A stretch of 35,443 nt of DNA from Caldisericia bacterium (GTDB lineage Bacteria > Caldisericota > Caldisericia > UBA6126 > JAGPKI01). This document shows, piece after piece, positions 1 to 35,443 of the stretch; positions within the stretch are counted from its first letter, which is position 1, and the number at the start of each line of letters is the position of its first letter. Both the position numbers and the translations under genes were made by a program. The DNA lies in assembly GCA_018054005.1 (NCBI GenBank), contig JAGPKI010000002.1, positions 1 through 35,443 on the forward strand. The letters run 5' to 3'. The notes under the pieces were generated by a model. It worked only from the letters and a program-made list of their open reading frames with translations, was not told the origin of the DNA and did no database searches.

Positions 1-231
1 TATTATCTGAGATCTATTATCTCTTTTACCTCTACTATATCCATATTTTGCTAATTCCTCTGTGCCATTACCTGCAAAAATACACTTGTTATGTCATATA
101 CAAGAATTACAAATGTATCCTTTTTGTCTTCTTTATAGAATTGGTCTATACATTTATATATTCTTTTCCATAAAACATCCATTACTCTGTAAATCTTGTT
201 TACCTCTAATTTTTTATTTTTCTATTATAAA
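1..231 (-). pseudogene. Remnant of an IS4/IS1634-like transposase gene (5'-truncated, frameshifted, runs off the window start)
   Basis: Minus-strand translation gives ...KDTFVILVYDITSVF (about 231->84). After a 1-nt frame change at a T5 run (plus-strand A5 at 76-80) it gives FAGNGTEELAKYGYSRGKRDNRSQII, open to the window edge. The pattern YDxTSxxF...GYS(K/R)xxRxxxxQ is what I recall from N-terminal regions of IS4/IS1634-group transposases. In-frame TAA TAG lies at 237-232, and there is no credible start. Confidence 0.3.
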
Positions 232-754
232 GAGAATTCTCTATAAATATTATTATATTGGTCGACATTTAAATAAATCTATAGGATTGAAACACTTATT
301 AATTGAGAAGTTTTAATTAATAAATTTGATAAAATGTGTGTAAAATGTGTGAAATTAAGATAAAATATAGATTTAATGTGCAATTTAAGCACTTACTAAA
401 AAATTCAAACAAAAAAACTAAATACATGATATTAAGATAAAAAGTATTGAGATAATACCATATACTCAATTCAAAAGAGCAGGTCTTTGTACTTTTTACA
501 AGATACCTTTCAAAGATATAGTTATATTCTAACAGAGAAATACTTTGGAAACATAAGAAATCTTTTCGTCCACCCTAAAAGGATTAAAGAAAACAAAAAA
601 GCATGAAGGAACTATGTCTAAAATTGACGTAATATTAAAAAAAATTGAATAAGATTTTCTCATTTTTCTACAAAATATTGAAATTTTTTGCAATTATTTT
701 CGAAATTTAATACTATTATTATTTGAGTTATGAAAAATTGCTTAATTTTTTGAT

Positions 755-1615
755 TTGAAAATTTTGGAGGAAAGTTTAGTGGTAAAAATTCTTAAAAAAG
801 ATATTTTAGCACCGACAATTAAACTTATGGAATTAGATGCACCATTGGTTGCTAATCATGCAAGAGCAGGTCAATTTGTCATTATTATAATAAATGAAAA
901 TGGAGAGAGAATACCTCTTACAATTGCAGATTTTGATAGGGACAAAGGAACAATTACAATTGTTTTTCAAGAAGTTGGTAAAACTACATTGGCATTGGGT
1001 TTGTTTAAAGAGGGCGAAGAAATAGCTCATTTAAATGGTCCTCTTGGTAAACCATCCCATATTGAAAATTTTGGTAATGTTGTAATTATTGGAGGCGGAG
1101 TTGGAATTGCTCCGATACATCCAATTTCGAGAGCCTTAAAAGAAGCTGGTAATAATGTTACAGCAATAATAGGAAGTAGAACAAAAGACCTTCTCTTTTG
1201 GGAAAGCAAAATAAAAAATGTATCTCATAAACTCATTGTAACAACTGATGATGGTACATATGGTTTACACGGATTTGTTACAGACCCTTTAAAAAAAATA
1301 ATTGAAGAGGAAAAAGTAGATAAAGTAATAGCAGTTGGTCCTATACCAATGATGAAGGCAGTTTCTGATGTAACTAAAGAAAAAAACATTCCTACAATTG
1401 TTAGTTTGAATTCATTAATGGTTTGCGGAATGGGGATGTGTGGTGCATGTAGAGTCAATGTATCAGACGAAACAAGATTTACTTGTTTTGAAGGACCAGA
1501 ATTTGATGGAGCCAGTGTAAACTTTGCTGAGCTCAGCGAGAGACTCAAAACATATTTGGATGAAGAAAAAATTGCACTAAATGAATTTAAGGAGAAATTA
1601 TTTAAAAATGGTTAA
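755..1615 (+). CDS. nfnA: NfnA/SudB-like ferredoxin-NADP(+) reductase-type subunit (FAD/NAD-binding, C-terminal 2Fe-2S)
   Basis: 286-aa ORF with a ferredoxin-reductase-type fold pattern (GQFVII, RIPLTIAD, GGGVGIAP) and a C-terminal Cys cluster CGMGMCGACRV...C. Its stop overlaps the start of a GltD-like partner (ATGGTTAA). The ORF-track TTG at 755 has no SD. GTG at 779 lies 8 nt after GGAGG (766-770) and is the likelier start. Confidence 0.85.
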   Translation: MKILEESLVVKILKKDILAPTIKLMELDAPLVANHARAGQFVIIIINENGERIPLTIADFDRDKGTITIVFQEVGKTTLALGLFKEGEEIAHLNGPLGKPSHIENFGNVVIIGGGVGIAPIHPISRALKEAGNNVTAIIGSRTKDLLFWESKIKNVSHKLIVTTDDGTYGLHGFVTDPLKKIIEEEKVDKVIAVGPIPMMKAVSDVTKEKNIPTIVSLNSLMVCGMGMCGACRVNVSDETRFTCFEGPEFDGASVNFAELSERLKTYLDEEKIALNEFKEKLFKNG

Positions 1616-3017
1616 CAAAATTTCAATTACAATGCCAGAACAAGATCCAAAAGAAAGGGTAAAAAACTTTAACGAAGTTGCTTTAGGTTATACTGAAGAA
1701 ATGGCAATTAATGAAGCAAAAAGATGTCTTAAATGTAAAAAGAAACCATGTGTTGAGGGTTGTCCTGTAAGTATTGATATACCTTCATTTATTCAAGCTA
1801 TAGCTGAAAGAAATTTTGAAAAAGCTATTGATATAATACATGATAAAAATTCTCTTCCACTTGTTACAGGTAGGGTTTGCCCTCAAGAGGAACAATGTCA
1901 GAAATTCTGTGCTCTACTAAGAGTAGGGGAAGCAGTTTCCATAGGAAGACTTGAAAGGTTTGTTGCTGATTGGGAGTTCGAAAAGAAAACAAAGGAAGGT
2001 ACTAAAAGTATTAATCTATCACATTCAAATGGTGTAAAAGTAGCTATTATTGGATCCGGTCCAGCTGGATTAACTTGTGCAGGAGATTTGTGTAAATTGG
2101 GGTATGATGTAACAATTTTTGAAGCTTTTCATAAAGGTGGAGGGGTTTTGGTTTATGGAATACCTGAATTTAGACTTCCCAAAAAAATAGTACAAGCAGA
2201 AATAGATAGCTTGATAAACCAAGGAGTGCATTTGGCAACAAATAATCTTATTGGTTCAGGTATTACTGTTAGTGAATTATTTGATGAAGGTTTTAAAGCC
2301 ATATTTATTGGTACTGGCGCTGGTTTACCCCAATTTATGGGAATAAATGGTGAAAATCTTGCCGGGATATACTCGGCAAATGAATTTTTAACTCGAGTAA
2401 ATTTAATGAAAGCCTACTTATTTCCAGATTTTGATACTCCTATAAAAAGAGGTAAAAATGTTGCCGTTATAGGTGGAGGTAATGTTGCAATGGATTCAGC
2501 CAGAACTGCTTTAAGATTAGGAGCAGAGCATGTTTATCTCATATATAGAAGAGGTAGAGAAGAAATGCCTGCAAGAGAAGAAGAAATAATACGTGCAGAA
2601 GAAGAAGGAATAGATTTTAATCTTCTAACGAATCCTGTAAAATATTTAGGAGATGATAAGGGTTTTGTAAAAGAGATGGAATGCATTAGAATGAAACTTG
2701 GTGAACCTGATTCTTCGGGAAGAAGAAGACCTTGTCCAATAGAGGGATCAAACTTTAAAATAATAGTTGATCAGGTCGTTGTAGCAATTGGAACAACTCC
2801 AAATCCTGTTTTAATACATTCCACTCCTGGACTTGAAACAAAAAAAAGAGGAGAAATAATTACTTCTGAAAATGGAGAAACTTCTATTAGGGGTATATAT
2901 GCTGGAGGAGATATAGTTACAGGTGCAGCTACAGTAATAACTGCAATGGGTGCAGGCAGGAAAGCAGCATTAGCTATAGATAAATTTTTAAAGGGTGAAT
3001 CAAGTCTTTTTAAATGA
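1608..3017 (+). CDS. nfnB: NfnB / glutamate synthase small-chain (GltD)-like NADPH-dependent oxidoreductase
   Basis: Fe-S Cys motifs CLKCKKKPCVEGCP and CPQEEQCQKFC, plus two dinucleotide-binding motifs (GSGPAGL, GGGNVAMD). ATG 1608 overlaps the nfnA stop; the ORF-track start at 1581 lies inside nfnA. Confidence 0.88.
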   Translation: MVNKISITMPEQDPKERVKNFNEVALGYTEEMAINEAKRCLKCKKKPCVEGCPVSIDIPSFIQAIAERNFEKAIDIIHDKNSLPLVTGRVCPQEEQCQKFCALLRVGEAVSIGRLERFVADWEFEKKTKEGTKSINLSHSNGVKVAIIGSGPAGLTCAGDLCKLGYDVTIFEAFHKGGGVLVYGIPEFRLPKKIVQAEIDSLINQGVHLATNNLIGSGITVSELFDEGFKAIFIGTGAGLPQFMGINGENLAGIYSANEFLTRVNLMKAYLFPDFDTPIKRGKNVAVIGGGNVAMDSARTALRLGAEHVYLIYRRGREEMPAREEEIIRAEEEGIDFNLLTNPVKYLGDDKGFVKEMECIRMKLGEPDSSGRRRPCPIEGSNFKIIVDQVVVAIGTTPNPVLIHSTPGLETKKRGEIITSENGETSIRGIYAGGDIVTGAATVITAMGAGRKAALAIDKFLKGESSLFK

Positions 3018-3067
3018 ATATATTTAAATATTTATAAAGCTTTATCTTACTATATTGTTTAAATATA

Positions 3068-3157
3068 TTATGGCATTTCTGCCATAATAAAGCATGAAAA
3101 TGATAACTTTAATCCTTTTCTTGTGCCTCTTATATAATCTTATATAACTGAACAATT
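3068..3157. repeat. Intergenic repeat element copy A with hairpin TTATGGCA-TTTC-TGCCATAA; inverted partner at 24622-24697
   Basis: The reverse complement aligns by eye to 24622-24697 at roughly 80% identity, apart from a 10-nt internal tandem duplication (TTATATAAGA x2) present only in copy A. Confidence 0.7.
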
Positions 3158-3359
3158 CAAATTCAATTTTTTTAAATTCAATCTATTTACTAAATATAAT
3201 TTTTGAGTAATACCGAGTTATTATTTTCGGAAGAAATTTTAGTATAATAAAATCCTAATTTGTTGTAAATAAATTGAAATAATGGTAAACTCTTACTGTT
3301 TATTTTTTTAATATTTATATTTAATATTTTGTTGCTATAAATGGAGGATATTAATATAT

Positions 3360-3689
3360 ATGAGTGAAAATTTAATTTATATAAATTCAAAAGAGGAATT
3401 TGTAAACAAAGTTTTAAATTCTAAAATACCGGTATTAGTGGATTTTTGGGCACCCTGGTGTGGTCCATGCAGAATGATTGCGCCAATATTTGAAGAATTA
3501 TCAAATGAATTTTCTGGTAAAATTAACTTTGCTAAAGTAAATACTGATGAAAATAGTGATCTGGCATATGAATATGGAATTATGAGTATTCCTACTTTAA
3601 TATTATTTAAAGAAGGAAAAGTAGTTGATAAAATAATTGGAGCTCTTCCAAAAGAAGACTTAAAATCATTTTTGGATAAATATATTTAA
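3360..3689 (+). CDS. trxA: Thioredoxin
   Basis: 109 aa with active site WCGPC and a typical thioredoxin length and layout. Confidence 0.95.
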   Translation: MSENLIYINSKEEFVNKVLNSKIPVLVDFWAPWCGPCRMIAPIFEELSNEFSGKINFAKVNTDENSDLAYEYGIMSIPTLILFKEGKVVDKIIGALPKEDLKSFLDKYI

Positions 3690-3708
3690 CAAACATTTCG
3701 CCTAAAAA

Positions 3709-4146
3709 ATGACCACTGAAAAAATAGCAGAAAATATTAAGAATTTTGTATCGAATTTGGGATATTTATCTCTGGATATGTCTATAAATAAAAGAAAAGA
3801 TTTTTATGAAATTAGTTTTGCTATTTTTAAAAAAGACGGTATTACCGTTGATGACTGCGAAAAAGTAACATTATCTGTTAGAGATTTCTTAACAATGATG
3901 ATTAATGAGGATTTCTCTCTTGATGTTTCTTCTCCCGGAGCAGAAAGAGTACTCAAAAATATTGATGAAGTTGAGATATTTAAAGATAGAAGAGCAAAAG
4001 TTATTTTAAAAGATGGAAATACTATTTTAGGAGTTCTTAAAGGTATAGACGAGAAAAAAGAAACTTTAACTCTTATAAATCCTGATGATAGCAAGTTGAT
4101 ACAGATTAATGTTTTTGATATAGCTAAGTGTAAGTTAGCACTCTAA
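3709..4146 (+). CDS. rimP: Ribosome maturation factor RimP
   Basis: 145 aa with a RimP-like SSPGAERVLK motif, in the conserved position directly upstream of nusA-infB. Confidence 0.85.
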   Translation: MTTEKIAENIKNFVSNLGYLSLDMSINKRKDFYEISFAIFKKDGITVDDCEKVTLSVRDFLTMMINEDFSLDVSSPGAERVLKNIDEVEIFKDRRAKVILKDGNTILGVLKGIDEKKETLTLINPDDSKLIQINVFDIAKCKLAL

Positions 4147-4155
4147 CGCGAGGTA

Positions 4156-5211
4156 TTGAAAGAGTTGTTAGCAGAAAATTTTTTTCAAGCAATTGATGAG
4201 CTTTGTAAGCTAAAAGAAGTTAAAAAGGAATTTTTATATGAAGCTGTTCAAACAGGGTTGCTTACTGCTTATAAAAAGGACTTTAATAATGCCGATAATG
4301 CCTCTGTTGTTATTGATGAAACAAATAAAGACATAAGTTTGATTCTTAAGAAAAAAGTTGTTAAAAAAGTAAAAGATCCAATTAAAGAAATATCTTTAGA
4401 AGAAGCAAAAAACATTAATCAAGAAGCTGAAATCGGCGACATAATAGATGTAAAAGAAACCTCTCCAATGTTTGGCAGAGTTGCAGCTGAAATTTGCAAA
4501 CATGTTATCAGTCAAAAACTAAGAGATGCTGAAGTAGAAACAGTTTATGAGGAATACATTAAAAAGGAACATGATATGATTTTAGGAGAAATAAGTAAAA
4601 TTTCTCCTACAAAAATAAATGTTATTCTAAAAAGAGCTGAGGGAATACTTCCGCTAGACGAACAAATAAAAAATGAAAAATATGTTATCGGCGGTAAATT
4701 ATATTTTTACATTGTAAGTGTTCAAAGAAGGCAGAAAGAACCAATAATAATTCTATCAAGGACACATCCACAACTATTAAAAAAGCTTATGGAATTAGAG
4801 ATTCCCGAATTAAAACAAGGAATAATTGAAGTGAGAGGAATAGTCCGAGAACCTGGAATCAGAGCAAAAGTTTCTGTAGTATCAAAAGATGAGAAAGTTG
4901 ACCCAGTTGGTACATGCATAGGCGCTAAAGGAACAAGAATTAATTCTGTTGGAAGTCATTTGAATAATGAAAAAATAGATGTAATACGCTGGAATGATGA
5001 TCCACGAATATATATTGCAAATGCATTAAGCCCTGCAAAAGTTTCACCCGAAATGGTAATAATCGATGAAGAAAATAGAATTGTTAATGTTACAGTTAAT
5101 AAAGATCAATTTTCGCTTGCAATTGGCAAGGGTGGTTCAAATGTTAAACTTGCAGCAAGACTAACAGGTTATAAAATAGATATTTCTCCGAAAGAGGACA
5201 CTGATAAGTGA
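4156..5211 (+). CDS. nusA: Transcription termination/antitermination factor NusA
   Basis: 351 aa with a NusA N-terminal domain, an S1-like segment and KH motifs (GxxG: IGAKGTRI, IGKGGSNVKLA). TTG start; sits in rimP-nusA-infB synteny. Confidence 0.93.
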   Translation: MKELLAENFFQAIDELCKLKEVKKEFLYEAVQTGLLTAYKKDFNNADNASVVIDETNKDISLILKKKVVKKVKDPIKEISLEEAKNINQEAEIGDIIDVKETSPMFGRVAAEICKHVISQKLRDAEVETVYEEYIKKEHDMILGEISKISPTKINVILKRAEGILPLDEQIKNEKYVIGGKLYFYIVSVQRRQKEPIIILSRTHPQLLKKLMELEIPELKQGIIEVRGIVREPGIRAKVSVVSKDEKVDPVGTCIGAKGTRINSVGSHLNNEKIDVIRWNDDPRIYIANALSPAKVSPEMVIIDEENRIVNVTVNKDQFSLAIGKGGSNVKLAARLTGYKIDISPKEDTDK

Positions 5212-7148
5212 AAAAAAAGATTAGAATTTATGAACTTGCAAAAGAATTAGATAAAACCTTTAATGAAATTAAAGATATTCTTGATGAGTTAAACGTTTCT
5301 GTAAAAAGCCCATTTTCAACCATTGATGAGGAAACAGCAGATGTAGTTAAGGAAATCTTTGAAGAAAATAAAAAAACAAGTAAAGGAAAAAAGGAAACAA
5401 AAGAAGAGGATAAATTAACTACTAAATTAGAAAAGAAAAAGGATTTAAAACAATTAGATTTTACTATTTCAAAGTTAAGCAAGCTATGCCAGGTAACAGA
5501 AAGAGAAATAGAACTTAAATTACTCAAATATGGTGTTGTAGTCGATTCATATGATAGCATTATACCTGATTTTGCTGCTAAAAATATTATTGAATTATAT
5601 AATATAAAATTAGAAGTTCCAATTAACGCACATATTGACTCTAAAACTTATGTAAAGAGAGCTCCGGTAATAACCGTTATGGGACATGTTGATCACGGCA
5701 AAACAACACTTTTAGATAATATTAGAAAAACTCGTATCGCAGAAAGAGAATTAGGCGGAATTACACAGAAAATAGGTGCTTATGTTGTAGAGTATTCTGG
5801 AAAAAAAATAGTATTTATAGATACACCTGGACATGAAGCTTTTACTGCGATGAGAGCAAAAGGAGCAGAAGTCACTGATATTGTTGTACTTGTGGTTGCA
5901 GCTGATGATGGTGTAAAAGATCAAACTATAGAAGCAATAGACCATGCAAAAGCTGCAAGGGTTCCTATAATTGTAGCCATAAATAAAATTGATAAACCAA
6001 ACGCAAATCCAGACCTTGTGAAGCAACAAATTTCTGACCATGGATTATTACCGGAAGAATGGGGTGGAGATACAATTTGCGTTAATATTTCTGCCAAAAA
6101 TGGAGCAGGGATAGAGGATCTTCTTGAAATGATTATATTAAAAGCAGAGCTCATGGACTTAAGAACAAATATTAAAGCGCCTTTTGCTGGAACAGTCATA
6201 GAATCATTTATGACTAAATCTTTTGGTGCTCAAATAACTTTAATTATACAGGTTGGACACTTAAGAGTTAGTGATACTATAGGTTGCGAAGATGGTACTT
6301 TCAAAGTAAGAGCTATGTGTGATACATTAGATAAACCTTTAAGATTGGCAGAGGCTCTAATACCTGTTAAAATTTCTGGTATACCATTTGTTGTTAGGCC
6401 AGGGACAGTGCTTATGGATATAGCATTACTTAACGCAAGAAGACTATCTCAAGAAAAAGTATCTACTAAAATGGATAGCCCCATACTTAAAACAAAACAA
6501 TTTACATCAGAAGAGGATTTTTTTGCTCAGGAAGAGAATAAGGAATCAATATTTAACCTTATGATAAAAGCTGATAGTGAAGGCACCTTAGATGCTGTAA
6601 ATGTTGCAATAAGCAGAATAAATGTTCCTGGTGTTACATTGAATATTCTTCATAAAGGCGTTGGTATGATAACGGATACCGATGTTCTTCTTGCAAGTGT
6701 TAGCAAGGCATTGATAGTAGGCTTCAATGTGACTACTAGTAATGAGGCAAGAAGAGAAGCTAAAATAAAAGATGTCGAGATAAGACTTTATAGGTTAATT
6801 TTCGATTTGATTGACGATGTAAGAAATATGGTTGAAGGTAAGTTAAAACCTAAAGAAGTTGAAAATATTCTTGGTACCGTAGAGGTTAAACAAACTTTTA
6901 AAATATCAAAGGTAGGAGTAATTGCTGGATGTATTGTACGAAGTGGAGTTGTACAAAGAGGTGCTCATGTAAGGATTATAAGAGATAGAAAGATAATAAC
7001 TGAGGCAAAAATTGATTCTTTGAAACGATTCAAAGAAGATGTTAAAGAAGTAAGAGAAGGTTTTGAATGTGGAATAGGGTTAGAAAATTATAATGATATA
7101 AAAGTTGGCGATATTTTTGAGGTTTACGAAAAGGTAACTAAAAAATGA
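5208..7148 (+). CDS. infB: Translation initiation factor IF-2
   Basis: 646 aa with GTPase motifs [20 protein letters not shown] and NKID. GTG start overlaps the nusA stop. Confidence 0.96.
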
Positions 7149-7426
7149 GTGTAGCACTTCTTTCAATCGAATTAAGGCTTCCATCATCTCACTCATTAAA
7201 AGATAAAAGAAGAATAATACAATCAATATTTGCTAAGGTTAAAAAAAATTTCAATGTAGCAATTGCTGAGCTTGATAGTCAAGATTTATGGCAAAAAGCT
7301 AATATTGAAATTGCGTCAGTTAATACTTCTTCTGGAGAATTGTGTAAAACTTTAAATCATGTAGTAGAATTTATCTATGATTTTCATGATGTTGAAGTTA
7401 TAGATTATAAGATAGAAAATCTATGA
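7145..7426 (+). CDS. DUF503 (YlxP-like) protein
   Basis: 93 aa with the LxLPxxxSLKDKRRI pattern typical of DUF503, in its usual position between infB and rbfA. 4-nt overlaps on both sides. Confidence 0.8.
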   Translation: MSVALLSIELRLPSSHSLKDKRRIIQSIFAKVKKNFNVAIAELDSQDLWQKANIEIASVNTSSGELCKTLNHVVEFIYDFHDVEVIDYKIENL

Positions 7427-7779
7427 ACAGAAAAAAAGATAGATTAGAGCACACAATAAGAACAATCATAAGTGATATCTTTTTAAAAGAGATTAGTGAT
7501 CCAAGAATTGGCTTTATTACTGTGAGCAGTTGTGAACTAAGTTCAGATTTAAAGCATGCCAAGATATTTGTGAGTATTTATGGTGATGAAAAAGAGAAAG
7601 AAAAAGGAATGAAAGGAGTTAAGTCAGCAACAAAATATATTCAAGAGTTATTATCAAAAAGAATTAGAGTAAAAAATATTCCTTTAATTGAATTTGTTCT
7701 TGACGAATCAATCGAAAAAGGTATTAAACTTACAAAGCTTATAGAAGAAATAGAAAAAAACGAACCGGAGACAGATTAG
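7423..7779 (+). CDS. rbfA: Ribosome-binding factor A
   Basis: 118 aa with an RbfA-like N-terminus (R..RL...I...IS.I...EI.DPR.G.ITV) and conserved synteny. Confidence 0.9.
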   Translation: MNRKKDRLEHTIRTIISDIFLKEISDPRIGFITVSSCELSSDLKHAKIFVSIYGDEKEKEKGMKGVKSATKYIQELLSKRIRVKNIPLIEFVLDESIEKGIKLTKLIEEIEKNEPETD

Positions 7780-8694
7780 GTGTTTGTGCTTTGCACTCAT
7801 CATGATCCTGATATAGATGGAGTGGGAGCTACTCTCGCATTATCAATTTACCTAAAAGAAAAAGGCCATGAAGTATTAACCATTTTGGAGAATTTTCCAG
7901 AATATATGCAATTCCTAAACGGAACTGAGAATATTAATTCTTTGAATGAGCTAAAATACTCCGATGATTTTTCAATTATAGCATTAGATTGCGCTTCAGA
8001 AGATAGAATATGGCCTAAAGATATATACAAGAAAGCAAAAAGAATAATAAATATTGATCATCATTCTGACAACACAAAGTTTGGCAATATAAATATTGTA
8101 AACTCTTATGTTTCTTCCACTGCTGAGCTAATTTATAGCATTTTTAAAGAAAATAAATGTGAACTAAACCTAAAAATATGTGAAAATATTTATGCTGGGA
8201 TACTTTTTGATACAGGGGGGTTTAGATATCAAAATACTAATTATGATACACTTCTTGCTGGTGCAGAGCTTTTACAAAAAGGAGTTAACGCAAATAGAAT
8301 TAGTGAGTTTGTATTTGATAGATGGAGCAAAAGTGGATTTAAAGCTTTAGAAATTACATTAAAAAATCTTGAATATTTTGGAGACAATAAGATTTTATTC
8401 TCTTTTATATCTAATAAAGAGATAGTTGAAGATGGTTTGAAAAATGAGGATTTTGAAGGTATTGTAGACATTTTAAGAAGCAACAGAGATGCAATTATTA
8501 TAATATTGCTCAGAGAAGTTGAAAAAAATATTTTTAAGGGAAGTTTGAGATCAAAAGGTGAAATTTCAATAAATCAAGTTGCCAAAAAATTTAATGGTGG
8601 TGGTCATCCACATGCTGCAGGATTTGAAATTAAATACAATGATGTTAATGCTTTAAAGAAAGAATTAATTAGAGAAATAATGATTCTTTTATAG
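7780..8694 (+). CDS. nrnA: DHH/DHHA1 phosphoesterase (NrnA-like oligoribonuclease/pAp phosphatase)
   Basis: DHH-family motifs HHDPDIDGVGA, DCAS, NIDHHSDN and DHHA1 GGGHPHAAG. GTG start immediately follows the rbfA stop. The N-terminus is short for the family. Confidence 0.85.
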   Translation: MFVLCTHHDPDIDGVGATLALSIYLKEKGHEVLTILENFPEYMQFLNGTENINSLNELKYSDDFSIIALDCASEDRIWPKDIYKKAKRIINIDHHSDNTKFGNINIVNSYVSSTAELIYSIFKENKCELNLKICENIYAGILFDTGGFRYQNTNYDTLLAGAELLQKGVNANRISEFVFDRWSKSGFKALEITLKNLEYFGDNKILFSFISNKEIVEDGLKNEDFEGIVDILRSNRDAIIIILLREVEKNIFKGSLRSKGEISINQVAKKFNGGGHPHAAGFEIKYNDVNALKKELIREIMILL

Positions 8695-8709
8695 AATTAT
8701 TAACCAGAA

Positions 8710-9678
8710 ATGAAAATAATAAATGCTCATGATGAAGCAAAAACTAATTTTAAGAATCTTTATGTTTCTGCTTGTATCGGTAATTTTGATGGTGTGCATA
8801 AAGGTCATCAAGAACTTATAGCAAAAACTGTTAAATCAGCAAAAGAAAATGATGGCATATCTATTGCAATCACATTTAATCATAATACAAAGATATTAAA
8901 TAATGAGAGGAAATTTCTAACCACGTTATATGAAAAAACATCTATTATTGAAACTCTTGGTATAGATTATGTATATCTAATAGATTTTCCAGATGGAATT
9001 TCTGAACTTTCGTCGTATGAATTTACAAAAAAATATTTGGTAGATACCTTAAGAATAAAAGAAATTTACATAGGAGAGAATTTTAGATTTGGCCATAAAA
9101 GGAGTGGTACCCCTGATAATCTCGTAGAATTTGGTAAAAGTTTTGGGTTTAAGACACATATTTTAAAATTAGTGACTCTGAGCGGAATGGTAGTAAGCAG
9201 CACAATTGCAAGAACAGCCGTAAATGAAGGAAGAGTTGACATTGGCATGAATCTATTAGGGTATCCATATTTTTTAAGAGGGGTGATTGGTAGAGGAAGA
9301 AATAGAGGAAAAAAATTTGTTTATCCGACCGCAAATTTATATAATATTGACGAACTAAAACTTATTCCAGGAGAAGGTGTTTATTCAACAATTGCAATAT
9401 TTGATAGATTAGAATATTTTTCTCTAACTAATATAGGACCCCAACCTACATTTCAAGATGAAAAAATGTCAATTGAGAGTTACATATTAGATTTCCAACG
9501 AGAAATTTATGGTAAAGATATTGCTTTACTATTTTTACGAAAGTTGAGAAATATAATTCATTTCAATAGCTCATATGAGCTTAAAAAACAGATTGAATCT
9601 GACAAATTGGAAGCATTAAAAGATTTTGAATCATATCTCAAAGATCCACATGTAAAAATGTTGAGTTGGCTTAGATAG
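8710..9678 (+). CDS. ribF: Bifunctional riboflavin kinase / FMN adenylyltransferase
   Basis: 322 aa with an N-terminal nucleotidyltransferase motif GNFDGVHKGH and a C-terminal riboflavin kinase segment (GRNRGKKFVYPTANL, IESYILDF). Confidence 0.92.
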   Translation: MKIINAHDEAKTNFKNLYVSACIGNFDGVHKGHQELIAKTVKSAKENDGISIAITFNHNTKILNNERKFLTTLYEKTSIIETLGIDYVYLIDFPDGISELSSYEFTKKYLVDTLRIKEIYIGENFRFGHKRSGTPDNLVEFGKSFGFKTHILKLVTLSGMVVSSTIARTAVNEGRVDIGMNLLGYPYFLRGVIGRGRNRGKKFVYPTANLYNIDELKLIPGEGVYSTIAIFDRLEYFSLTNIGPQPTFQDEKMSIESYILDFQREIYGKDIALLFLRKLRNIIHFNSSYELKKQIESDKLEALKDFESYLKDPHVKMLSWLR

Positions 9679-11538
9679 TTTCGATTTTTCACTTTTTTCT
9701 TTACTTTCTTGTTCTTCTCTTATTTTTAGTAATTCGAGATACTTATCAAGTTCTTCACCTTCAAGATTTTCTTTTTGTAAAAGTATATTTGACATATCTA
9801 TGATCTCTAATCTTTTAGCATTTATTATGTTCTTTGCCTCTTTATAAGCTTTTTCTATAACTTCATTTACTTCTGCGTCAATTAATTTACCGGTAGATTC
9901 ACTATAGTCTTTTTCCTGAACGAGGTCCTTCCCAAGAAATATTGGACCATGTTCTTTTCCAAAACTTCGAGGGCCTAATAAATTACTCATACCATACTTT
10001 GTTATCATATCATTCGCAAGTTTTGTTACCTGTTCAAGGTCATTTTCAGCTCCTGTTGTAATTTCACCTATTATAATTTCTTCGGCAGCTCTACCACCAA
10101 GAAGTGAACAAATTTTATGAAATAGCTCGTTTTTTGTCATTAAATATTTATCGTCGTAGGGTAGTTGTAAAGTATAGCCTAATGCCATACCTCTTGAAAC
10201 TATGGAAATTTTGTGTACTGGCTCAAGGTCTGGATAATTTATTATCACCGCAGCATGCCCTATTTCGTGTATTGCAATGATCTTTTTTTCTTTTTCATTT
10301 ACAACTCTTTTTTTCTCTGGTCCAGCAAGAACTCTATCAATTGCTTCTTCAATTTCACTCATTTCTATTTTTTTCTTGTTTCTTCTTGCTGTTAGTATTG
10401 CAGCTTCATTTAAAAGATTTTCAAGATCTGCTCCAGTAAAACCTGCTGTTCTCCTTGCAAGAACAGTAAAATCAACTTGTTCATCTATTGGTTTGTTTCG
10501 AGCATGTAATCTTAAGATTTCCTCTCTCTCTATTCTATCTGGCATATCCACAACGACATGTCTATCAAATCTTCCTGGACGCAGAAGTGCTGGATCAAGA
10601 ATGTCAGGTCTGTTTGTCGCTGCAATAACAATTATTCCAATTCGAGGATCATATCCATCCATTTCTACTAAGAGTTGATTTAGGGTTTGTTCTCGTTCAT
10701 CATGTCCTCCACCTAATCCAGCACCTCTATGTCTTCCAACAGCATCTATTTCATCAATAAAAATTAGAGAAGGAGCATACTTTTTAGCCTGCATAAATAA
10801 ATCTCTTACTCGTGAAGCTCCAACACCAACAAACATTTCAACAAATTCAGAACCAGAAACACTAAAGAATGGTACTTTTGCTTCTCCTGATATCGCCCTT
10901 GCAAGCAATGTTTTACCACATCCCGGAGGACCTACAAGAAGTACTCCTTTTGGTATCTTTGCTCCTATAGAAGTAAATTTTTTTGGTTCTTTTAGAAATT
11001 CTACAATTTCTATTAGTTCTTGTTTTGTTTCTTTTAATCCAGCAACATCCTTAAAACTGACTTTTGGTTTATCTTCCATAAAAAGTTTTGCGGTGGTTTT
11101 ACCAAAATTAAAGACTTGGTTTCCACCAGATGATTGCACAGCCCTGCTTAGCATATACCAAAAAAGACCTAAAATTAGTAATGTTGTTCCAATATTAATT
11201 ATTATTCCCCATAAATCAGAACTTGAAGACTGAATAAGCTGGGTTTGAACATTGTTTTCGGCAAGTTTTTCTGTAATTGAAGCTATTAATTCTGGATAAA
11301 TTGTTACAACATATTCGGAACCTTCTTTGAGTTTACCCGTAATTTTATTTCCATGTATCTCCGCAGTATTTATTTTTCCTTCATCAATATAGATAAGGTA
11401 TTCATTATATTTAAGCTGAATAGGGCTTGTGTTTCTACTTATATCAAAAACAAACGATACAATTATTCCTATAAGAATTAAAATAATCAGTGGAAGAAAA
11501 TTAATATTTGACTGTTTCTTTTTATTGTTTTCTGGCAT
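9631..11538 (-). CDS. ftsH: ATP-dependent zinc metalloprotease FtsH
   Basis: 635 aa with two N-terminal TM segments, Walker A GPPGCGKT, Walker [11 protein letters not shown] and zinc site HEIGHA. Part of the tilS-hpt-ftsH conserved cluster. Confidence 0.97.
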
Positions 11539-11556
11539 TAATTTTAAACTCCTTTT

Positions 11557-12096
11557 TTATTTAACTTTATCAACAATAGCTATAAATGGTAGATTCCTAA
11601 AATGTTCATTTACATCCATGCCATATCCTACTACAAAAGCATCCGGGATACTAAACCCACAAAAGTCTAAATCGACCGGTACTTTTCTTCGAGATGGTTT
11701 ATTAAGCAAAGAACAAACTTTTATTGATTTTGGTTCCTTCTTTTTAAATTCTTCTTTTATATATGCAATAGTAAAACCACTATCAACTATATCTTCAACC
11801 AATAAAACATCTCTACCTTTTATGTCCATTTTAATATCTTTTACTATATTAATATTCCCAGAACTCTCAGTATTTGATGCATAACTCGAGACTTCTATAA
11901 AGTCAATTTTTAAGTTTAGATTTATATATCTTATAAGATCGGCAAGGAATACAAAAGCACCTTTTAAAATTCCAATTAAAAATAATTTCTCTTTATAAAA
12001 AGAATTAATTTCTGTTGCTAATTTTTTAACTTTTTCATCAATTTCTTCTTTTGTAAATAATGTACTTTTAATTTTGTATTCAATTTCTTCATTCAT
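11557..12096 (-). CDS. hpt: Hypoxanthine phosphoribosyltransferase
   Basis: 179 aa with the PRPP-binding motif VLLVEDIVDSGFT, positioned between tilS and ftsH. Confidence 0.92.
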   Translation of the reverse strand: MNEEIEYKIKSTLFTKEEIDEKVKKLATEINSFYKEKLFLIGILKGAFVFLADLIRYINLNLKIDFIEVSSYASNTESSGNINIVKDIKMDIKGRDVLLVEDIVDSGFTIAYIKEEFKKKEPKSIKVCSLLNKPSRRKVPVDLDFCGFSIPDAFVVGYGMDVNEHFRNLPFIAIVDKVK

Positions 12097-13106
12097 TAGT
12101 TTTTACCTTCTTTTACTTTTATATTCTCCATTATAATCCAACTACTCTTTATATAAACTTTTATGAATTTATCAAAATATCTAAAATTGTCTGTTTTCAT
12201 TAATCCATTCTTAATATAAACTATTTCTGAATAATAAAAATCTTTTAAAGTCCCCGTAAGTGTTTCTCTAATTTTTCTTAAAATACGAAGCTTAAGCGCA
12301 TCATGAAGGTTTATAAAATAACTTTTAAGTATCAAAACAGAATTATCAGTTCTTACTATATTATCTCCATCAAATTGCTTATCTATTTCTCTATCTATAA
12401 AGCTTTCTTCTATTTTTAAAATTTCTCTAAATTTAAAAATACTATTTTCAAAAGATGGATTTATTTTTCTAATATGAGGTACAATTTCATTTCTTATTCT
12501 ATTTCTACTGTACTTTGTATCCTTATTTGTCTCATCAACTCTAAACTCCAACCTTTTATTTATGTTGTATTCAATCAATTCTTTCTTTGTAAATTCTATT
12601 AAAGGTCTTAATATGCAGCTTTCATAATCGTATAATGGCAATATGTATGCAAATTTTTCAGGACTAGTACCACGAATAAGGTTAAACAATAATGTTTCAA
12701 CAAGATCATCTTTAGTGTGAGCAACGCTGATTTTTGAATAATGATAAGTTCTTTTTAATTCACTAAAATATTTATATCTTATATTTCTTGCTTTTTCTTC
12801 TAATCCCCTGCCATAACTTTTTTCCAATAATTCCTTACCTACATTTAGAACATAACAATCAACTTGTGCTTTTTTGCAAATACTTCTTATTAATTCCTCA
12901 TCTAAGTCACTGTCAGTACCTCTTAAGTTGTAGTTTACATGGGCAACATCGATGAAAATTTTGATTTCTGCTTTTAGTGTTAAAAATAGATCTAATAACG
13001 CTATGGAGTCTGATCCACCAGATACTCCTAAAAGAATTTTATCGTTATCCTTAAGCAGGTTGTTGCTTAATAAAAGTAATTTAAACTTATCGTAAATTGA
13101 GTTCAT
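12096..13106 (-). CDS. tilS: tRNA(Ile)-lysidine synthase
   Basis: PP-loop motif GVSGGSDSIAL and typical TilS length and synteny. The ORF track starts at TTG 13112; ATG at 13106 (MNSIYDKF...) is the likelier start. Confidence 0.9.
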   Translation of the reverse strand: MNSIYDKFKLLLLSNNLLKDNDKILLGVSGGSDSIALLDLFLTLKAEIKIFIDVAHVNYNLRGTDSDLDEELIRSICKKAQVDCYVLNVGKELLEKSYGRGLEEKARNIRYKYFSELKRTYHYSKISVAHTKDDLVETLLFNLIRGTSPEKFAYILPLYDYESCILRPLIEFTKKELIEYNINKRLEFRVDETNKDTKYSRNRIRNEIVPHIRKINPSFENSIFKFREILKIEESFIDREIDKQFDGDNIVRTDNSVLILKSYFINLHDALKLRILRKIRETLTGTLKDFYYSEIVYIKNGLMKTDNFRYFDKFIKVYIKSSWIIMENIKVKEGKN

Positions 13107-13113
13107 TTGCAAT

Positions 13114-13190
13114 TGGTGGCGGCACAGGGAGTCGAACCCCGGACACTACGGGTATGAGCCGTATGCTCTAACCAACTGAGCTATGCCGCC
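13114..13190 (-). tRNA. tRNA with CAT anticodon (most likely elongator tRNA-Met; tRNA-Ile2 not excluded), CCA encoded
   Basis: The reverse complement is GGCGGCATAGCTCAGTTGGTTAGAGCATACGGCTCATACCCGTAGTGTCCGGGGTTCGACTCCCTGTGCCGCCACCA. It folds as a cloverleaf with a 7-bp acceptor stem, anticodon arm TACGG-CTCATAC-CCGTA and T-loop TTCGACT. Confidence 0.9.
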
Positions 13191-13227
13191 TCTTAAAATT
13201 TTATTATTTATACTATTATAATATTTA

Positions 13228-13497
13228 TTATTTTTCTTCAAGGATGATTATTAATTCTCCATCTTTTATCATATCAAATTTTTCTCTTGCAGTTTTTTCA
13301 ACGAATTCAATACTTTTAGCAAATTCAATGTCGGTTTTTAATTTTACAATTTGTTCTTCTAATAAATTGTTTTCAGCTTGAACTTTTTTTAGTTTATCTG
13401 AGATAATTTTATATTTAAAAAGATAACCTACAGTTGATATAATCAATAATACAAAAATAATGTTGAAAATTAGATTTCTAAGGTTTATTTTCTTCAT
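13228..13497 (-). CDS. FtsB/DivIC-like septum formation initiator (single TM plus coiled coil)
   Basis: 89 aa with an N-terminal TM helix, a heptad-rich segment and the C-terminal motif EKTAREKFDMIKDGE typical of the family. Confidence 0.75.
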   Translation of the reverse strand: MKKINLRNLIFNIIFVLLIISTVGYLFKYKIISDKLKKVQAENNLLEEQIVKLKTDIEFAKSIEFVEKTAREKFDMIKDGELIIILEEK

Positions 13498-14077
13498 TCT
13501 TCATAAGTTTAATTGCTTCTTTTATAAGAAAATCAGAATTTTTTATGTCTTTATGGGTTTCAAGAACCTTATTAAGCAGATTTTTAGCTTCATTTGTAGA
13601 AAGCCCTAAATTTGTAAGAGCATTTTTAGCTTCTATGTATGATTCATTATTTATTTTAGGTGATTCTATAAATGTATCAAAGTTATTGAGTTTTTCGCTT
13701 AAATATAGAATTATCTTTCTGGCGCTTTTCTCACCTATCCCTGCTACCTTTTTTAAAGCTTCAAAATTGCTATCTGTAACAATATTAGAAATTTCATCGG
13801 GTGAGTATTTTGAAAGTATATTAAGGGCGACTTTGGAACTCATTTTTGGAATTGATGTTAGTAGGTTGAAAACTTTAATCTCGTTTTCGTTCTTAAACCC
13901 AAAAATATAAAAAGCATCTTCCCTTATAATAAGAACAGTTCTAATGGTTGATTCAGAATTTATATCAAAATTCTCTGGATGGGGAACATATATCTTTAAA
14001 CCAAAACAACCGTTAATTTCAATAACAATGGAATCTTCAAATTTGTTAATTATTTTCCCTTTTAAATAGGTTAGCAT
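13478..14077 (-). CDS. ruvA: Holliday junction branch migration complex subunit RuvA
   Basis: 199 aa with an RuvA-like N-terminus (MLTYLKGKI...) and helix-hairpin-helix segments (VAGIGEKSARKI). Confidence 0.9.
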   Translation of the reverse strand: MLTYLKGKIINKFEDSIVIEINGCFGLKIYVPHPENFDINSESTIRTVLIIREDAFYIFGFKNENEIKVFNLLTSIPKMSSKVALNILSKYSPDEISNIVTDSNFEALKKVAGIGEKSARKIILYLSEKLNNFDTFIESPKINNESYIEAKNALTNLGLSTNEAKNLLNKVLETHKDIKNSDFLIKEAIKLMKNEENKP

Positions 14078-14084
14078 TTTTTCT

Positions 14085-14552
14085 TTAATAAGTTTTTAAA
14101 AAATGGCACATAGCAACTCCAACAGCATCGCAAGCATCATCAGATTTTGGTAATTCAATTTTTAAAATACTTTCTAAAATTATCTTGGTTTCTAACTTTG
14201 ATGCTTTTCCGTACATAGTGAGTGTTTTTTTTACTTCAAGAGGTGTGTACTGAAATATCTGAATATTTAATTGAGCTGCAAGAAGTAAAATTATTCCTCT
14301 AACTTCTTCAATAGTTAAAGCTGTTTTTGTGTTTTTATTAAAATATAACTTTTCGATCGCAAAGCAGTCCGGTGAATATGAATTAGCTTTTTCTTTTAAG
14401 AACTCAAATATTTGATTAAGCCGCTTTTCTGTTTGAATTTTTTTTGTTACAAAATTATTAGTTTCGAGTACTTTAAATGAATCATGTTCATCTTTCTCTA
14501 CTAATGCATAACCAGTATTGGCAATTCCGGGGTCTATCCCAAAAACTAACAC
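14085..14552 (-). CDS. ruvC: Crossover junction endodeoxyribonuclease RuvC
   Basis: 155 aa with an RNase H-like fold signature: GIDPG...GYA at the N-terminus and acidic residues near the C-terminus (DDACDAVGVA). Confidence 0.9.
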   Translation of the reverse strand: MLVFGIDPGIANTGYALVEKDEHDSFKVLETNNFVTKKIQTEKRLNQIFEFLKEKANSYSPDCFAIEKLYFNKNTKTALTIEEVRGIILLLAAQLNIQIFQYTPLEVKKTLTMYGKASKLETKIILESILKIELPKSDDACDAVGVAMCHFLKTY

Positions 14553-14557
14553 TTCCT

Positions 14558-15319
14558 TTAGGTGGATGCAGCAAGAAATTTTTCTATTTCTTCATCAGAA
14601 ATTTCAAAATTAGCAAATACTCGCTGGACATCATCATGGTCTTCTAACTCTGACATCAACCTCATCATACGTTGCGCATCGTCACCTTCAAGCTTAATAC
14701 TTGTATTAGGTATCTTAATTATATCCGAAGATTCAACTTCAAAACCTTCTTTTTCAATCAAATCTTTAGTCTTAAATAAGTTTTCAGGAGTTGTTGTTAA
14801 AGTGTATTTTTCATCTTCTTTTTGTACATCAGAGGCATTAACTTTCATCGCAAGATCGAAAGCTTCCTCTTCGCTTAAAGAATCACTTTTAAGAACAATT
14901 TTGCCAACAGAACTAAACATCCATGAAACACAATTCTGCTCACCAAGACTTCCACCAAATTTTGAGAATAATTTTCTAATTTCAGACATAGTACGATTCT
15001 TATTATCTGTGGTAACTTCGACTATTACAGCTACACCACTTGGCCCATACCCTTCGTAAACTAATTCTTCGTAAGTTGAACCATCATTAAGTTCGCCTGT
15101 TCCTCTTTGAATTGCTCTTTTTATATTATCAGATGGCATACCTGCCGATCTTGCTTTTTCTATTGCTGCACGAAGTTTTGGGTTAGAATCAGGATTACCT
15201 CCTCCTTCCCTTGCAGCTATAGTAACTTCCTTTCCAATCTTTGTAAAAAGCCTACCCCTTGCAGCATCAGCTGCTGTTTTCTTTCCTTTTATGTTATGCC
15301 ATTTAGAATGTCCAGACAT
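14558..15319 (-). CDS. yebC: YebC/PmpR (TACO1) family DNA-binding regulator
   Basis: 253 aa with the highly conserved N-terminus MSGHSKWHNIKGKKTAADAARG. Confidence 0.93.
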   Translation of the reverse strand: MSGHSKWHNIKGKKTAADAARGRLFTKIGKEVTIAAREGGGNPDSNPKLRAAIEKARSAGMPSDNIKRAIQRGTGELNDGSTYEELVYEGYGPSGVAVIVEVTTDNKNRTMSEIRKLFSKFGGSLGEQNCVSWMFSSVGKIVLKSDSLSEEEAFDLAMKVNASDVQKEDEKYTLTTTPENLFKTKDLIEKEGFEVESSDIIKIPNTSIKLEGDDAQRMMRLMSELEDHDDVQRVFANFEISDEEIEKFLAAST

Positions 15320-15336
15320 TGTTAAATTTCCTCCCT

Positions 15337-15897
15337 TTATATAAGATCAATAAACATTTTATGCACCCTTAAATCAGACGTTAATTCTGGATGAAACGTT
15401 AAACCCAGAATTTTATTGCATTTAATAAAGCAAATATTACCTTTACTGTCTTTAGCTAAAATATTTATATCTTTTCCGATACTTTTTATTATGGGTGCTC
15501 TAATAAAAACAGCTCTAAAAGGTTTGTTAAAACTTTCAATATTAATATCTTCTACAAAACTAAATAATTGAGAACCATACCCATTCCTAACAACTTCTAT
15601 ATCAAGGACTTTTAATGAATCCTGCCCTGTATCAACTTTGTTTGCTAAAAGTATTAACCCTGCACAGGTAGCAAGAGTAGGCATACCTTCTAAAATTGCT
15701 TCTTTTAGTGCATCAAACAATCCGTTTTCTTTTAACAGTTTAATATGAGTTGTACTTTCACCCCCTGGAAGAATTATTCCATTTACTTTTGCTAATGTAA
15801 CACTATCTTTTACTTTAACTGCTTCGATATTTAATTTTTCAAGACAAAAAATATGTTCTTCTACTGAACCCTGAAATCCAAGCACACCAACCTTCAT
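15337..15897 (-). CDS. pdxT: Pyridoxal 5'-phosphate synthase glutaminase subunit PdxT
   Basis: 186 aa class-I glutamine amidotransferase (GVLGFQG, ATCAGLILL, FHPE), immediately downstream of pdxS. Confidence 0.93.
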   Translation of the reverse strand: MKVGVLGFQGSVEEHIFCLEKLNIEAVKVKDSVTLAKVNGIILPGGESTTHIKLLKENGLFDALKEAILEGMPTLATCAGLILLANKVDTGQDSLKVLDIEVVRNGYGSQLFSFVEDINIESFNKPFRAVFIRAPIIKSIGKDINILAKDSKGNICFIKCNKILGLTFHPELTSDLRVHKMFIDLI

Positions 15898-15902
15898 TAA
15901 AT

Positions 15903-16787
15903 TTATATTCCTCTAACTTGTAACTTCTCACTCTCCTTAAGAAGGTTGATGTCTATACCTTTCATTGGTTCTCCTAATCCTTCTGATACTGAAGCAATTA
16001 TATCTGGTTCAGTATAATGAGCAGTTGCATCAACAATTGCTTTTGCCATTTTTGGAGGATTAGAAGATTTAAATATTCCTGAACCAACAAAAACCCCATC
16101 AGCACCGAGCTGCATCATTAAAGCAGCATCAGCTGGTGTAGCTACACCTCCAGCTGCAAAATTAATTACTGGTAATCTACCGAGTTTTCTTACTTCAAAG
16201 AGAAGTTCAATTGACACAGAGAGATTTTTTGCTTCAGTATAAAGTTCTTCTTCTGACATACTCGACACTTTTCTTATTTCATCCTGAACTTTTCTCATAT
16301 GTGTTACGGCAGAAACAACGTTTCCTGTACCAGCTTCACCTTTCGTTCTTATCATGGATGCTCCCTCGGATATTCTTCTTAAGGCTTCACCTAAATCTCT
16401 ACAACCACAAACAAATGGTATTTTAAATTTTGTTTTATCTATGTGATGTTCTTCATCTGCTGGAGTTAAGACTTCACTTTCGTCAATGTAGTCTATGCCT
16501 AATGCCTCTAAAACCTGAGCTTCGACGAAATGCCCTATTCTGCATTTAGCCATAACTGGAATAGAAACTGCTTTTTTAATTGCTTTAACTATTAATGGAT
16601 CTGCCATTCTTGCTACTCCGCCTGCAATTCTAATGTCAGCAGGTACTCTCTCAAGTGCCATCACAGCAACTGCACCAGCTTCTTCCGCTATTTTTGCTTG
16701 TTCGGGAGAAGTGACATCCATTATTACTCCACCTTTTAGCATTTGTGCTAAACCTCTATTTGTAATAATTATATCATTTAAAGTCAT
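15903..16787 (-). CDS. pdxS: Pyridoxal 5'-phosphate synthase lyase subunit PdxS
   Basis: 294 aa with highly conserved PdxS blocks ([47 protein letters not shown]). Confidence 0.96.
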
Positions 16788-17306
16788 TTTAAATCACCAC
16801 CAAATTAATTTATATTAATATTATTATACATAAAACTCTGTTATTTTTCTAAATACTTCTAATAAATTTCTAAAATTGGATCAGTTCAATTAAATCTTAA
16901 TACGTTAGCTCAAAATCAAATATCCTATTGAAGTATATTTTTAAATGGTTCAAGCAACAAGATGTAAAAGTAGAATTAAATATAAATAAAAAAGATAGTA
17001 GTGAATTTTCCTATTTGACTCATTAAATAAGTTGACCTTTTTAAGGTGTGATGATTATTCTCGAGGTTAAGGGAGAGGTAAGCCATACTCGAATTCTTTT
17101 ATCAATGTTCCATTTATTTTTTGCTTTTTGAATCTCAATTTACATGGTAACTTGGAGAAGACAGTATAAGATAACAATTGTCTTCCTTTTAATAAAGAAA
17201 AAAATCATCGATATTTAATTGTTTGAGAATAAAATATAATTTTTTAGATATTATTATCAGGTAGCAATATAAAAATATTTTAAATAAATCAATAAAAAGG
17301 AGAGTA

Positions 17307-18152
17307 ATGGTGGAAAAATATTTCGATAATCCAGGAGAAATTGCTCAAAATTTGGCTGAAAATGTTTGTACCAACAAAGCTAATTTACAACTTATAAGGC
17401 TCATTGTTCTTGGTATACTTGGAGGTGCTTTTATAGCTTTTGGGGGAATGATGTCTACTTTAATCTTATATGATAGCGCGAAATATGTAGGATATGGTAT
17501 TGGGAAATTTATATCTGGAATTGTTTTTAGCCTTGGACTTATATTGGTTGTTGTGGGTGGAGCAGAATTATTCACTGGTAATAACTTAATTATTATGTCA
17601 TTTCTGGATAAAAGAATTTCTCTGTTAAAATTATTGCGAAATTGGATAGTTGTGTATTTATGTAACTTTATTGGGGCATTATTAATGGTTTTGCTGTATT
17701 ATTATAGCGGTTTATGGAAAACAAATGATTATTCGCTCGGAGCTACAATTTTGTCTATAGCTAATACAAAAGTGAATTTCACAGCAATTGAAGCATTTTG
17801 TCGAGGTATACTATGTAATTGGCTTGTATGCCTTGGAATTTGGTTATCTTTTGCCTCAAGTGATATTACTGGTAAAATACTATCAATCGTATTTCCTGTT
17901 ACTGCATTTGTTGCACTTAGCTTTGAACATTGTATAGCCAATATGTATCTAATTCCTATTGGTATTTTTTTAAGTAATAATCAAAAAGTTGTAAGTAGTT
18001 TAAGTCCTTCATTAAATCAATTTACCAATTTAAATATTTATGGTTTTTTTGTAAAGAACTTAATACCTGTAACTATAGGAAACATAATCGGTGGAGCCTT
18101 TTTTGTAGGTTTCTTATATTGGCTGGTTTACCTAAAAAAACAAGAAAAATAA
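17307..18152 (+). CDS. Formate/nitrite transporter (FNT) family channel
   Basis: 281 aa, about 6 TM. FNT signatures GAELFTGN and FEHCIANMY; AGGAG RBS upstream. Substrate cannot be assigned from sequence. Confidence 0.88.
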   Translation: MVEKYFDNPGEIAQNLAENVCTNKANLQLIRLIVLGILGGAFIAFGGMMSTLILYDSAKYVGYGIGKFISGIVFSLGLILVVVGGAELFTGNNLIIMSFLDKRISLLKLLRNWIVVYLCNFIGALLMVLLYYYSGLWKTNDYSLGATILSIANTKVNFTAIEAFCRGILCNWLVCLGIWLSFASSDITGKILSIVFPVTAFVALSFEHCIANMYLIPIGIFLSNNQKVVSSLSPSLNQFTNLNIYGFFVKNLIPVTIGNIIGGAFFVGFLYWLVYLKKQEK

Positions 18153-18387
18153 AAACTTAGTTTATGAATGGTTTATTTTTTATTTAGTGGCACAATAATT
18201 TAACTATAAGCATTTAAAACACAGGTTTAAATTGGAAAACATTTTATTGTATATAGGCTATACTGGTATTATAAGAGGAAAAGTATTCTAATTTTGAGAA
18301 ATAAAATATTTAACATCTTTAGTTATTTTAATTAGTGAGTTTCTTTTTTCTAAAAATCTTTTCTTACTTTTATAGAAGAGGTTTTAA

Positions 18388-20142
18388 TTATTTTGTGCAT
18401 TTATGAAGAATCTCAGTTTTTAATAAATTGAGTATTTCTTCAAAAGTTTTGCTTCCTAAATTTTCACCATGCCTTTTTCTGATGGAAAGAGTACCATTTT
18501 CTTCTTCATTCTTACCTATTATTGCTATATAAGGAATTTTTTCTTCTTCAGCCTTTCTTATTTTTGAATTTAGTCTTTCATTTTCTATGTCAGCAACACA
18601 TCTAATGCCATTTTCTTTAAACTTATCTCTAATTTTAATAACATACTCGTTTACTGATTCTGATATTGAAAGAATTCTAATTTGTTCAGGAGCTATCCAT
18701 AATGGCAAATCTCCACCATAATGCTCTAATAATATACTTATGAACCTTTCAAGGGAGCCAAGTATTGCTCTATGAAGCATAATGGGTGTATGTTCTCTCC
18801 CGTCCTTATCGATATAAGTTAAATTAAATCTTTCTGGAAGATTAAAATCAACCTGAATTGTCGTACATTGCCATTCTCTCTGAAGAGCATCTTTAATCTT
18901 TAGGTCTATTGCTGGACCATAAAATTTAGCTTCTCCATAGTCTACTTGATATTCAATTCCCATAGATTTTACTATTTCTTCGAGTCTTTCTTCAAAAAAG
19001 TCCCATTTAACTGGATCCCCAACATATTTGTCTTTTAAGCTTTTATCTCTAATACTAAGGTAAATCTTATAATCTTCAAATCCGAATGAATGAAGCATAA
19101 ATTTAGCTAAGTCCATAAGATTATAAAGTTCTTCGGTTATTTGGTCTTCTCTACAGAATATATGAGCATCGTCCATAGTAAAACCTCTAACACGGAGAAG
19201 TCCATGTAGAACACCTGATTTTTCATATCTGTAAACATTTCCAAGTTCAAACAATCTAATTGGTAAATCTCTATAACTTCTAATTTCGCTCTGATAAACT
19301 CTTAAATGAAATGGACAATTCATAGGCTTAAGTATGTAAGATTGATTATCGGCTTCCATTGGTGGATACATTGATTCTTTATAATGACTTAAATGTCCAG
19401 AAGTTTGCCATAATGATGATAGTCCTATGTGAGGAGTTTTTATAAGTTCGTACCCCCTCTTTTGGTGAACTGAAACTTCAAATTTTTCAATTATATCTCT
19501 TAAAATTCCTCCTTTTGGTAGCCATATCGGAAGACCAACACCTATTTTTTCGTCAAACATAAACAATTTTAAAGTTTTACCTAATTTTCTATGATCTCTT
19601 TTTTGAACTTCAGACAGAAATTTTAAATATTCCTCAAGCTCAGAAGATGTAAAGAATGCTGTTCCATATATTCTTTGGAGCATTTTGTTAGCTTCGTTAC
19701 CTCTCCAGTATGCACCTGCAACATTTAACAGTTTAAAATATTTCACATCTCCAGTTGAGGATACATGAGGTCCTTTGCAGAGATCAGTAAATTCTCCTTG
19801 AGAATAGATTGTTATTTCTTCATCGCTTATTTCGTCTAATAGTTCTAATTTATAAGTTTCGTTTGCCTCTGAAAATATCCTTCTTGCTTCATCTTTTGTT
19901 ACAATTTTTTTTACTATTGGATAATTTGCATCTATTATCTTTCTCATTTCCTCTTCAATTATTGGAAGATCTTCTGGAACAAAACGATGTTCACTATCAA
20001 AATCATAATAAAAACCATTCTCGATGGAAGGACCTATTGCAAGCTTTGTATCTTTAAAAAGCCGCTTTACTGCTTGAGCAAGAATATGTGAAGCAGAATG
20101 TCTCAATGTATCAATGTTTATTTCTTTGTCATTTTCTTCCAT
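18388..20142 (-). CDS. thrS: Threonine--tRNA ligase (form lacking the N-terminal TGS domain)
   Basis: 584 aa beginning at the editing-domain motif (LRHSASHILAQAV). Contains the class II core and anticodon-binding domain (HRAILGSLERF, IPYIAIIGKNE). Confidence 0.93.
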   Translation of the reverse strand: MEENDKEINIDTLRHSASHILAQAVKRLFKDTKLAIGPSIENGFYYDFDSEHRFVPEDLPIIEEEMRKIIDANYPIVKKIVTKDEARRIFSEANETYKLELLDEISDEEITIYSQGEFTDLCKGPHVSSTGDVKYFKLLNVAGAYWRGNEANKMLQRIYGTAFFTSSELEEYLKFLSEVQKRDHRKLGKTLKLFMFDEKIGVGLPIWLPKGGILRDIIEKFEVSVHQKRGYELIKTPHIGLSSLWQTSGHLSHYKESMYPPMEADNQSYILKPMNCPFHLRVYQSEIRSYRDLPIRLFELGNVYRYEKSGVLHGLLRVRGFTMDDAHIFCREDQITEELYNLMDLAKFMLHSFGFEDYKIYLSIRDKSLKDKYVGDPVKWDFFEERLEEIVKSMGIEYQVDYGEAKFYGPAIDLKIKDALQREWQCTTIQVDFNLPERFNLTYIDKDGREHTPIMLHRAILGSLERFISILLEHYGGDLPLWIAPEQIRILSISESVNEYVIKIRDKFKENGIRCVADIENERLNSKIRKAEEEKIPYIAIIGKNEEENGTLSIRKRHGENLGSKTFEEILNLLKTEILHKCTK

Positions 20143-20165
20143 ATTTTACACCTCTTTTTGAAAAA

Positions 20166-20259
20166 TGGCGGAGAAGGCGGGATTCGAACCCGCGAGACAA
20201 GTTTGATCTCGTCTACTCGCTTTCCAGGCGAGTGCCTTCAGCCACTCGGCCACCTCTCC
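20166..20259 (-). tRNA. tRNA-Ser (GGA), class II with long variable arm, CCA encoded
   Basis: The reverse complement is GGAGAGGTGGCCGAGTGGCTGAAGGCACTCGCCTGGAAAGCGAG...GCGGGTTCGAATCCCGCCTTCTCCGCCA. Anticodon arm is CTCGC-CTGGAAA-GCGAG. Confidence 0.9.
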
Positions 20260-20383
20260 AAAACTACAATAAATTTTAATATATCGGCATATTATACCAA
20301 AAAGAAAACATAATTTCTTGATAAATTATATTATATTATATTAAGAAGTATTATTTGGTAAAATATATCTATTTATTTTTAAA

Positions 20384-20467
20384 GCCGAAGTGGCGGAATT
20401 GGCAGACGCGCTAGGTTCAGGTCCTAGTGAGGGAAACCTCTTGTGGGTTCAACTCCCACCTTCGGTA
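20384..20467 (+). tRNA. tRNA-Leu (CAG), class II, no encoded CCA
   Basis: Sequence is GCCGAAGTGGCGGAATTGGCAGACGCGCTAGGTTCAGGTCCTAGTGAGGGAAACCTCTTGTGGGTTCAACTCCCACCTTCGGTA. Anticodon arm is CTAGG-TTCAGGT-CCTAG, the variable arm is GAGG-GAAA-CCTC, and the 1-72 pair is G-U. Confidence 0.85.
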
Positions 20468-20831
20468 TTTTGTCTGTGGATAAAATAGCTACATATAAAG
20501 AGTTGATTTTATTTTTTCAATATCTAACAAGATTTCTGGATTTCTTAATTTTATAACAGATTATAATTATGTAACTCTGTTTATATTACCTTCTTTAGTT
20601 CATTAGGTCAATATAAATGAAGTTTTTCGATAATTTTATCACATATTTGAACTATATAATATTACTAATATTAGATTATGAGTTTAAATACTTATTAAAA
20701 TTTTATAGAGTTATTGACCTGTCCTCCTAAAGTATTTTGCAAATTATCAGAGCAATAAAAAACAAGTTAAAGCAAATGTATTATTTAATAGTCGTTCTTA
20801 TTATGATACTTTTCAACATTTTATTAACTTG

Positions 20832-20905
20832 TCGGGATGATGGGATTCGAACCCATGACTTCTTGGTCCCGAACCAAGCGCTCTACCAAACTGAGCCACA
20901 TCCCG
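20832..20905 (-). tRNA. tRNA-Pro (CGG), no encoded CCA
   Basis: The reverse complement is CGGGATGTGGCTCAGTTTGGTAGAGCGCTTGGTTCGGGACCAAGAAGTCATGGGTTCGAATCCCATCATCCCGA. Anticodon arm is CTTGG-TTCGGGA-CCAAG. Confidence 0.9.
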
Positions 20906-20919
20906 TTGGAAATAAAAAA

Positions 20920-20997
20920 TGGTCGGGGCGAGAAGATTCGAACTTCCGACCCCCAGCACCCCATGCTGGTGCGCTAGCCAAACTACGCTACGCCCCG
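20920..20997 (-). tRNA. tRNA-Pro (GGG), CCA encoded
   Basis: The reverse complement is CGGGGCGTAGCGTAGTTTGGCTAGCGCACCAGCATGGGGTGCTGGGGGTCGGAAGTTCGAATCTTCTCGCCCCGACCA. Anticodon arm is CCAGC-ATGGGGT-GCTGG. Confidence 0.9.
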
Positions 20998-21033
20998 TTA
21001 TCTATTTAAAATTTTAGCATGAAATTCAAAATA

Positions 21034-22317
21034 TCAAAATTTTCTGAGTCTTACCCAATCAAATGCTTCTATTGTATACTTTATAAATTCTCTAAGTTCT
21101 AAATAATTATTTTCTATTGAAGCGTTTAGAATGCTATTATAAAGAGATGTTTCTATATTAAAATTCCTGTATGCAGACTTATAAACATTTAGCAATTTGT
21201 CGAATATAAGTTCGAAATCTTCTATTCCAAATTTTCTCAAATCAATTCTATTTTTTATTGAAGGAGAAATTTTTATATCTTTTAGAGGAGTTGTTGCAAT
21301 TACAAGAAAAATATAGGGTTCTTTATAGGAGTAAGGAGTAGGACGAACTTGATTGTGAGCCATAGAGTAATTTATTTTTCGAAGTTTTTTATCATTAAGG
21401 GAAATCCCAATAAGTCCATTCATAAAGTTTAATCCACGCGTATAAAGTTCATTATTCCAGATATGAGTAATTTCTTCAAATTCATCAATAATTATTACTA
21501 AGCCGCTTAATTCTAATTGTCTAACAATATAACTTAAACCACTTATAATGTAGCAATAAAAATCGGCAGCTGTCGAAAAATCGTACAATGCTGGTATAGC
21601 TTGCCCTCCCTTTACACGATAAGGTGAAAACTTAGATGTAGCATACTCTTTAGTAGATTCTCCCTCAATCCATTGCCAGAAAACTTCACTTTTTGAATCA
21701 AGGTTATCCAGTTCCTTCACCCTATTTATAACAGGAGTAAAAAAGCAATGGTCATCAATTTTAAGTTTTGTTGCTTCAATTAAAATATCTCTGAAACTAT
21801 AATCATAGTTATCCCTAATAAAGTGTAAGTTGTAAACAAGCTCATGATACACCTTTTTAGGTCTGAAGGGTGGAGTTTCTTGAGCATGTAGTTCGCAATA
21901 AGTTGTGGCAAAACCTTCTTTCAAAGATAAATGCCGAAAATATTCTAAAAGGTGTGACTTTCCAGAACCATATCCTCCCTCAATCATACAAACATCACTT
22001 ATGCCGTTTCTTAAGTTTTCTAATCCATTCTTTAATAGATTAATTTCTGCTTCTCTGCCAAATGTAAATAGTTCTATATCTTGATGAGGAACAATTCCCA
22101 TTCTAAACGACTCAAGAATTCTTTTTGAAGAGATTTCATCTAAATTAATTTCAGAATCTTCTTTTACTTTAATTGGCTTTAACCATTTTGTAGGAAGCCA
22201 CAAATTTAATCCATTCAGAAATTTAACTCTTGCTTCAGTTCCATCCCAGCGTGTTTCAAGCACAACACCTTCACCAAATATGTTGTGGATGACAAGCTTA
22301 GAATTCTTCTCCTTCAA
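21034..22317 (-). CDS. BrxD/DUF2791-like P-loop ATPase with an N-terminal Tudor/SH3-like module (third gene of operon)
   Basis: 427 aa. Walker A GGYGSGKSH (21955-21978) and Walker B VIIIDE (21481-21498). The pre-P-loop segment RILESFRMGIVPHQDIELFTFGRE matches the pattern I recall for DUF2791/BrxD. Residues 1-50 (VIHNIFGEGVVLETRWDGTEARVKFLNG...) resemble the UvrD/PcrA C-terminal Tudor or DUF3553 motif. TTG start overlaps the upstream gene by 20 nt. Confidence 0.65.
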   Translation of the reverse strand: MKEKNSKLVIHNIFGEGVVLETRWDGTEARVKFLNGLNLWLPTKWLKPIKVKEDSEINLDEISSKRILESFRMGIVPHQDIELFTFGREAEINLLKNGLENLRNGISDVCMIEGGYGSGKSHLLEYFRHLSLKEGFATTYCELHAQETPPFRPKKVYHELVYNLHFIRDNYDYSFRDILIEATKLKIDDHCFFTPVINRVKELDNLDSKSEVFWQWIEGESTKEYATSKFSPYRVKGGQAIPALYDFSTAADFYCYIISGLSYIVRQLELSGLVIIIDEFEEITHIWNNELYTRGLNFMNGLIGISLNDKKLRKINYSMAHNQVRPTPYSYKEPYIFLVIATTPLKDIKISPSIKNRIDLRKFGIEDFELIFDKLLNVYKSAYRNFNIETSLYNSILNASIENNYLELREFIKYTIEAFDWVRLRKF

Positions 22318-23560
22318 CCTCTTCCCTCTCTTTTTGAATTAGTGATTTAGCAGTTGAACGGAATAACTCTCTTGCAGTTGATTTATCGATAGGTGTATTG
22401 TTTACTTTAATCCTTTGGAATGCCTCTATTACTGCGATAACAAATATTCTCCTGTAACTTACATCAAGAAACTGTGATTCAAGTGAAACATTAATTATGT
22501 TTCTCAAGGACTCTTCAAGGACTTTATTATTAAAATCATAAAAATATGCAATCTCATATATTTTTGCTAATTTTAGTCCCAATTCCTTTAAAAATTCAGA
22601 TGGAGAAATTCCTATATCTTCAAGATTAATTTTTACTCCCATAGGATTAACTTTGGTAAAACTTGAGCGAAGACGCTGATTTAAAGCTTCGTAAACACCG
22701 CCACTTCCTTCAAGAAGTAGATTTTCATCGGGTATTGCATAGAAAAACATAGCTCCTGGAAGTTTTGAGTTTCCGCATTCGTCTATTATTTGCCTTAAAT
22801 TATCTAAAGCTCTTCTTCTATCTCGAGATGAGGATATGCTCATTCCTCGTTCAGCTTCGTCAAATAAAAATATAATTCCTGAATAGCCAATCAAATTTAC
22901 AAATTGAACCAAACTTCTTAGCATTCTGAAGGCATTAGTTCTATCAATTCGCTCGGATATTCTATATTTATATTTAAGGTCTCTCGAGATATCTTCTCCT
23001 TTAAGCCATTGTGCAAGCGAATAAAAAAGCTCTTCATCATCGTTTGAGAGACCTGATAAAGCTCCTTTTGTAGCATTCACAAAACTAGTACTTTCAAGGT
23101 TTTTGATGAGGGATAAAAAATTCTTTTCTTCTTTTACCTGTTCATACCATTTCCTTAAAAGTGCTTCTATACCAACTTCCCAAGGTTTAAGTATTTCCGT
23201 TGTACTTAATGGTGGAGTAATATTTAAAGCGATGTTTCTATAAACTAATTCTAATCTATCAAACGGACACTCTGTTGCACTTAAGCTAACATAACTTGTT
23301 ACATAATTATTTTTCCAAGCGAGATCTCTTATCAGGTAAAGAAAATGAGATTTACCACCTCCATAATTACCAACAATTAACTTAAATGATGATAAGTTGT
23401 ATTTTAAAATATCATTTAAATATTCATTTTCAATAACATTTAAATAAGGTTCAAGCCCAACATTAAAATATTCAACTCCTACTTCTGGAGGTGTGCCTGA
23501 ACTACCCAGTTTATGGATTATTACTTTTGCAAGTTTAGGGTCTAAATCTAATTCATTCAT
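22298..23560 (-). CDS. BrxD/DUF2791-like P-loop ATPase, paralog of the downstream gene (second gene of operon)
   Basis: 420 aa. Walker A GNYGGGKSH (23348-23371) and Walker B IIFLFDEAE (22853-22876), followed by an Arg-rich SSSRDRRRALDNL segment. The N-terminal KVIIHKLGSSGTPPEVGVEYFNVGLE aligns with the equivalent segment of the 427-aa protein. Confidence 0.65.
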   Translation of the reverse strand: MNELDLDPKLAKVIIHKLGSSGTPPEVGVEYFNVGLEPYLNVIENEYLNDILKYNLSSFKLIVGNYGGGKSHFLYLIRDLAWKNNYVTSYVSLSATECPFDRLELVYRNIALNITPPLSTTEILKPWEVGIEALLRKWYEQVKEEKNFLSLIKNLESTSFVNATKGALSGLSNDDEELFYSLAQWLKGEDISRDLKYKYRISERIDRTNAFRMLRSLVQFVNLIGYSGIIFLFDEAERGMSISSSRDRRRALDNLRQIIDECGNSKLPGAMFFYAIPDENLLLEGSGGVYEALNQRLRSSFTKVNPMGVKINLEDIGISPSEFLKELGLKLAKIYEIAYFYDFNNKVLEESLRNIINVSLESQFLDVSYRRIFVIAVIEAFQRIKVNNTPIDKSTARELFRSTAKSLIQKEREEVEGEEF

Positions 23561-23571
23561 CTTTTTTATTC

Positions 23572-24465
23572 TTAAAACAATACTTCTCTTACTTTATTCT
23601 CTGTCTCAATTGAAATATATGAATAATATGTCCCGTCTCCTTCGTCGTTATCAGGAATCCAGATAGAGTTTTTTTTATCTCCTGTTGCATCAAAAGTAGC
23701 TACATAAAACTTTAGTCCCTTAACTGCATTATTCGATTTTCGCAAAATGTAAAGAAGATAAGATAATTTTATCCTTGAATAGTCTCGAAAATTTTCTTTT
23801 TTAGGGTCGGTAAAGAATTTTTGAGGTTGTTTAATGAAAACAAATTCATTCAGAACTTCAATAATTGGCAACTTTTCACCAATTATTTTTCCAGTTAATA
23901 ATAGTCTTCTCTTGTAAGCTTCCGTAAAATCCTTAAATAGTTCAACAGGATCTATCTTTTCGCTATTAAGCTCCTTATCAAATTTAGTTATTGAATCATA
24001 AATAGAAGTTGGATTTAGAGGTATTTTTGATTTTATCTTCTCCACTTCAGGACCAAAAAATAATTGAGCCTCTCCAAACTCAAAGTTAAGTTTTATTGTA
24101 TACATTCCAACTCTCAATGTTGGATACTGTCCTTTAATGGTTTTCCCATCTTTTTTAAATAAATCACTTAATTTTTCACCAAAACTAAATCGGAAATCAT
24201 CTTTTGCTTTCTCTAAAATCTCCTTTTCATCGTTAATAAGATTTAAAATTGAGGTTTTAATTGGGAAAGGTGGTAAAACATCAGCTAATTTGGTTATCTC
24301 AGTTAAATTCTTTTCAGCCAAATAAGCATTATCTAAAAGATTTTCTTTTGACTTATTATATTTAGCTAATAATTTTAACACTTTATCTAAATTTTTTGTG
24401 AGTGATTTAATGTTATCAATTATTTCTTTCACAACACAATTATATAAATAACAATAAAAAATCAA
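23572..24465 (-). CDS. Hypothetical protein, N-terminal coiled-coil-like region, no motif recognised (first gene of operon)
   Basis: 297-aa ORF 11 nt upstream of the first ATPase gene. The only possible starts are TTG 24465 or GTG 24432, and there is no clear SD. Coding is supported by length in AT-rich DNA and operon packing. Confidence 0.55.
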   Translation of the reverse strand: MIFYCYLYNCVVKEIIDNIKSLTKNLDKVLKLLAKYNKSKENLLDNAYLAEKNLTEITKLADVLPPFPIKTSILNLINDEKEILEKAKDDFRFSFGEKLSDLFKKDGKTIKGQYPTLRVGMYTIKLNFEFGEAQLFFGPEVEKIKSKIPLNPTSIYDSITKFDKELNSEKIDPVELFKDFTEAYKRRLLLTGKIIGEKLPIIEVLNEFVFIKQPQKFFTDPKKENFRDYSRIKLSYLLYILRKSNNAVKGLKFYVATFDATGDKKNSIWIPDNDEGDGTYYSYISIETENKVREVLF

Positions 24466-24621
24466 ATATTCATTCGTATTTATATGTAATAATTGAAGTT
24501 ACTAATCAAAAATGAGAATTATACCAATGTTTATTATATAAGTTTTGCGAGAGAAAATCAGTTTCTATGCTTAATTCCTCAGATAATAATAACTCCAAAA
24601 TTATATTTGGTAAAGAGATTT

Positions 24622-24697
24622 AATTGTTAGTTATATAAGAGGCACACAAAAGGACTATAGAAAATATTTTCATGCCTTATTATGGCAGAAATGCCAT
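24622..24697. repeat. Intergenic repeat element copy B (inverted relative to 3068-3157) with hairpin TTATGGCA-GAAA-TGCCAT
   Basis: Sequence is AATTGTTAGTTATATAAGAGGCACACAAAAGGACTATAGAAAATATTTTCATGCCTTATTATGGCAGAAATGCCAT. It aligns to the reverse complement of copy A. It lies between the divergent three-gene operon and the MFS gene. Confidence 0.7.
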
Positions 24698-24774
24698 GAA
24701 GTGTTAAAGTGAAATCTTTACTTATCCATAAATTACTAAATAACAATATAATAAATTATAAATATAATAATAAC

Positions 24775-26025
24775 ATGAAAGTAGAAATGGGATCCAAAAT
24801 AAAAACTACACTGCCAGCTCTTAAGTATAGAAATTTTAGACTTTTTTTTAGCGGTCAAGCAATCTCTTTAATAGGGACCTGGATACAAAATATTGCTCAA
24901 CCGTGGCTTGTCTTAACTTTAACTGATTCTCCTTTTCTTCTTAGTTTAGTTGTTACATTTCAAACTTTGCCCCAGATGGTATTTTCGTTATTTATTGGTC
25001 CTTTGATTGATAAAGTTTCAAAGAAGAAAATCTTAATTTTTACTCAAAGTTCATTCTCATTACTTGCAGCAATTTTGGGAATTTTAACATTAACTAAGAG
25101 AGTGGAGTACTGGCATGTTCTTGTGGTTGCAACAATGTTTGGTTTTCTAAATACTCTCGATATGCCAGCAAGGCAGTCATATATGGTGGAATTGGTAGGG
25201 AAAGATGATTTAATGAACGCCATTGCATTGAATTCTTCAATATTTAATCTTGCAAGAATTATTGGACCTGCAATAGGAGGAATTCTTATTGGTTTTGTTG
25301 GTATAGGAATTTGTTTTTTACTAAATGCTGTTTCCTATATAGCAGTGATAGCTCAACTACTTAAAATAAGCGCTGTGAGCGTGAAAAATGATATGCAAAT
25401 TAATAAATTATTTAAAGGATTATTTAAAGATGTAGTTGAAGGATTAAAATATATATTTGCTAAAGAAAGAATAAAGGTAACAGTGACTTTATTTGGTATT
25501 ATTAGTATATTTTGCATGAATTTTAGTGTATTGATACCAGTTTTTTCTCAAAATTTCTTAAAGTTGGATTCTAAAGGATTTGGAATGTTAATGACCGCTA
25601 TGGGTGTAGGGGCTCTTGTTGGTGCTCTTTTTGTTGCTTTAAGCAAAAACAGTAAGCCAAAACTTACTACAATAGTTATTGCAGCATTTGGATTATCTAT
25701 TGGAGAGGCTTTGATGTTTTTTGCGAGTAATTTCTATTTAGCCTTTCTATTATTAGTATTTATTGGCTTTTTTATGATATTATTCACCACTTCCGTTAAT
25801 ACTACTCTTCAGCTTGAGTCAGAAGACAACATCAGAGGAAGAGTTATGAGTGTTTACTCATTTGTCTTTGTTGGTGTTGCTCCTATAGGTTCTCTCTACG
25901 CTGGTGGATTAGCAAGTAAATTAGGAGCAAATATGGCTTTTACTATAAGTGGTATAATAGGGCTTATTGGAACTTTATTGATTGGTTATATTCTACTAAA
26001 AAAAAGAAAAAGGAGTAATTCATGA
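24775..26025 (+). CDS. MFS transporter (MFS_3 / EntS-like subfamily pattern)
   Basis: About 12 TM. The N-terminal motif LKYRNFRLFFSGQAISLIGTWIQNIAQPWLVL is typical of this MFS subgroup. The ORF track begins at GTG 24709 with a low-complexity N-rich leader, so ATG 24775 (or 24787) is more plausible. Confidence 0.85.
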   Translation: MKVEMGSKIKTTLPALKYRNFRLFFSGQAISLIGTWIQNIAQPWLVLTLTDSPFLLSLVVTFQTLPQMVFSLFIGPLIDKVSKKKILIFTQSSFSLLAAILGILTLTKRVEYWHVLVVATMFGFLNTLDMPARQSYMVELVGKDDLMNAIALNSSIFNLARIIGPAIGGILIGFVGIGICFLLNAVSYIAVIAQLLKISAVSVKNDMQINKLFKGLFKDVVEGLKYIFAKERIKVTVTLFGIISIFCMNFSVLIPVFSQNFLKLDSKGFGMLMTAMGVGALVGALFVALSKNSKPKLTTIVIAAFGLSIGEALMFFASNFYLAFLLLVFIGFFMILFTTSVNTTLQLESEDNIRGRVMSVYSFVFVGVAPIGSLYAGGLASKLGANMAFTISGIIGLIGTLLIGYILLKKRKRSNS

Positions 26026-26215
26026 ATTACTCTTGCAATATCAATATGCATGACTCTGTCTTGCTTAAGTTTATAATATTTTTACCATCCTCAGTTATAA
26101 TCCAGAGATATGGTCCGCTATTCTTTAAATAACCTTAATACAAACTGTCCAATTAATTAGGGGGCTGGAACACCATTTCCAAAAGTGATTTCATAAAAAA
26201 CCTTTTCAGAAGCAA

Positions 26216-27595
26216 TTAATATTTAACCAGAAAAATATAGAAAAAAGAGCTGTTCCATAATATTCCAAAAGTAAATGCTACGAAGTTAGCTATTAATAAA
26301 GTGAGAAAAAAGAGCACATTTTCCAAACGGTTTACTACTTTTTTAAGCCAATAAATTATTTTTCTAAACCAGTAAATTATTTTACTTTCACTGGATAATA
26401 TTTCTCCTACATTAGAGTTATTGTGCGGGTTGATCTGAGAACCATTTTTTTGAAATGAGAAATAGAAAGGAAGAATATAAGTAATGGGTACAGCAACAGA
26501 CATCCAGAAAACAACATTTACTTCTATTTCATTCCTAACTGAATATAGAAAAGAAATAAAAGAATCTTTTTGGCAAAGATACAAAAATAAAGACATAAGA
26601 GCAACAAGCTGAAGAGGTACAACTATTTCTTTCTTTTTAAATATTAGCATTATAAGAAATGAAATAAGAATTATTGATAATGCAAATATCAGAAAATAGG
26701 ACGGTGGATTAGTTATAAATTTTGCGAAAATAAGTTCAAAATCAGTAAGTAAATGTTTTCCACTCAATTCGAAATATTTAGCATCAAAAAATAATCTTGA
26801 ATAAATTCCTAAAAGGAGTGTTACAAAAAAGGAAGGCATTAGAAGGCACAAATAAACTAATTTAAGAAAAGGCTCTATTGTTTTTGTACTGTTTCTAATA
26901 AATGAGACTGATACTGTAAGAATAAGTAAGAAAGTAGCAATATAGATAAAGAAGTAAAAAGGAGAAGTCATTATATTCTTAAAAAAGATAAAAAGAATGA
27001 GCTGGACCAGGAGAAGAAGGCATGCATAGTAAGAGGAATATTTACCAGCAAGTCTTGCCAATGCTCCGTTAGAATAGTTATTAAGCTCTGAAGTTATTAT
27101 ATTTTTTCTCCTTTTTACGCAAATCCAGCTCATGAGTATTAATAGCAAACAAATATCTACCAATATAACCCATACAGGTATTTTATTTAAGAAAAGCAGC
27201 ATATCCTCTGAAGAACCAGATATTTTCAAAGTTTCTATCATAGGAGTTAGTGCTATTCCGGAAAGAAATGAAGAATAAAACAGTAATGTAGACCAGAGAA
27301 AAAGACCTGTAACCAGTGAAAGAGTAAAAAAATCGGTGTTGTAATGTCTTGTATTTATTAAGTATGGTAGAAATCGAAAAATAATGAAAAATTCTATAAT
27401 ATGGCAAGAACCGATTAAGACAGATCTAAAAGCTGTATAACCCAGGGGGTATCTCGATAAATCAGATTGAAACAAGGAATAGTGACCATTAAAGTATAAA
27501 AAGGAAAATAGTGAGAAAAAAAATGAAATAAATAAGAGTAAAGGCAAACTCCTCATTATGATTATGTCTTCTGTTACTTTGTTATTATTTTCCAA
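26216..27595 (-). CDS. Polytopic integral membrane protein of unknown function (about 12 predicted TM by eye)
   Basis: 459-aa ORF that is almost entirely hydrophobic segments, with no soluble domain or catalytic motif recognised. Start is uncertain (TTG 27595 or ATG at the MRSLPLL position). Lies 104 nt downstream of direct-repeat copy 1. Confidence 0.7.
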   Translation of the reverse strand: MENNNKVTEDIIIMRSLPLLLFISFFFSLFSFLYFNGHYSLFQSDLSRYPLGYTAFRSVLIGSCHIIEFFIIFRFLPYLINTRHYNTDFFTLSLVTGLFLWSTLLFYSSFLSGIALTPMIETLKISGSSEDMLLFLNKIPVWVILVDICLLLILMSWICVKRRKNIITSELNNYSNGALARLAGKYSSYYACLLLLVQLILFIFFKNIMTSPFYFFIYIATFLLILTVSVSFIRNSTKTIEPFLKLVYLCLLMPSFFVTLLLGIYSRLFFDAKYFELSGKHLLTDFELIFAKFITNPPSYFLIFALSIILISFLIMLIFKKKEIVVPLQLVALMSLFLYLCQKDSFISFLYSVRNEIEVNVVFWMSVAVPITYILPFYFSFQKNGSQINPHNNSNVGEILSSESKIIYWFRKIIYWLKKVVNRLENVLFFLTLLIANFVAFTFGILWNSSFFYIFLVKY

Positions 27596-27698
27596 AATAT
27601 CTTAACTTTTTCTCCTTTCGACGATTATCATCTTAAATTGCTTTTAATTATATAATTATATTTATATAGCTCACATTTAACTTCCCCCATTTCTTTGG

Positions 27699-27825
27699 AC
27701 AGAAATTAGCATAAATCAAAGTGATAAATTTTAAAGTCTCATATGTTTCGTAACTTATTCATTAGTATTTATTGTCTATTACATTATTTTTGATAAATAT
27801 CATCGTTAGTTATATCGGGAATTTA
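27699..27825. repeat. Direct repeat copy 1 (127 bp, identical to 35317-35443)
   Basis: Base-by-base comparison shows 127/127 identity with the last 127 nt of the window. Identity breaks at 27698 versus 35316. The far end is undetermined because copy 2 is cut by the window end. Confidence 0.95.
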
Positions 27826-27851
27826 GGTTAATATTTCCAGTACTAAAATCG

Positions 27852-28067
27852 CTAATAGTGCATTGAAGATAGAGAGTAAGAAAGCCAAAAACAAATTGCT
27901 TCCTTCACATTCTTTATAATTGGTATATTTCTATAACTTGCAGGAATAGGAATTTCAGGAAATATCACTGGCAGTAATAATTTAGTATTTGGGCGACTAA
28001 TCTTTTTAAAAACTAAAGATAATAATGGAAGGATAGAAATAATTGAAGCAATCACAAGGAGAAGCAA
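27852..28067 (-). CDS. Small hydrophobic hypothetical ORF (possibly a gene fragment)
   Basis: 71-aa TTG-initiated ORF. The same frame is stop-free up to about 28183. One TM-like segment (LLLLVIASIISILPLLSLVF); no RBS or family recognised. Confidence 0.25.
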   Translation of the reverse strand: MLLLVIASIISILPLLSLVFKKISRPNTKLLLPVIFPEIPIPASYRNIPIIKNVKEAICFWLSYSLSSMHY

Positions 28068-28213
28068 TCCTATCTTTCCGAAGATATAAACATGAACTGA
28101 TAATGAAGGTAAAATATAGCCATCCGAAGCATGTTTATAAAATTTTAACTGTATACTTCCAAATAGTATATGATGATGTTCTTAATATTAGGCCTCCACC
28201 AAAATAATATATT

Positions 28214-28357
28214 TTAGTTTTCAAGGTATAAATGAATTTTAAAAGTTATTATTTTTGAGTTGGTTTTCAGAAAAGCTGACTTATTACATAAAGTGAGAAA
28301 AAAGAGTAAGTTTTTCCAATATTGTACACTCGCTTTAAACCAATTAACAATTATTTT
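28214..28357 (-). pseudogene. 3'-terminal fragment homologous to the polytopic membrane gene at 26216-27595
   Basis: Plus-strand 28288-28350 aligns by eye with 26296-26362 (shared ATAAAGTGAGAAAAAAGAG...TTTTCCAA...AATTATTTTT). The fragment translates as KKIIVNWFKASVQYWKNLLFFLTL, compared with RKIIYWLKKVVNRLENVLFFLTL in the intact gene. An in-frame TAG lies directly upstream and there is no start. Confidence 0.5.
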
Positions 28358-28419
28358 TTTCTATTTTTAACATTCTCTAAAAAGCTACTAATTTTAAAAA
28401 TAGTTGAAAACTCTTCTTT

Positions 28420-29748
28420 TTAAACGAAGAATATAGCCCTTAATGTATTTAATAAGTTTAAAATGAACAGGAAAGAAAAATATTTCTTTTTTGAATATTT
28501 AGACGGATTGAAAAAGAAGTCAAGCTTGTCAGTCTTTTTCAGAAAAAAAGTTACTACTTTATCCACAACGTAAAAAGTTATTAGAATAACAAAACCACCC
28601 ATCAAACACCATAATAATAAGATTGGTAGTCTATTCATAACTATTGAAGTAGCCATATTGTCAACACTTATCGTATAAGATTGAAAAAATGTCAAAATCT
28701 TACTTATATATAAATTATTGGAAGCAAAGAGTAAGACGGAGATCTGTTGTAGAATTGAGCATAGAAAAACCCAAAATAGACTATTGCTTTTGTGCTTGAA
28801 AAGCAAATAGCTTAAAGTAATAACTATTAAAGATAGTGTGTAACCTATATAAGGTCTGTAGAGTTTAAATAAAGGTTCAACTTTGAAATTAAAAGGAGTA
28901 ACAAAAAGATTAAATCCTCTTGAAAGGGCATATGGAGTAAAGACAAATAGTAGAAGTAATAGAACAACAAATATTGAGTGTTTCTTTATATCTATTTCAC
29001 CCAATGAGTGGTTTTGGTTAGAATTTAAATCCTCATTATCTAAAAGATAAAATTTAAAAAATAAATATAATAGGAAAATCCCGAAAGAGTAATATAGCAA
29101 TATTATGGTTCTTAAAAGATTATTGGAAACTTTATTAATTAATTCATAGAAAAGATATGGCATCAAAACAAGAAAAATTATAGATATAATTAGAAATGGA
29201 ATACCAAATCCATTGATTATAAATGGGTCATTAAAAAGTAATGGTCTTATATTTTCAGAAGAGTAGCTACTTTTTGTTTCATTTGTTATTTCTATTTTTC
29301 TCTCCTTGCTCCACCAATTTTGAATTTTTAAGTAAAAAGCAAAAATAACTATTAAACACACGGAAAAAATTATAGAAAGATAGATTCCAAGATTAATAGG
29401 AGGTTTTAATAAGTCTTTTTCCCATTTGAAAAGAGTAGAAATATTTAAAAATAGGATATAAAATAAAATCAGAAGCGTTGGAGAACTAAGAGAGAATTTA
29501 ATACTTTTCAGATCGGATAATATTTGCCATATGAAATTCAAAAAGGATGTTGCAGTAAGTCCTAAACCTACAATTGCCAAAATAACTAATAATATTATTG
29601 CTTCAGTAGAGAAAGTTGAATAGGGAGTAAATATTTTAAAAATCAGGTTAACTGTTATTACCCCGAACACACCAATGAAAATAGTTAAAAAAGTTATAAG
29701 TAAAGATGTACCTCTAATTTTCTCTTTACTAATACTAAGGGATTTCAT
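28420..29748 (-). CDS. Polytopic integral membrane protein translationally coupled to the Rhs toxin gene (candidate immunity protein)
   Basis: ATG at 29748-29746 overlaps the Rhs TGA (29747-29745) as ATGA, giving MKSLSISKEK..., 442 aa with about 12 hydrophobic segments. The ORF-track start at 29805 lies inside the Rhs gene. Confidence 0.7.
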   Translation of the reverse strand: MKSLSISKEKIRGTSLLITFLTIFIGVFGVITVNLIFKIFTPYSTFSTEAIILLVILAIVGLGLTATSFLNFIWQILSDLKSIKFSLSSPTLLILFYILFLNISTLFKWEKDLLKPPINLGIYLSIIFSVCLIVIFAFYLKIQNWWSKERKIEITNETKSSYSSENIRPLLFNDPFIINGFGIPFLIISIIFLVLMPYLFYELINKVSNNLLRTIILLYYSFGIFLLYLFFKFYLLDNEDLNSNQNHSLGEIDIKKHSIFVVLLLLLFVFTPYALSRGFNLFVTPFNFKVEPLFKLYRPYIGYTLSLIVITLSYLLFKHKSNSLFWVFLCSILQQISVLLFASNNLYISKILTFFQSYTISVDNMATSIVMNRLPILLLWCLMGGFVILITFYVVDKVVTFFLKKTDKLDFFFNPSKYSKKKYFSFLFILNLLNTLRAIFFV

Positions 29749-32700
29749 TTTCCACAATTTCCGCCACTGGGATTTTCTAAATAAGTTGGAACAGTTTGTG
29801 CCCATAAATCTTTAAGTCTACTATCGTATTTTTCAGATTTTTGGAAAGCTTTTTTAACATTGGTGATGTTTTCGCCAATTTTCGAGCAATCATTACTCCA
29901 CTGTTGTGGATGACACATACCCCAAAAATTATAATTTATATAAATCTGTGACTCTCGAGAACTATATACACAGGATAAACTAGTGAATTTTCCAGTTGAA
30001 TCTTGTCCGTTCATTTCGAGAAGTTTTTTACAAATTTTTTGGCATGTGCTAACTACATTATCCATCGCTTCTATATGAGAAGTTGATTGAGAATTGAAAT
30101 AGCCATATATGCTATATGCGCAAGCTATTAATGATGCTAATCCTATAGCTATGCCTGCAGCAACAGCTGAGACAGCAATACCTAAAACGGAAATAGTACC
30201 ACCGCCCCCTACTAAAGCTGTATAAAGTCCTGCAATAGCAGATCCACAACTAACAGCTATTCCTGTAATATCACTCCAACGGAATGAGGAGCCTTTTGCT
30301 GTAGCTAAATTTGATAGCATTTTAGATATTAAGTCGTTCATTTCGCAATTAAGAGTACAACACTTCTCCTTAGACACTAAACCCATTGGATCGATTTTAT
30401 TTACGGGGTCATTTTTGCAGTAGTGGTAAGAATGAATAGTCCACGGATCAGACAAAATCCCTGGACCCCAGATATCCGCTGTTAAAAACCTACATGTGGT
30501 AGAATCATACATTCTTGTTCCCATAGAATACATTTCATCTACTGGTGGAGATTCATATGAGATTGGGGTTGGTTCATAATAGCTTCCAGCAAACTTAAGA
30601 GGATTATAAGAAATTCCTTCACTGTGCTCTATAGTTCCGTAAGGATAATATCCATTTTTTGCCTTAAGTGGCTCATTTAGCAATGGATCATCTGTAGTTC
30701 CAACTACAGAACCAATATAATCATTGTAAAAAAGTTCACTATAAAGTCCTTCACCCGATATACCAGGAATAGGATTTACCTGCATAAGAATCGGAGCTGT
30801 TGCATAGTAAGTGTAATTTAATAGTAAATTATCAGTTGGATCATTTGTGTCCCCTTCTCTAAATTCGCTAATTAGATGTTCACCTTCATAATAGAAAGAT
30901 CTATCACCCATACCTATTCTTCTACCCTCTACATCGTAAGCGATATCTGTAAAATCAATAATATTACCCGCTTGGTCATAAACTTTTATATTTTTTGGAA
31001 AATTTAAAGGACTATACTCTATATGTATTTCATTTTGAAGTTCTCCGTTTGGTGCAAAGTTTTTAATCTTTGTTGGACCGAGCATAGCGTTAATGTCGGG
31101 GTATTCAGGAAGATTATAGAAATATTCTGAAGTTGAAGAGTCAGGATTAGTTACTTCTGTTACTCTATTCATTTCATCATATTCGTAGTGATATGCATAA
31201 GTACCAGTTGGATCTGTAAGAGTTTTTCTTGTCATATTACCACCTATATCATATTCATAGGTGCAGACTTTGTCTCCACGGTAAGCTTTAGTTAACTGTC
31301 CATATGTATCATATTCGTAAAACCATCGAGTATCACTTGTTATTCTATGCATTGAATCATAGGTATATTCATAGTTCATTTCAGGATGCTTAGGATTGGT
31401 TATTTTCTTTAATCTTCCAATCTCATCATATTCATAAGTTGTATTTGTGCTTACTCTTTTTGTTAAAAGATGATCTTTATCATATTCAAAAGTTTCGACT
31501 ACACCGAAAGGAAGCGGTTGATTATTTTTATCAAAGTATTTTTCTTCAATTTTTGTTACATTAAAACATTCATCGACAGTATAATGAATAGATCTTCCAC
31601 TATAATTATATAATTCAGATGTTGCATCATCCGGTTTTATAAAATAATCGATAGGAAGTTCATCTGGATCATAACCATCCAATGTTTCAACAGAAAATTT
31701 ATTCCCGCCTGTTACTTTTCTTTCTAATTTATCACTTAGATTATAGTGATATTCAATGTTTCCAGCTTTTGTTGTTCGTCCTGATTTATCGTATTTATAT
31801 TCTATCCTTGTACCATCCCAAAATTCAATATAATCTAAAAGTCCTTCATTGAGATATCGCATCTTGTTTATCCTTCCGTAAGCATCTTTCATCTCTTTTG
31901 GGTATCTTTCTCTGCCAGGTTCTGTTTCATAAGTATATTCGCGTACGATATTTCCATAATAATCAATTACTTTTGATGTTCTTTCATTTTCATCATAGAT
32001 TATACTAAATTGTGGTCTCCCTCTCTCGTCAATTAAGCTTGAAAGCTTCCCTTCTAAAGTATAATTATACCCTACTCTTTTTCCGTTCCAATCAATTTCT
32101 AGCATTCTGCTATATCTATCATATTTATATTTTGTTTCTGTCCCGTCAGGATTTATTAGTTTTGTAAGATTACCATTTGCATCGTATTCATAGTTGGTTT
32201 CTCCGTAAAAATCTTCCGTTTTTGATATTTTACCACAGCATTGAGAAAATGTTATTTCGTTCCATTTTCCTTCCGGTGAACTAATTTTTACACTTGTCCC
32301 TGACGGATATTCAATGCTGAATTCACTATTACATGCATCACTAATACTAATTAAGTTATTTTGAGCATCATATATTAATTTCATCTTTCTTCCAGCCGGA
32401 GTTATTATTTCTTTAGTCTTTGGAAAAGAATCATCTTCTAAATTGTAAGTAATATTAGTTATATTTCCGTTATTGTTTATACTAATTAAATTTCCATTGA
32501 AGTCGTAAATTACAGTACTTTGCGAAATAGCTGGGGTTATCATTGAGAATTGAGTCTGAATTATTTCTCCTGTTTCTGGGTCAAGCAAAATTGTTCTTGT
32601 AGTCGTGTATTCTCCGTTAACATAATCTTTTAAGTAATTTGGGAAGTTATGGTCAATATAGCTTATAATCGTGTAAAGCTCTGGATTTTCTGCCATTCCA

Positions 32701-35101
32701 ATAATATTATTGCTTGAATCATATGAATAGATTAAAACATCTGCAGATGAAGGATAAATTGTTCTTTCTTCAGTTAAAATTCCATCTTCTCTGAAATGAA
32801 CCTGATTTTTTATGTTGTTTTCATTTATTACTTCTGTATAATTTGAGTAATAGTTATATATCTCACTTAGGCCTGTCTCATCGTGTGAATTTAAGCACTT
32901 TCCATTCTGAGCACAATCATAATACCATATTGAACCTCTTGGGTCAGTAACAGAAAAGACATTATCATTTTCATCCCAGCCAAAAGTCATAGAAAAGCCT
33001 TTACTTGAGAAGATTTGGGTAAGTTTATCTTGAGAATAAGTATAATTTACTGAACCGTCTGGATATGTTATACTTTCTACTTTTCCTGTTACATCATAAT
33101 TTATAGTAGTTGTGCTTCCATTTGGATTTGTTATAGTTGTAATTCTATCAAAACCAAAGATATTTGACCAGCCAAACTGAGTTTTGTATCCTTTACTTTT
33201 GGTTTCTAATAGCCTTCCATCAAGGGAGAATTTAGTTATATTAAAATAACCCTCAGTTAATTGAAATACTCCACCAATATCCTTAATAGTCATTAAGCTG
33301 TTAGATTCAGCAATGTAGATATTTTCTGCTTGGTCATAAATAAAGTTAAAGATAGCTCCTGTTGGGTCTTTAAATTTAATATGGTCATTTAGAACAATGT
33401 CAAAAAGAGAAGATTCAAGTAGGCTTATCCTCTTCTTACCAAACCATCCAGTATCTTCTGACCTGCTATTATATAAAGAGGTTATAGTTGCATTTGCAAA
33501 TGTAGTTTTTGTGGGGTAAGGGGTGTATTCAACCTGTTCAATTATCAAATTTCCATTTCTTAAGTTTGCACTTACATCAAATACAGTTGATGGAGGATTA
33601 AAGAATGTTTCATGTTCAGAGAAGCCAAGCTTACTTTGATCACCTATTATTTCAGTATAAATTACTGTAAGAACTGTTTGACAAGTTCCTCTACTACTTT
33701 CAAATTTCATAGGAATTGGGTTTTCAGAACTATTTGGAATTCTTTCGATTAAAGCTAATCCATTATTTGAAATTGGGTCTGTAAGCCAGCCTTCAATTAG
33801 TGAATTTGGTAGAGTTACAATTGGGCTAAATCCTGATTCCCCTAAATTTGTTAAATTAATAAATCCCTGTATTGATCCAAGAGTAGGTGGAGGAATAAAT
33901 AGAGGCCCTTCTGGCCATGAAGAAGTAACATTATAAATGTCAGTAATGGGTGAAGGATTATTCCCTTTTTCTATTGGGCATAGTGAAAGAGTTGCTGAAT
34001 TTATTTCAATGTTATCTGGTAGAGTTGGTAGCTCAAACCTCATAAGAGATGTAAAAGTAGTAATAGATGAATCTATAATTTCTTTACCAACGAGAAGGTT
34101 TTCATTATAATACTTATTTCCTGCTTCATCAATGTATAAATCCTCTTCTGGTATAACTTCAAATGAAGGGTCAAGTATTACAGGATACTCCGTCTTAGTA
34201 TTTTCTAAGAATTCTTTATCAAGTCTTAACTTCAGCTGAACTTTATCTCCTTTTTCAGATAAAGTAGAGGTAAGAGCTATATTCCTGCCTTCCTTTCCTG
34301 CTTTATCTTTTAGGTTTATTTTTCCTACTTTTAGACTAAATTTCTCCTTCTTAAAAATAAATTTAGCTTCATCTTTTCCAGAGAATGAAACATTTTTAAG
34401 TCTAATATCAAAATTAATTTCACTAAGGATAGGTTTACTCTTAAATATTATCTCCTCCTTAATATTAAAAGAGGAAACTGTGTATTTTAAATCTATTCCA
34501 GAAGCTATATCCTTAAAAATAACAGAATTGCCATCAAAATCTGGTAAAGTAGGTTTAATCCCCTCCATATTAAGCTTAAGTTGAGAGTCTCCTTTAAGGA
34601 GAGAAAATATTAGATTTGACCCTTTCTTTACATCATCATTGCCAGTAAAGAATATCTTAAAGAAAGATGTATCAGAATAATAGCTATAATTAGGAATATT
34701 AGATTTCTTAATTTCAGGCTTTATCCCAATAAGACCTCTTCCACTAATAAAGGTATTAATTGGTTTAGTGTATACTTTGAGAGTATATTTATTTCCATCT
34801 TTTATTGTATTAGAAAATGAAGTCTTTTTGTAAGTTACATCATTGGAAATCTCAGTTTGTGATAAAAGTTGATTTAATCCTTGACGCTGATTTTTTGAAA
34901 GCAGATAAGCTTTGTAATTTCCACTCTCTTTAAGTGAAGAAGCAACTTTTTCATAGGGACTAAAGACAATTAAGAGAAGAATACATAAAAGAGTGACAAG
35001 AAGTCTTGATTTTAAAGGATGATTAGAAGAACTTGAGAGATTTAATTCCGTTCTCTCTCTCTCTCTGCTTGTGAAACTTTGAATCTTTTAAATGAATACA
35101 T
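29745..35101 (-). CDS. WapA-like Rhs/YD-repeat polymorphic toxin; the 5' end (RBS+ATG at 35101) is out of frame with the body at an (AG)7 tract
   Basis: The body ORF 29745-34568 (1607 aa) has many YD repeats (YEYDANGNLTKL, YKYDRYSRMLEI, YEYDEIGRLKKI, YTYDSMHRITS; about 30378-33161). It has a DNRLRE-like N-terminal domain (LMRFELPTLPDNIEINSATLSL) and the Rhs core end motif DPVNKIDPMGL (30378-30392), followed by a 210-aa C-terminal tip. The same frame stays open to 35087 with a signal-anchor-like KSRLLVTLLCILLLIVFSP but no start codon. GAGGAGG, 8 nt, then ATG at 35101 is in a different frame. Confidence 0.85.
35053..35066. repeat. Dinucleotide simple-sequence repeat (CT)7 on plus strand = (AG)7 in the Rhs 5' coding region
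   Basis: Read directly from the sequence: ccg tt ctctctctctctct gctt. Confidence 0.95.
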
Positions 35102-35316
35102 TTTTAAAACCTCCTCATATTTTAATTTTTTTGCCAAAAAACTTTTTCTAAGTAATTTGTGGGAGGATATACTGCATTCTATTTAAACACTTTTCAAGTT
35201 TAGGATCTAATTCAAAAATCTATAGAGAAATTAAAATAATAATTTTAGGAAAGTCAAGTTTTTTTATCTAAAGAGTTTTGTATTTGTAAAAATTCATACA
35301 AGACTTTGAAAGGCAA

Positions 35317-35443
35317 ACAGAAATTAGCATAAATCAAAGTGATAAATTTTAAAGTCTCATATGTTTCGTAACTTATTCATTAGTATTTATTGTCTATTAC
35401 ATTATTTTTGATAAATATCATCGTTAGTTATATCGGGAATTTA
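35317..35443. repeat. Direct repeat copy 2 (identical to 27699-27825), truncated by the window end
   Basis: 127/127 identity with copy 1. Lies 216 nt upstream of the Rhs ATG on the minus strand. Confidence 0.95.

Follow-up and report, generated by a model that had tools for sequence, protein, structure and literature searches.

On the minus strand of the window, as the whole 35,443-nt stretch of DNA analysed here is called, three tightly packed genes are found. The first, geneA, is an open reading frame spanning 23572-24465; it is followed by ATP1 (22298-23560, 420 aa), which encodes an ORC/Cdc6-type AAA+ ATPase of the BrxD family (PF10923), and by ATP2 (21034-22317, 427 aa), which encodes a paralogous AAA+ ATPase of that family, bearing a putative Tudor-like domain at its N-terminus. 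The 11-nt gap GAATAAAAAAG separates geneA from ATP1, and ATP1 and ATP2 overlap by 20 nt; reading frames and spacing are as described in a first-pass annotation of this DNA, made from the sequence alone. The three open reading frames are not chance ones, because they have hundreds of homologs and dN/dS values of 0.02-0.11.

Two tRNA-Pro genes, detected by ARAGORN on the same strand (20831-20997), lie 36 nt 3' of ATP2. This pair sits where relatives have a helicase gene and travels with the trio in the window's lineage; it is probably context and not a functional part. The block 24433-20832 is the unit common to the window and to two related loci, L060 and L007. The large open reading frames of the window encode FtsH, IF-2, ThrRS, an MFS transporter and an RHS protein, and the tRNA cluster and toxin locus previously reported nearby are both present, as the ARAGORN tRNAs and the RHS locus. 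Among the large open reading frames of the window and the part of the smaller ones that was scanned, none encodes a methyltransferase, PglZ, TerB or a helicase, and PglZ, PglX or BrxC would not fit into any of the smaller ones.

The paired ATPases

Both ATPases belong to PF10923 (BrxC_BrxD, DUF2791; gathering score 22.2 bits), ATP1 matching over its full length with 157.8 bits (E 5e-46) and ATP2 with 89.1 bits (E 4e-25), which bears out the DUF2791/BrxD assignment proposed earlier. With the PADLOC models, ATP1 matches BrxD (2e-36) and SngB (1.5e-23), and ATP2 matches SngB (5e-15), again more weakly than BrxD. Against the NCBIfam BrxD equivalog NF033438, whose cut-off is 350 bits, the scores are 124.6 bits for ATP1 and 73.8 bits for ATP2, and on the PADLOC BrxD model the BrxD of the Aulosira BREX type 6 locus reaches 552 bits versus 124 and 73 for the ATPases of the window. 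ATP1 and ATP2 align end to end with 24% identity (E 4e-16), in agreement with the paralogy that had been noted. At this level of identity the duplication is ancient, and it is shared by archaea and bacteria.

The Walker A and Walker B motifs recognised in both proteins by the first-pass annotation are intact and conserved among 51-53 orthologs. In ATP1, Walker A translates as GNYGGGKSH (23345-23371, minus strand) and is invariant in 53 orthologs, and Walker B, located by translation and ortholog alignment, is IIFLFDEAE (22850-22876, minus strand); the corresponding motifs of ATP2, located in the same way, are GGYGSGKSH (21952-21978, minus strand) and LVIIIDEFE (21475-21501, minus strand). Directly after Walker B, ATP1 carries the Arg-rich segment RGMSISSSRDRRRA (22808-22849, minus strand). 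This stretch, said to be present only in the upstream copy, is indeed ATP1-specific, but ATP2 does have a homologous R-G-L-N-F segment. Among the genes of the cassette described below, conservation is highest in ATP1, with 54-72% identity across WOR-3.

The AF2 model of ATP2 (pLDDT 86) is predicted to adopt the AAA+ plus lid fold of ORC/Cdc6 proteins. Its best Foldseek matches are ORC1, ORC4 and Cdc6 (E 1e-5 to 1e-4, probability 1.0, TM 0.3-0.4), and they include the Orc1/Cdc6 (Orc1-1/Orc1-3) heterodimer of S. solfataricus (2qby_A); in the comparison of ATP2 with ORC/Cdc6, no C-terminal winged helix was detected. In the literature, BrxD itself, a close partner of BrxHI, is placed among the ORC/Cdc6 AAA+ ATPases and proposed to act in helicase loading (PMC12839542).

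The extra N-terminal domain previously noticed in the downstream ATPase only is present and conserved in orthologs. It is a predicted small beta-barrel, KLVIHNIFGEGVVLETRWDGTEARVKFLNGLNLWLPTKW (22183-22299, minus strand), putatively Tudor-like and of the PcrA/UvrD type, for which the ATP2 model predicts four strands at residues 8-42. Its H..FGEG motif is conserved, Aminicenantes and Asgard copies included. The first 45 aa of ATP2 share with the PcrA/UvrD Tudor domain the motif H-x-x-F-G-E-G ... V-x-F, but they are N-terminal on an AAA+ ATPase, whereas the domain of UvrD is C-terminal on an SF1 helicase, and they score under curated thresholds: PF21196 (PcrA_UvrD_tudor, gathering threshold 23.9 bits) matches 3 of 10 ATP2 orthologs below this threshold (best 18.6 bits, E 0.0017) and does not match the window's own ATP2. 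When the N-terminal profile is searched against PDB sequences, the UvrD C-terminal Tudor domains 7egs_B and 6yi2_A come out on top (E 0.016-0.019). UvrD C-terminal domains bind RNA polymerase (PMC5397179, PMC8318588, PMC7585439).

The first gene

The geneA open reading frame reaches up to a TTG at 24465, which would give the 297-aa protein initially reported. A coding span of 23572-24432 (minus strand, 286 aa) is more likely: a GTG start at 24432 is preferred because the homologs are 277-286 aa long and one of them, P0001, which is 98% identical, has 286 aa. No family in Pfam, PADLOC or NCBIfam is matched by geneA, just as nothing had been recognised in it before. Its AF2 model is a confident one (pLDDT 89, pTM 0.77) and begins with three long helices, after which comes an alpha/beta domain; the Foldseek search with this model, a check that had been suggested, gives no match at E<0.03 in PDB or BFVD. 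A profile search retrieves 705 cluster representatives, and the residues conserved family-wide are structural ones plus Q202 and R220 only, no catalytic residues conserved across the family being found. By its sequence conservation, geneA is a non-enzymatic protein.

A four-gene cassette

The order of the trio is identical in 43 of 43 genome loci, so that it is conserved as a unit across genomes, another point that had been put forward for verification, and the window has the same order, geneA, ATP1-type, ATP2-type. The trio is adjoined in 27 of ~43 related WOR-3 genomes by a gene for a BrxHI/SngC-type SF2 helicase (PADLOC BrxHI 3e-61 to 4e-87, SngC 4e-59 to 8e-74), which lies directly 3' of the trio in every distant relative examined. 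The resulting cassette is widespread and occurs in Aminicenantes (L049, L063), in Asgard archaea (L051), in an unclassified lineage (L053) and on two plasmids, pDESTI.01 of Desulfomonile tiedjei and plasmid3 of Aulosira laxa. In bacteria and archaea alike, the four genes come as a cassette of fixed order, and the description of a three-gene operon has to be revised, the helicase following the trio in most WOR-3 loci. Because a BrxHI/SngC-type helicase directly follows the trios of relatives, the ATPase family does have a Shango/BREX-2 helicase partner; the earlier statement that BREX and Shango partners are missing holds within the window but not for these relatives. Occurrence across distant phyla is sporadic. 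Each locus has a single copy. The cassette contains no nuclease or other obvious effector domain, and neither PADLOC nor literature searches returned a catalogued system with its architecture, in agreement with the first-pass annotation.

In the window, it is the tRNA-Pro genes that follow ATP2, and three related loci (L007, L060, L061) likewise have no helicase next to ATP2. This trio-only state is found in the window's WOR-3-type lineage and in a neighbouring clade, at no fewer than 15 species-level loci with varied downstream genes. By the phylogenetic tree, helicase adjacency is ancestral and the trio-only state a derived, lineage-specific loss of linkage. An unlinked helicase could be sought in one trio-only genome, that of L008, and there the orthologous helicase P0293 is encoded on the same contig (JBNAVN010000002.1), at a distance of 13 kb from the trio; its 69% identity is comparable to that of the remaining cassette genes. 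The helicase gene of the window's lineage probably sits at another locus as well.

Selection and genomic context

Relative to a 9%-diverged allele, dN/dS is 0.11 for geneA, 0.02 for ATP1 and 0.07 for ATP2, at a dS of 0.4-0.6: the trio is under strong purifying selection, even without an adjacent helicase. The divergence of the cassette tracks that of the flanking core genes. Between the window and the related locus L004, ATP1 is even better conserved than ThrRS, with 71% identity against 49%. Defence genes are usually patchy and fast-evolving, and such in-step divergence is therefore unusual for defence. Around the cassette at 42 chromosomal loci lie almost exclusively housekeeping genes (ThrRS, PheRS, LysRS, FBPase, FtsK, LptB/D, MutS2-DnaG-RpoD, GyrB), with defence-type neighbours at only 2 of these loci, and synteny is stable within subclades. 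The suggestion that the trio has a setting typical of conflict systems is weakened by these neighbourhoods, the trio of the window itself lying on the core side of the boundary.

The cassette is carried by 2 of 72,556 plasmids, and no copy was found in IMG/VR and phage records. The Aulosira laxa copy is preceded, at a distance of 173 nt, by a complete BREX type 6 locus, which has its own BrxD and BrxHI, separate from the cassette; the D. tiedjei copy is on a 27-kb plasmid, near AbiEi/AbiEii. Shango, whose ATPase and helicase families are those of the cassette, is anti-phage by experiment. Cultured strains with the cassette are Desulfomonile tiedjei DSM 6799 and Aulosira laxa NIES-50.

Discussion

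On our best reading, the cassette has two relatives, Shango and the BrxD-BrxHI pair of BREX types 2 and 6, but is a member of neither. As in Shango, a small first gene is followed in one operon by a PF10923 ATPase, both ATP1 and ATP2 matching SngB (DUF2791), and then by a BrxHI/SngC-family SF2 helicase, and neither system has an obvious nuclease effector. However, SngA is TerB-like, whereas geneA has no TerB match in Pfam or PADLOC and reaches a probability of 0.14% when its profile is aligned by hhalign with the TerB protein of the Shango-type locus of Clostridium estertheticum; the ATPase of the cassette is doubled as two ancient paralogs, one of which, ATP2, bears the Tudor-like domain; and SngC is part of the operon, whereas the window has no helicase, though most relatives have one downstream. 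The BrxD-BrxHI pairs of BREX-2 (Pgl) and type 6 share with the cassette the ATPase and helicase families, which give its best PADLOC matches, and a tight linkage with the ATPase upstream of the helicase. Unlike them, the cassette stands alone, without BrxC, PglX, PglZ or PglW, has ATPases far under the BrxD equivalog threshold and adds geneA and a second ATPase. The combination of PglZ/BrxZ with BrxC/PglY that defines BREX is found neither in the window nor beside the cassette in ~45 related loci; BREX is present on the Aulosira plasmid only, as the separate and complete type 6 locus.

That the window trio is a piece of canonical BREX type 2/6 or of Shango, as its PF10923 and PADLOC BrxD and SngB matches could suggest, is extremely improbable: PglZ, PglX, BrxC and TerB are absent from the window and from the ~45 related loci, the NF033438 scores are far from those of an equivalog and the PADLOC scores far from that of a genuine BrxD, geneA is unrelated to TerB, and the Aulosira cassette adjoins a BREX-6 that already owns BrxD and BrxHI. 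Membership in these systems is thus refuted. As for archaeal Orc1/Cdc6 pairs and the eukaryotic ORC-Cdc6 loaders, the predicted fold of ATP2 and the association of paralogous AAA+ subunits with a helicase are common features, but the TM is only 0.3-0.4, there is no sequence-level membership, and the helicase of the cassette is an SF2 Ski2/Lhr-like one while theirs is MCM. The resemblance is one of mechanism, by analogy only.

With about even confidence, we propose that the cassette is a loader-type AAA+ pair which, together with an adaptor, controls a Ski2/Lhr-like helicase, likely in the surveillance of foreign or aberrant DNA. The constant presence of two paralogous ATPases and of a partner without a recognisable fold points to a hetero-oligomeric loader. 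Like paralogous Orc1/Cdc6 pairs, ATP1 and ATP2 would assemble into a hetero-oligomer, and this could serve as an ATP-dependent loader or switch by which the helicase is put onto a nucleic-acid substrate or activated there. geneA might be an adaptor or sensor, filling the position of TerB in Shango and of the BREX core in BREX-2/6, and the Tudor-like domain of ATP2 could link the complex to another protein, RNA polymerase being one possibility. Because of homology and of the plasmid contexts, the role would most likely be to detect foreign or aberrant DNA and restrict it, and in WOR-3 the system may have turned into a stably inherited chromosomal fixture. Against this proposal speak the lack of a nuclease or other effector, the housekeeping surroundings on chromosomes, the divergence in step with core genes, the rarity on plasmids with no copy in IMG/VR or phage records, and the below-threshold scores of the Tudor-like domain.

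It is alternatively conceivable, though on balance somewhat unlikely, that the WOR-3 cassette is a core nucleic-acid-transaction machine and not an immune system, the Tudor domain docking on RNA polymerase and the AAA+ pair bringing the Lhr-like helicase to damaged DNA, R-loops or transcription complexes that have stalled. The housekeeping neighbourhoods, the divergence in step with flanking core genes, the higher identity of ATP1 than of ThrRS, the low dN/dS, the single copy per locus and the synteny within subclades all argue for such a role, as do the RNA-polymerase-binding, UvrD C-terminal nature of the top PDB matches of the Tudor-like domain and the lack of an effector domain. The characterised relatives of the ATPase and helicase, however, are all defence components (BREX-2/6, Shango), and the sporadic spread across distant phyla, together with plasmid copies beside BREX-6 and AbiE, looks like the horizontal transfer of an accessory module. 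Moreover, both plasmid ATP2 copies are devoid of the Tudor-like domain, which for this reason is no part of the core mechanism.

The stability of the trio-only state in two clades, over at least 15 species-level loci and under strong purifying selection, and the absence of a helicase from the 35-kb window would also fit the reading of the first-pass annotation, a self-contained three-gene system working without an SF2 helicase, for example an ATP-driven hetero-oligomeric switch with another output. This is improbable, as helicase adjacency is ancestral and near-universal elsewhere, the sole trio-only genome that could be checked keeps an orthologous helicase, and no other output domain is encoded. 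Far less probable still is a decaying remnant, in which a four-gene system having lost its helicase would be heading to pseudogenes: the helicase is indeed locally missing, but the frames are intact and the catalytic motifs retained, dN/dS stays at 0.02-0.11 at a dS of 0.4-0.6, and the trio-only state persists in many diverged species.

BrxD and SngB, for which no mechanism is known, count among the most poorly understood parts of BREX-2/6 and Shango. The cassette presents their ATPase-helicase pair outside BREX and without TerB, as a minimal system for the function of this pair. Defence searches based on operon adjacency would overlook any system with components at separate places in the genome, and the WOR-3 copies, syntenic, strongly constrained and with a sometimes unlinked helicase, lead one to ask whether every such module is an immune system. 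One tentative and rather unlikely answer is that a BrxD/BrxHI-type 'defence' module was domesticated into, or originally was, a vertically inherited, housekeeping-grade machine of the entire candidate phylum WOR-3, in which, equally tentatively, a Tudor-bearing AAA+ pair would couple the Lhr-like helicase to RNA polymerase or stalled nucleic-acid complexes. If this is true, a genome-maintenance loader system, built around a partner protein, geneA, without a fold match in our searches, would have given rise to the ATPase-helicase modules found in BREX-2/6 and Shango.

A conserved four-gene cassette

GeneA, ATP1 and ATP2 are present on the minus strand of the window as the three packed ORFs described in the first-pass annotation: the calls are 23572-24465 for geneA, 22298-23560 for ATP1 and 21034-22317 for ATP2, with an 11-nt gap between the first two genes and a 20-nt overlap between the last two. 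The length of 297 aa initially attributed to the first gene is that of the ORF, but the protein is probably of 286 aa, starting at the GTG at 24432, since its homologs are 277-286 aa long. The assignment of the two ATPases to the DUF2791/BrxD family, as paralogs, is borne out by matches to PF10923 (BrxC_BrxD) above the Pfam threshold (E 5e-46 for ATP1, 4e-25 for ATP2) and by their mutual, end-to-end alignment (E 4e-16); as identity over this alignment is 24%, the duplication is ancient. For both proteins, the BrxD match of PADLOC outscores the SngB match, and neither reaches the cut-off of 350 of the NCBIfam BrxD equivalog (124.6 bits for ATP1, 73.8 bits for ATP2). Walker A and B motifs are kept in both ATPases across 51-53 orthologs.

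The homologs of geneA fall into 156 clusters, nearly all from MAGs of candidate division WOR-3; the window itself was matched at 100% identity by L006, a locus from a MAG labelled Caldisericota. The expected conservation of the trio as a unit across genomes is found, the order geneA-ATP1-ATP2 being identical in 43/43 species-level genome loci. That no BREX or Shango partner lies near the trio holds within the 35-kb window, which encodes no helicase, PglZ, methyltransferase or TerB. This three-gene description nevertheless fails for the relatives: in about 27 of the 43 loci, ATP2 is directly followed by a BrxHI/SngC-type helicase of ~670 aa (DEAD/Helicase_C/Cas3-like_C_2; PADLOC matches BrxHI 3e-61, SngC 4e-59), and the trio and helicase together make up a cassette.

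Two further arrangements were observed downstream of the helicase. In 11 WOR-3 loci (L001 15677-16489 and ten others) it is followed by a gene of ~270 aa with a weak fibronectin type III match, absent from the window; this gene may belong to the linked set as its fifth member, or may just be a syntenic neighbour. On another WOR-3 contig (L056 1027-8617), the helicase directly precedes rpsU, a MutS2-like gene, dnaG and rpoD, that is, the macromolecular-synthesis operon.

The cassette extends well beyond WOR-3. When 1.84 billion cluster representatives were searched with a profile, 705 geneA relatives were obtained, the named ones belonging to Aminicenantes, Planctomycetota, Promethearchaeota/Helarchaeota and Methanomethylicaceae. 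A pattern search of metagenomes for distant clades with a narrower alignment yielded only four loci. All four genes are present in each of the distant loci that were opened (L049 and L063 from Aminicenantes, L051 from Asgard archaea, L053 from an unclassified lineage). A tblastn search of plasmids with ATP1 found two cassettes, both in cultured organisms. That of Desulfomonile tiedjei DSM 6799 pDESTI.01 (WP_014813311-WP_014813314) is near an AbiEi/AbiEii module, and that of Aulosira laxa NIES-50 plasmid3 (BAZ78461-BAZ78464) starts 173 nt past a complete BREX type 6 locus, which has its own BrxD and BrxHI. The first genes of both plasmid cassettes (279 aa) match the broad geneA HMM with E 5e-17 over 200/281 positions and with negligible bias. 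That the cassette is of mobile or viral origin was considered and rejected, as these two plasmids were the only ones found to carry it and no relatives were found in IMG/VR or in phage records.

Predicted structures of geneA and ATP2

The statement that the first gene has no recognisable family stands: Pfam, NCBIfam and PADLOC give no match for geneA, and its Aminicenantes, Asgard and plasmid homologs are likewise unmatched in family databases, the family being absent from Pfam and PADLOC. Its AF2 model (pLDDT 89) opens with three long helices (residues 2-93), after which come a sheet of five strands, a helical region and a sheet of three strands, and Foldseek comparison of this model with PDB and BFVD retrieved nothing at E<0.03. 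GeneA is unlikely to be an enzyme, because conservation across 143 diverse members is limited to structural residues together with Q202 and R220. A nuclease or phosphatase identity was rejected, as the FDATxDK motif is kept within WOR-3 only and is gone from the wider family; a TerB analogue by homology was rejected as well, since profile comparison with a Shango TerB protein shows no relation. The Asgard homolog (L051 1935-3035, on a Promethearchaeota contig) is 366 aa long and carries at residues 87-122 an extra Rho_N/SAP-like module (25.4 bits, with a gathering score of 24.9), a hint of association with nucleic acids. Close to this homolog, a HEPN gene and one resembling UFC1 were observed.

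The closest folds to the AF2 model of ATP2 (pLDDT 86) in Foldseek are those of ORC1, ORC4 and Cdc6, together with the archaeal Orc1/Cdc6 heterodimer, in agreement with a published study that places BrxD among the ORC/Cdc6 AAA+ ATPases and pairs it with BrxHI (PMC12839542). A small beta domain, in which an H..FGEG motif is conserved, is formed by the first ~45 residues of ATP2. Among PDB sequences this domain is best matched by the C-terminal Tudor domains of UvrD (E 0.016); the Pfam PcrA_UvrD_tudor score is under threshold. The Tudor domain of PcrA/UvrD binds RNA polymerase (PMC5397179, PMC8318588). ATP2 of both plasmid copies is devoid of this N-terminal Tudor-like domain.

Loss of helicase adjacency to the trio

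In a neighbour-joining tree of ATP1 and ATP2, trio-only loci are those of the window's lineage (the window, L007, L060 and L061) and of a neighbouring 11-species clade, with ordinary genes or tRNAs after ATP2. On this tree the helicase-less state is derived, the helicase being adjacent in every outgroup as well as in the basal clade of WOR-3. The trio-only genome of locus L008 encodes a helicase ortholog, P0293, 69% identical to the L004 helicase and located among unrelated genes 13 kb from the trio, on the same contig and strand; in this genome the helicase has therefore moved off the trio, yet has been retained. Other genes occupy the position directly after ATP2 in two Stahlbacteria MAGs, namely a DNA methylase, type III-like according to PADLOC, and a radical-SAM protein in L024 (11886-16357), and a PLD-nuclease/SNF2 helicase in L027 (4175-5992), the close relatives of both having the cassette helicase at this position.

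Genomic surroundings of the trio

Elsewhere, the window carries genes for housekeeping proteins (IF-2, FtsH, TilS-like, PdxS, FNT, ThrRS), five tRNAs, an MFS transporter, two membrane proteins of no known family and an RHS-repeat protein. The upstream block at 24423-27862, containing the MFS transporter and a 459-aa membrane protein, is identical in L007 bar 1 mismatch, although the trio of L007 is 9% diverged. In L006, whose trio is 99.3% identical to that of the window, GDH/GNAT/UPF0047 stand in place of the block. The block has the appearance of an accessory island that was exchanged recently and whose edge coincides with the start of geneA; the assembly may alternatively be chimeric. L061, an independent assembly, is 97.8% identical over 12.9 kb and reproduces the downstream side of the window. 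The flank swaps and this match therefore put the trio on the core side of the edge: it had been placed at a core/accessory boundary and does lie at the edge of an accessory island, but is not itself the accessory part. Cassette mobility or diversifying selection was rejected as the reason for the divergence of the L007 trio beside an identical flank, since dN/dS between the two alleles is low (0.11 for geneA, 0.02 for ATP1 and 0.07 for ATP2, at dS 0.4-0.6) and a recently exchanged MFS-RHS island fits better.

On the other side, synteny with L007 and L060 stops at 20823-20832, right after two tRNA-Pro genes, past which the window and L061 have tRNA-Leu, tRNA-Ser and ThrRS, L007 a BamB-like gene and a gene of no known family, and L060 PheRS. 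This end marks a point of rearrangement or integration at tRNA genes.

Several features of the RHS region were also observed. The window ends in 127 nt (35317-35443) that repeat 27699-27825 exactly and in direct orientation; the repeat, which may run on past the window end, brackets a ~7.6-kb block with a 461-aa ORF and a 1607-aa RHS-repeat ORF. The ORFs at 26216-27595 and 28420-29805, each of ~460 aa and matching no Pfam family, adjoin the RHS-repeat gene (29745-34568), and the former visibly encodes a multi-pass membrane protein.

MADS, TIR and SspH neighbours were at first suggested by a PADLOC census of flanking genes. Two candidate gene groups checked with Pfam are a cNMP-binding protein and FtsK, so that the TIR and SspH hits would be accounted for as generic domain matches. 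The group suspected behind the mad8 match is FBPase according to Pfam, and the mad8 and mad3 matches may stem from an ABC ATPase covered by this check.

Defence or housekeeping

We give the loader-plus-helicase surveillance model about an even chance of being correct, with defence as its likelier role, and regard a housekeeping version of the cassette as possible but less likely. All characterised relatives of both enzyme families are BREX-2/6 or Shango components, and the anti-phage activity of Shango has been experimentally validated. The cassette is scattered over very distant phyla, its two plasmid copies are beside BREX-6 and AbiE, and in the Stahlbacteria pair ATP2 is followed by an inserted gene for a type III-like methylase or a PLD-SNF2 helicase. 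In favour of housekeeping, this pair represents the only defence-type neighbours (2/42) among the 42 chromosomal loci, which are flanked by core genes; viral copies were not found in IMG/VR or phage records, and no effector domain is present in the cassette. Furthermore, cassette genes have diverged to a similar extent as the genes around them: ATP1 and ATP2 of L001 are 81% identical to those of L002 and flanking genes 64-93%, and between L008 and L017 the ATPases are 78-79% identical and the genes flanking both trios 74-94%. ATP1 is more conserved than ThrRS (71% vs 49%).

Whether defensive, as we favour, or not, the cassette was not found in PADLOC 2.0, in Pfam or in the literature searched on DUF2791, BrxD/BrxHI, SngB/SngC, WOR-3 defence and Lhr-like helicase operons; a 2026 survey of BREX diversity treats BrxD as type 2-specific and does not include it. 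The ATPase and helicase families are already known. What is new is the architecture, which associates two anciently duplicated ATPases and a helicase with a partner unmatched in Pfam, PADLOC, PDB or BFVD, its independence of BREX and TerB, the putative Tudor fusion on ATP2 (a match below the Pfam threshold) and the probable split-locus form seen in the window.

Follow-up and report, generated by a model that had tools for sequence, protein, structure and literature searches.

Gene organisation of the rhs locus

The window (the whole analysed stretch of DNA, 35,443 nucleotides, from a Caldisericia bacterium) carries an Rhs gene that is followed by two genes for polytopic membrane proteins. Tip residues are numbered from Rhs residue 1398. 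The features are, in the direction of transcription:

35317–35443, strand not given: perfect direct repeat, upstream copy, cut by the window end
35099–35101, minus: probable true start codon, ATG, with AGGAGG ahead of it
35052–35065, minus: (GA)7 dinucleotide repeat between the probable start codon and the Rhs frame
34569–35051, minus: 5′ continuation of the Rhs frame, no ATG, GTG or TTG inside (reading-frame analysis)
29745–34568, minus: Rhs/YD-repeat ORF as called, 1607 aa (ORF listing; RHS-repeat profiles)
30378–30650, minus: Rhs-associated core domain, aa 1307–1397 (TIGR03696, 54.6 bits)
29748–30377, minus: Rhs C-terminal tip (cargo), aa 1398–1607, 210 aa, about 22.5 kDa, 11 Cys
30270–30377, minus: tip aa 1–36, polar, weakly amphipathic N-terminal helix with C6, C7 and C11 (AlphaFold, composition)
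30093–30269, minus: tip aa 37–95, uncharged Gly/Ala/Ser-rich helical hairpin (AlphaFold, composition, Hessa scale)
29748–30092, minus: tip aa 96–210, polar C-terminal region with six cysteines (AlphaFold secondary structure)
30000–30023, minus: LLEMNGxD motif, tip aa 119–126 (alignment with homologue P0003)
29907–29924, minus: WGxCxP motif, tip aa 152–157, its Cys being C155 (alignment with P0003)
28420–29748, minus: candidate immunity gene, 442-aa polytopic membrane protein, at least 8 predicted TM segments
27699–27825, strand not given: perfect direct repeat, internal copy
26216–27595, minus: second orphan polytopic membrane protein, 459-aa ORF (also called as 446 aa)

Profile searches place the carrier among Rhs proteins: PF05593 (RHS_repeat, Pfam) matches it with E=4.9e-39 across 5 stretches and TIGR01643 (NCBIfam) with E=2e-30, and TEN_YD-shell is a precomputed annotation on the same protein. 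Several YD/RHS repeats predicted to form a shell are present. The core domain exceeds the TIGR03696 cut-off of 32.5 bits and closes with ...RFLTAD...YHYCKNDPVNKIDPMGL, a self-cleavage motif with both aspartates; the core-end reading in which the DPxGL motif was checked, and found, is ...RFLTAD...NDPVNKIDPMGL. As the preliminary description had it, DPMGL (Rhs aa 1393–1397, window 30378–30392) stands directly before the 210-residue tip. By sequence, then, the carrier is a canonical Rhs/YD protein with a predicted self-cleavage site. A DNRLRE domain and a signal peptide belong to the N-terminal part of this protein family, according to a profile search and the homologue P0003.

Since the called ORF begins with an internal Met, true coding sequence extends further upstream. 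The 5′ continuation is 48% identical to the P0003 N-terminus, and at about 34962–35003 it codes for a hydrophobic segment, LLVTLLCILLLIVF, of signal or anchor type. Thus, the annotated ORF is without its 5′ end and does not share a frame with its start codon and signal peptide; the missing 5′ end and the frame break had been overlooked in the preliminary description. Translation from the probable start codon runs in a frame other than that of Rhs and stops after 19 codons (MYSFKRFKVSQAERERERN). Either (GA)6 or (GA)9 would place start codon and Rhs in one frame. The ten sampled contigs spanning the repeat (the window and nine others) have (GA)7 in seven cases and (GA)8 in three, and an in-frame allele was found in none of the ten. 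The sampled gene copies appear, from their reading frames, to be switched off by frameshift.

The Rhs stop codon and the ATG of the 442-aa ORF share bases (ATGA), which agrees with the downstream gene reported earlier, and this ORF lies beside the Rhs gene on all 10 contigs examined of the 19 that carry it. Its product has no family match and no homologue but itself; its AlphaFold model (single-sequence, pLDDT 52) was used for secondary structure only. The 459-aa gene is part of the same accessory block and could encode either an orphan or a second immunity protein. No orphan Rhs tip was found in the 824-bp gap between the two genes. Promoter and terminator scans were uninformative, giving fewer sites than shuffled sequence, and PADLOC returned nothing meaningful for the tip or the neighbouring membrane proteins. 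The two copies of the direct repeat, which is at least 166 bp long by contigs L034 and L035, flank the rhs–442 cassette. The rhs–442–459 block is missing from a sister genome, as is expected for an accessory competition island.

The C-terminal tip and its homologue

The coordinates of the tip in the preliminary description were exact, with the minus strand left unstated. AlphaFold was run on the tip as a single sequence (pLDDT 48) and served for secondary structure only. Charged residues and histidine (D/E/K/R/H) are absent over tip residues 37–100, i.e. 64 residues (59 in the hairpin count), and G, A and S make up 50%. The hairpin is predicted as two helices joined by a GGGG linker, with Hessa-scale insertion energies of −0.19 kcal/mol for helix B (aa 67–85) and +2.7 for helix A. 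The polar C-terminal region is predicted to form, in this order, a helix, a beta-hairpin and two helices. The stretch at 30102–30269 had been read as glycine-zipper helices. A small-residue stretch does exist there (tip aa 37–93), but it is not rich in zippers: it holds a single strict glycine-zipper pattern (A71-G75-G79) and a single GxxxG, and the remaining small-xxx-small spacings result from its composition.

Cysteine accounts for 5.2% of the tip residues; the figure is 0.79% for the Rhs core and 0.91% for 13 other ORFs of the window. At these two background rates about 2 would be expected, and at least 11 in 210 residues would arise by chance with a probability of 1e-6 to 4e-6. Instead of about 10 cysteines flanking the hydrophobic stretch, as counted before, there are 11, nine of them in the polar flanks (6, 7, 11, 112, 116, 136, 155, 164, 208) and two (44 and 86) inside the stretch itself.

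A single homologue of the tip was found, the tail of P0003, an Rhs of 1750 aa. It surfaced via a whole-protein search only. Tip-only searches gave no homologue, whether word-indexed against 5.8 billion proteins, by exhaustive phmmer against 1.84 billion representatives, by pattern scans of GTDB genomes and metagenomes, or by tblastn against plasmids. These negatives are not absolute because the true homologue, the P0003 tip, was passed over as well. All other Rhs matches are at most 26% identical and align on the core alone. Identity between the window protein and P0003 is 27% in the tip and 47% in the core or overall; by this comparison the tip is diverging faster than, or independently of, the core, as is looked for in Rhs proteins.

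At this low identity the P0003 tip retains an uncharged hairpin, 56 residues long and with an insertion energy of −0.48 kcal/mol for one helix, together with eight cysteine positions, LLEMNGxD and WGxCxP. The block best kept between the tips is LLEMNGxD together with the preceding V-x3-C-x2-I. Five cysteine positions are invariant, three near-aligned and three private to the window. C6 alone is kept among the three cysteines of the N-terminal helix; C44 and C86 (IACA), both in the hairpin, are conserved; C112, C116, C136, C155 and C164 are aligned or near-aligned, and C208 is private. The cysteine frame, which had not been recognised as anything familiar, is therefore a family trait for eight positions, but three are private and C7 and C155 vary within the population. 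H156 of the window tip is Lys in P0003. A motif scan of the P0003 tip found neither GxxxG nor a strict zipper pattern, which means that a glycine zipper is not a defining feature of the tip family; we have dropped it as the hallmark proposed in the preliminary description. What is conserved, as far as the two sequences tell, is the whole uncharged, small-residue-rich hairpin. The P0003 gene is intact and has a signal peptide. Directly downstream of it an integral membrane protein of about 240 aa with about 4 TM segments is encoded. There is no detectable relationship among this protein and the 442-aa and 459-aa proteins of the window.

Resemblance to known toxins

The window tip has no significant match in Pfam, NCBIfam, PDB sequences or Foldseek; the Foldseek check against PDB, made from the pLDDT 48 model, gave nothing below E=0.37. 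No enzymatic family of Pfam or NCBIfam matches either tip. This bears out the earlier statement that no nuclease-type motif is visible, as no nuclease or deaminase profile matches the tip, and the confident match to an enzymatic toxin profile that had been named as decisive against a membrane-active toxin was seen for neither tip in these two databases. We found no papers on Rhs proteins in Caldisericota or on Rhs proteins with a hydrophobic hairpin.

Several matches lie below threshold. Residues 22–106 of the window tip align with positions 70–155 of the 280 in the Ssp4 profile NF053808 (E=1e-3, 18.4 bits), and none of nine shuffled or reversed controls of the tip gave such a match. The curated cut-off is 300 bits for the whole protein and the P0003 tip has no Ssp4 match in NCBIfam, which rules out membership of the Ssp4 family. 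The P0003 tip has sub-threshold NCBIfam matches to MakA (E=0.004, 16 bits; cut-off 320), HblD (Hbl L1) and alpha-xenorhabdolysin subunit A. With a profile built from the two tips, the best four PDB sequence matches are three MakA and one Hbl L1 entry (E=0.03–0.1), and the N-terminal helix and hairpin (profile positions 11–104) align on the region of the membrane-spanning hairpin of MakA. None of four control profiles matches the MakA/Hbl entries; they reach unrelated proteins at E=0.1. The resemblances amount to 16–18 bits and the reversed-profile control reaches up to 15.3 bits. Taken together, the sub-threshold matches of both tips are to pore-formers only and stand above shuffled controls, as similarities that are not significant. 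Scores so near the noise of the control profiles do not allow a claim of ClyA-family homology, and only about 90 residues are matched, where a member of the family would match in both its helical tail bundle and its head. The colicin pore-forming domain, which Pfam-A should include, has no match at E≤10 to either tip.

The comparison with Tse5 drawn in the preliminary description finds no sequence link: with phmmer the window tip matched no PDB sequence at all at E≤10, and the profile search brought up no Tse5 at this threshold either. The check is indirect, in that Tse5 ought to be among the PDB sequences through its published cryo-EM structure. The likeness is one of layout. Tse5-CT of Pseudomonas aeruginosa (PMC10684867) and, by prediction, the tip are hydrophobic, membrane-partitioning Rhs cargo after DPxGL; self-cleavage is expected to be necessary in both, and an immunity gene (here a candidate) lies downstream. 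A T6SS delivers Tse5 by way of a PAAR-like N-terminus; proteins of the tip family begin with a Sec signal peptide and carry a DNRLRE domain. At 210 aa the tip exceeds Tse5-CT (149 aa) in length, it is Cys-rich, and the candidate for its immunity protein is polytopic and 442 aa long.

Ssp4 (PMC12669606, PMC5792426) is likewise helical, with predicted TM helices, and works from the periplasmic side. Its own cysteines and the DsbA of the target cell are needed for its action (PMC5792426), and the tip is rich in Cys; immunity to Ssp4 comes from Sip4, a membrane protein with 4 TM segments, and the candidate here is a membrane protein too. Ssp4, however, is a stand-alone gammaproteobacterial T6SS effector and the window tip is Rhs cargo. 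MakA, Hbl L1 and Nhe (6DFP, 7P3R, 7NMQ; PMC8824476) share with the tip the order of a long polar helix, an uncharged Gly/Ala/Val-rich hairpin of ~50 residues and another polar helix. The two-sequence profile aligns the tip and MakA/Hbl L1 hairpins in register at E=0.03–0.1, with the reversed control at E=0.1. The ~350-aa tail-plus-head fold of the ClyA family is missing from the tip, and the toxins of this family attack eukaryotic membranes and are not Rhs cargo. The colicin pore-forming domain, a hydrophobic hairpin shielded by amphipathic helices, is an analogy only.

CDI ionophore toxins (CdiA-CT of E. coli EC93 and its relatives; PMC11630599) are polymorphic-toxin C-termini that dissipate membrane potential, and their immunity proteins are very hydrophobic, membrane-embedded and unrecognisably diverged between cognate pairs. 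They differ from the tip in having CdiA as the carrier and no sequence similarity to it; they are predicted to be five-helix bundles with receptor-specific entry domains, a fold with which the tip model (pLDDT 48) is too poor to be compared. Glycine zippers are exemplified by the EsxX C-terminus (PMC12744356), the Tde1 N-terminus (PMC10240207) and CdzC/D (PMC5380434); the window tip shares with them one GxxxG and A71-G75-G79, and the P0003 tip has neither.

Possible functions of the tip

Our interpretation starts from the direct results: gene anatomy, composition and hydrophobicity of the tip, family conservation, membrane neighbours and accessory-island context. We propose, with a probability of about 0.5, that the tip is a depolarising toxin carried on a Sec-exported Rhs protein with membrane-embedded immunity, and that it may be the founding member of a small, previously unclassified Caldisericota family of membrane-inserting alpha-helical toxins. 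The following argue for this reading: the canonical Rhs carrier with DPMGL directly before the tip; the uncharged 64-residue stretch with two predicted helices and one negative insertion energy; the retention of an uncharged hairpin in P0003 at 27% identity; the gene for an integral membrane protein next downstream in both loci; the lack of an enzymatic family match for either tip in Pfam or NCBIfam; the sub-threshold matches to pore-formers; and the absence of the rhs–442–459 block from a sister genome. The membrane-inserting toxin suggested earlier is thus partly supported, by indirect evidence, as non-enzymatic cargo after DPxGL with a kept hairpin, membrane neighbours and sub-threshold pore-former matches, but not with a glycine zipper. 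Against the reading, the pore-former matches all fall below significance and on low-complexity hydrophobic sequence, the Ssp4 match does not recur in P0003, the tip model is of low confidence and gave no Foldseek match, and the best-kept motifs lie outside the hairpin. The 442-aa protein with its at least 8 TM segments is also far larger than known immunity proteins of pore-formers, the downstream proteins of the two loci are not detectably related, and the locus may be inactive in this population.

If the reading is true, the following would happen. With (GA)n in frame, Rhs would be made with its N-terminal signal peptide and exported, judging from intact P0003. The Rhs aspartyl-protease motif would cleave after DPMGL and the ~22-kDa tip would stay in the YD shell, as self-cleavage with the cargo held in the shell has been demonstrated for Tse5 (PMC10684867). 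On release at a competitor, the amphipathic flanking helices would free the 59-residue uncharged hairpin, which would enter the cytoplasmic membrane from its outer face and, singly or as an oligomer, conduct ions and collapse the membrane potential. Disulfides or a bound metal at the eight cysteines conserved in the family, C44 and C86 of the hairpin among them, probably keep the soluble or inserted form together; this part is speculative, with a precedent in the pore-former Ssp4, for which each of its three Cys is essential, as is the DsbA of the target cell (PMC5792426). The translationally coupled 442-aa protein would shield the producer within its own membrane.

The main competing explanation, which we regard as possible though on the unlikely side, is that the hairpin is a mere anchor or entry device and that the Cys-containing C-terminal ~115 residues are the effector, an enzyme or binding domain working at the outer face of the membrane (e.g. 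on lipid-linked cell-wall precursors) or in the cytoplasm. LLEMNGxD and WGxCxP lie in the polar part outside the hairpin, which fits a separate effector domain. The best-kept blocks (V-x3-C-x2-I-x3-LLEMNGxD and WGxCxP) are indeed polar and follow the hairpin, and AlphaFold predicts a mixed alpha/beta unit there (pLDDT 48). Precedents are the DNase effector Tde1, in which a GxxxG stretch is required for translocation and not for catalysis (PMC10240207), and the CdiA-CT toxins with separate entry and toxin domains (PMC11630599). However, no enzyme family matches either C-terminal region; most sampled alleles have Phe in place of C155, the candidate nucleophile, and H156 is replaced by Lys in P0003. 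Moreover, immunity proteins against cytoplasmic enzyme toxins are normally soluble, and both downstream products are membrane proteins.

It is distinctly less probable, and in our view doubtful, that the locus is a relic, i.e. decaying or silenced in this population, in which case no exported Rhs protein would be translated and the tip would be drifting. None of the ten contigs spanning the repeat has the start codon in frame, no cluster member among those listed is longer than 1607 aa, and 9 of 12 sampled alleles have Phe in place of the family-conserved C155. Changes in the tip are four non-synonymous, including a stop inside the tip in one allele (E103*), to one synonymous, as compared to 5:7 in the Rhs core and 1:4 in the 442-aa gene, counts too small for a statistical claim. 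The frameshifted start, E103* and the C155 replacement mean that the locus may be inactive in this population. On the other hand, the 4.8-kb ORF, in DNA of 30% GC, stays open in 11 of 12 sampled copies, the repeat varies in length as in phase-variable loci, a change of one unit from (GA)7 regains the frame, and the P0003 homologue is intact.

Very improbable is a non-toxin role of the hairpin as the C-terminal anchor of an adhesive or structural surface Rhs/YD protein in the producer envelope: the signal peptide and DNRLRE domain are typical of secreted or surface proteins and the hydrophobicity of the hairpin would suffice for a membrane span, but the hairpin follows an intact DPxGL motif, the place of encapsulated Rhs cargo (PMC10684867), divergence is faster in the tip than in the core (27% and 47% identity), and the coupled downstream gene and accessory-island location suit a toxin–immunity pattern.

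A more far-reaching version of the membrane-inserting toxin reading is a long shot. It holds that these are a new family of cysteine-framed alpha-helical pore-formers whose insertion hairpin is an ancient relative of the ClyA/MakA hairpin region. A Sec-exported Rhs cocoon would deliver them in a phylum from which no T6SS is known, unusually large polytopic immunity proteins would guard against them, and slipped-strand changes of (GA)n between start codon and signal peptide would switch them on and off.

Orphan tips of polymorphic toxins are very common, and the immediate value of this one is that of a defined candidate, not of a surprise. To our knowledge there are very few examples of membrane-attacking Rhs cargo, chiefly Tse5, all of them in T6SS-bearing Proteobacteria. 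If the membrane-inserting toxin reading is true, a second, unrelated family of membrane-inserting cargo would indicate that the Rhs cocoon carries toxic, aggregation-prone membrane proteins more widely, with the carrier here being a Sec-exported Rhs protein from an uncultured phylum of anaerobes. With its about 210 aa and eight conserved Cys, the tip would also be a compact system in which to ask how a greasy hairpin stays soluble until it is released. Should the (GA)n tract be a real switch, the locus would exemplify an interbacterial toxin under phase-variable control.

Anatomy of the tip and its relative

The Rhs gene of the window and its tip are placed as follows:
29745–34568, minus strand: Rhs open reading frame as listed, 1607 aa
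29748–30377, minus strand: Rhs C-terminal tip, the remaining 210 residues

RHS/YD repeats are strong in this frame (PF05593, E=5e-39; TIGR01643, E=2e-30; profile search), and the Rhs-associated core domain (TIGR03696, 54.6 bits) terminates in ...NDPVNKIDPMGL at aa 1393–1397. The tip described from the sequence earlier, with its small-residue helices and many cysteines, is confirmed, on the minus strand. Tip residues 37–100 form a stretch of 64 residues without D, E, K, R or H, half of which (50%) are Gly, Ala or Ser. There are 11 cysteines in the tip as compared to about 2 expected from the Rhs core or from 13 other ORFs of the window (P about 1e-6 to 4e-6). The AlphaFold model of the tip is of low confidence (pLDDT 48) and only the secondary structure was taken from it: helices 3–29 and 34–57, a GGGG turn, helices 68–94 and 100–123, then a beta-hairpin and two further helices. 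On the Hessa insertion scale, with values that we take to be those of the published scale, helix B (67–85) scores −0.19 kcal/mol and helix A +2.7. The hairpin is marginal, a type known from proteins that switch from a soluble to a membrane-bound state.

Searches with the tip alone (protein databases, pattern scans and plasmid tblastn) found no relative. With the whole protein as query a single close relative came up, the Rhs homologue P0003 (47% identity); since the tip-alone searches missed it, farther relatives of the tip may exist undetected. The P0003 tip is homologous to the window tip (27% identity), and both contain an uncharged hairpin of 56–64 residues with about 50% Gly, Ala and Ser. 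The P0003 tip has exactly eight cysteines; C6, C44, C86, C112 and C155 are aligned between the two tips, and C116, C136 and C164 are nearly aligned. Moreover, the blocks IACA, V-x3-C-x2-I-x3-LLEMNGxD, WGxCxP and a terminal SGG are kept in both. A pattern scan of the P0003 tip found neither GxxxG nor a glycine-zipper pattern. Therefore the conserved feature is the small-residue hairpin and not the glycine zipper, which the preliminary description had put forward. At L042:1444–4155 the P0003 Rhs gene comes right after two genes that resemble transposases (DDE_5 and a faint rve match), which suggests a mobile context for this copy.

No enzyme family of Pfam or NCBIfam matches the window tip or the P0003 tip, and the original reading of a membrane-inserting toxin rather than a nuclease or deaminase is partly supported. 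The window tip matches the Ssp4 pore-forming effector family with E=1e-3 and 18.4 bits, the family cut-off being 300. Ssp4 was matched by none of nine reversed or segment-shuffled tip controls, whose best match to anything had E=0.025. Among NCBIfam profiles the P0003 tip has no Ssp4 match; its weak matches are to MakA (E=0.004), HblD (Hbl L1) and alpha-xenorhabdolysin subunit A. When a profile of the two tips was compared with PDB sequences, the top four matches were three MakA sequences and Hbl L1 (E=0.03–0.1). One of these MakA sequences, 6ezv, carries the PDB label Nhe L1 and is cited as a MakA structure (PMC8824476). The MakA and Hbl L1 alignments place the N-helix and hairpin of the tip opposite the MakA segment with the transmembrane helices and the 219–221 loop (PMC8824476). 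Four control profiles gave no pore-former match among PDB sequences, the reversed control reaching E=0.1 on an aldolase. We read these matches as a resemblance of the tip to membrane-inserting hairpins that is coherent in architecture but short of demonstrated homology. Membership of the tip in the Ssp4 or MakA/Hbl families was rejected on the sub-threshold scores. A search of PDB sequences with the tip itself returned no match, hence no sequence link to Tse5, with which the tip had been compared; Foldseek with the weak model was empty.

Neighbouring membrane proteins and the accessory island

Two genes downstream of the Rhs gene encode membrane proteins:
28420–29748, minus strand: 442-aa protein, candidate immunity gene product
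26216–27595, minus strand: second orphan polytopic membrane protein, 459 aa, at least 8 hydrophobic segments

The ATG of the 442-aa ORF overlaps the Rhs stop codon (ATGA). Its product has at least 8 strongly hydrophobic segments, no family match in Pfam, NCBIfam or PADLOC, and no relative except itself. The gene lies beside the Rhs gene on all 10 contigs examined of the 19 that carry it. In the P0003 locus the next gene encodes a protein of about 240 aa with about 4 transmembrane segments, unrelated to the 442-aa protein. Two homologous tips thus stand next to two membrane proteins that are unrelated to each other and occupy the place of the immunity gene, a pattern that has been reported for membrane-acting toxins such as Ssp4/Sip4 and the CDI ionophores (PMC12669606, PMC11630599). 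Among the arguments that the tip would have a membrane target, this is the strongest single one.

The 459-aa protein, encoded in the same island, matches no family, and no similarity between it and the 442-aa protein could be detected. It might serve in immunity, either as an orphan or as a second immunity protein. Just downstream of the 442-aa gene a stretch of 68 nt (28288–28355) is 71% identical to 26296–26363, the part of the 459-aa gene coding its C-terminus. This stretch may be what is left of a 459-like gene that was displaced, as happens in the exchange of one Rhs cassette for another.

The window is chromosomal (nusA, infB, ftsH, tilS and thrS are present), its ThrS shares 91% identity with the ThrS of a sister Caldisericota MAG, and NCBI lists an identical Rhs protein under Caldisericia bacterium. 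In this sister MAG (L047:2857–6469) an MFS transporter gene directly adjoins prs/glmU, whereas in the window lineage about 9.4 kb (about 26030–35443) with the rhs, 442-aa and 459-aa genes separates them. This block is an accessory island because it is absent from the sister MAG. Two further features lie nearby:
20166–20997: four-tRNA cluster (Ser-GGA, Leu-CAG, Pro-CGG, Pro-GGG)
21034–24465, minus strand: two adjacent BrxD/SngB-like ATPase genes (PADLOC BrxD, E=7e-21 and 2e-36) and a 297-aa ORF

The tRNA cluster marks the border between the conserved thrS region and a variable region; the sister MAG retains the Ser and Leu tRNAs, and its content past them differs. Directly past the cluster come the ATPase ORFs, which overlap by 20 nt, followed by the 297-aa ORF without a match. 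The ATPase pair may belong to a defence island; a complete BREX system is not visible around it in the window.

Allelic variation, the direct repeat and the 5' end

Tip codons 7, 60, 103 and 155 of the window were compared with those of contigs L032–L041 and L046. Among the 12 alleles we noticed C7G in 8, G60D in 4, C155F in 9 and E103* in one (L040), together with one synonymous change. C155, replaced by Phe in most alleles, is conserved in the distant homologue P0003. Non-synonymous and synonymous changes number 5 and 7 in the core, 1 and 4 in the 442-aa gene. These counts, too small for a test, suggest that the tip is under relaxed or diversifying pressure. The alleles show that not every tip cysteine is essential.

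On either side of the rhs-442 cassette lies a copy of a direct repeat, perfect over 127 bp and in other contigs at least 166 bp long:
27699–27825 and 35317–35443 (window end): copies in the window, spacing 7618 bp
L034:1–166 and L035:1–148: copies in other contigs

The repeat coincides with the window end, and most metagenome contigs of the locus break off at it or close by; in contig L033 prs is joined directly to rhs. Possible explanations are a tandem duplication, a cassette that recombines or a branch in the assembly graph. The cassette may be duplicated or prone to recombination, and the compared alleles may not all stem from a single copy.

The Rhs gene as annotated is missing its 5' end: beyond the called ATG its frame can be followed upstream for another 165 codons or so (34569–35051, minus strand) without ATG, GTG or TTG. 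This stretch codes for a hydrophobic signal or anchor segment and shares 48% identity with the N-terminus of P0003, an intact protein of 1750 aa that begins with a clear signal peptide. The start region contains:
35099–35101, minus strand: probable true start codon ATG with an AGGAGG site upstream, in a frame different from Rhs
35052–35065, minus strand: (GA)7 tract between the start codon and the Rhs frame with its signal peptide

(GA)6 or (GA)9 would put the start codon in the Rhs frame. The 10 contigs covering the tract (the window and nine others) have (GA)7 in seven cases and (GA)8 in three, and none has an in-frame allele. No cluster member among those listed exceeds 1607 aa. Two readings of the tract are a candidate slipped-strand phase switch caught in off states and the mark of an early pseudogene; a possible switch is an attractive side issue of the tip candidate.

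Proposed action of the tip

We give a probability of about 0.5 to the tip being the membrane-inserting toxin of a Sec-exported Rhs protein, blocked by the 442-aa protein. Anatomy, conservation and context of the tip system are observed, and from them we infer all steps of its action. The Rhs protein would be exported via the Sec pathway and, on the model of Tse5 (PMC10684867), would cleave itself after DPMGL and keep the tip within its shell until it is set free at a competitor cell. From the outer side the hairpin would enter the cytoplasmic membrane, which would lose its potential. The conserved cysteines may stabilise one state of the tip protein; Ssp4 requires its cysteines and DsbA of the target cell (PMC5792426). 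In the producer's own membrane the 442-aa protein would block the toxin.

It is possible, though considerably less probable, that the hairpin serves for anchoring or entry and that the effector is the polar, conserved part at the C-terminus. The best-conserved motifs are located there and Tde1 and CdiA are precedents; however, the neighbours are membrane proteins, the tips match no enzyme, and C155F is the majority allele. Given the (GA)n alleles out of frame, a silenced relic has also to be considered, which we regard as unlikely. A structural membrane anchor that is not a toxin is very improbable.

Orphan toxin tips are common, and this tip family is not a new kind of system. As a membrane-inserting toxin the tip is a well-defined, testable candidate. 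On evidence that is computational throughout and in part below threshold, it belongs to a new family of Rhs cargo, very small, whose most likely action is an attack on membranes.

What the first reader, a model, noticed from the sequence alone, without database searches (positions are those of the whole stretch)
35042..35116. (AG)7 dinucleotide tract separates a strong RBS+ATG from the ~1,780-codon Rhs frame: candidate slipped-strand phase switch, currently in the OFF register
On the minus strand, GAGGAGG (35116-35110) is followed after 8 nt by ATG (35101-35099). That frame reads MYSFKRFKVSQAERERERN and stops at TAA (35044-35042), right after an (AG)7 tract (35066-35053). The long Rhs frame is stop-free from 35087 to 29745. 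This leaves 173 open codons upstream of its first ATG (34568) in very AT-rich DNA. I found no ATG, GTG or TTG among those codons, and they encode a signal-anchor-like KSRLLVTLLCILLLIVFSP. Deleting one AG unit, or adding two, fuses the ATG to this frame. The result would be MYSFKRFKVSQAERERERTELNLSSSSNHPLKSRLLVTLLCILLLIVFSPYEKV..., about 1,784 aa. Short-repeat frame switches in the 5' coding region are the classic contingency-locus mechanism. I am not aware of it being a recognised control mode for Rhs/WapA-type toxins.
Basis: seen in the sequence. Interest (0 to 1): 0.8.

Follow-up and report, generated by a model that had tools for sequence, protein, structure and literature searches.

The report
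Repeat-tract frame switch heading an Rhs toxin
A short AG repeat between the start codon and the export signal of a large bacterial toxin gene keeps the gene out of frame; the repeat varies in length between wild strains, and the same start module on a neighbouring gene occurs both in and out of frame, so it looks like a mutational on/off switch, though no "on" toxin copy was found.

Summary
On the minus strand, GAGGAGG, 8 nt and ATG open a 19-codon frame. This frame crosses (AG)7 (35066-35053) and stops. The 1,780-codon Rhs frame runs alongside it with no start codon for 173 codons.

- **Upstream codons are real coding sequence.** They align at 48% identity, signal peptide included, with an intact relative (P0002). 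That relative has an ordinary start and no repeat.
- **The tract is not an assembly error.** I read it in 22 other public contigs from several assemblers: 19 have (AG)7 and 3 have (AG)8. It is the only indel in 6.75 kb compared across 18 of them.
- **Both lengths are out of frame.** Only n = 6 or 9 would be in frame, and no in-frame Rhs allele was found.
- **The 5' module is shared.** The same promoter, SD, ATG and (AG)n head a second secreted-protein gene (L027, (AG)5, also out of frame). Public proteins of that gene are mostly truncated calls. Two (P0239, P0240) read in frame through an RE-repeat.

The best reading is a slipped-strand contingency switch of the H. pylori oipA or Neisseria opa type, here on an Rhs toxin in an uncultivated Caldisericia bacterium. 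A frameshift-inactivated, decaying gene remains a serious rival. The 7.6-kb cassette is also gained, lost and amplified through 473-bp flanking repeats.

The parts
35228..35257 (-). Promoter-like block TTGACTTTCCTAAAATTATTATTTTAATTT. Its function is inferred, not shown.
   Evidence: Most of the block (TTGACTTTCCTAAAATTATT, then TTTTAAT) is conserved between the window-type upstream region and the otherwise diverged L005 upstream region. The consensus sigma-70 scan did not call it.
35110..35116 (-). Shine-Dalgarno sequence GAGGAGG, 8 nt upstream of the leader ATG.
   Evidence: It is identical in every locus that contains it.
35042..35101 (-). Leader frame from ATG 35101-35099 to TAA 35044-35042. 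It encodes 19 codons, MYSFKRFKVSQAERERERN.
35053..35066 (-). (AG)7 tract, the frame-setting simple sequence repeat.
   Evidence: The tract has 7 units in 19 other contigs and 8 units in 3. It is the only indel in the 6.75-kb alignment.
34569..35087 (-). 173 open codons of the Rhs frame with no ATG, GTG or TTG. They encode the signal peptide and the start of the conserved N-terminal domain.
   Evidence: They align with the N-terminus of P0002 at 48% identity and 52% identity over 570 residues.
34962..35003 (-). Hydrophobic core of the signal peptide (LLVTLLCILLLIVF). It is preceded by K-S-R and followed by SPYEKVASS.
   Evidence: Hydropathy profile. It aligns with the P0002 signal peptide LLSIIISILVLILLIPVNDALA.
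29745..34568 (-). The Rhs ORF as publicly annotated (1,607 aa, from the internal ATG). It contains the DNRLRE-like region, the YD repeats, the RHS-associated core, and a C-terminal domain of about 200 aa.
   Evidence: It is 100% identical to P0001 (HXK70667.1, Caldisericia bacterium).
29748..30377 (-). C-terminal domain following NDPVNKIDPMGL. It has a glycine- and alanine-rich hydrophobic stretch and is a putative membrane-acting toxin domain.
   Evidence: The sequence is shown. No family matched. The function is inferred.
28420..29748 (-). A 442-aa polytopic membrane protein gene. Its ATG overlaps the Rhs stop (ATGA). It is a putative immunity gene.
   Evidence: Of its 5 SNPs, 4 are synonymous, giving pN/pS of about 0.07. 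No family matched.
27699..28171 (-). Downstream copy of the 473-bp direct repeat that flanks the 7.6-kb cassette. It contains a 67/71-aa ORF at 27852-28067.
35317..35443 (-). Upstream copy of the same direct repeat, cut by the end of the window.
   Evidence: 127 nt, 100% identical. The full 473-nt copy is seen in L001.

Best explanation
The (AG)n tract is a slippage-prone simple sequence repeat. It sits in the part of the gene that encodes the charged n-region of the signal peptide of a Sec-exported Rhs (YD-repeat) toxin.

**How the switch would work**
- Transcription and a strong SD-ATG are constant.
- The number of AG units decides whether ribosomes starting at ATG 35101 read on into the signal peptide and the 1,766-codon toxin body (n = 6 or 9, ON), or stop after 19 codons (n = 7) or 26 codons (n = 8) (OFF).
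- In the OFF state no exportable toxin can be made, because the toxin frame has no start codon for 173 codons.
- The window is in the (AG)7 OFF state.

**Shown**
- The anatomy of the locus.
- The homology of the start-less codons to an intact relative.
- The natural 7/8 length polymorphism.
- The presence of the same 5' module on a second gene.
- The existence of in-frame and out-of-frame products of that second gene.

**Inferred**
- That slippage at the Rhs tract is reversible.
- That slippage is frequent enough to create ON subpopulations.
- That switching is selected for.

The tract belongs to a portable 5' module made of promoter, SD, ATG and (AG)n. A second layer of variation acts on the same locus: the 7.6-kb Rhs-immunity cassette is lost, kept or amplified by recombination between 473-bp flanking repeats.
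For: **Anatomy**
- The anatomy is verified.
- The tract is far beyond chance: 0.01 matches expected.

**The upstream codons are coding sequence**
- P0002 is an intact 1,750-aa relative with GGAGG, 7 nt and ATG, and no repeat.
- It aligns from its signal peptide onward with the start-less codons.

**The tract is real and variable**
- It was read in 22 other contigs from JGI, ENA, NCBI and Logan, assembled with SPAdes-type and MEGAHIT-type assemblers. Nineteen have (AG)7 and 3 have (AG)8, and the flanks are identical in all of them.
- It is the only indel in 6.75 kb aligned across the window and 18 of those contigs (L001-L018), against 27 SNP columns.

**Signs that the gene is still maintained**
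- The 5.3-kb ORF is intact in all copies but one.
- The Rhs body has pN/pS of 0.33, binomial p = 0.02.
- The overlapping immunity-like gene has pN/pS of 0.07.

**The module is shared with a second gene (gene B)**
- L027 carries the identical promoter, SD, ATG and leader, then (AG)5 and a different secreted beta-propeller-like gene, which is also out of frame.
- Most public products of gene B are 328-aa calls that start at an internal Met.
- P0239 (..KRFKVFTRERERENSF..) and P0240 (..KFLQERERENSF..) read in frame from the leader through an RE-repeat into the signal peptide.
- A distant homologue of gene B (P0219) has an ordinary signal peptide without the repeat.
Against: - No in-frame Rhs allele was found. 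All 23 copies read directly are out of frame.
- Every further contig carrying the 1,607-aa proteins or the 442-aa neighbour shows a 1,607-aa call or a call cut by a contig end.
- (AG)7 is shared by several SNP haplotype groups, and (AG)8 is confined to one group. This points to a modest slippage rate: roughly one length change per 27 substitutions in 6.75 kb.
- pN/pS for the whole Rhs frame is 0.46, not significantly below 1 (p = 0.07).
- All 4 changes in the 173 upstream codons are non-synonymous.
- One contig (L018, 5x coverage) has a nonsense codon.
- Some strains lack the cassette altogether (L032 and L034).
- The DNA of the two in-frame gene B alleles could not be fetched. Back-translation suggests that at least P0240 owes its frame to a 1-nt change in a T/A run of the leader rather than to the AG tract.
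- The contigs are not independent. There are 9 haplotypes, and many contigs come from related samples.
Confidence: 0.58

Rival explanations
1. This is a frameshift-inactivated gene on its way to decay. The AG tract is only a mutational hot spot where the inactivating slip happened. The gene has been off in the whole sampled species since then. The 7-to-8 change is neutral drift in a dead leader. No reversible, selected switching takes place.
For: - All 23 Rhs copies read directly are out of frame, and no 1,784-aa product is on record.
- All 4 changes in the upstream 173 codons are non-synonymous.
- The overall pN/pS of 0.46 is not significantly below 1.
- One allele carries a nonsense codon.
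- The tract length is stable across haplotype groups.
- The cassette is dispensable, as shown by the empty-site contigs L032 and L034.
Against: - The 5.3-kb ORF has no indel and no stop in all copies but one, across 9 haplotypes.
- The body pN/pS of 0.33 (p = 0.02) indicates some purifying selection.
- The same repeat-bearing start module heads a second gene. That gene is likewise mostly out of frame yet intact, and in-frame alleles of it exist in two lineages.
- Parallel decay of two genes at the same engineered-looking site is less likely than a switch.
Confidence: 0.28
2. Recoding at the RNA level or during translation. RNA polymerase realigns on the (AG)n/(CT)n hybrid, or ribosomes shift on the tract. 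A fraction of products from the out-of-frame alleles would then be in frame. The 'OFF' alleles that dominate everywhere would really be low-level ON, which would explain why the ORFs stay intact.
For: - Out-of-frame alleles dominate at both genes while the long ORFs stay open.
- A perfect dinucleotide repeat longer than the 9-bp RNA-DNA hybrid could realign by 2 nt without a mismatch. This is inference from established knowledge of slippage at homopolymers.
Against: - (AG)7 needs a net -1 or +2 shift, while (AG)8 needs +1 or -2. One ribosomal frameshift mechanism cannot serve both.
- No X XXY YYZ slippery heptamer lies between 35087 and 35044.
- To my knowledge, productive transcriptional slippage in bacteria is documented for A or T runs, not for dinucleotide repeats.
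- No data here bear on RNA.
Confidence: 0.07
3. This is an assembly or sequencing artefact. The true tract would be in frame and invariant.
For: Dinucleotide repeats can stutter in PCR-based libraries. The window is a metagenomic contig.
Against: - The same (AG)7 appears in 19 other contigs from different projects and assemblers.
- (AG)8 appears in three contigs from three samples that share a SNP haplotype group.
Confidence: 0.01

Closest known systems
Helicobacter pylori oipA (hopH) and related outer-membrane protein genes (sabA, hopZ), which carry CT dinucleotide repeats in the 5' signal-sequence coding region
   Same: - A dinucleotide repeat lies just after the start codon, inside the signal-peptide coding part of a surface or secreted protein gene.
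- The unit number sets the frame on or off by slipped-strand mispairing (abstract of PMC10564699).
- AG on the coding strand here is CT on the other strand.
   Different: - The organism is an environmental, uncultivated Caldisericia bacterium rather than a host-adapted pathogen.
- The target is an Rhs toxin rather than an adhesin or porin.
- In H. pylori, on and off alleles are both common among strains. Here no 'on' Rhs allele has been seen, and the tract length looks fairly stable.
Neisseria opa gene family, with CTCTT pentamer repeats in the signal-peptide coding region of about 11 paralogues (from my own knowledge)
   Same: - A common repeat-bearing 5' leader is shared by several genes of one genome.
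- Each gene is switched independently.
- Most copies are off at any time.
   Different: - The repeat unit is a pentamer rather than a dinucleotide.
- The opa genes are paralogues of each other. Here the shared module heads two unrelated genes (an Rhs toxin and a beta-propeller-like protein).
- Switching rates are measured for opa and unknown here.
Sec-exported Rhs/YD-repeat toxins of the WapA type (Bacillus subtilis WapA-WapI), part of the polymorphic toxin systems (PMC3482391)
   Same: - An N-terminal signal peptide.
- A YD-repeat shell.
- An RHS-associated core ending in DPxGL.
- A variable C-terminal domain.
- A small-family gene immediately downstream that may confer immunity.
   Different: - No repeat-tract frame switch is described for these toxins. 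I found none in the held literature.
- The C-terminal domain and the 442-aa membrane partner match no family.
- Toxicity and immunity are untested.
Rescue of frameshifted genes by transcriptional slippage at poly(A) tracts in insect endosymbionts (from my own knowledge)
   Same: Out-of-frame alleles with intact ORFs persist in all sampled populations.
   Different: - The known cases involve homopolymers, not a dinucleotide repeat.
- No RNA evidence is available here.

Membership tests
Rhs / YD-repeat polymorphic toxin | Multiple YD (RHS) repeats forming the shell | tested here: met
   Pfam RHS_repeat matched at E = 4.9e-39 in 5 stretches. TIGR01643 YD_repeat_2x matched at E = 9.3e-30.
Rhs / YD-repeat polymorphic toxin | An RHS-associated core domain ending in the PxxxxDPxGL cleavage motif, which separates the shell from the C-terminal domain | tested here: met
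   TIGR03696 Rhs_assc_core scored 54.2 bits against a cut-off of 32.5, at residues 1480-1570. The sequence reads ...KNDPVNKIDPMGL....
Rhs / YD-repeat polymorphic toxin | A variable C-terminal toxin domain with a cognate immunity gene immediately downstream | tested here: inconclusive
   - A C-terminal domain of about 200 aa with a Gly/Ala-rich hydrophobic stretch is present. A 442-aa membrane protein gene overlaps the stop codon (ATGA).
- Neither matches any Pfam or NCBIfam family.
- Activity is untested.
Rhs / YD-repeat polymorphic toxin | An N-terminal trafficking element (a signal peptide for the WapA type; PAAR or VgrG-binding for the T6SS type) | tested here: met
   - A signal peptide is encoded in the start-less codons: K-S-R, a 14-residue hydrophobic core, then VASS.
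- It is homologous to the signal peptide of P0002.
- It is usable only if the frame is restored.
Simple-sequence-repeat contingency locus (slipped-strand phase variation) | A repeat tract in the promoter or 5' coding region whose unit number sets expression or reading frame | tested here: met
   (AG)7 begins 35 nt after the ATG. The gene is in frame only when n is a multiple of 3.
Simple-sequence-repeat contingency locus (slipped-strand phase variation) | Tract length is polymorphic among closely related strains while the flanks are conserved | tested here: met
   - The tract has 7 units in the window and 19 other contigs, and 8 units in 3 contigs.
- The flanks are identical, and this is the only indel in 6.75 kb.
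Simple-sequence-repeat contingency locus (slipped-strand phase variation) | Both in-frame (ON) and out-of-frame (OFF) alleles of the gene occur in nature | tested here: not met
   - For the Rhs gene, all copies seen are OFF.
- Caveat: 4 of the 19 cluster members were not listed, and both collection-wide DNA scans returned nothing.
- For the sister gene with the same module, both states are on record at the protein level.
Simple-sequence-repeat contingency locus (slipped-strand phase variation) | A high, reversible switching rate that gives mixed tract lengths within one population | not testable with these tools
   - Reads are not available.
- Indirect evidence: tract length tracks the SNP haplotype group, which argues against very fast switching.

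The most novel reading that the evidence does not exclude
The out-of-frame alleles that dominate every sampled population, at both genes carrying this module, may not be silent. RNA polymerase could realign on the (AG)n tract and produce a steady minority of in-frame mRNAs. The repeat would then act as a dinucleotide transcriptional-slippage recoding signal that sets a low expression level for costly secreted proteins. That would explain why 5-kb ORFs stay intact behind a frameshift.
Probability: 0.07. Interest if true: 0.8.

Novelty: new member of a known kind. Interest (0 to 1): 0.5.

Why it matters
Slipped-strand contingency loci are known almost entirely from host-adapted pathogens, and from adhesins, LPS or capsule enzymes and restriction-modification genes.

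If confirmed, this case would extend them in three directions:
- to an uncultivated environmental phylum (Caldisericota);
- to an Rhs interbacterial toxin;
- to a portable start module (promoter, SD, ATG and repeat) attached to unrelated secreted-protein genes in a recombining cassette array.

Stochastic on/off expression of a toxin, combined with constant selection on its immunity partner, would bear on how costly antagonism is deployed within clonal populations.

There is also a practical annotation lesson. Public records call this protein from an internal ATG (1,607 aa). That call misses 177 N-terminal residues, including the export signal.

Tried and rejected
**Searches that returned nothing**
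- Two scans of metagenome contigs returned 0 hits: one with a gapped pattern spanning the tract, and one with an exact 36-mer.
- Two scans of genome contigs also returned 0 hits: one with the N-terminal protein alignment, and one with a 35-mer of the leader.
- These collections evidently do not hold the contigs that carry this locus, so no extra alleles came from them.

**A negative that turned out to be uninformative**
- A word-indexed protein search with the fused N-terminus found nothing, not even P0002.
- That search also sees only cluster representatives, so its negative result is weak.

**Dead ends**
- All short members of the Rhs protein cluster are 3' fragments and say nothing about the tract.
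- The 459-aa ORF downstream (26216-27595) is not a paralogue of the 442-aa membrane protein.
- The sigma-70 consensus scan gave no more promoter hits than shuffled sequence.

**Readings rejected**
- The lack of start codons in 173 codons is not a designed feature (P about 0.03).
- Ribosomal frameshifting is unlikely: there is no slippery heptamer, and the 7-unit and 8-unit alleles need opposite shifts.
- Initiation at the ATT at 35084 is unlikely, because it lies 25 nt from the SD.
- A functional product from the internal ATG at 34568 is unlikely. No SD precedes it, and the product would lack the signal peptide and part of the conserved N-terminal domain.

**Not done**
- I did not run an exact look-up of hypothetical ON-state 1,784-aa sequences. 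Any SNP would make it miss.
Full report
**1. The observation**

Reading the minus strand confirms each coordinate:
- GAGGAGG lies at 35116-35110, followed by 8 nt and ATG at 35101-35099.
- The frame from that ATG reads MYSFKRFKVSQAERERERN and stops at TAA 35044-35042.
- (AG)7 lies at 35066-35053.

The long frame is open from 35087 to the TGA at 29747-29745. Its first ATG, GTG or TTG is at 34568. That leaves 173 start-less codons.

Removing one AG unit gives a single 1,784-aa ORF. Adding two units gives 1,786 aa. In general the gene is in frame when n is a multiple of 3.

The tract is the only dinucleotide run of 6 or more units in the window. Shuffled sequence gives an expected 0.01 matches.

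The start-free stretch itself is unremarkable. P is about 0.03, and an equally long run occurs in the gene body.

**2. What the gene is**

The frame encodes an Rhs/YD-repeat protein:
- RHS_repeat matches at E = 4.9e-39.
- YD_repeat_2x matches.
- Rhs_assc_core matches at residues 1480-1570.
- A DNRLRE-like region scores just under its cut-off.

The core ends in NDPVNKIDPMGL. A domain of about 200 aa follows, with a Gly/Ala-rich hydrophobic stretch and no family match.

A 442-aa polytopic membrane protein gene overlaps the stop codon (ATGA at 29748). It also has no family match.

The ORF is 100% identical to HXK70667.1, annotated as a 1,607-aa protein of a Caldisericia bacterium MAG. The rest of the window is ordinary chromosome, including nusA-infB-rbfA, ftsH, ruvAC and thrS.

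**3. The start-less codons are real coding sequence**

The only close relative is P0002 (1,750 aa, 47-52% identity). It has a normal GGAGG, 7 nt and ATG, and no repeat.

Its N-terminus is MDLRVIHISSCLRNRLLSIIISILVLILLIPVNDALA|TYRNSGSYKAY.. It aligns with the window's ..NHPLKSRLLVTLLCILLLIVFSPYEKVASSLKESGNYKAY.. and onward.

The hydrophobic core is 14 residues long. This makes it a cleavable signal peptide rather than an anchor.

The tract therefore lies in the n-region coding part of a signal peptide. Extra Glu-Arg pairs should be tolerated there.

**4. The tract in other assemblies**

Exact look-ups of the proteins in the cluster gave 18 contigs containing the whole cassette. Look-ups of the two neighbouring proteins added four more contigs that contain the tract (L023, which is the same contig as L001, plus L026, L030 and L031).

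- Besides the window, 19 distinct contigs have (AG)7.
- Three contigs (L005, L006 and L007, from three samples) have (AG)8.
- The flanks are identical in all of them.

The contigs come from JGI, ENA, NCBI and Logan, and from SPAdes-style and MEGAHIT-style assemblies. An assembly or polishing error is therefore excluded.

Across 6.75 kb aligned in 19 sequences (the window and L001-L018), the tract is the only indel, against 27 SNP columns.

Both 7 and 8 units are out of frame. With 8 units the leader frame stops after 26 codons.

No 1,784- or 1,786-aa product appears in the protein collection:
- All full-length cluster members listed are 1,607 aa, and one is 1,499 aa because of a nonsense codon.
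- Every gene upstream of the 442-aa protein is 1,607 aa or is cut by a contig end.

Two caveats apply. Four of the 19 cluster members were not listed. The contigs also reduce to 9 haplotypes, many from related samples.

**5. Selection**

| Region | Non-synonymous | Synonymous | pN/pS | Binomial p |
|---|---|---|---|---|
| Whole Rhs frame | 14 (one nonsense, L018, 5x coverage) | 8 | 0.46 | 0.07 |
| 173 upstream codons | 4 | 0 | n/a | n/a |
| Rhs body only | 10 | 8 | 0.33 | 0.02 |
| 442-aa gene | 1 | 4 | 0.07 | 0.009 |

The partner gene is clearly maintained. The toxin gene is under weak constraint at best.

(AG)8 is confined to one haplotype group, while (AG)7 spans the others. Four-gamete conflicts are widespread among the SNPs, so recombination or mixed consensus blurs the genealogy.

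On its face this means about one tract change per 27 substitutions in 6.75 kb. That is elevated per site, but it is not the rapid flux typical of classical contingency loci.

**6. A second gene with the same start module**

Looking up the 67-aa ORF that lies inside the flanking repeat returned L027. Its layout is:
- the same intergenic region, promoter-like block, GAGGAGG and ATGTATTCATTTAAAAGATTCAAAGTTT;
- then TTACAAGC(AG)5AAC;
- then a different long ORF, here called gene B, which encodes a signal peptide and beta-propeller-like repeats.

In L027 the leader ATG frame stops after 18 codons and the long ORF is in the +1 frame. It is out of frame again, and n = 6 or 9 would restore it.

Public products of gene B are mostly 328-aa calls from an internal Met, found on more than 50 contigs. 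Two are longer and read in frame from the leader through a translated repeat into the signal peptide:
- P0239: MRRFKNVFLKRFKVFTRERERENSFSSH..
- P0240: MYSLKDSKFLQERERENSFGSH..

They belong to two clusters that are about 88% identical to each other. The repeat is read as RERERE in one and ERERE in the other.

Back-translation, which is inference because the DNA could not be fetched, suggests two routes to the in-frame state:
- P0239 is in frame through the tract length.
- P0240 is in frame through a 1-nt change in a T/A run of the leader.

A distant homologue (P0219) has an ordinary signal peptide. So the repeat-bearing module is a lineage-specific, shared 5' element, and at the sister gene both states exist in nature.

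**7. Cassette dynamics (noticed in passing)**

The Rhs gene, the 442-aa gene and the 67-aa ORF form a 7,618-nt unit flanked by 473-bp identical direct repeats. Different contigs show different states of this unit (unless stated):
- Two MEGAHIT contigs close on themselves, with terminal overlaps of 141 and 108 nt.
- L030, L031 and L033 join the 3' flank of the 442-aa gene through one repeat to the Rhs promoter. This indicates a tandem copy or a circle.
- L032 and L034 show the empty site.
- L027 places gene B after the cassette.
- L005 places the Rhs gene behind glmU-prs, with a diverged copy of the promoter region.

This explains why most contigs are about 7 kb and why the window ends inside the repeat.

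**8. Interpretation**

The anatomy, the natural length polymorphism, the shared module and the in-frame/out-of-frame pair at the sister gene all fit a slipped-strand contingency switch. This is the type known from H. pylori oipA (PMC10564699) and, from my own knowledge, from Neisseria opa. I give this reading 0.58.

The main rival is a frameshift-inactivated gene decaying slowly (0.28). It is supported by the total absence of in-frame Rhs alleles, the weak constraint and the dispensable cassette.

RNA-level or ribosomal recoding is possible but unsupported (0.07). The 7-unit and 8-unit alleles would need opposite shifts, and there is no slippery heptamer.

An artefact is excluded for practical purposes.

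**9. Novelty**

The mechanism is a known kind. Its application to an Rhs toxin, in an environmental uncultivated phylum, through a module shared by unrelated genes, is new as far as the held literature shows. Searches linking Rhs or polymorphic toxins to repeat-mediated phase variation found nothing relevant.

I rate it a new member of a known kind, with interest 0.5. It would rise if read-level data show n = 6 or 9 subpopulations, and fall if the tract proves fixed.

Noticed in passing
window 27699-28171 and 35317-35443; L001 1727-2198 and 9344-9816: The Rhs gene, the 442-aa gene and the 67-aa ORF form a 7,618-nt unit flanked by 473-bp identical direct repeats. The window ends inside the upstream copy, which explains the contig break.
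   Followed up: yes
L008, L012, L030, L031, L033 (tandem or circular junction); L032, L034 (empty site): - Two contigs close on themselves, with 141-nt and 108-nt terminal overlaps and a 7,618-nt unit.
- Three short contigs join the 3' flank of the 442-aa gene through one repeat to the Rhs promoter.
- Two contigs show the site without the cassette.
- The cassette is therefore absent, single, or tandem/circular in different populations.
   Followed up: partly
L027 568-1991: A second gene (a secreted beta-propeller-like protein) carries the identical promoter, SD, ATG and leader with (AG)5 and is out of frame. Public proteins P0239 and P0240 are in-frame versions. More than 50 contigs carry the 328-aa internal-start call.
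   Followed up: partly
L005 1-2465: In one 28.9-kb contig the Rhs gene, with (AG)8, follows glmU-prs. The upstream region diverges 99 nt before the ATG but keeps the TTGACTTTCCTAAAATTATT block. This is either a second genomic context or a chimeric assembly path through the shared module.
   Followed up: partly
L018, equivalent to window about 30071 (Rhs codon 1673): One low-coverage contig (5x) has GAA changed to TAA in the C-terminal domain. This splits the gene into 1,499-aa and 106-aa calls.
   Followed up: partly
window 29745-29748: The 442-aa membrane protein gene starts at an ATGA overlap with the Rhs stop, which suggests translational coupling. If so, an out-of-frame toxin gene could also lower expression of the putative immunity gene. 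Even so, that gene shows strong purifying selection (pN/pS 0.07).
   Followed up: partly
window 21034-23560: Two adjacent genes both match the BREX BrxC/BrxD ATPase family (E = 3.9e-25 and 5.4e-46). A 297-aa ORF with no family match lies next to them. This may be a defence-related cluster beside the toxin cassette.
   Followed up: no
L019-L022 (locus of P0002): The intact relative of the Rhs gene in another lineage sits directly beside two transposase genes (DDE_5 and rve). It is followed by a 203/238-aa gene instead of the 442-aa membrane protein.
   Followed up: no
window 29745-34568: Public annotation (HXK70667.1 and all JGI/ENA gene calls) starts this protein at the internal ATG. It therefore omits 177 N-terminal residues, including the signal peptide.
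   Followed up: yes
window 10522-10531: (CT)5 lies inside the ftsH gene and is the only other dinucleotide run of 5 units. It is in frame and unremarkable.
   Followed up: no
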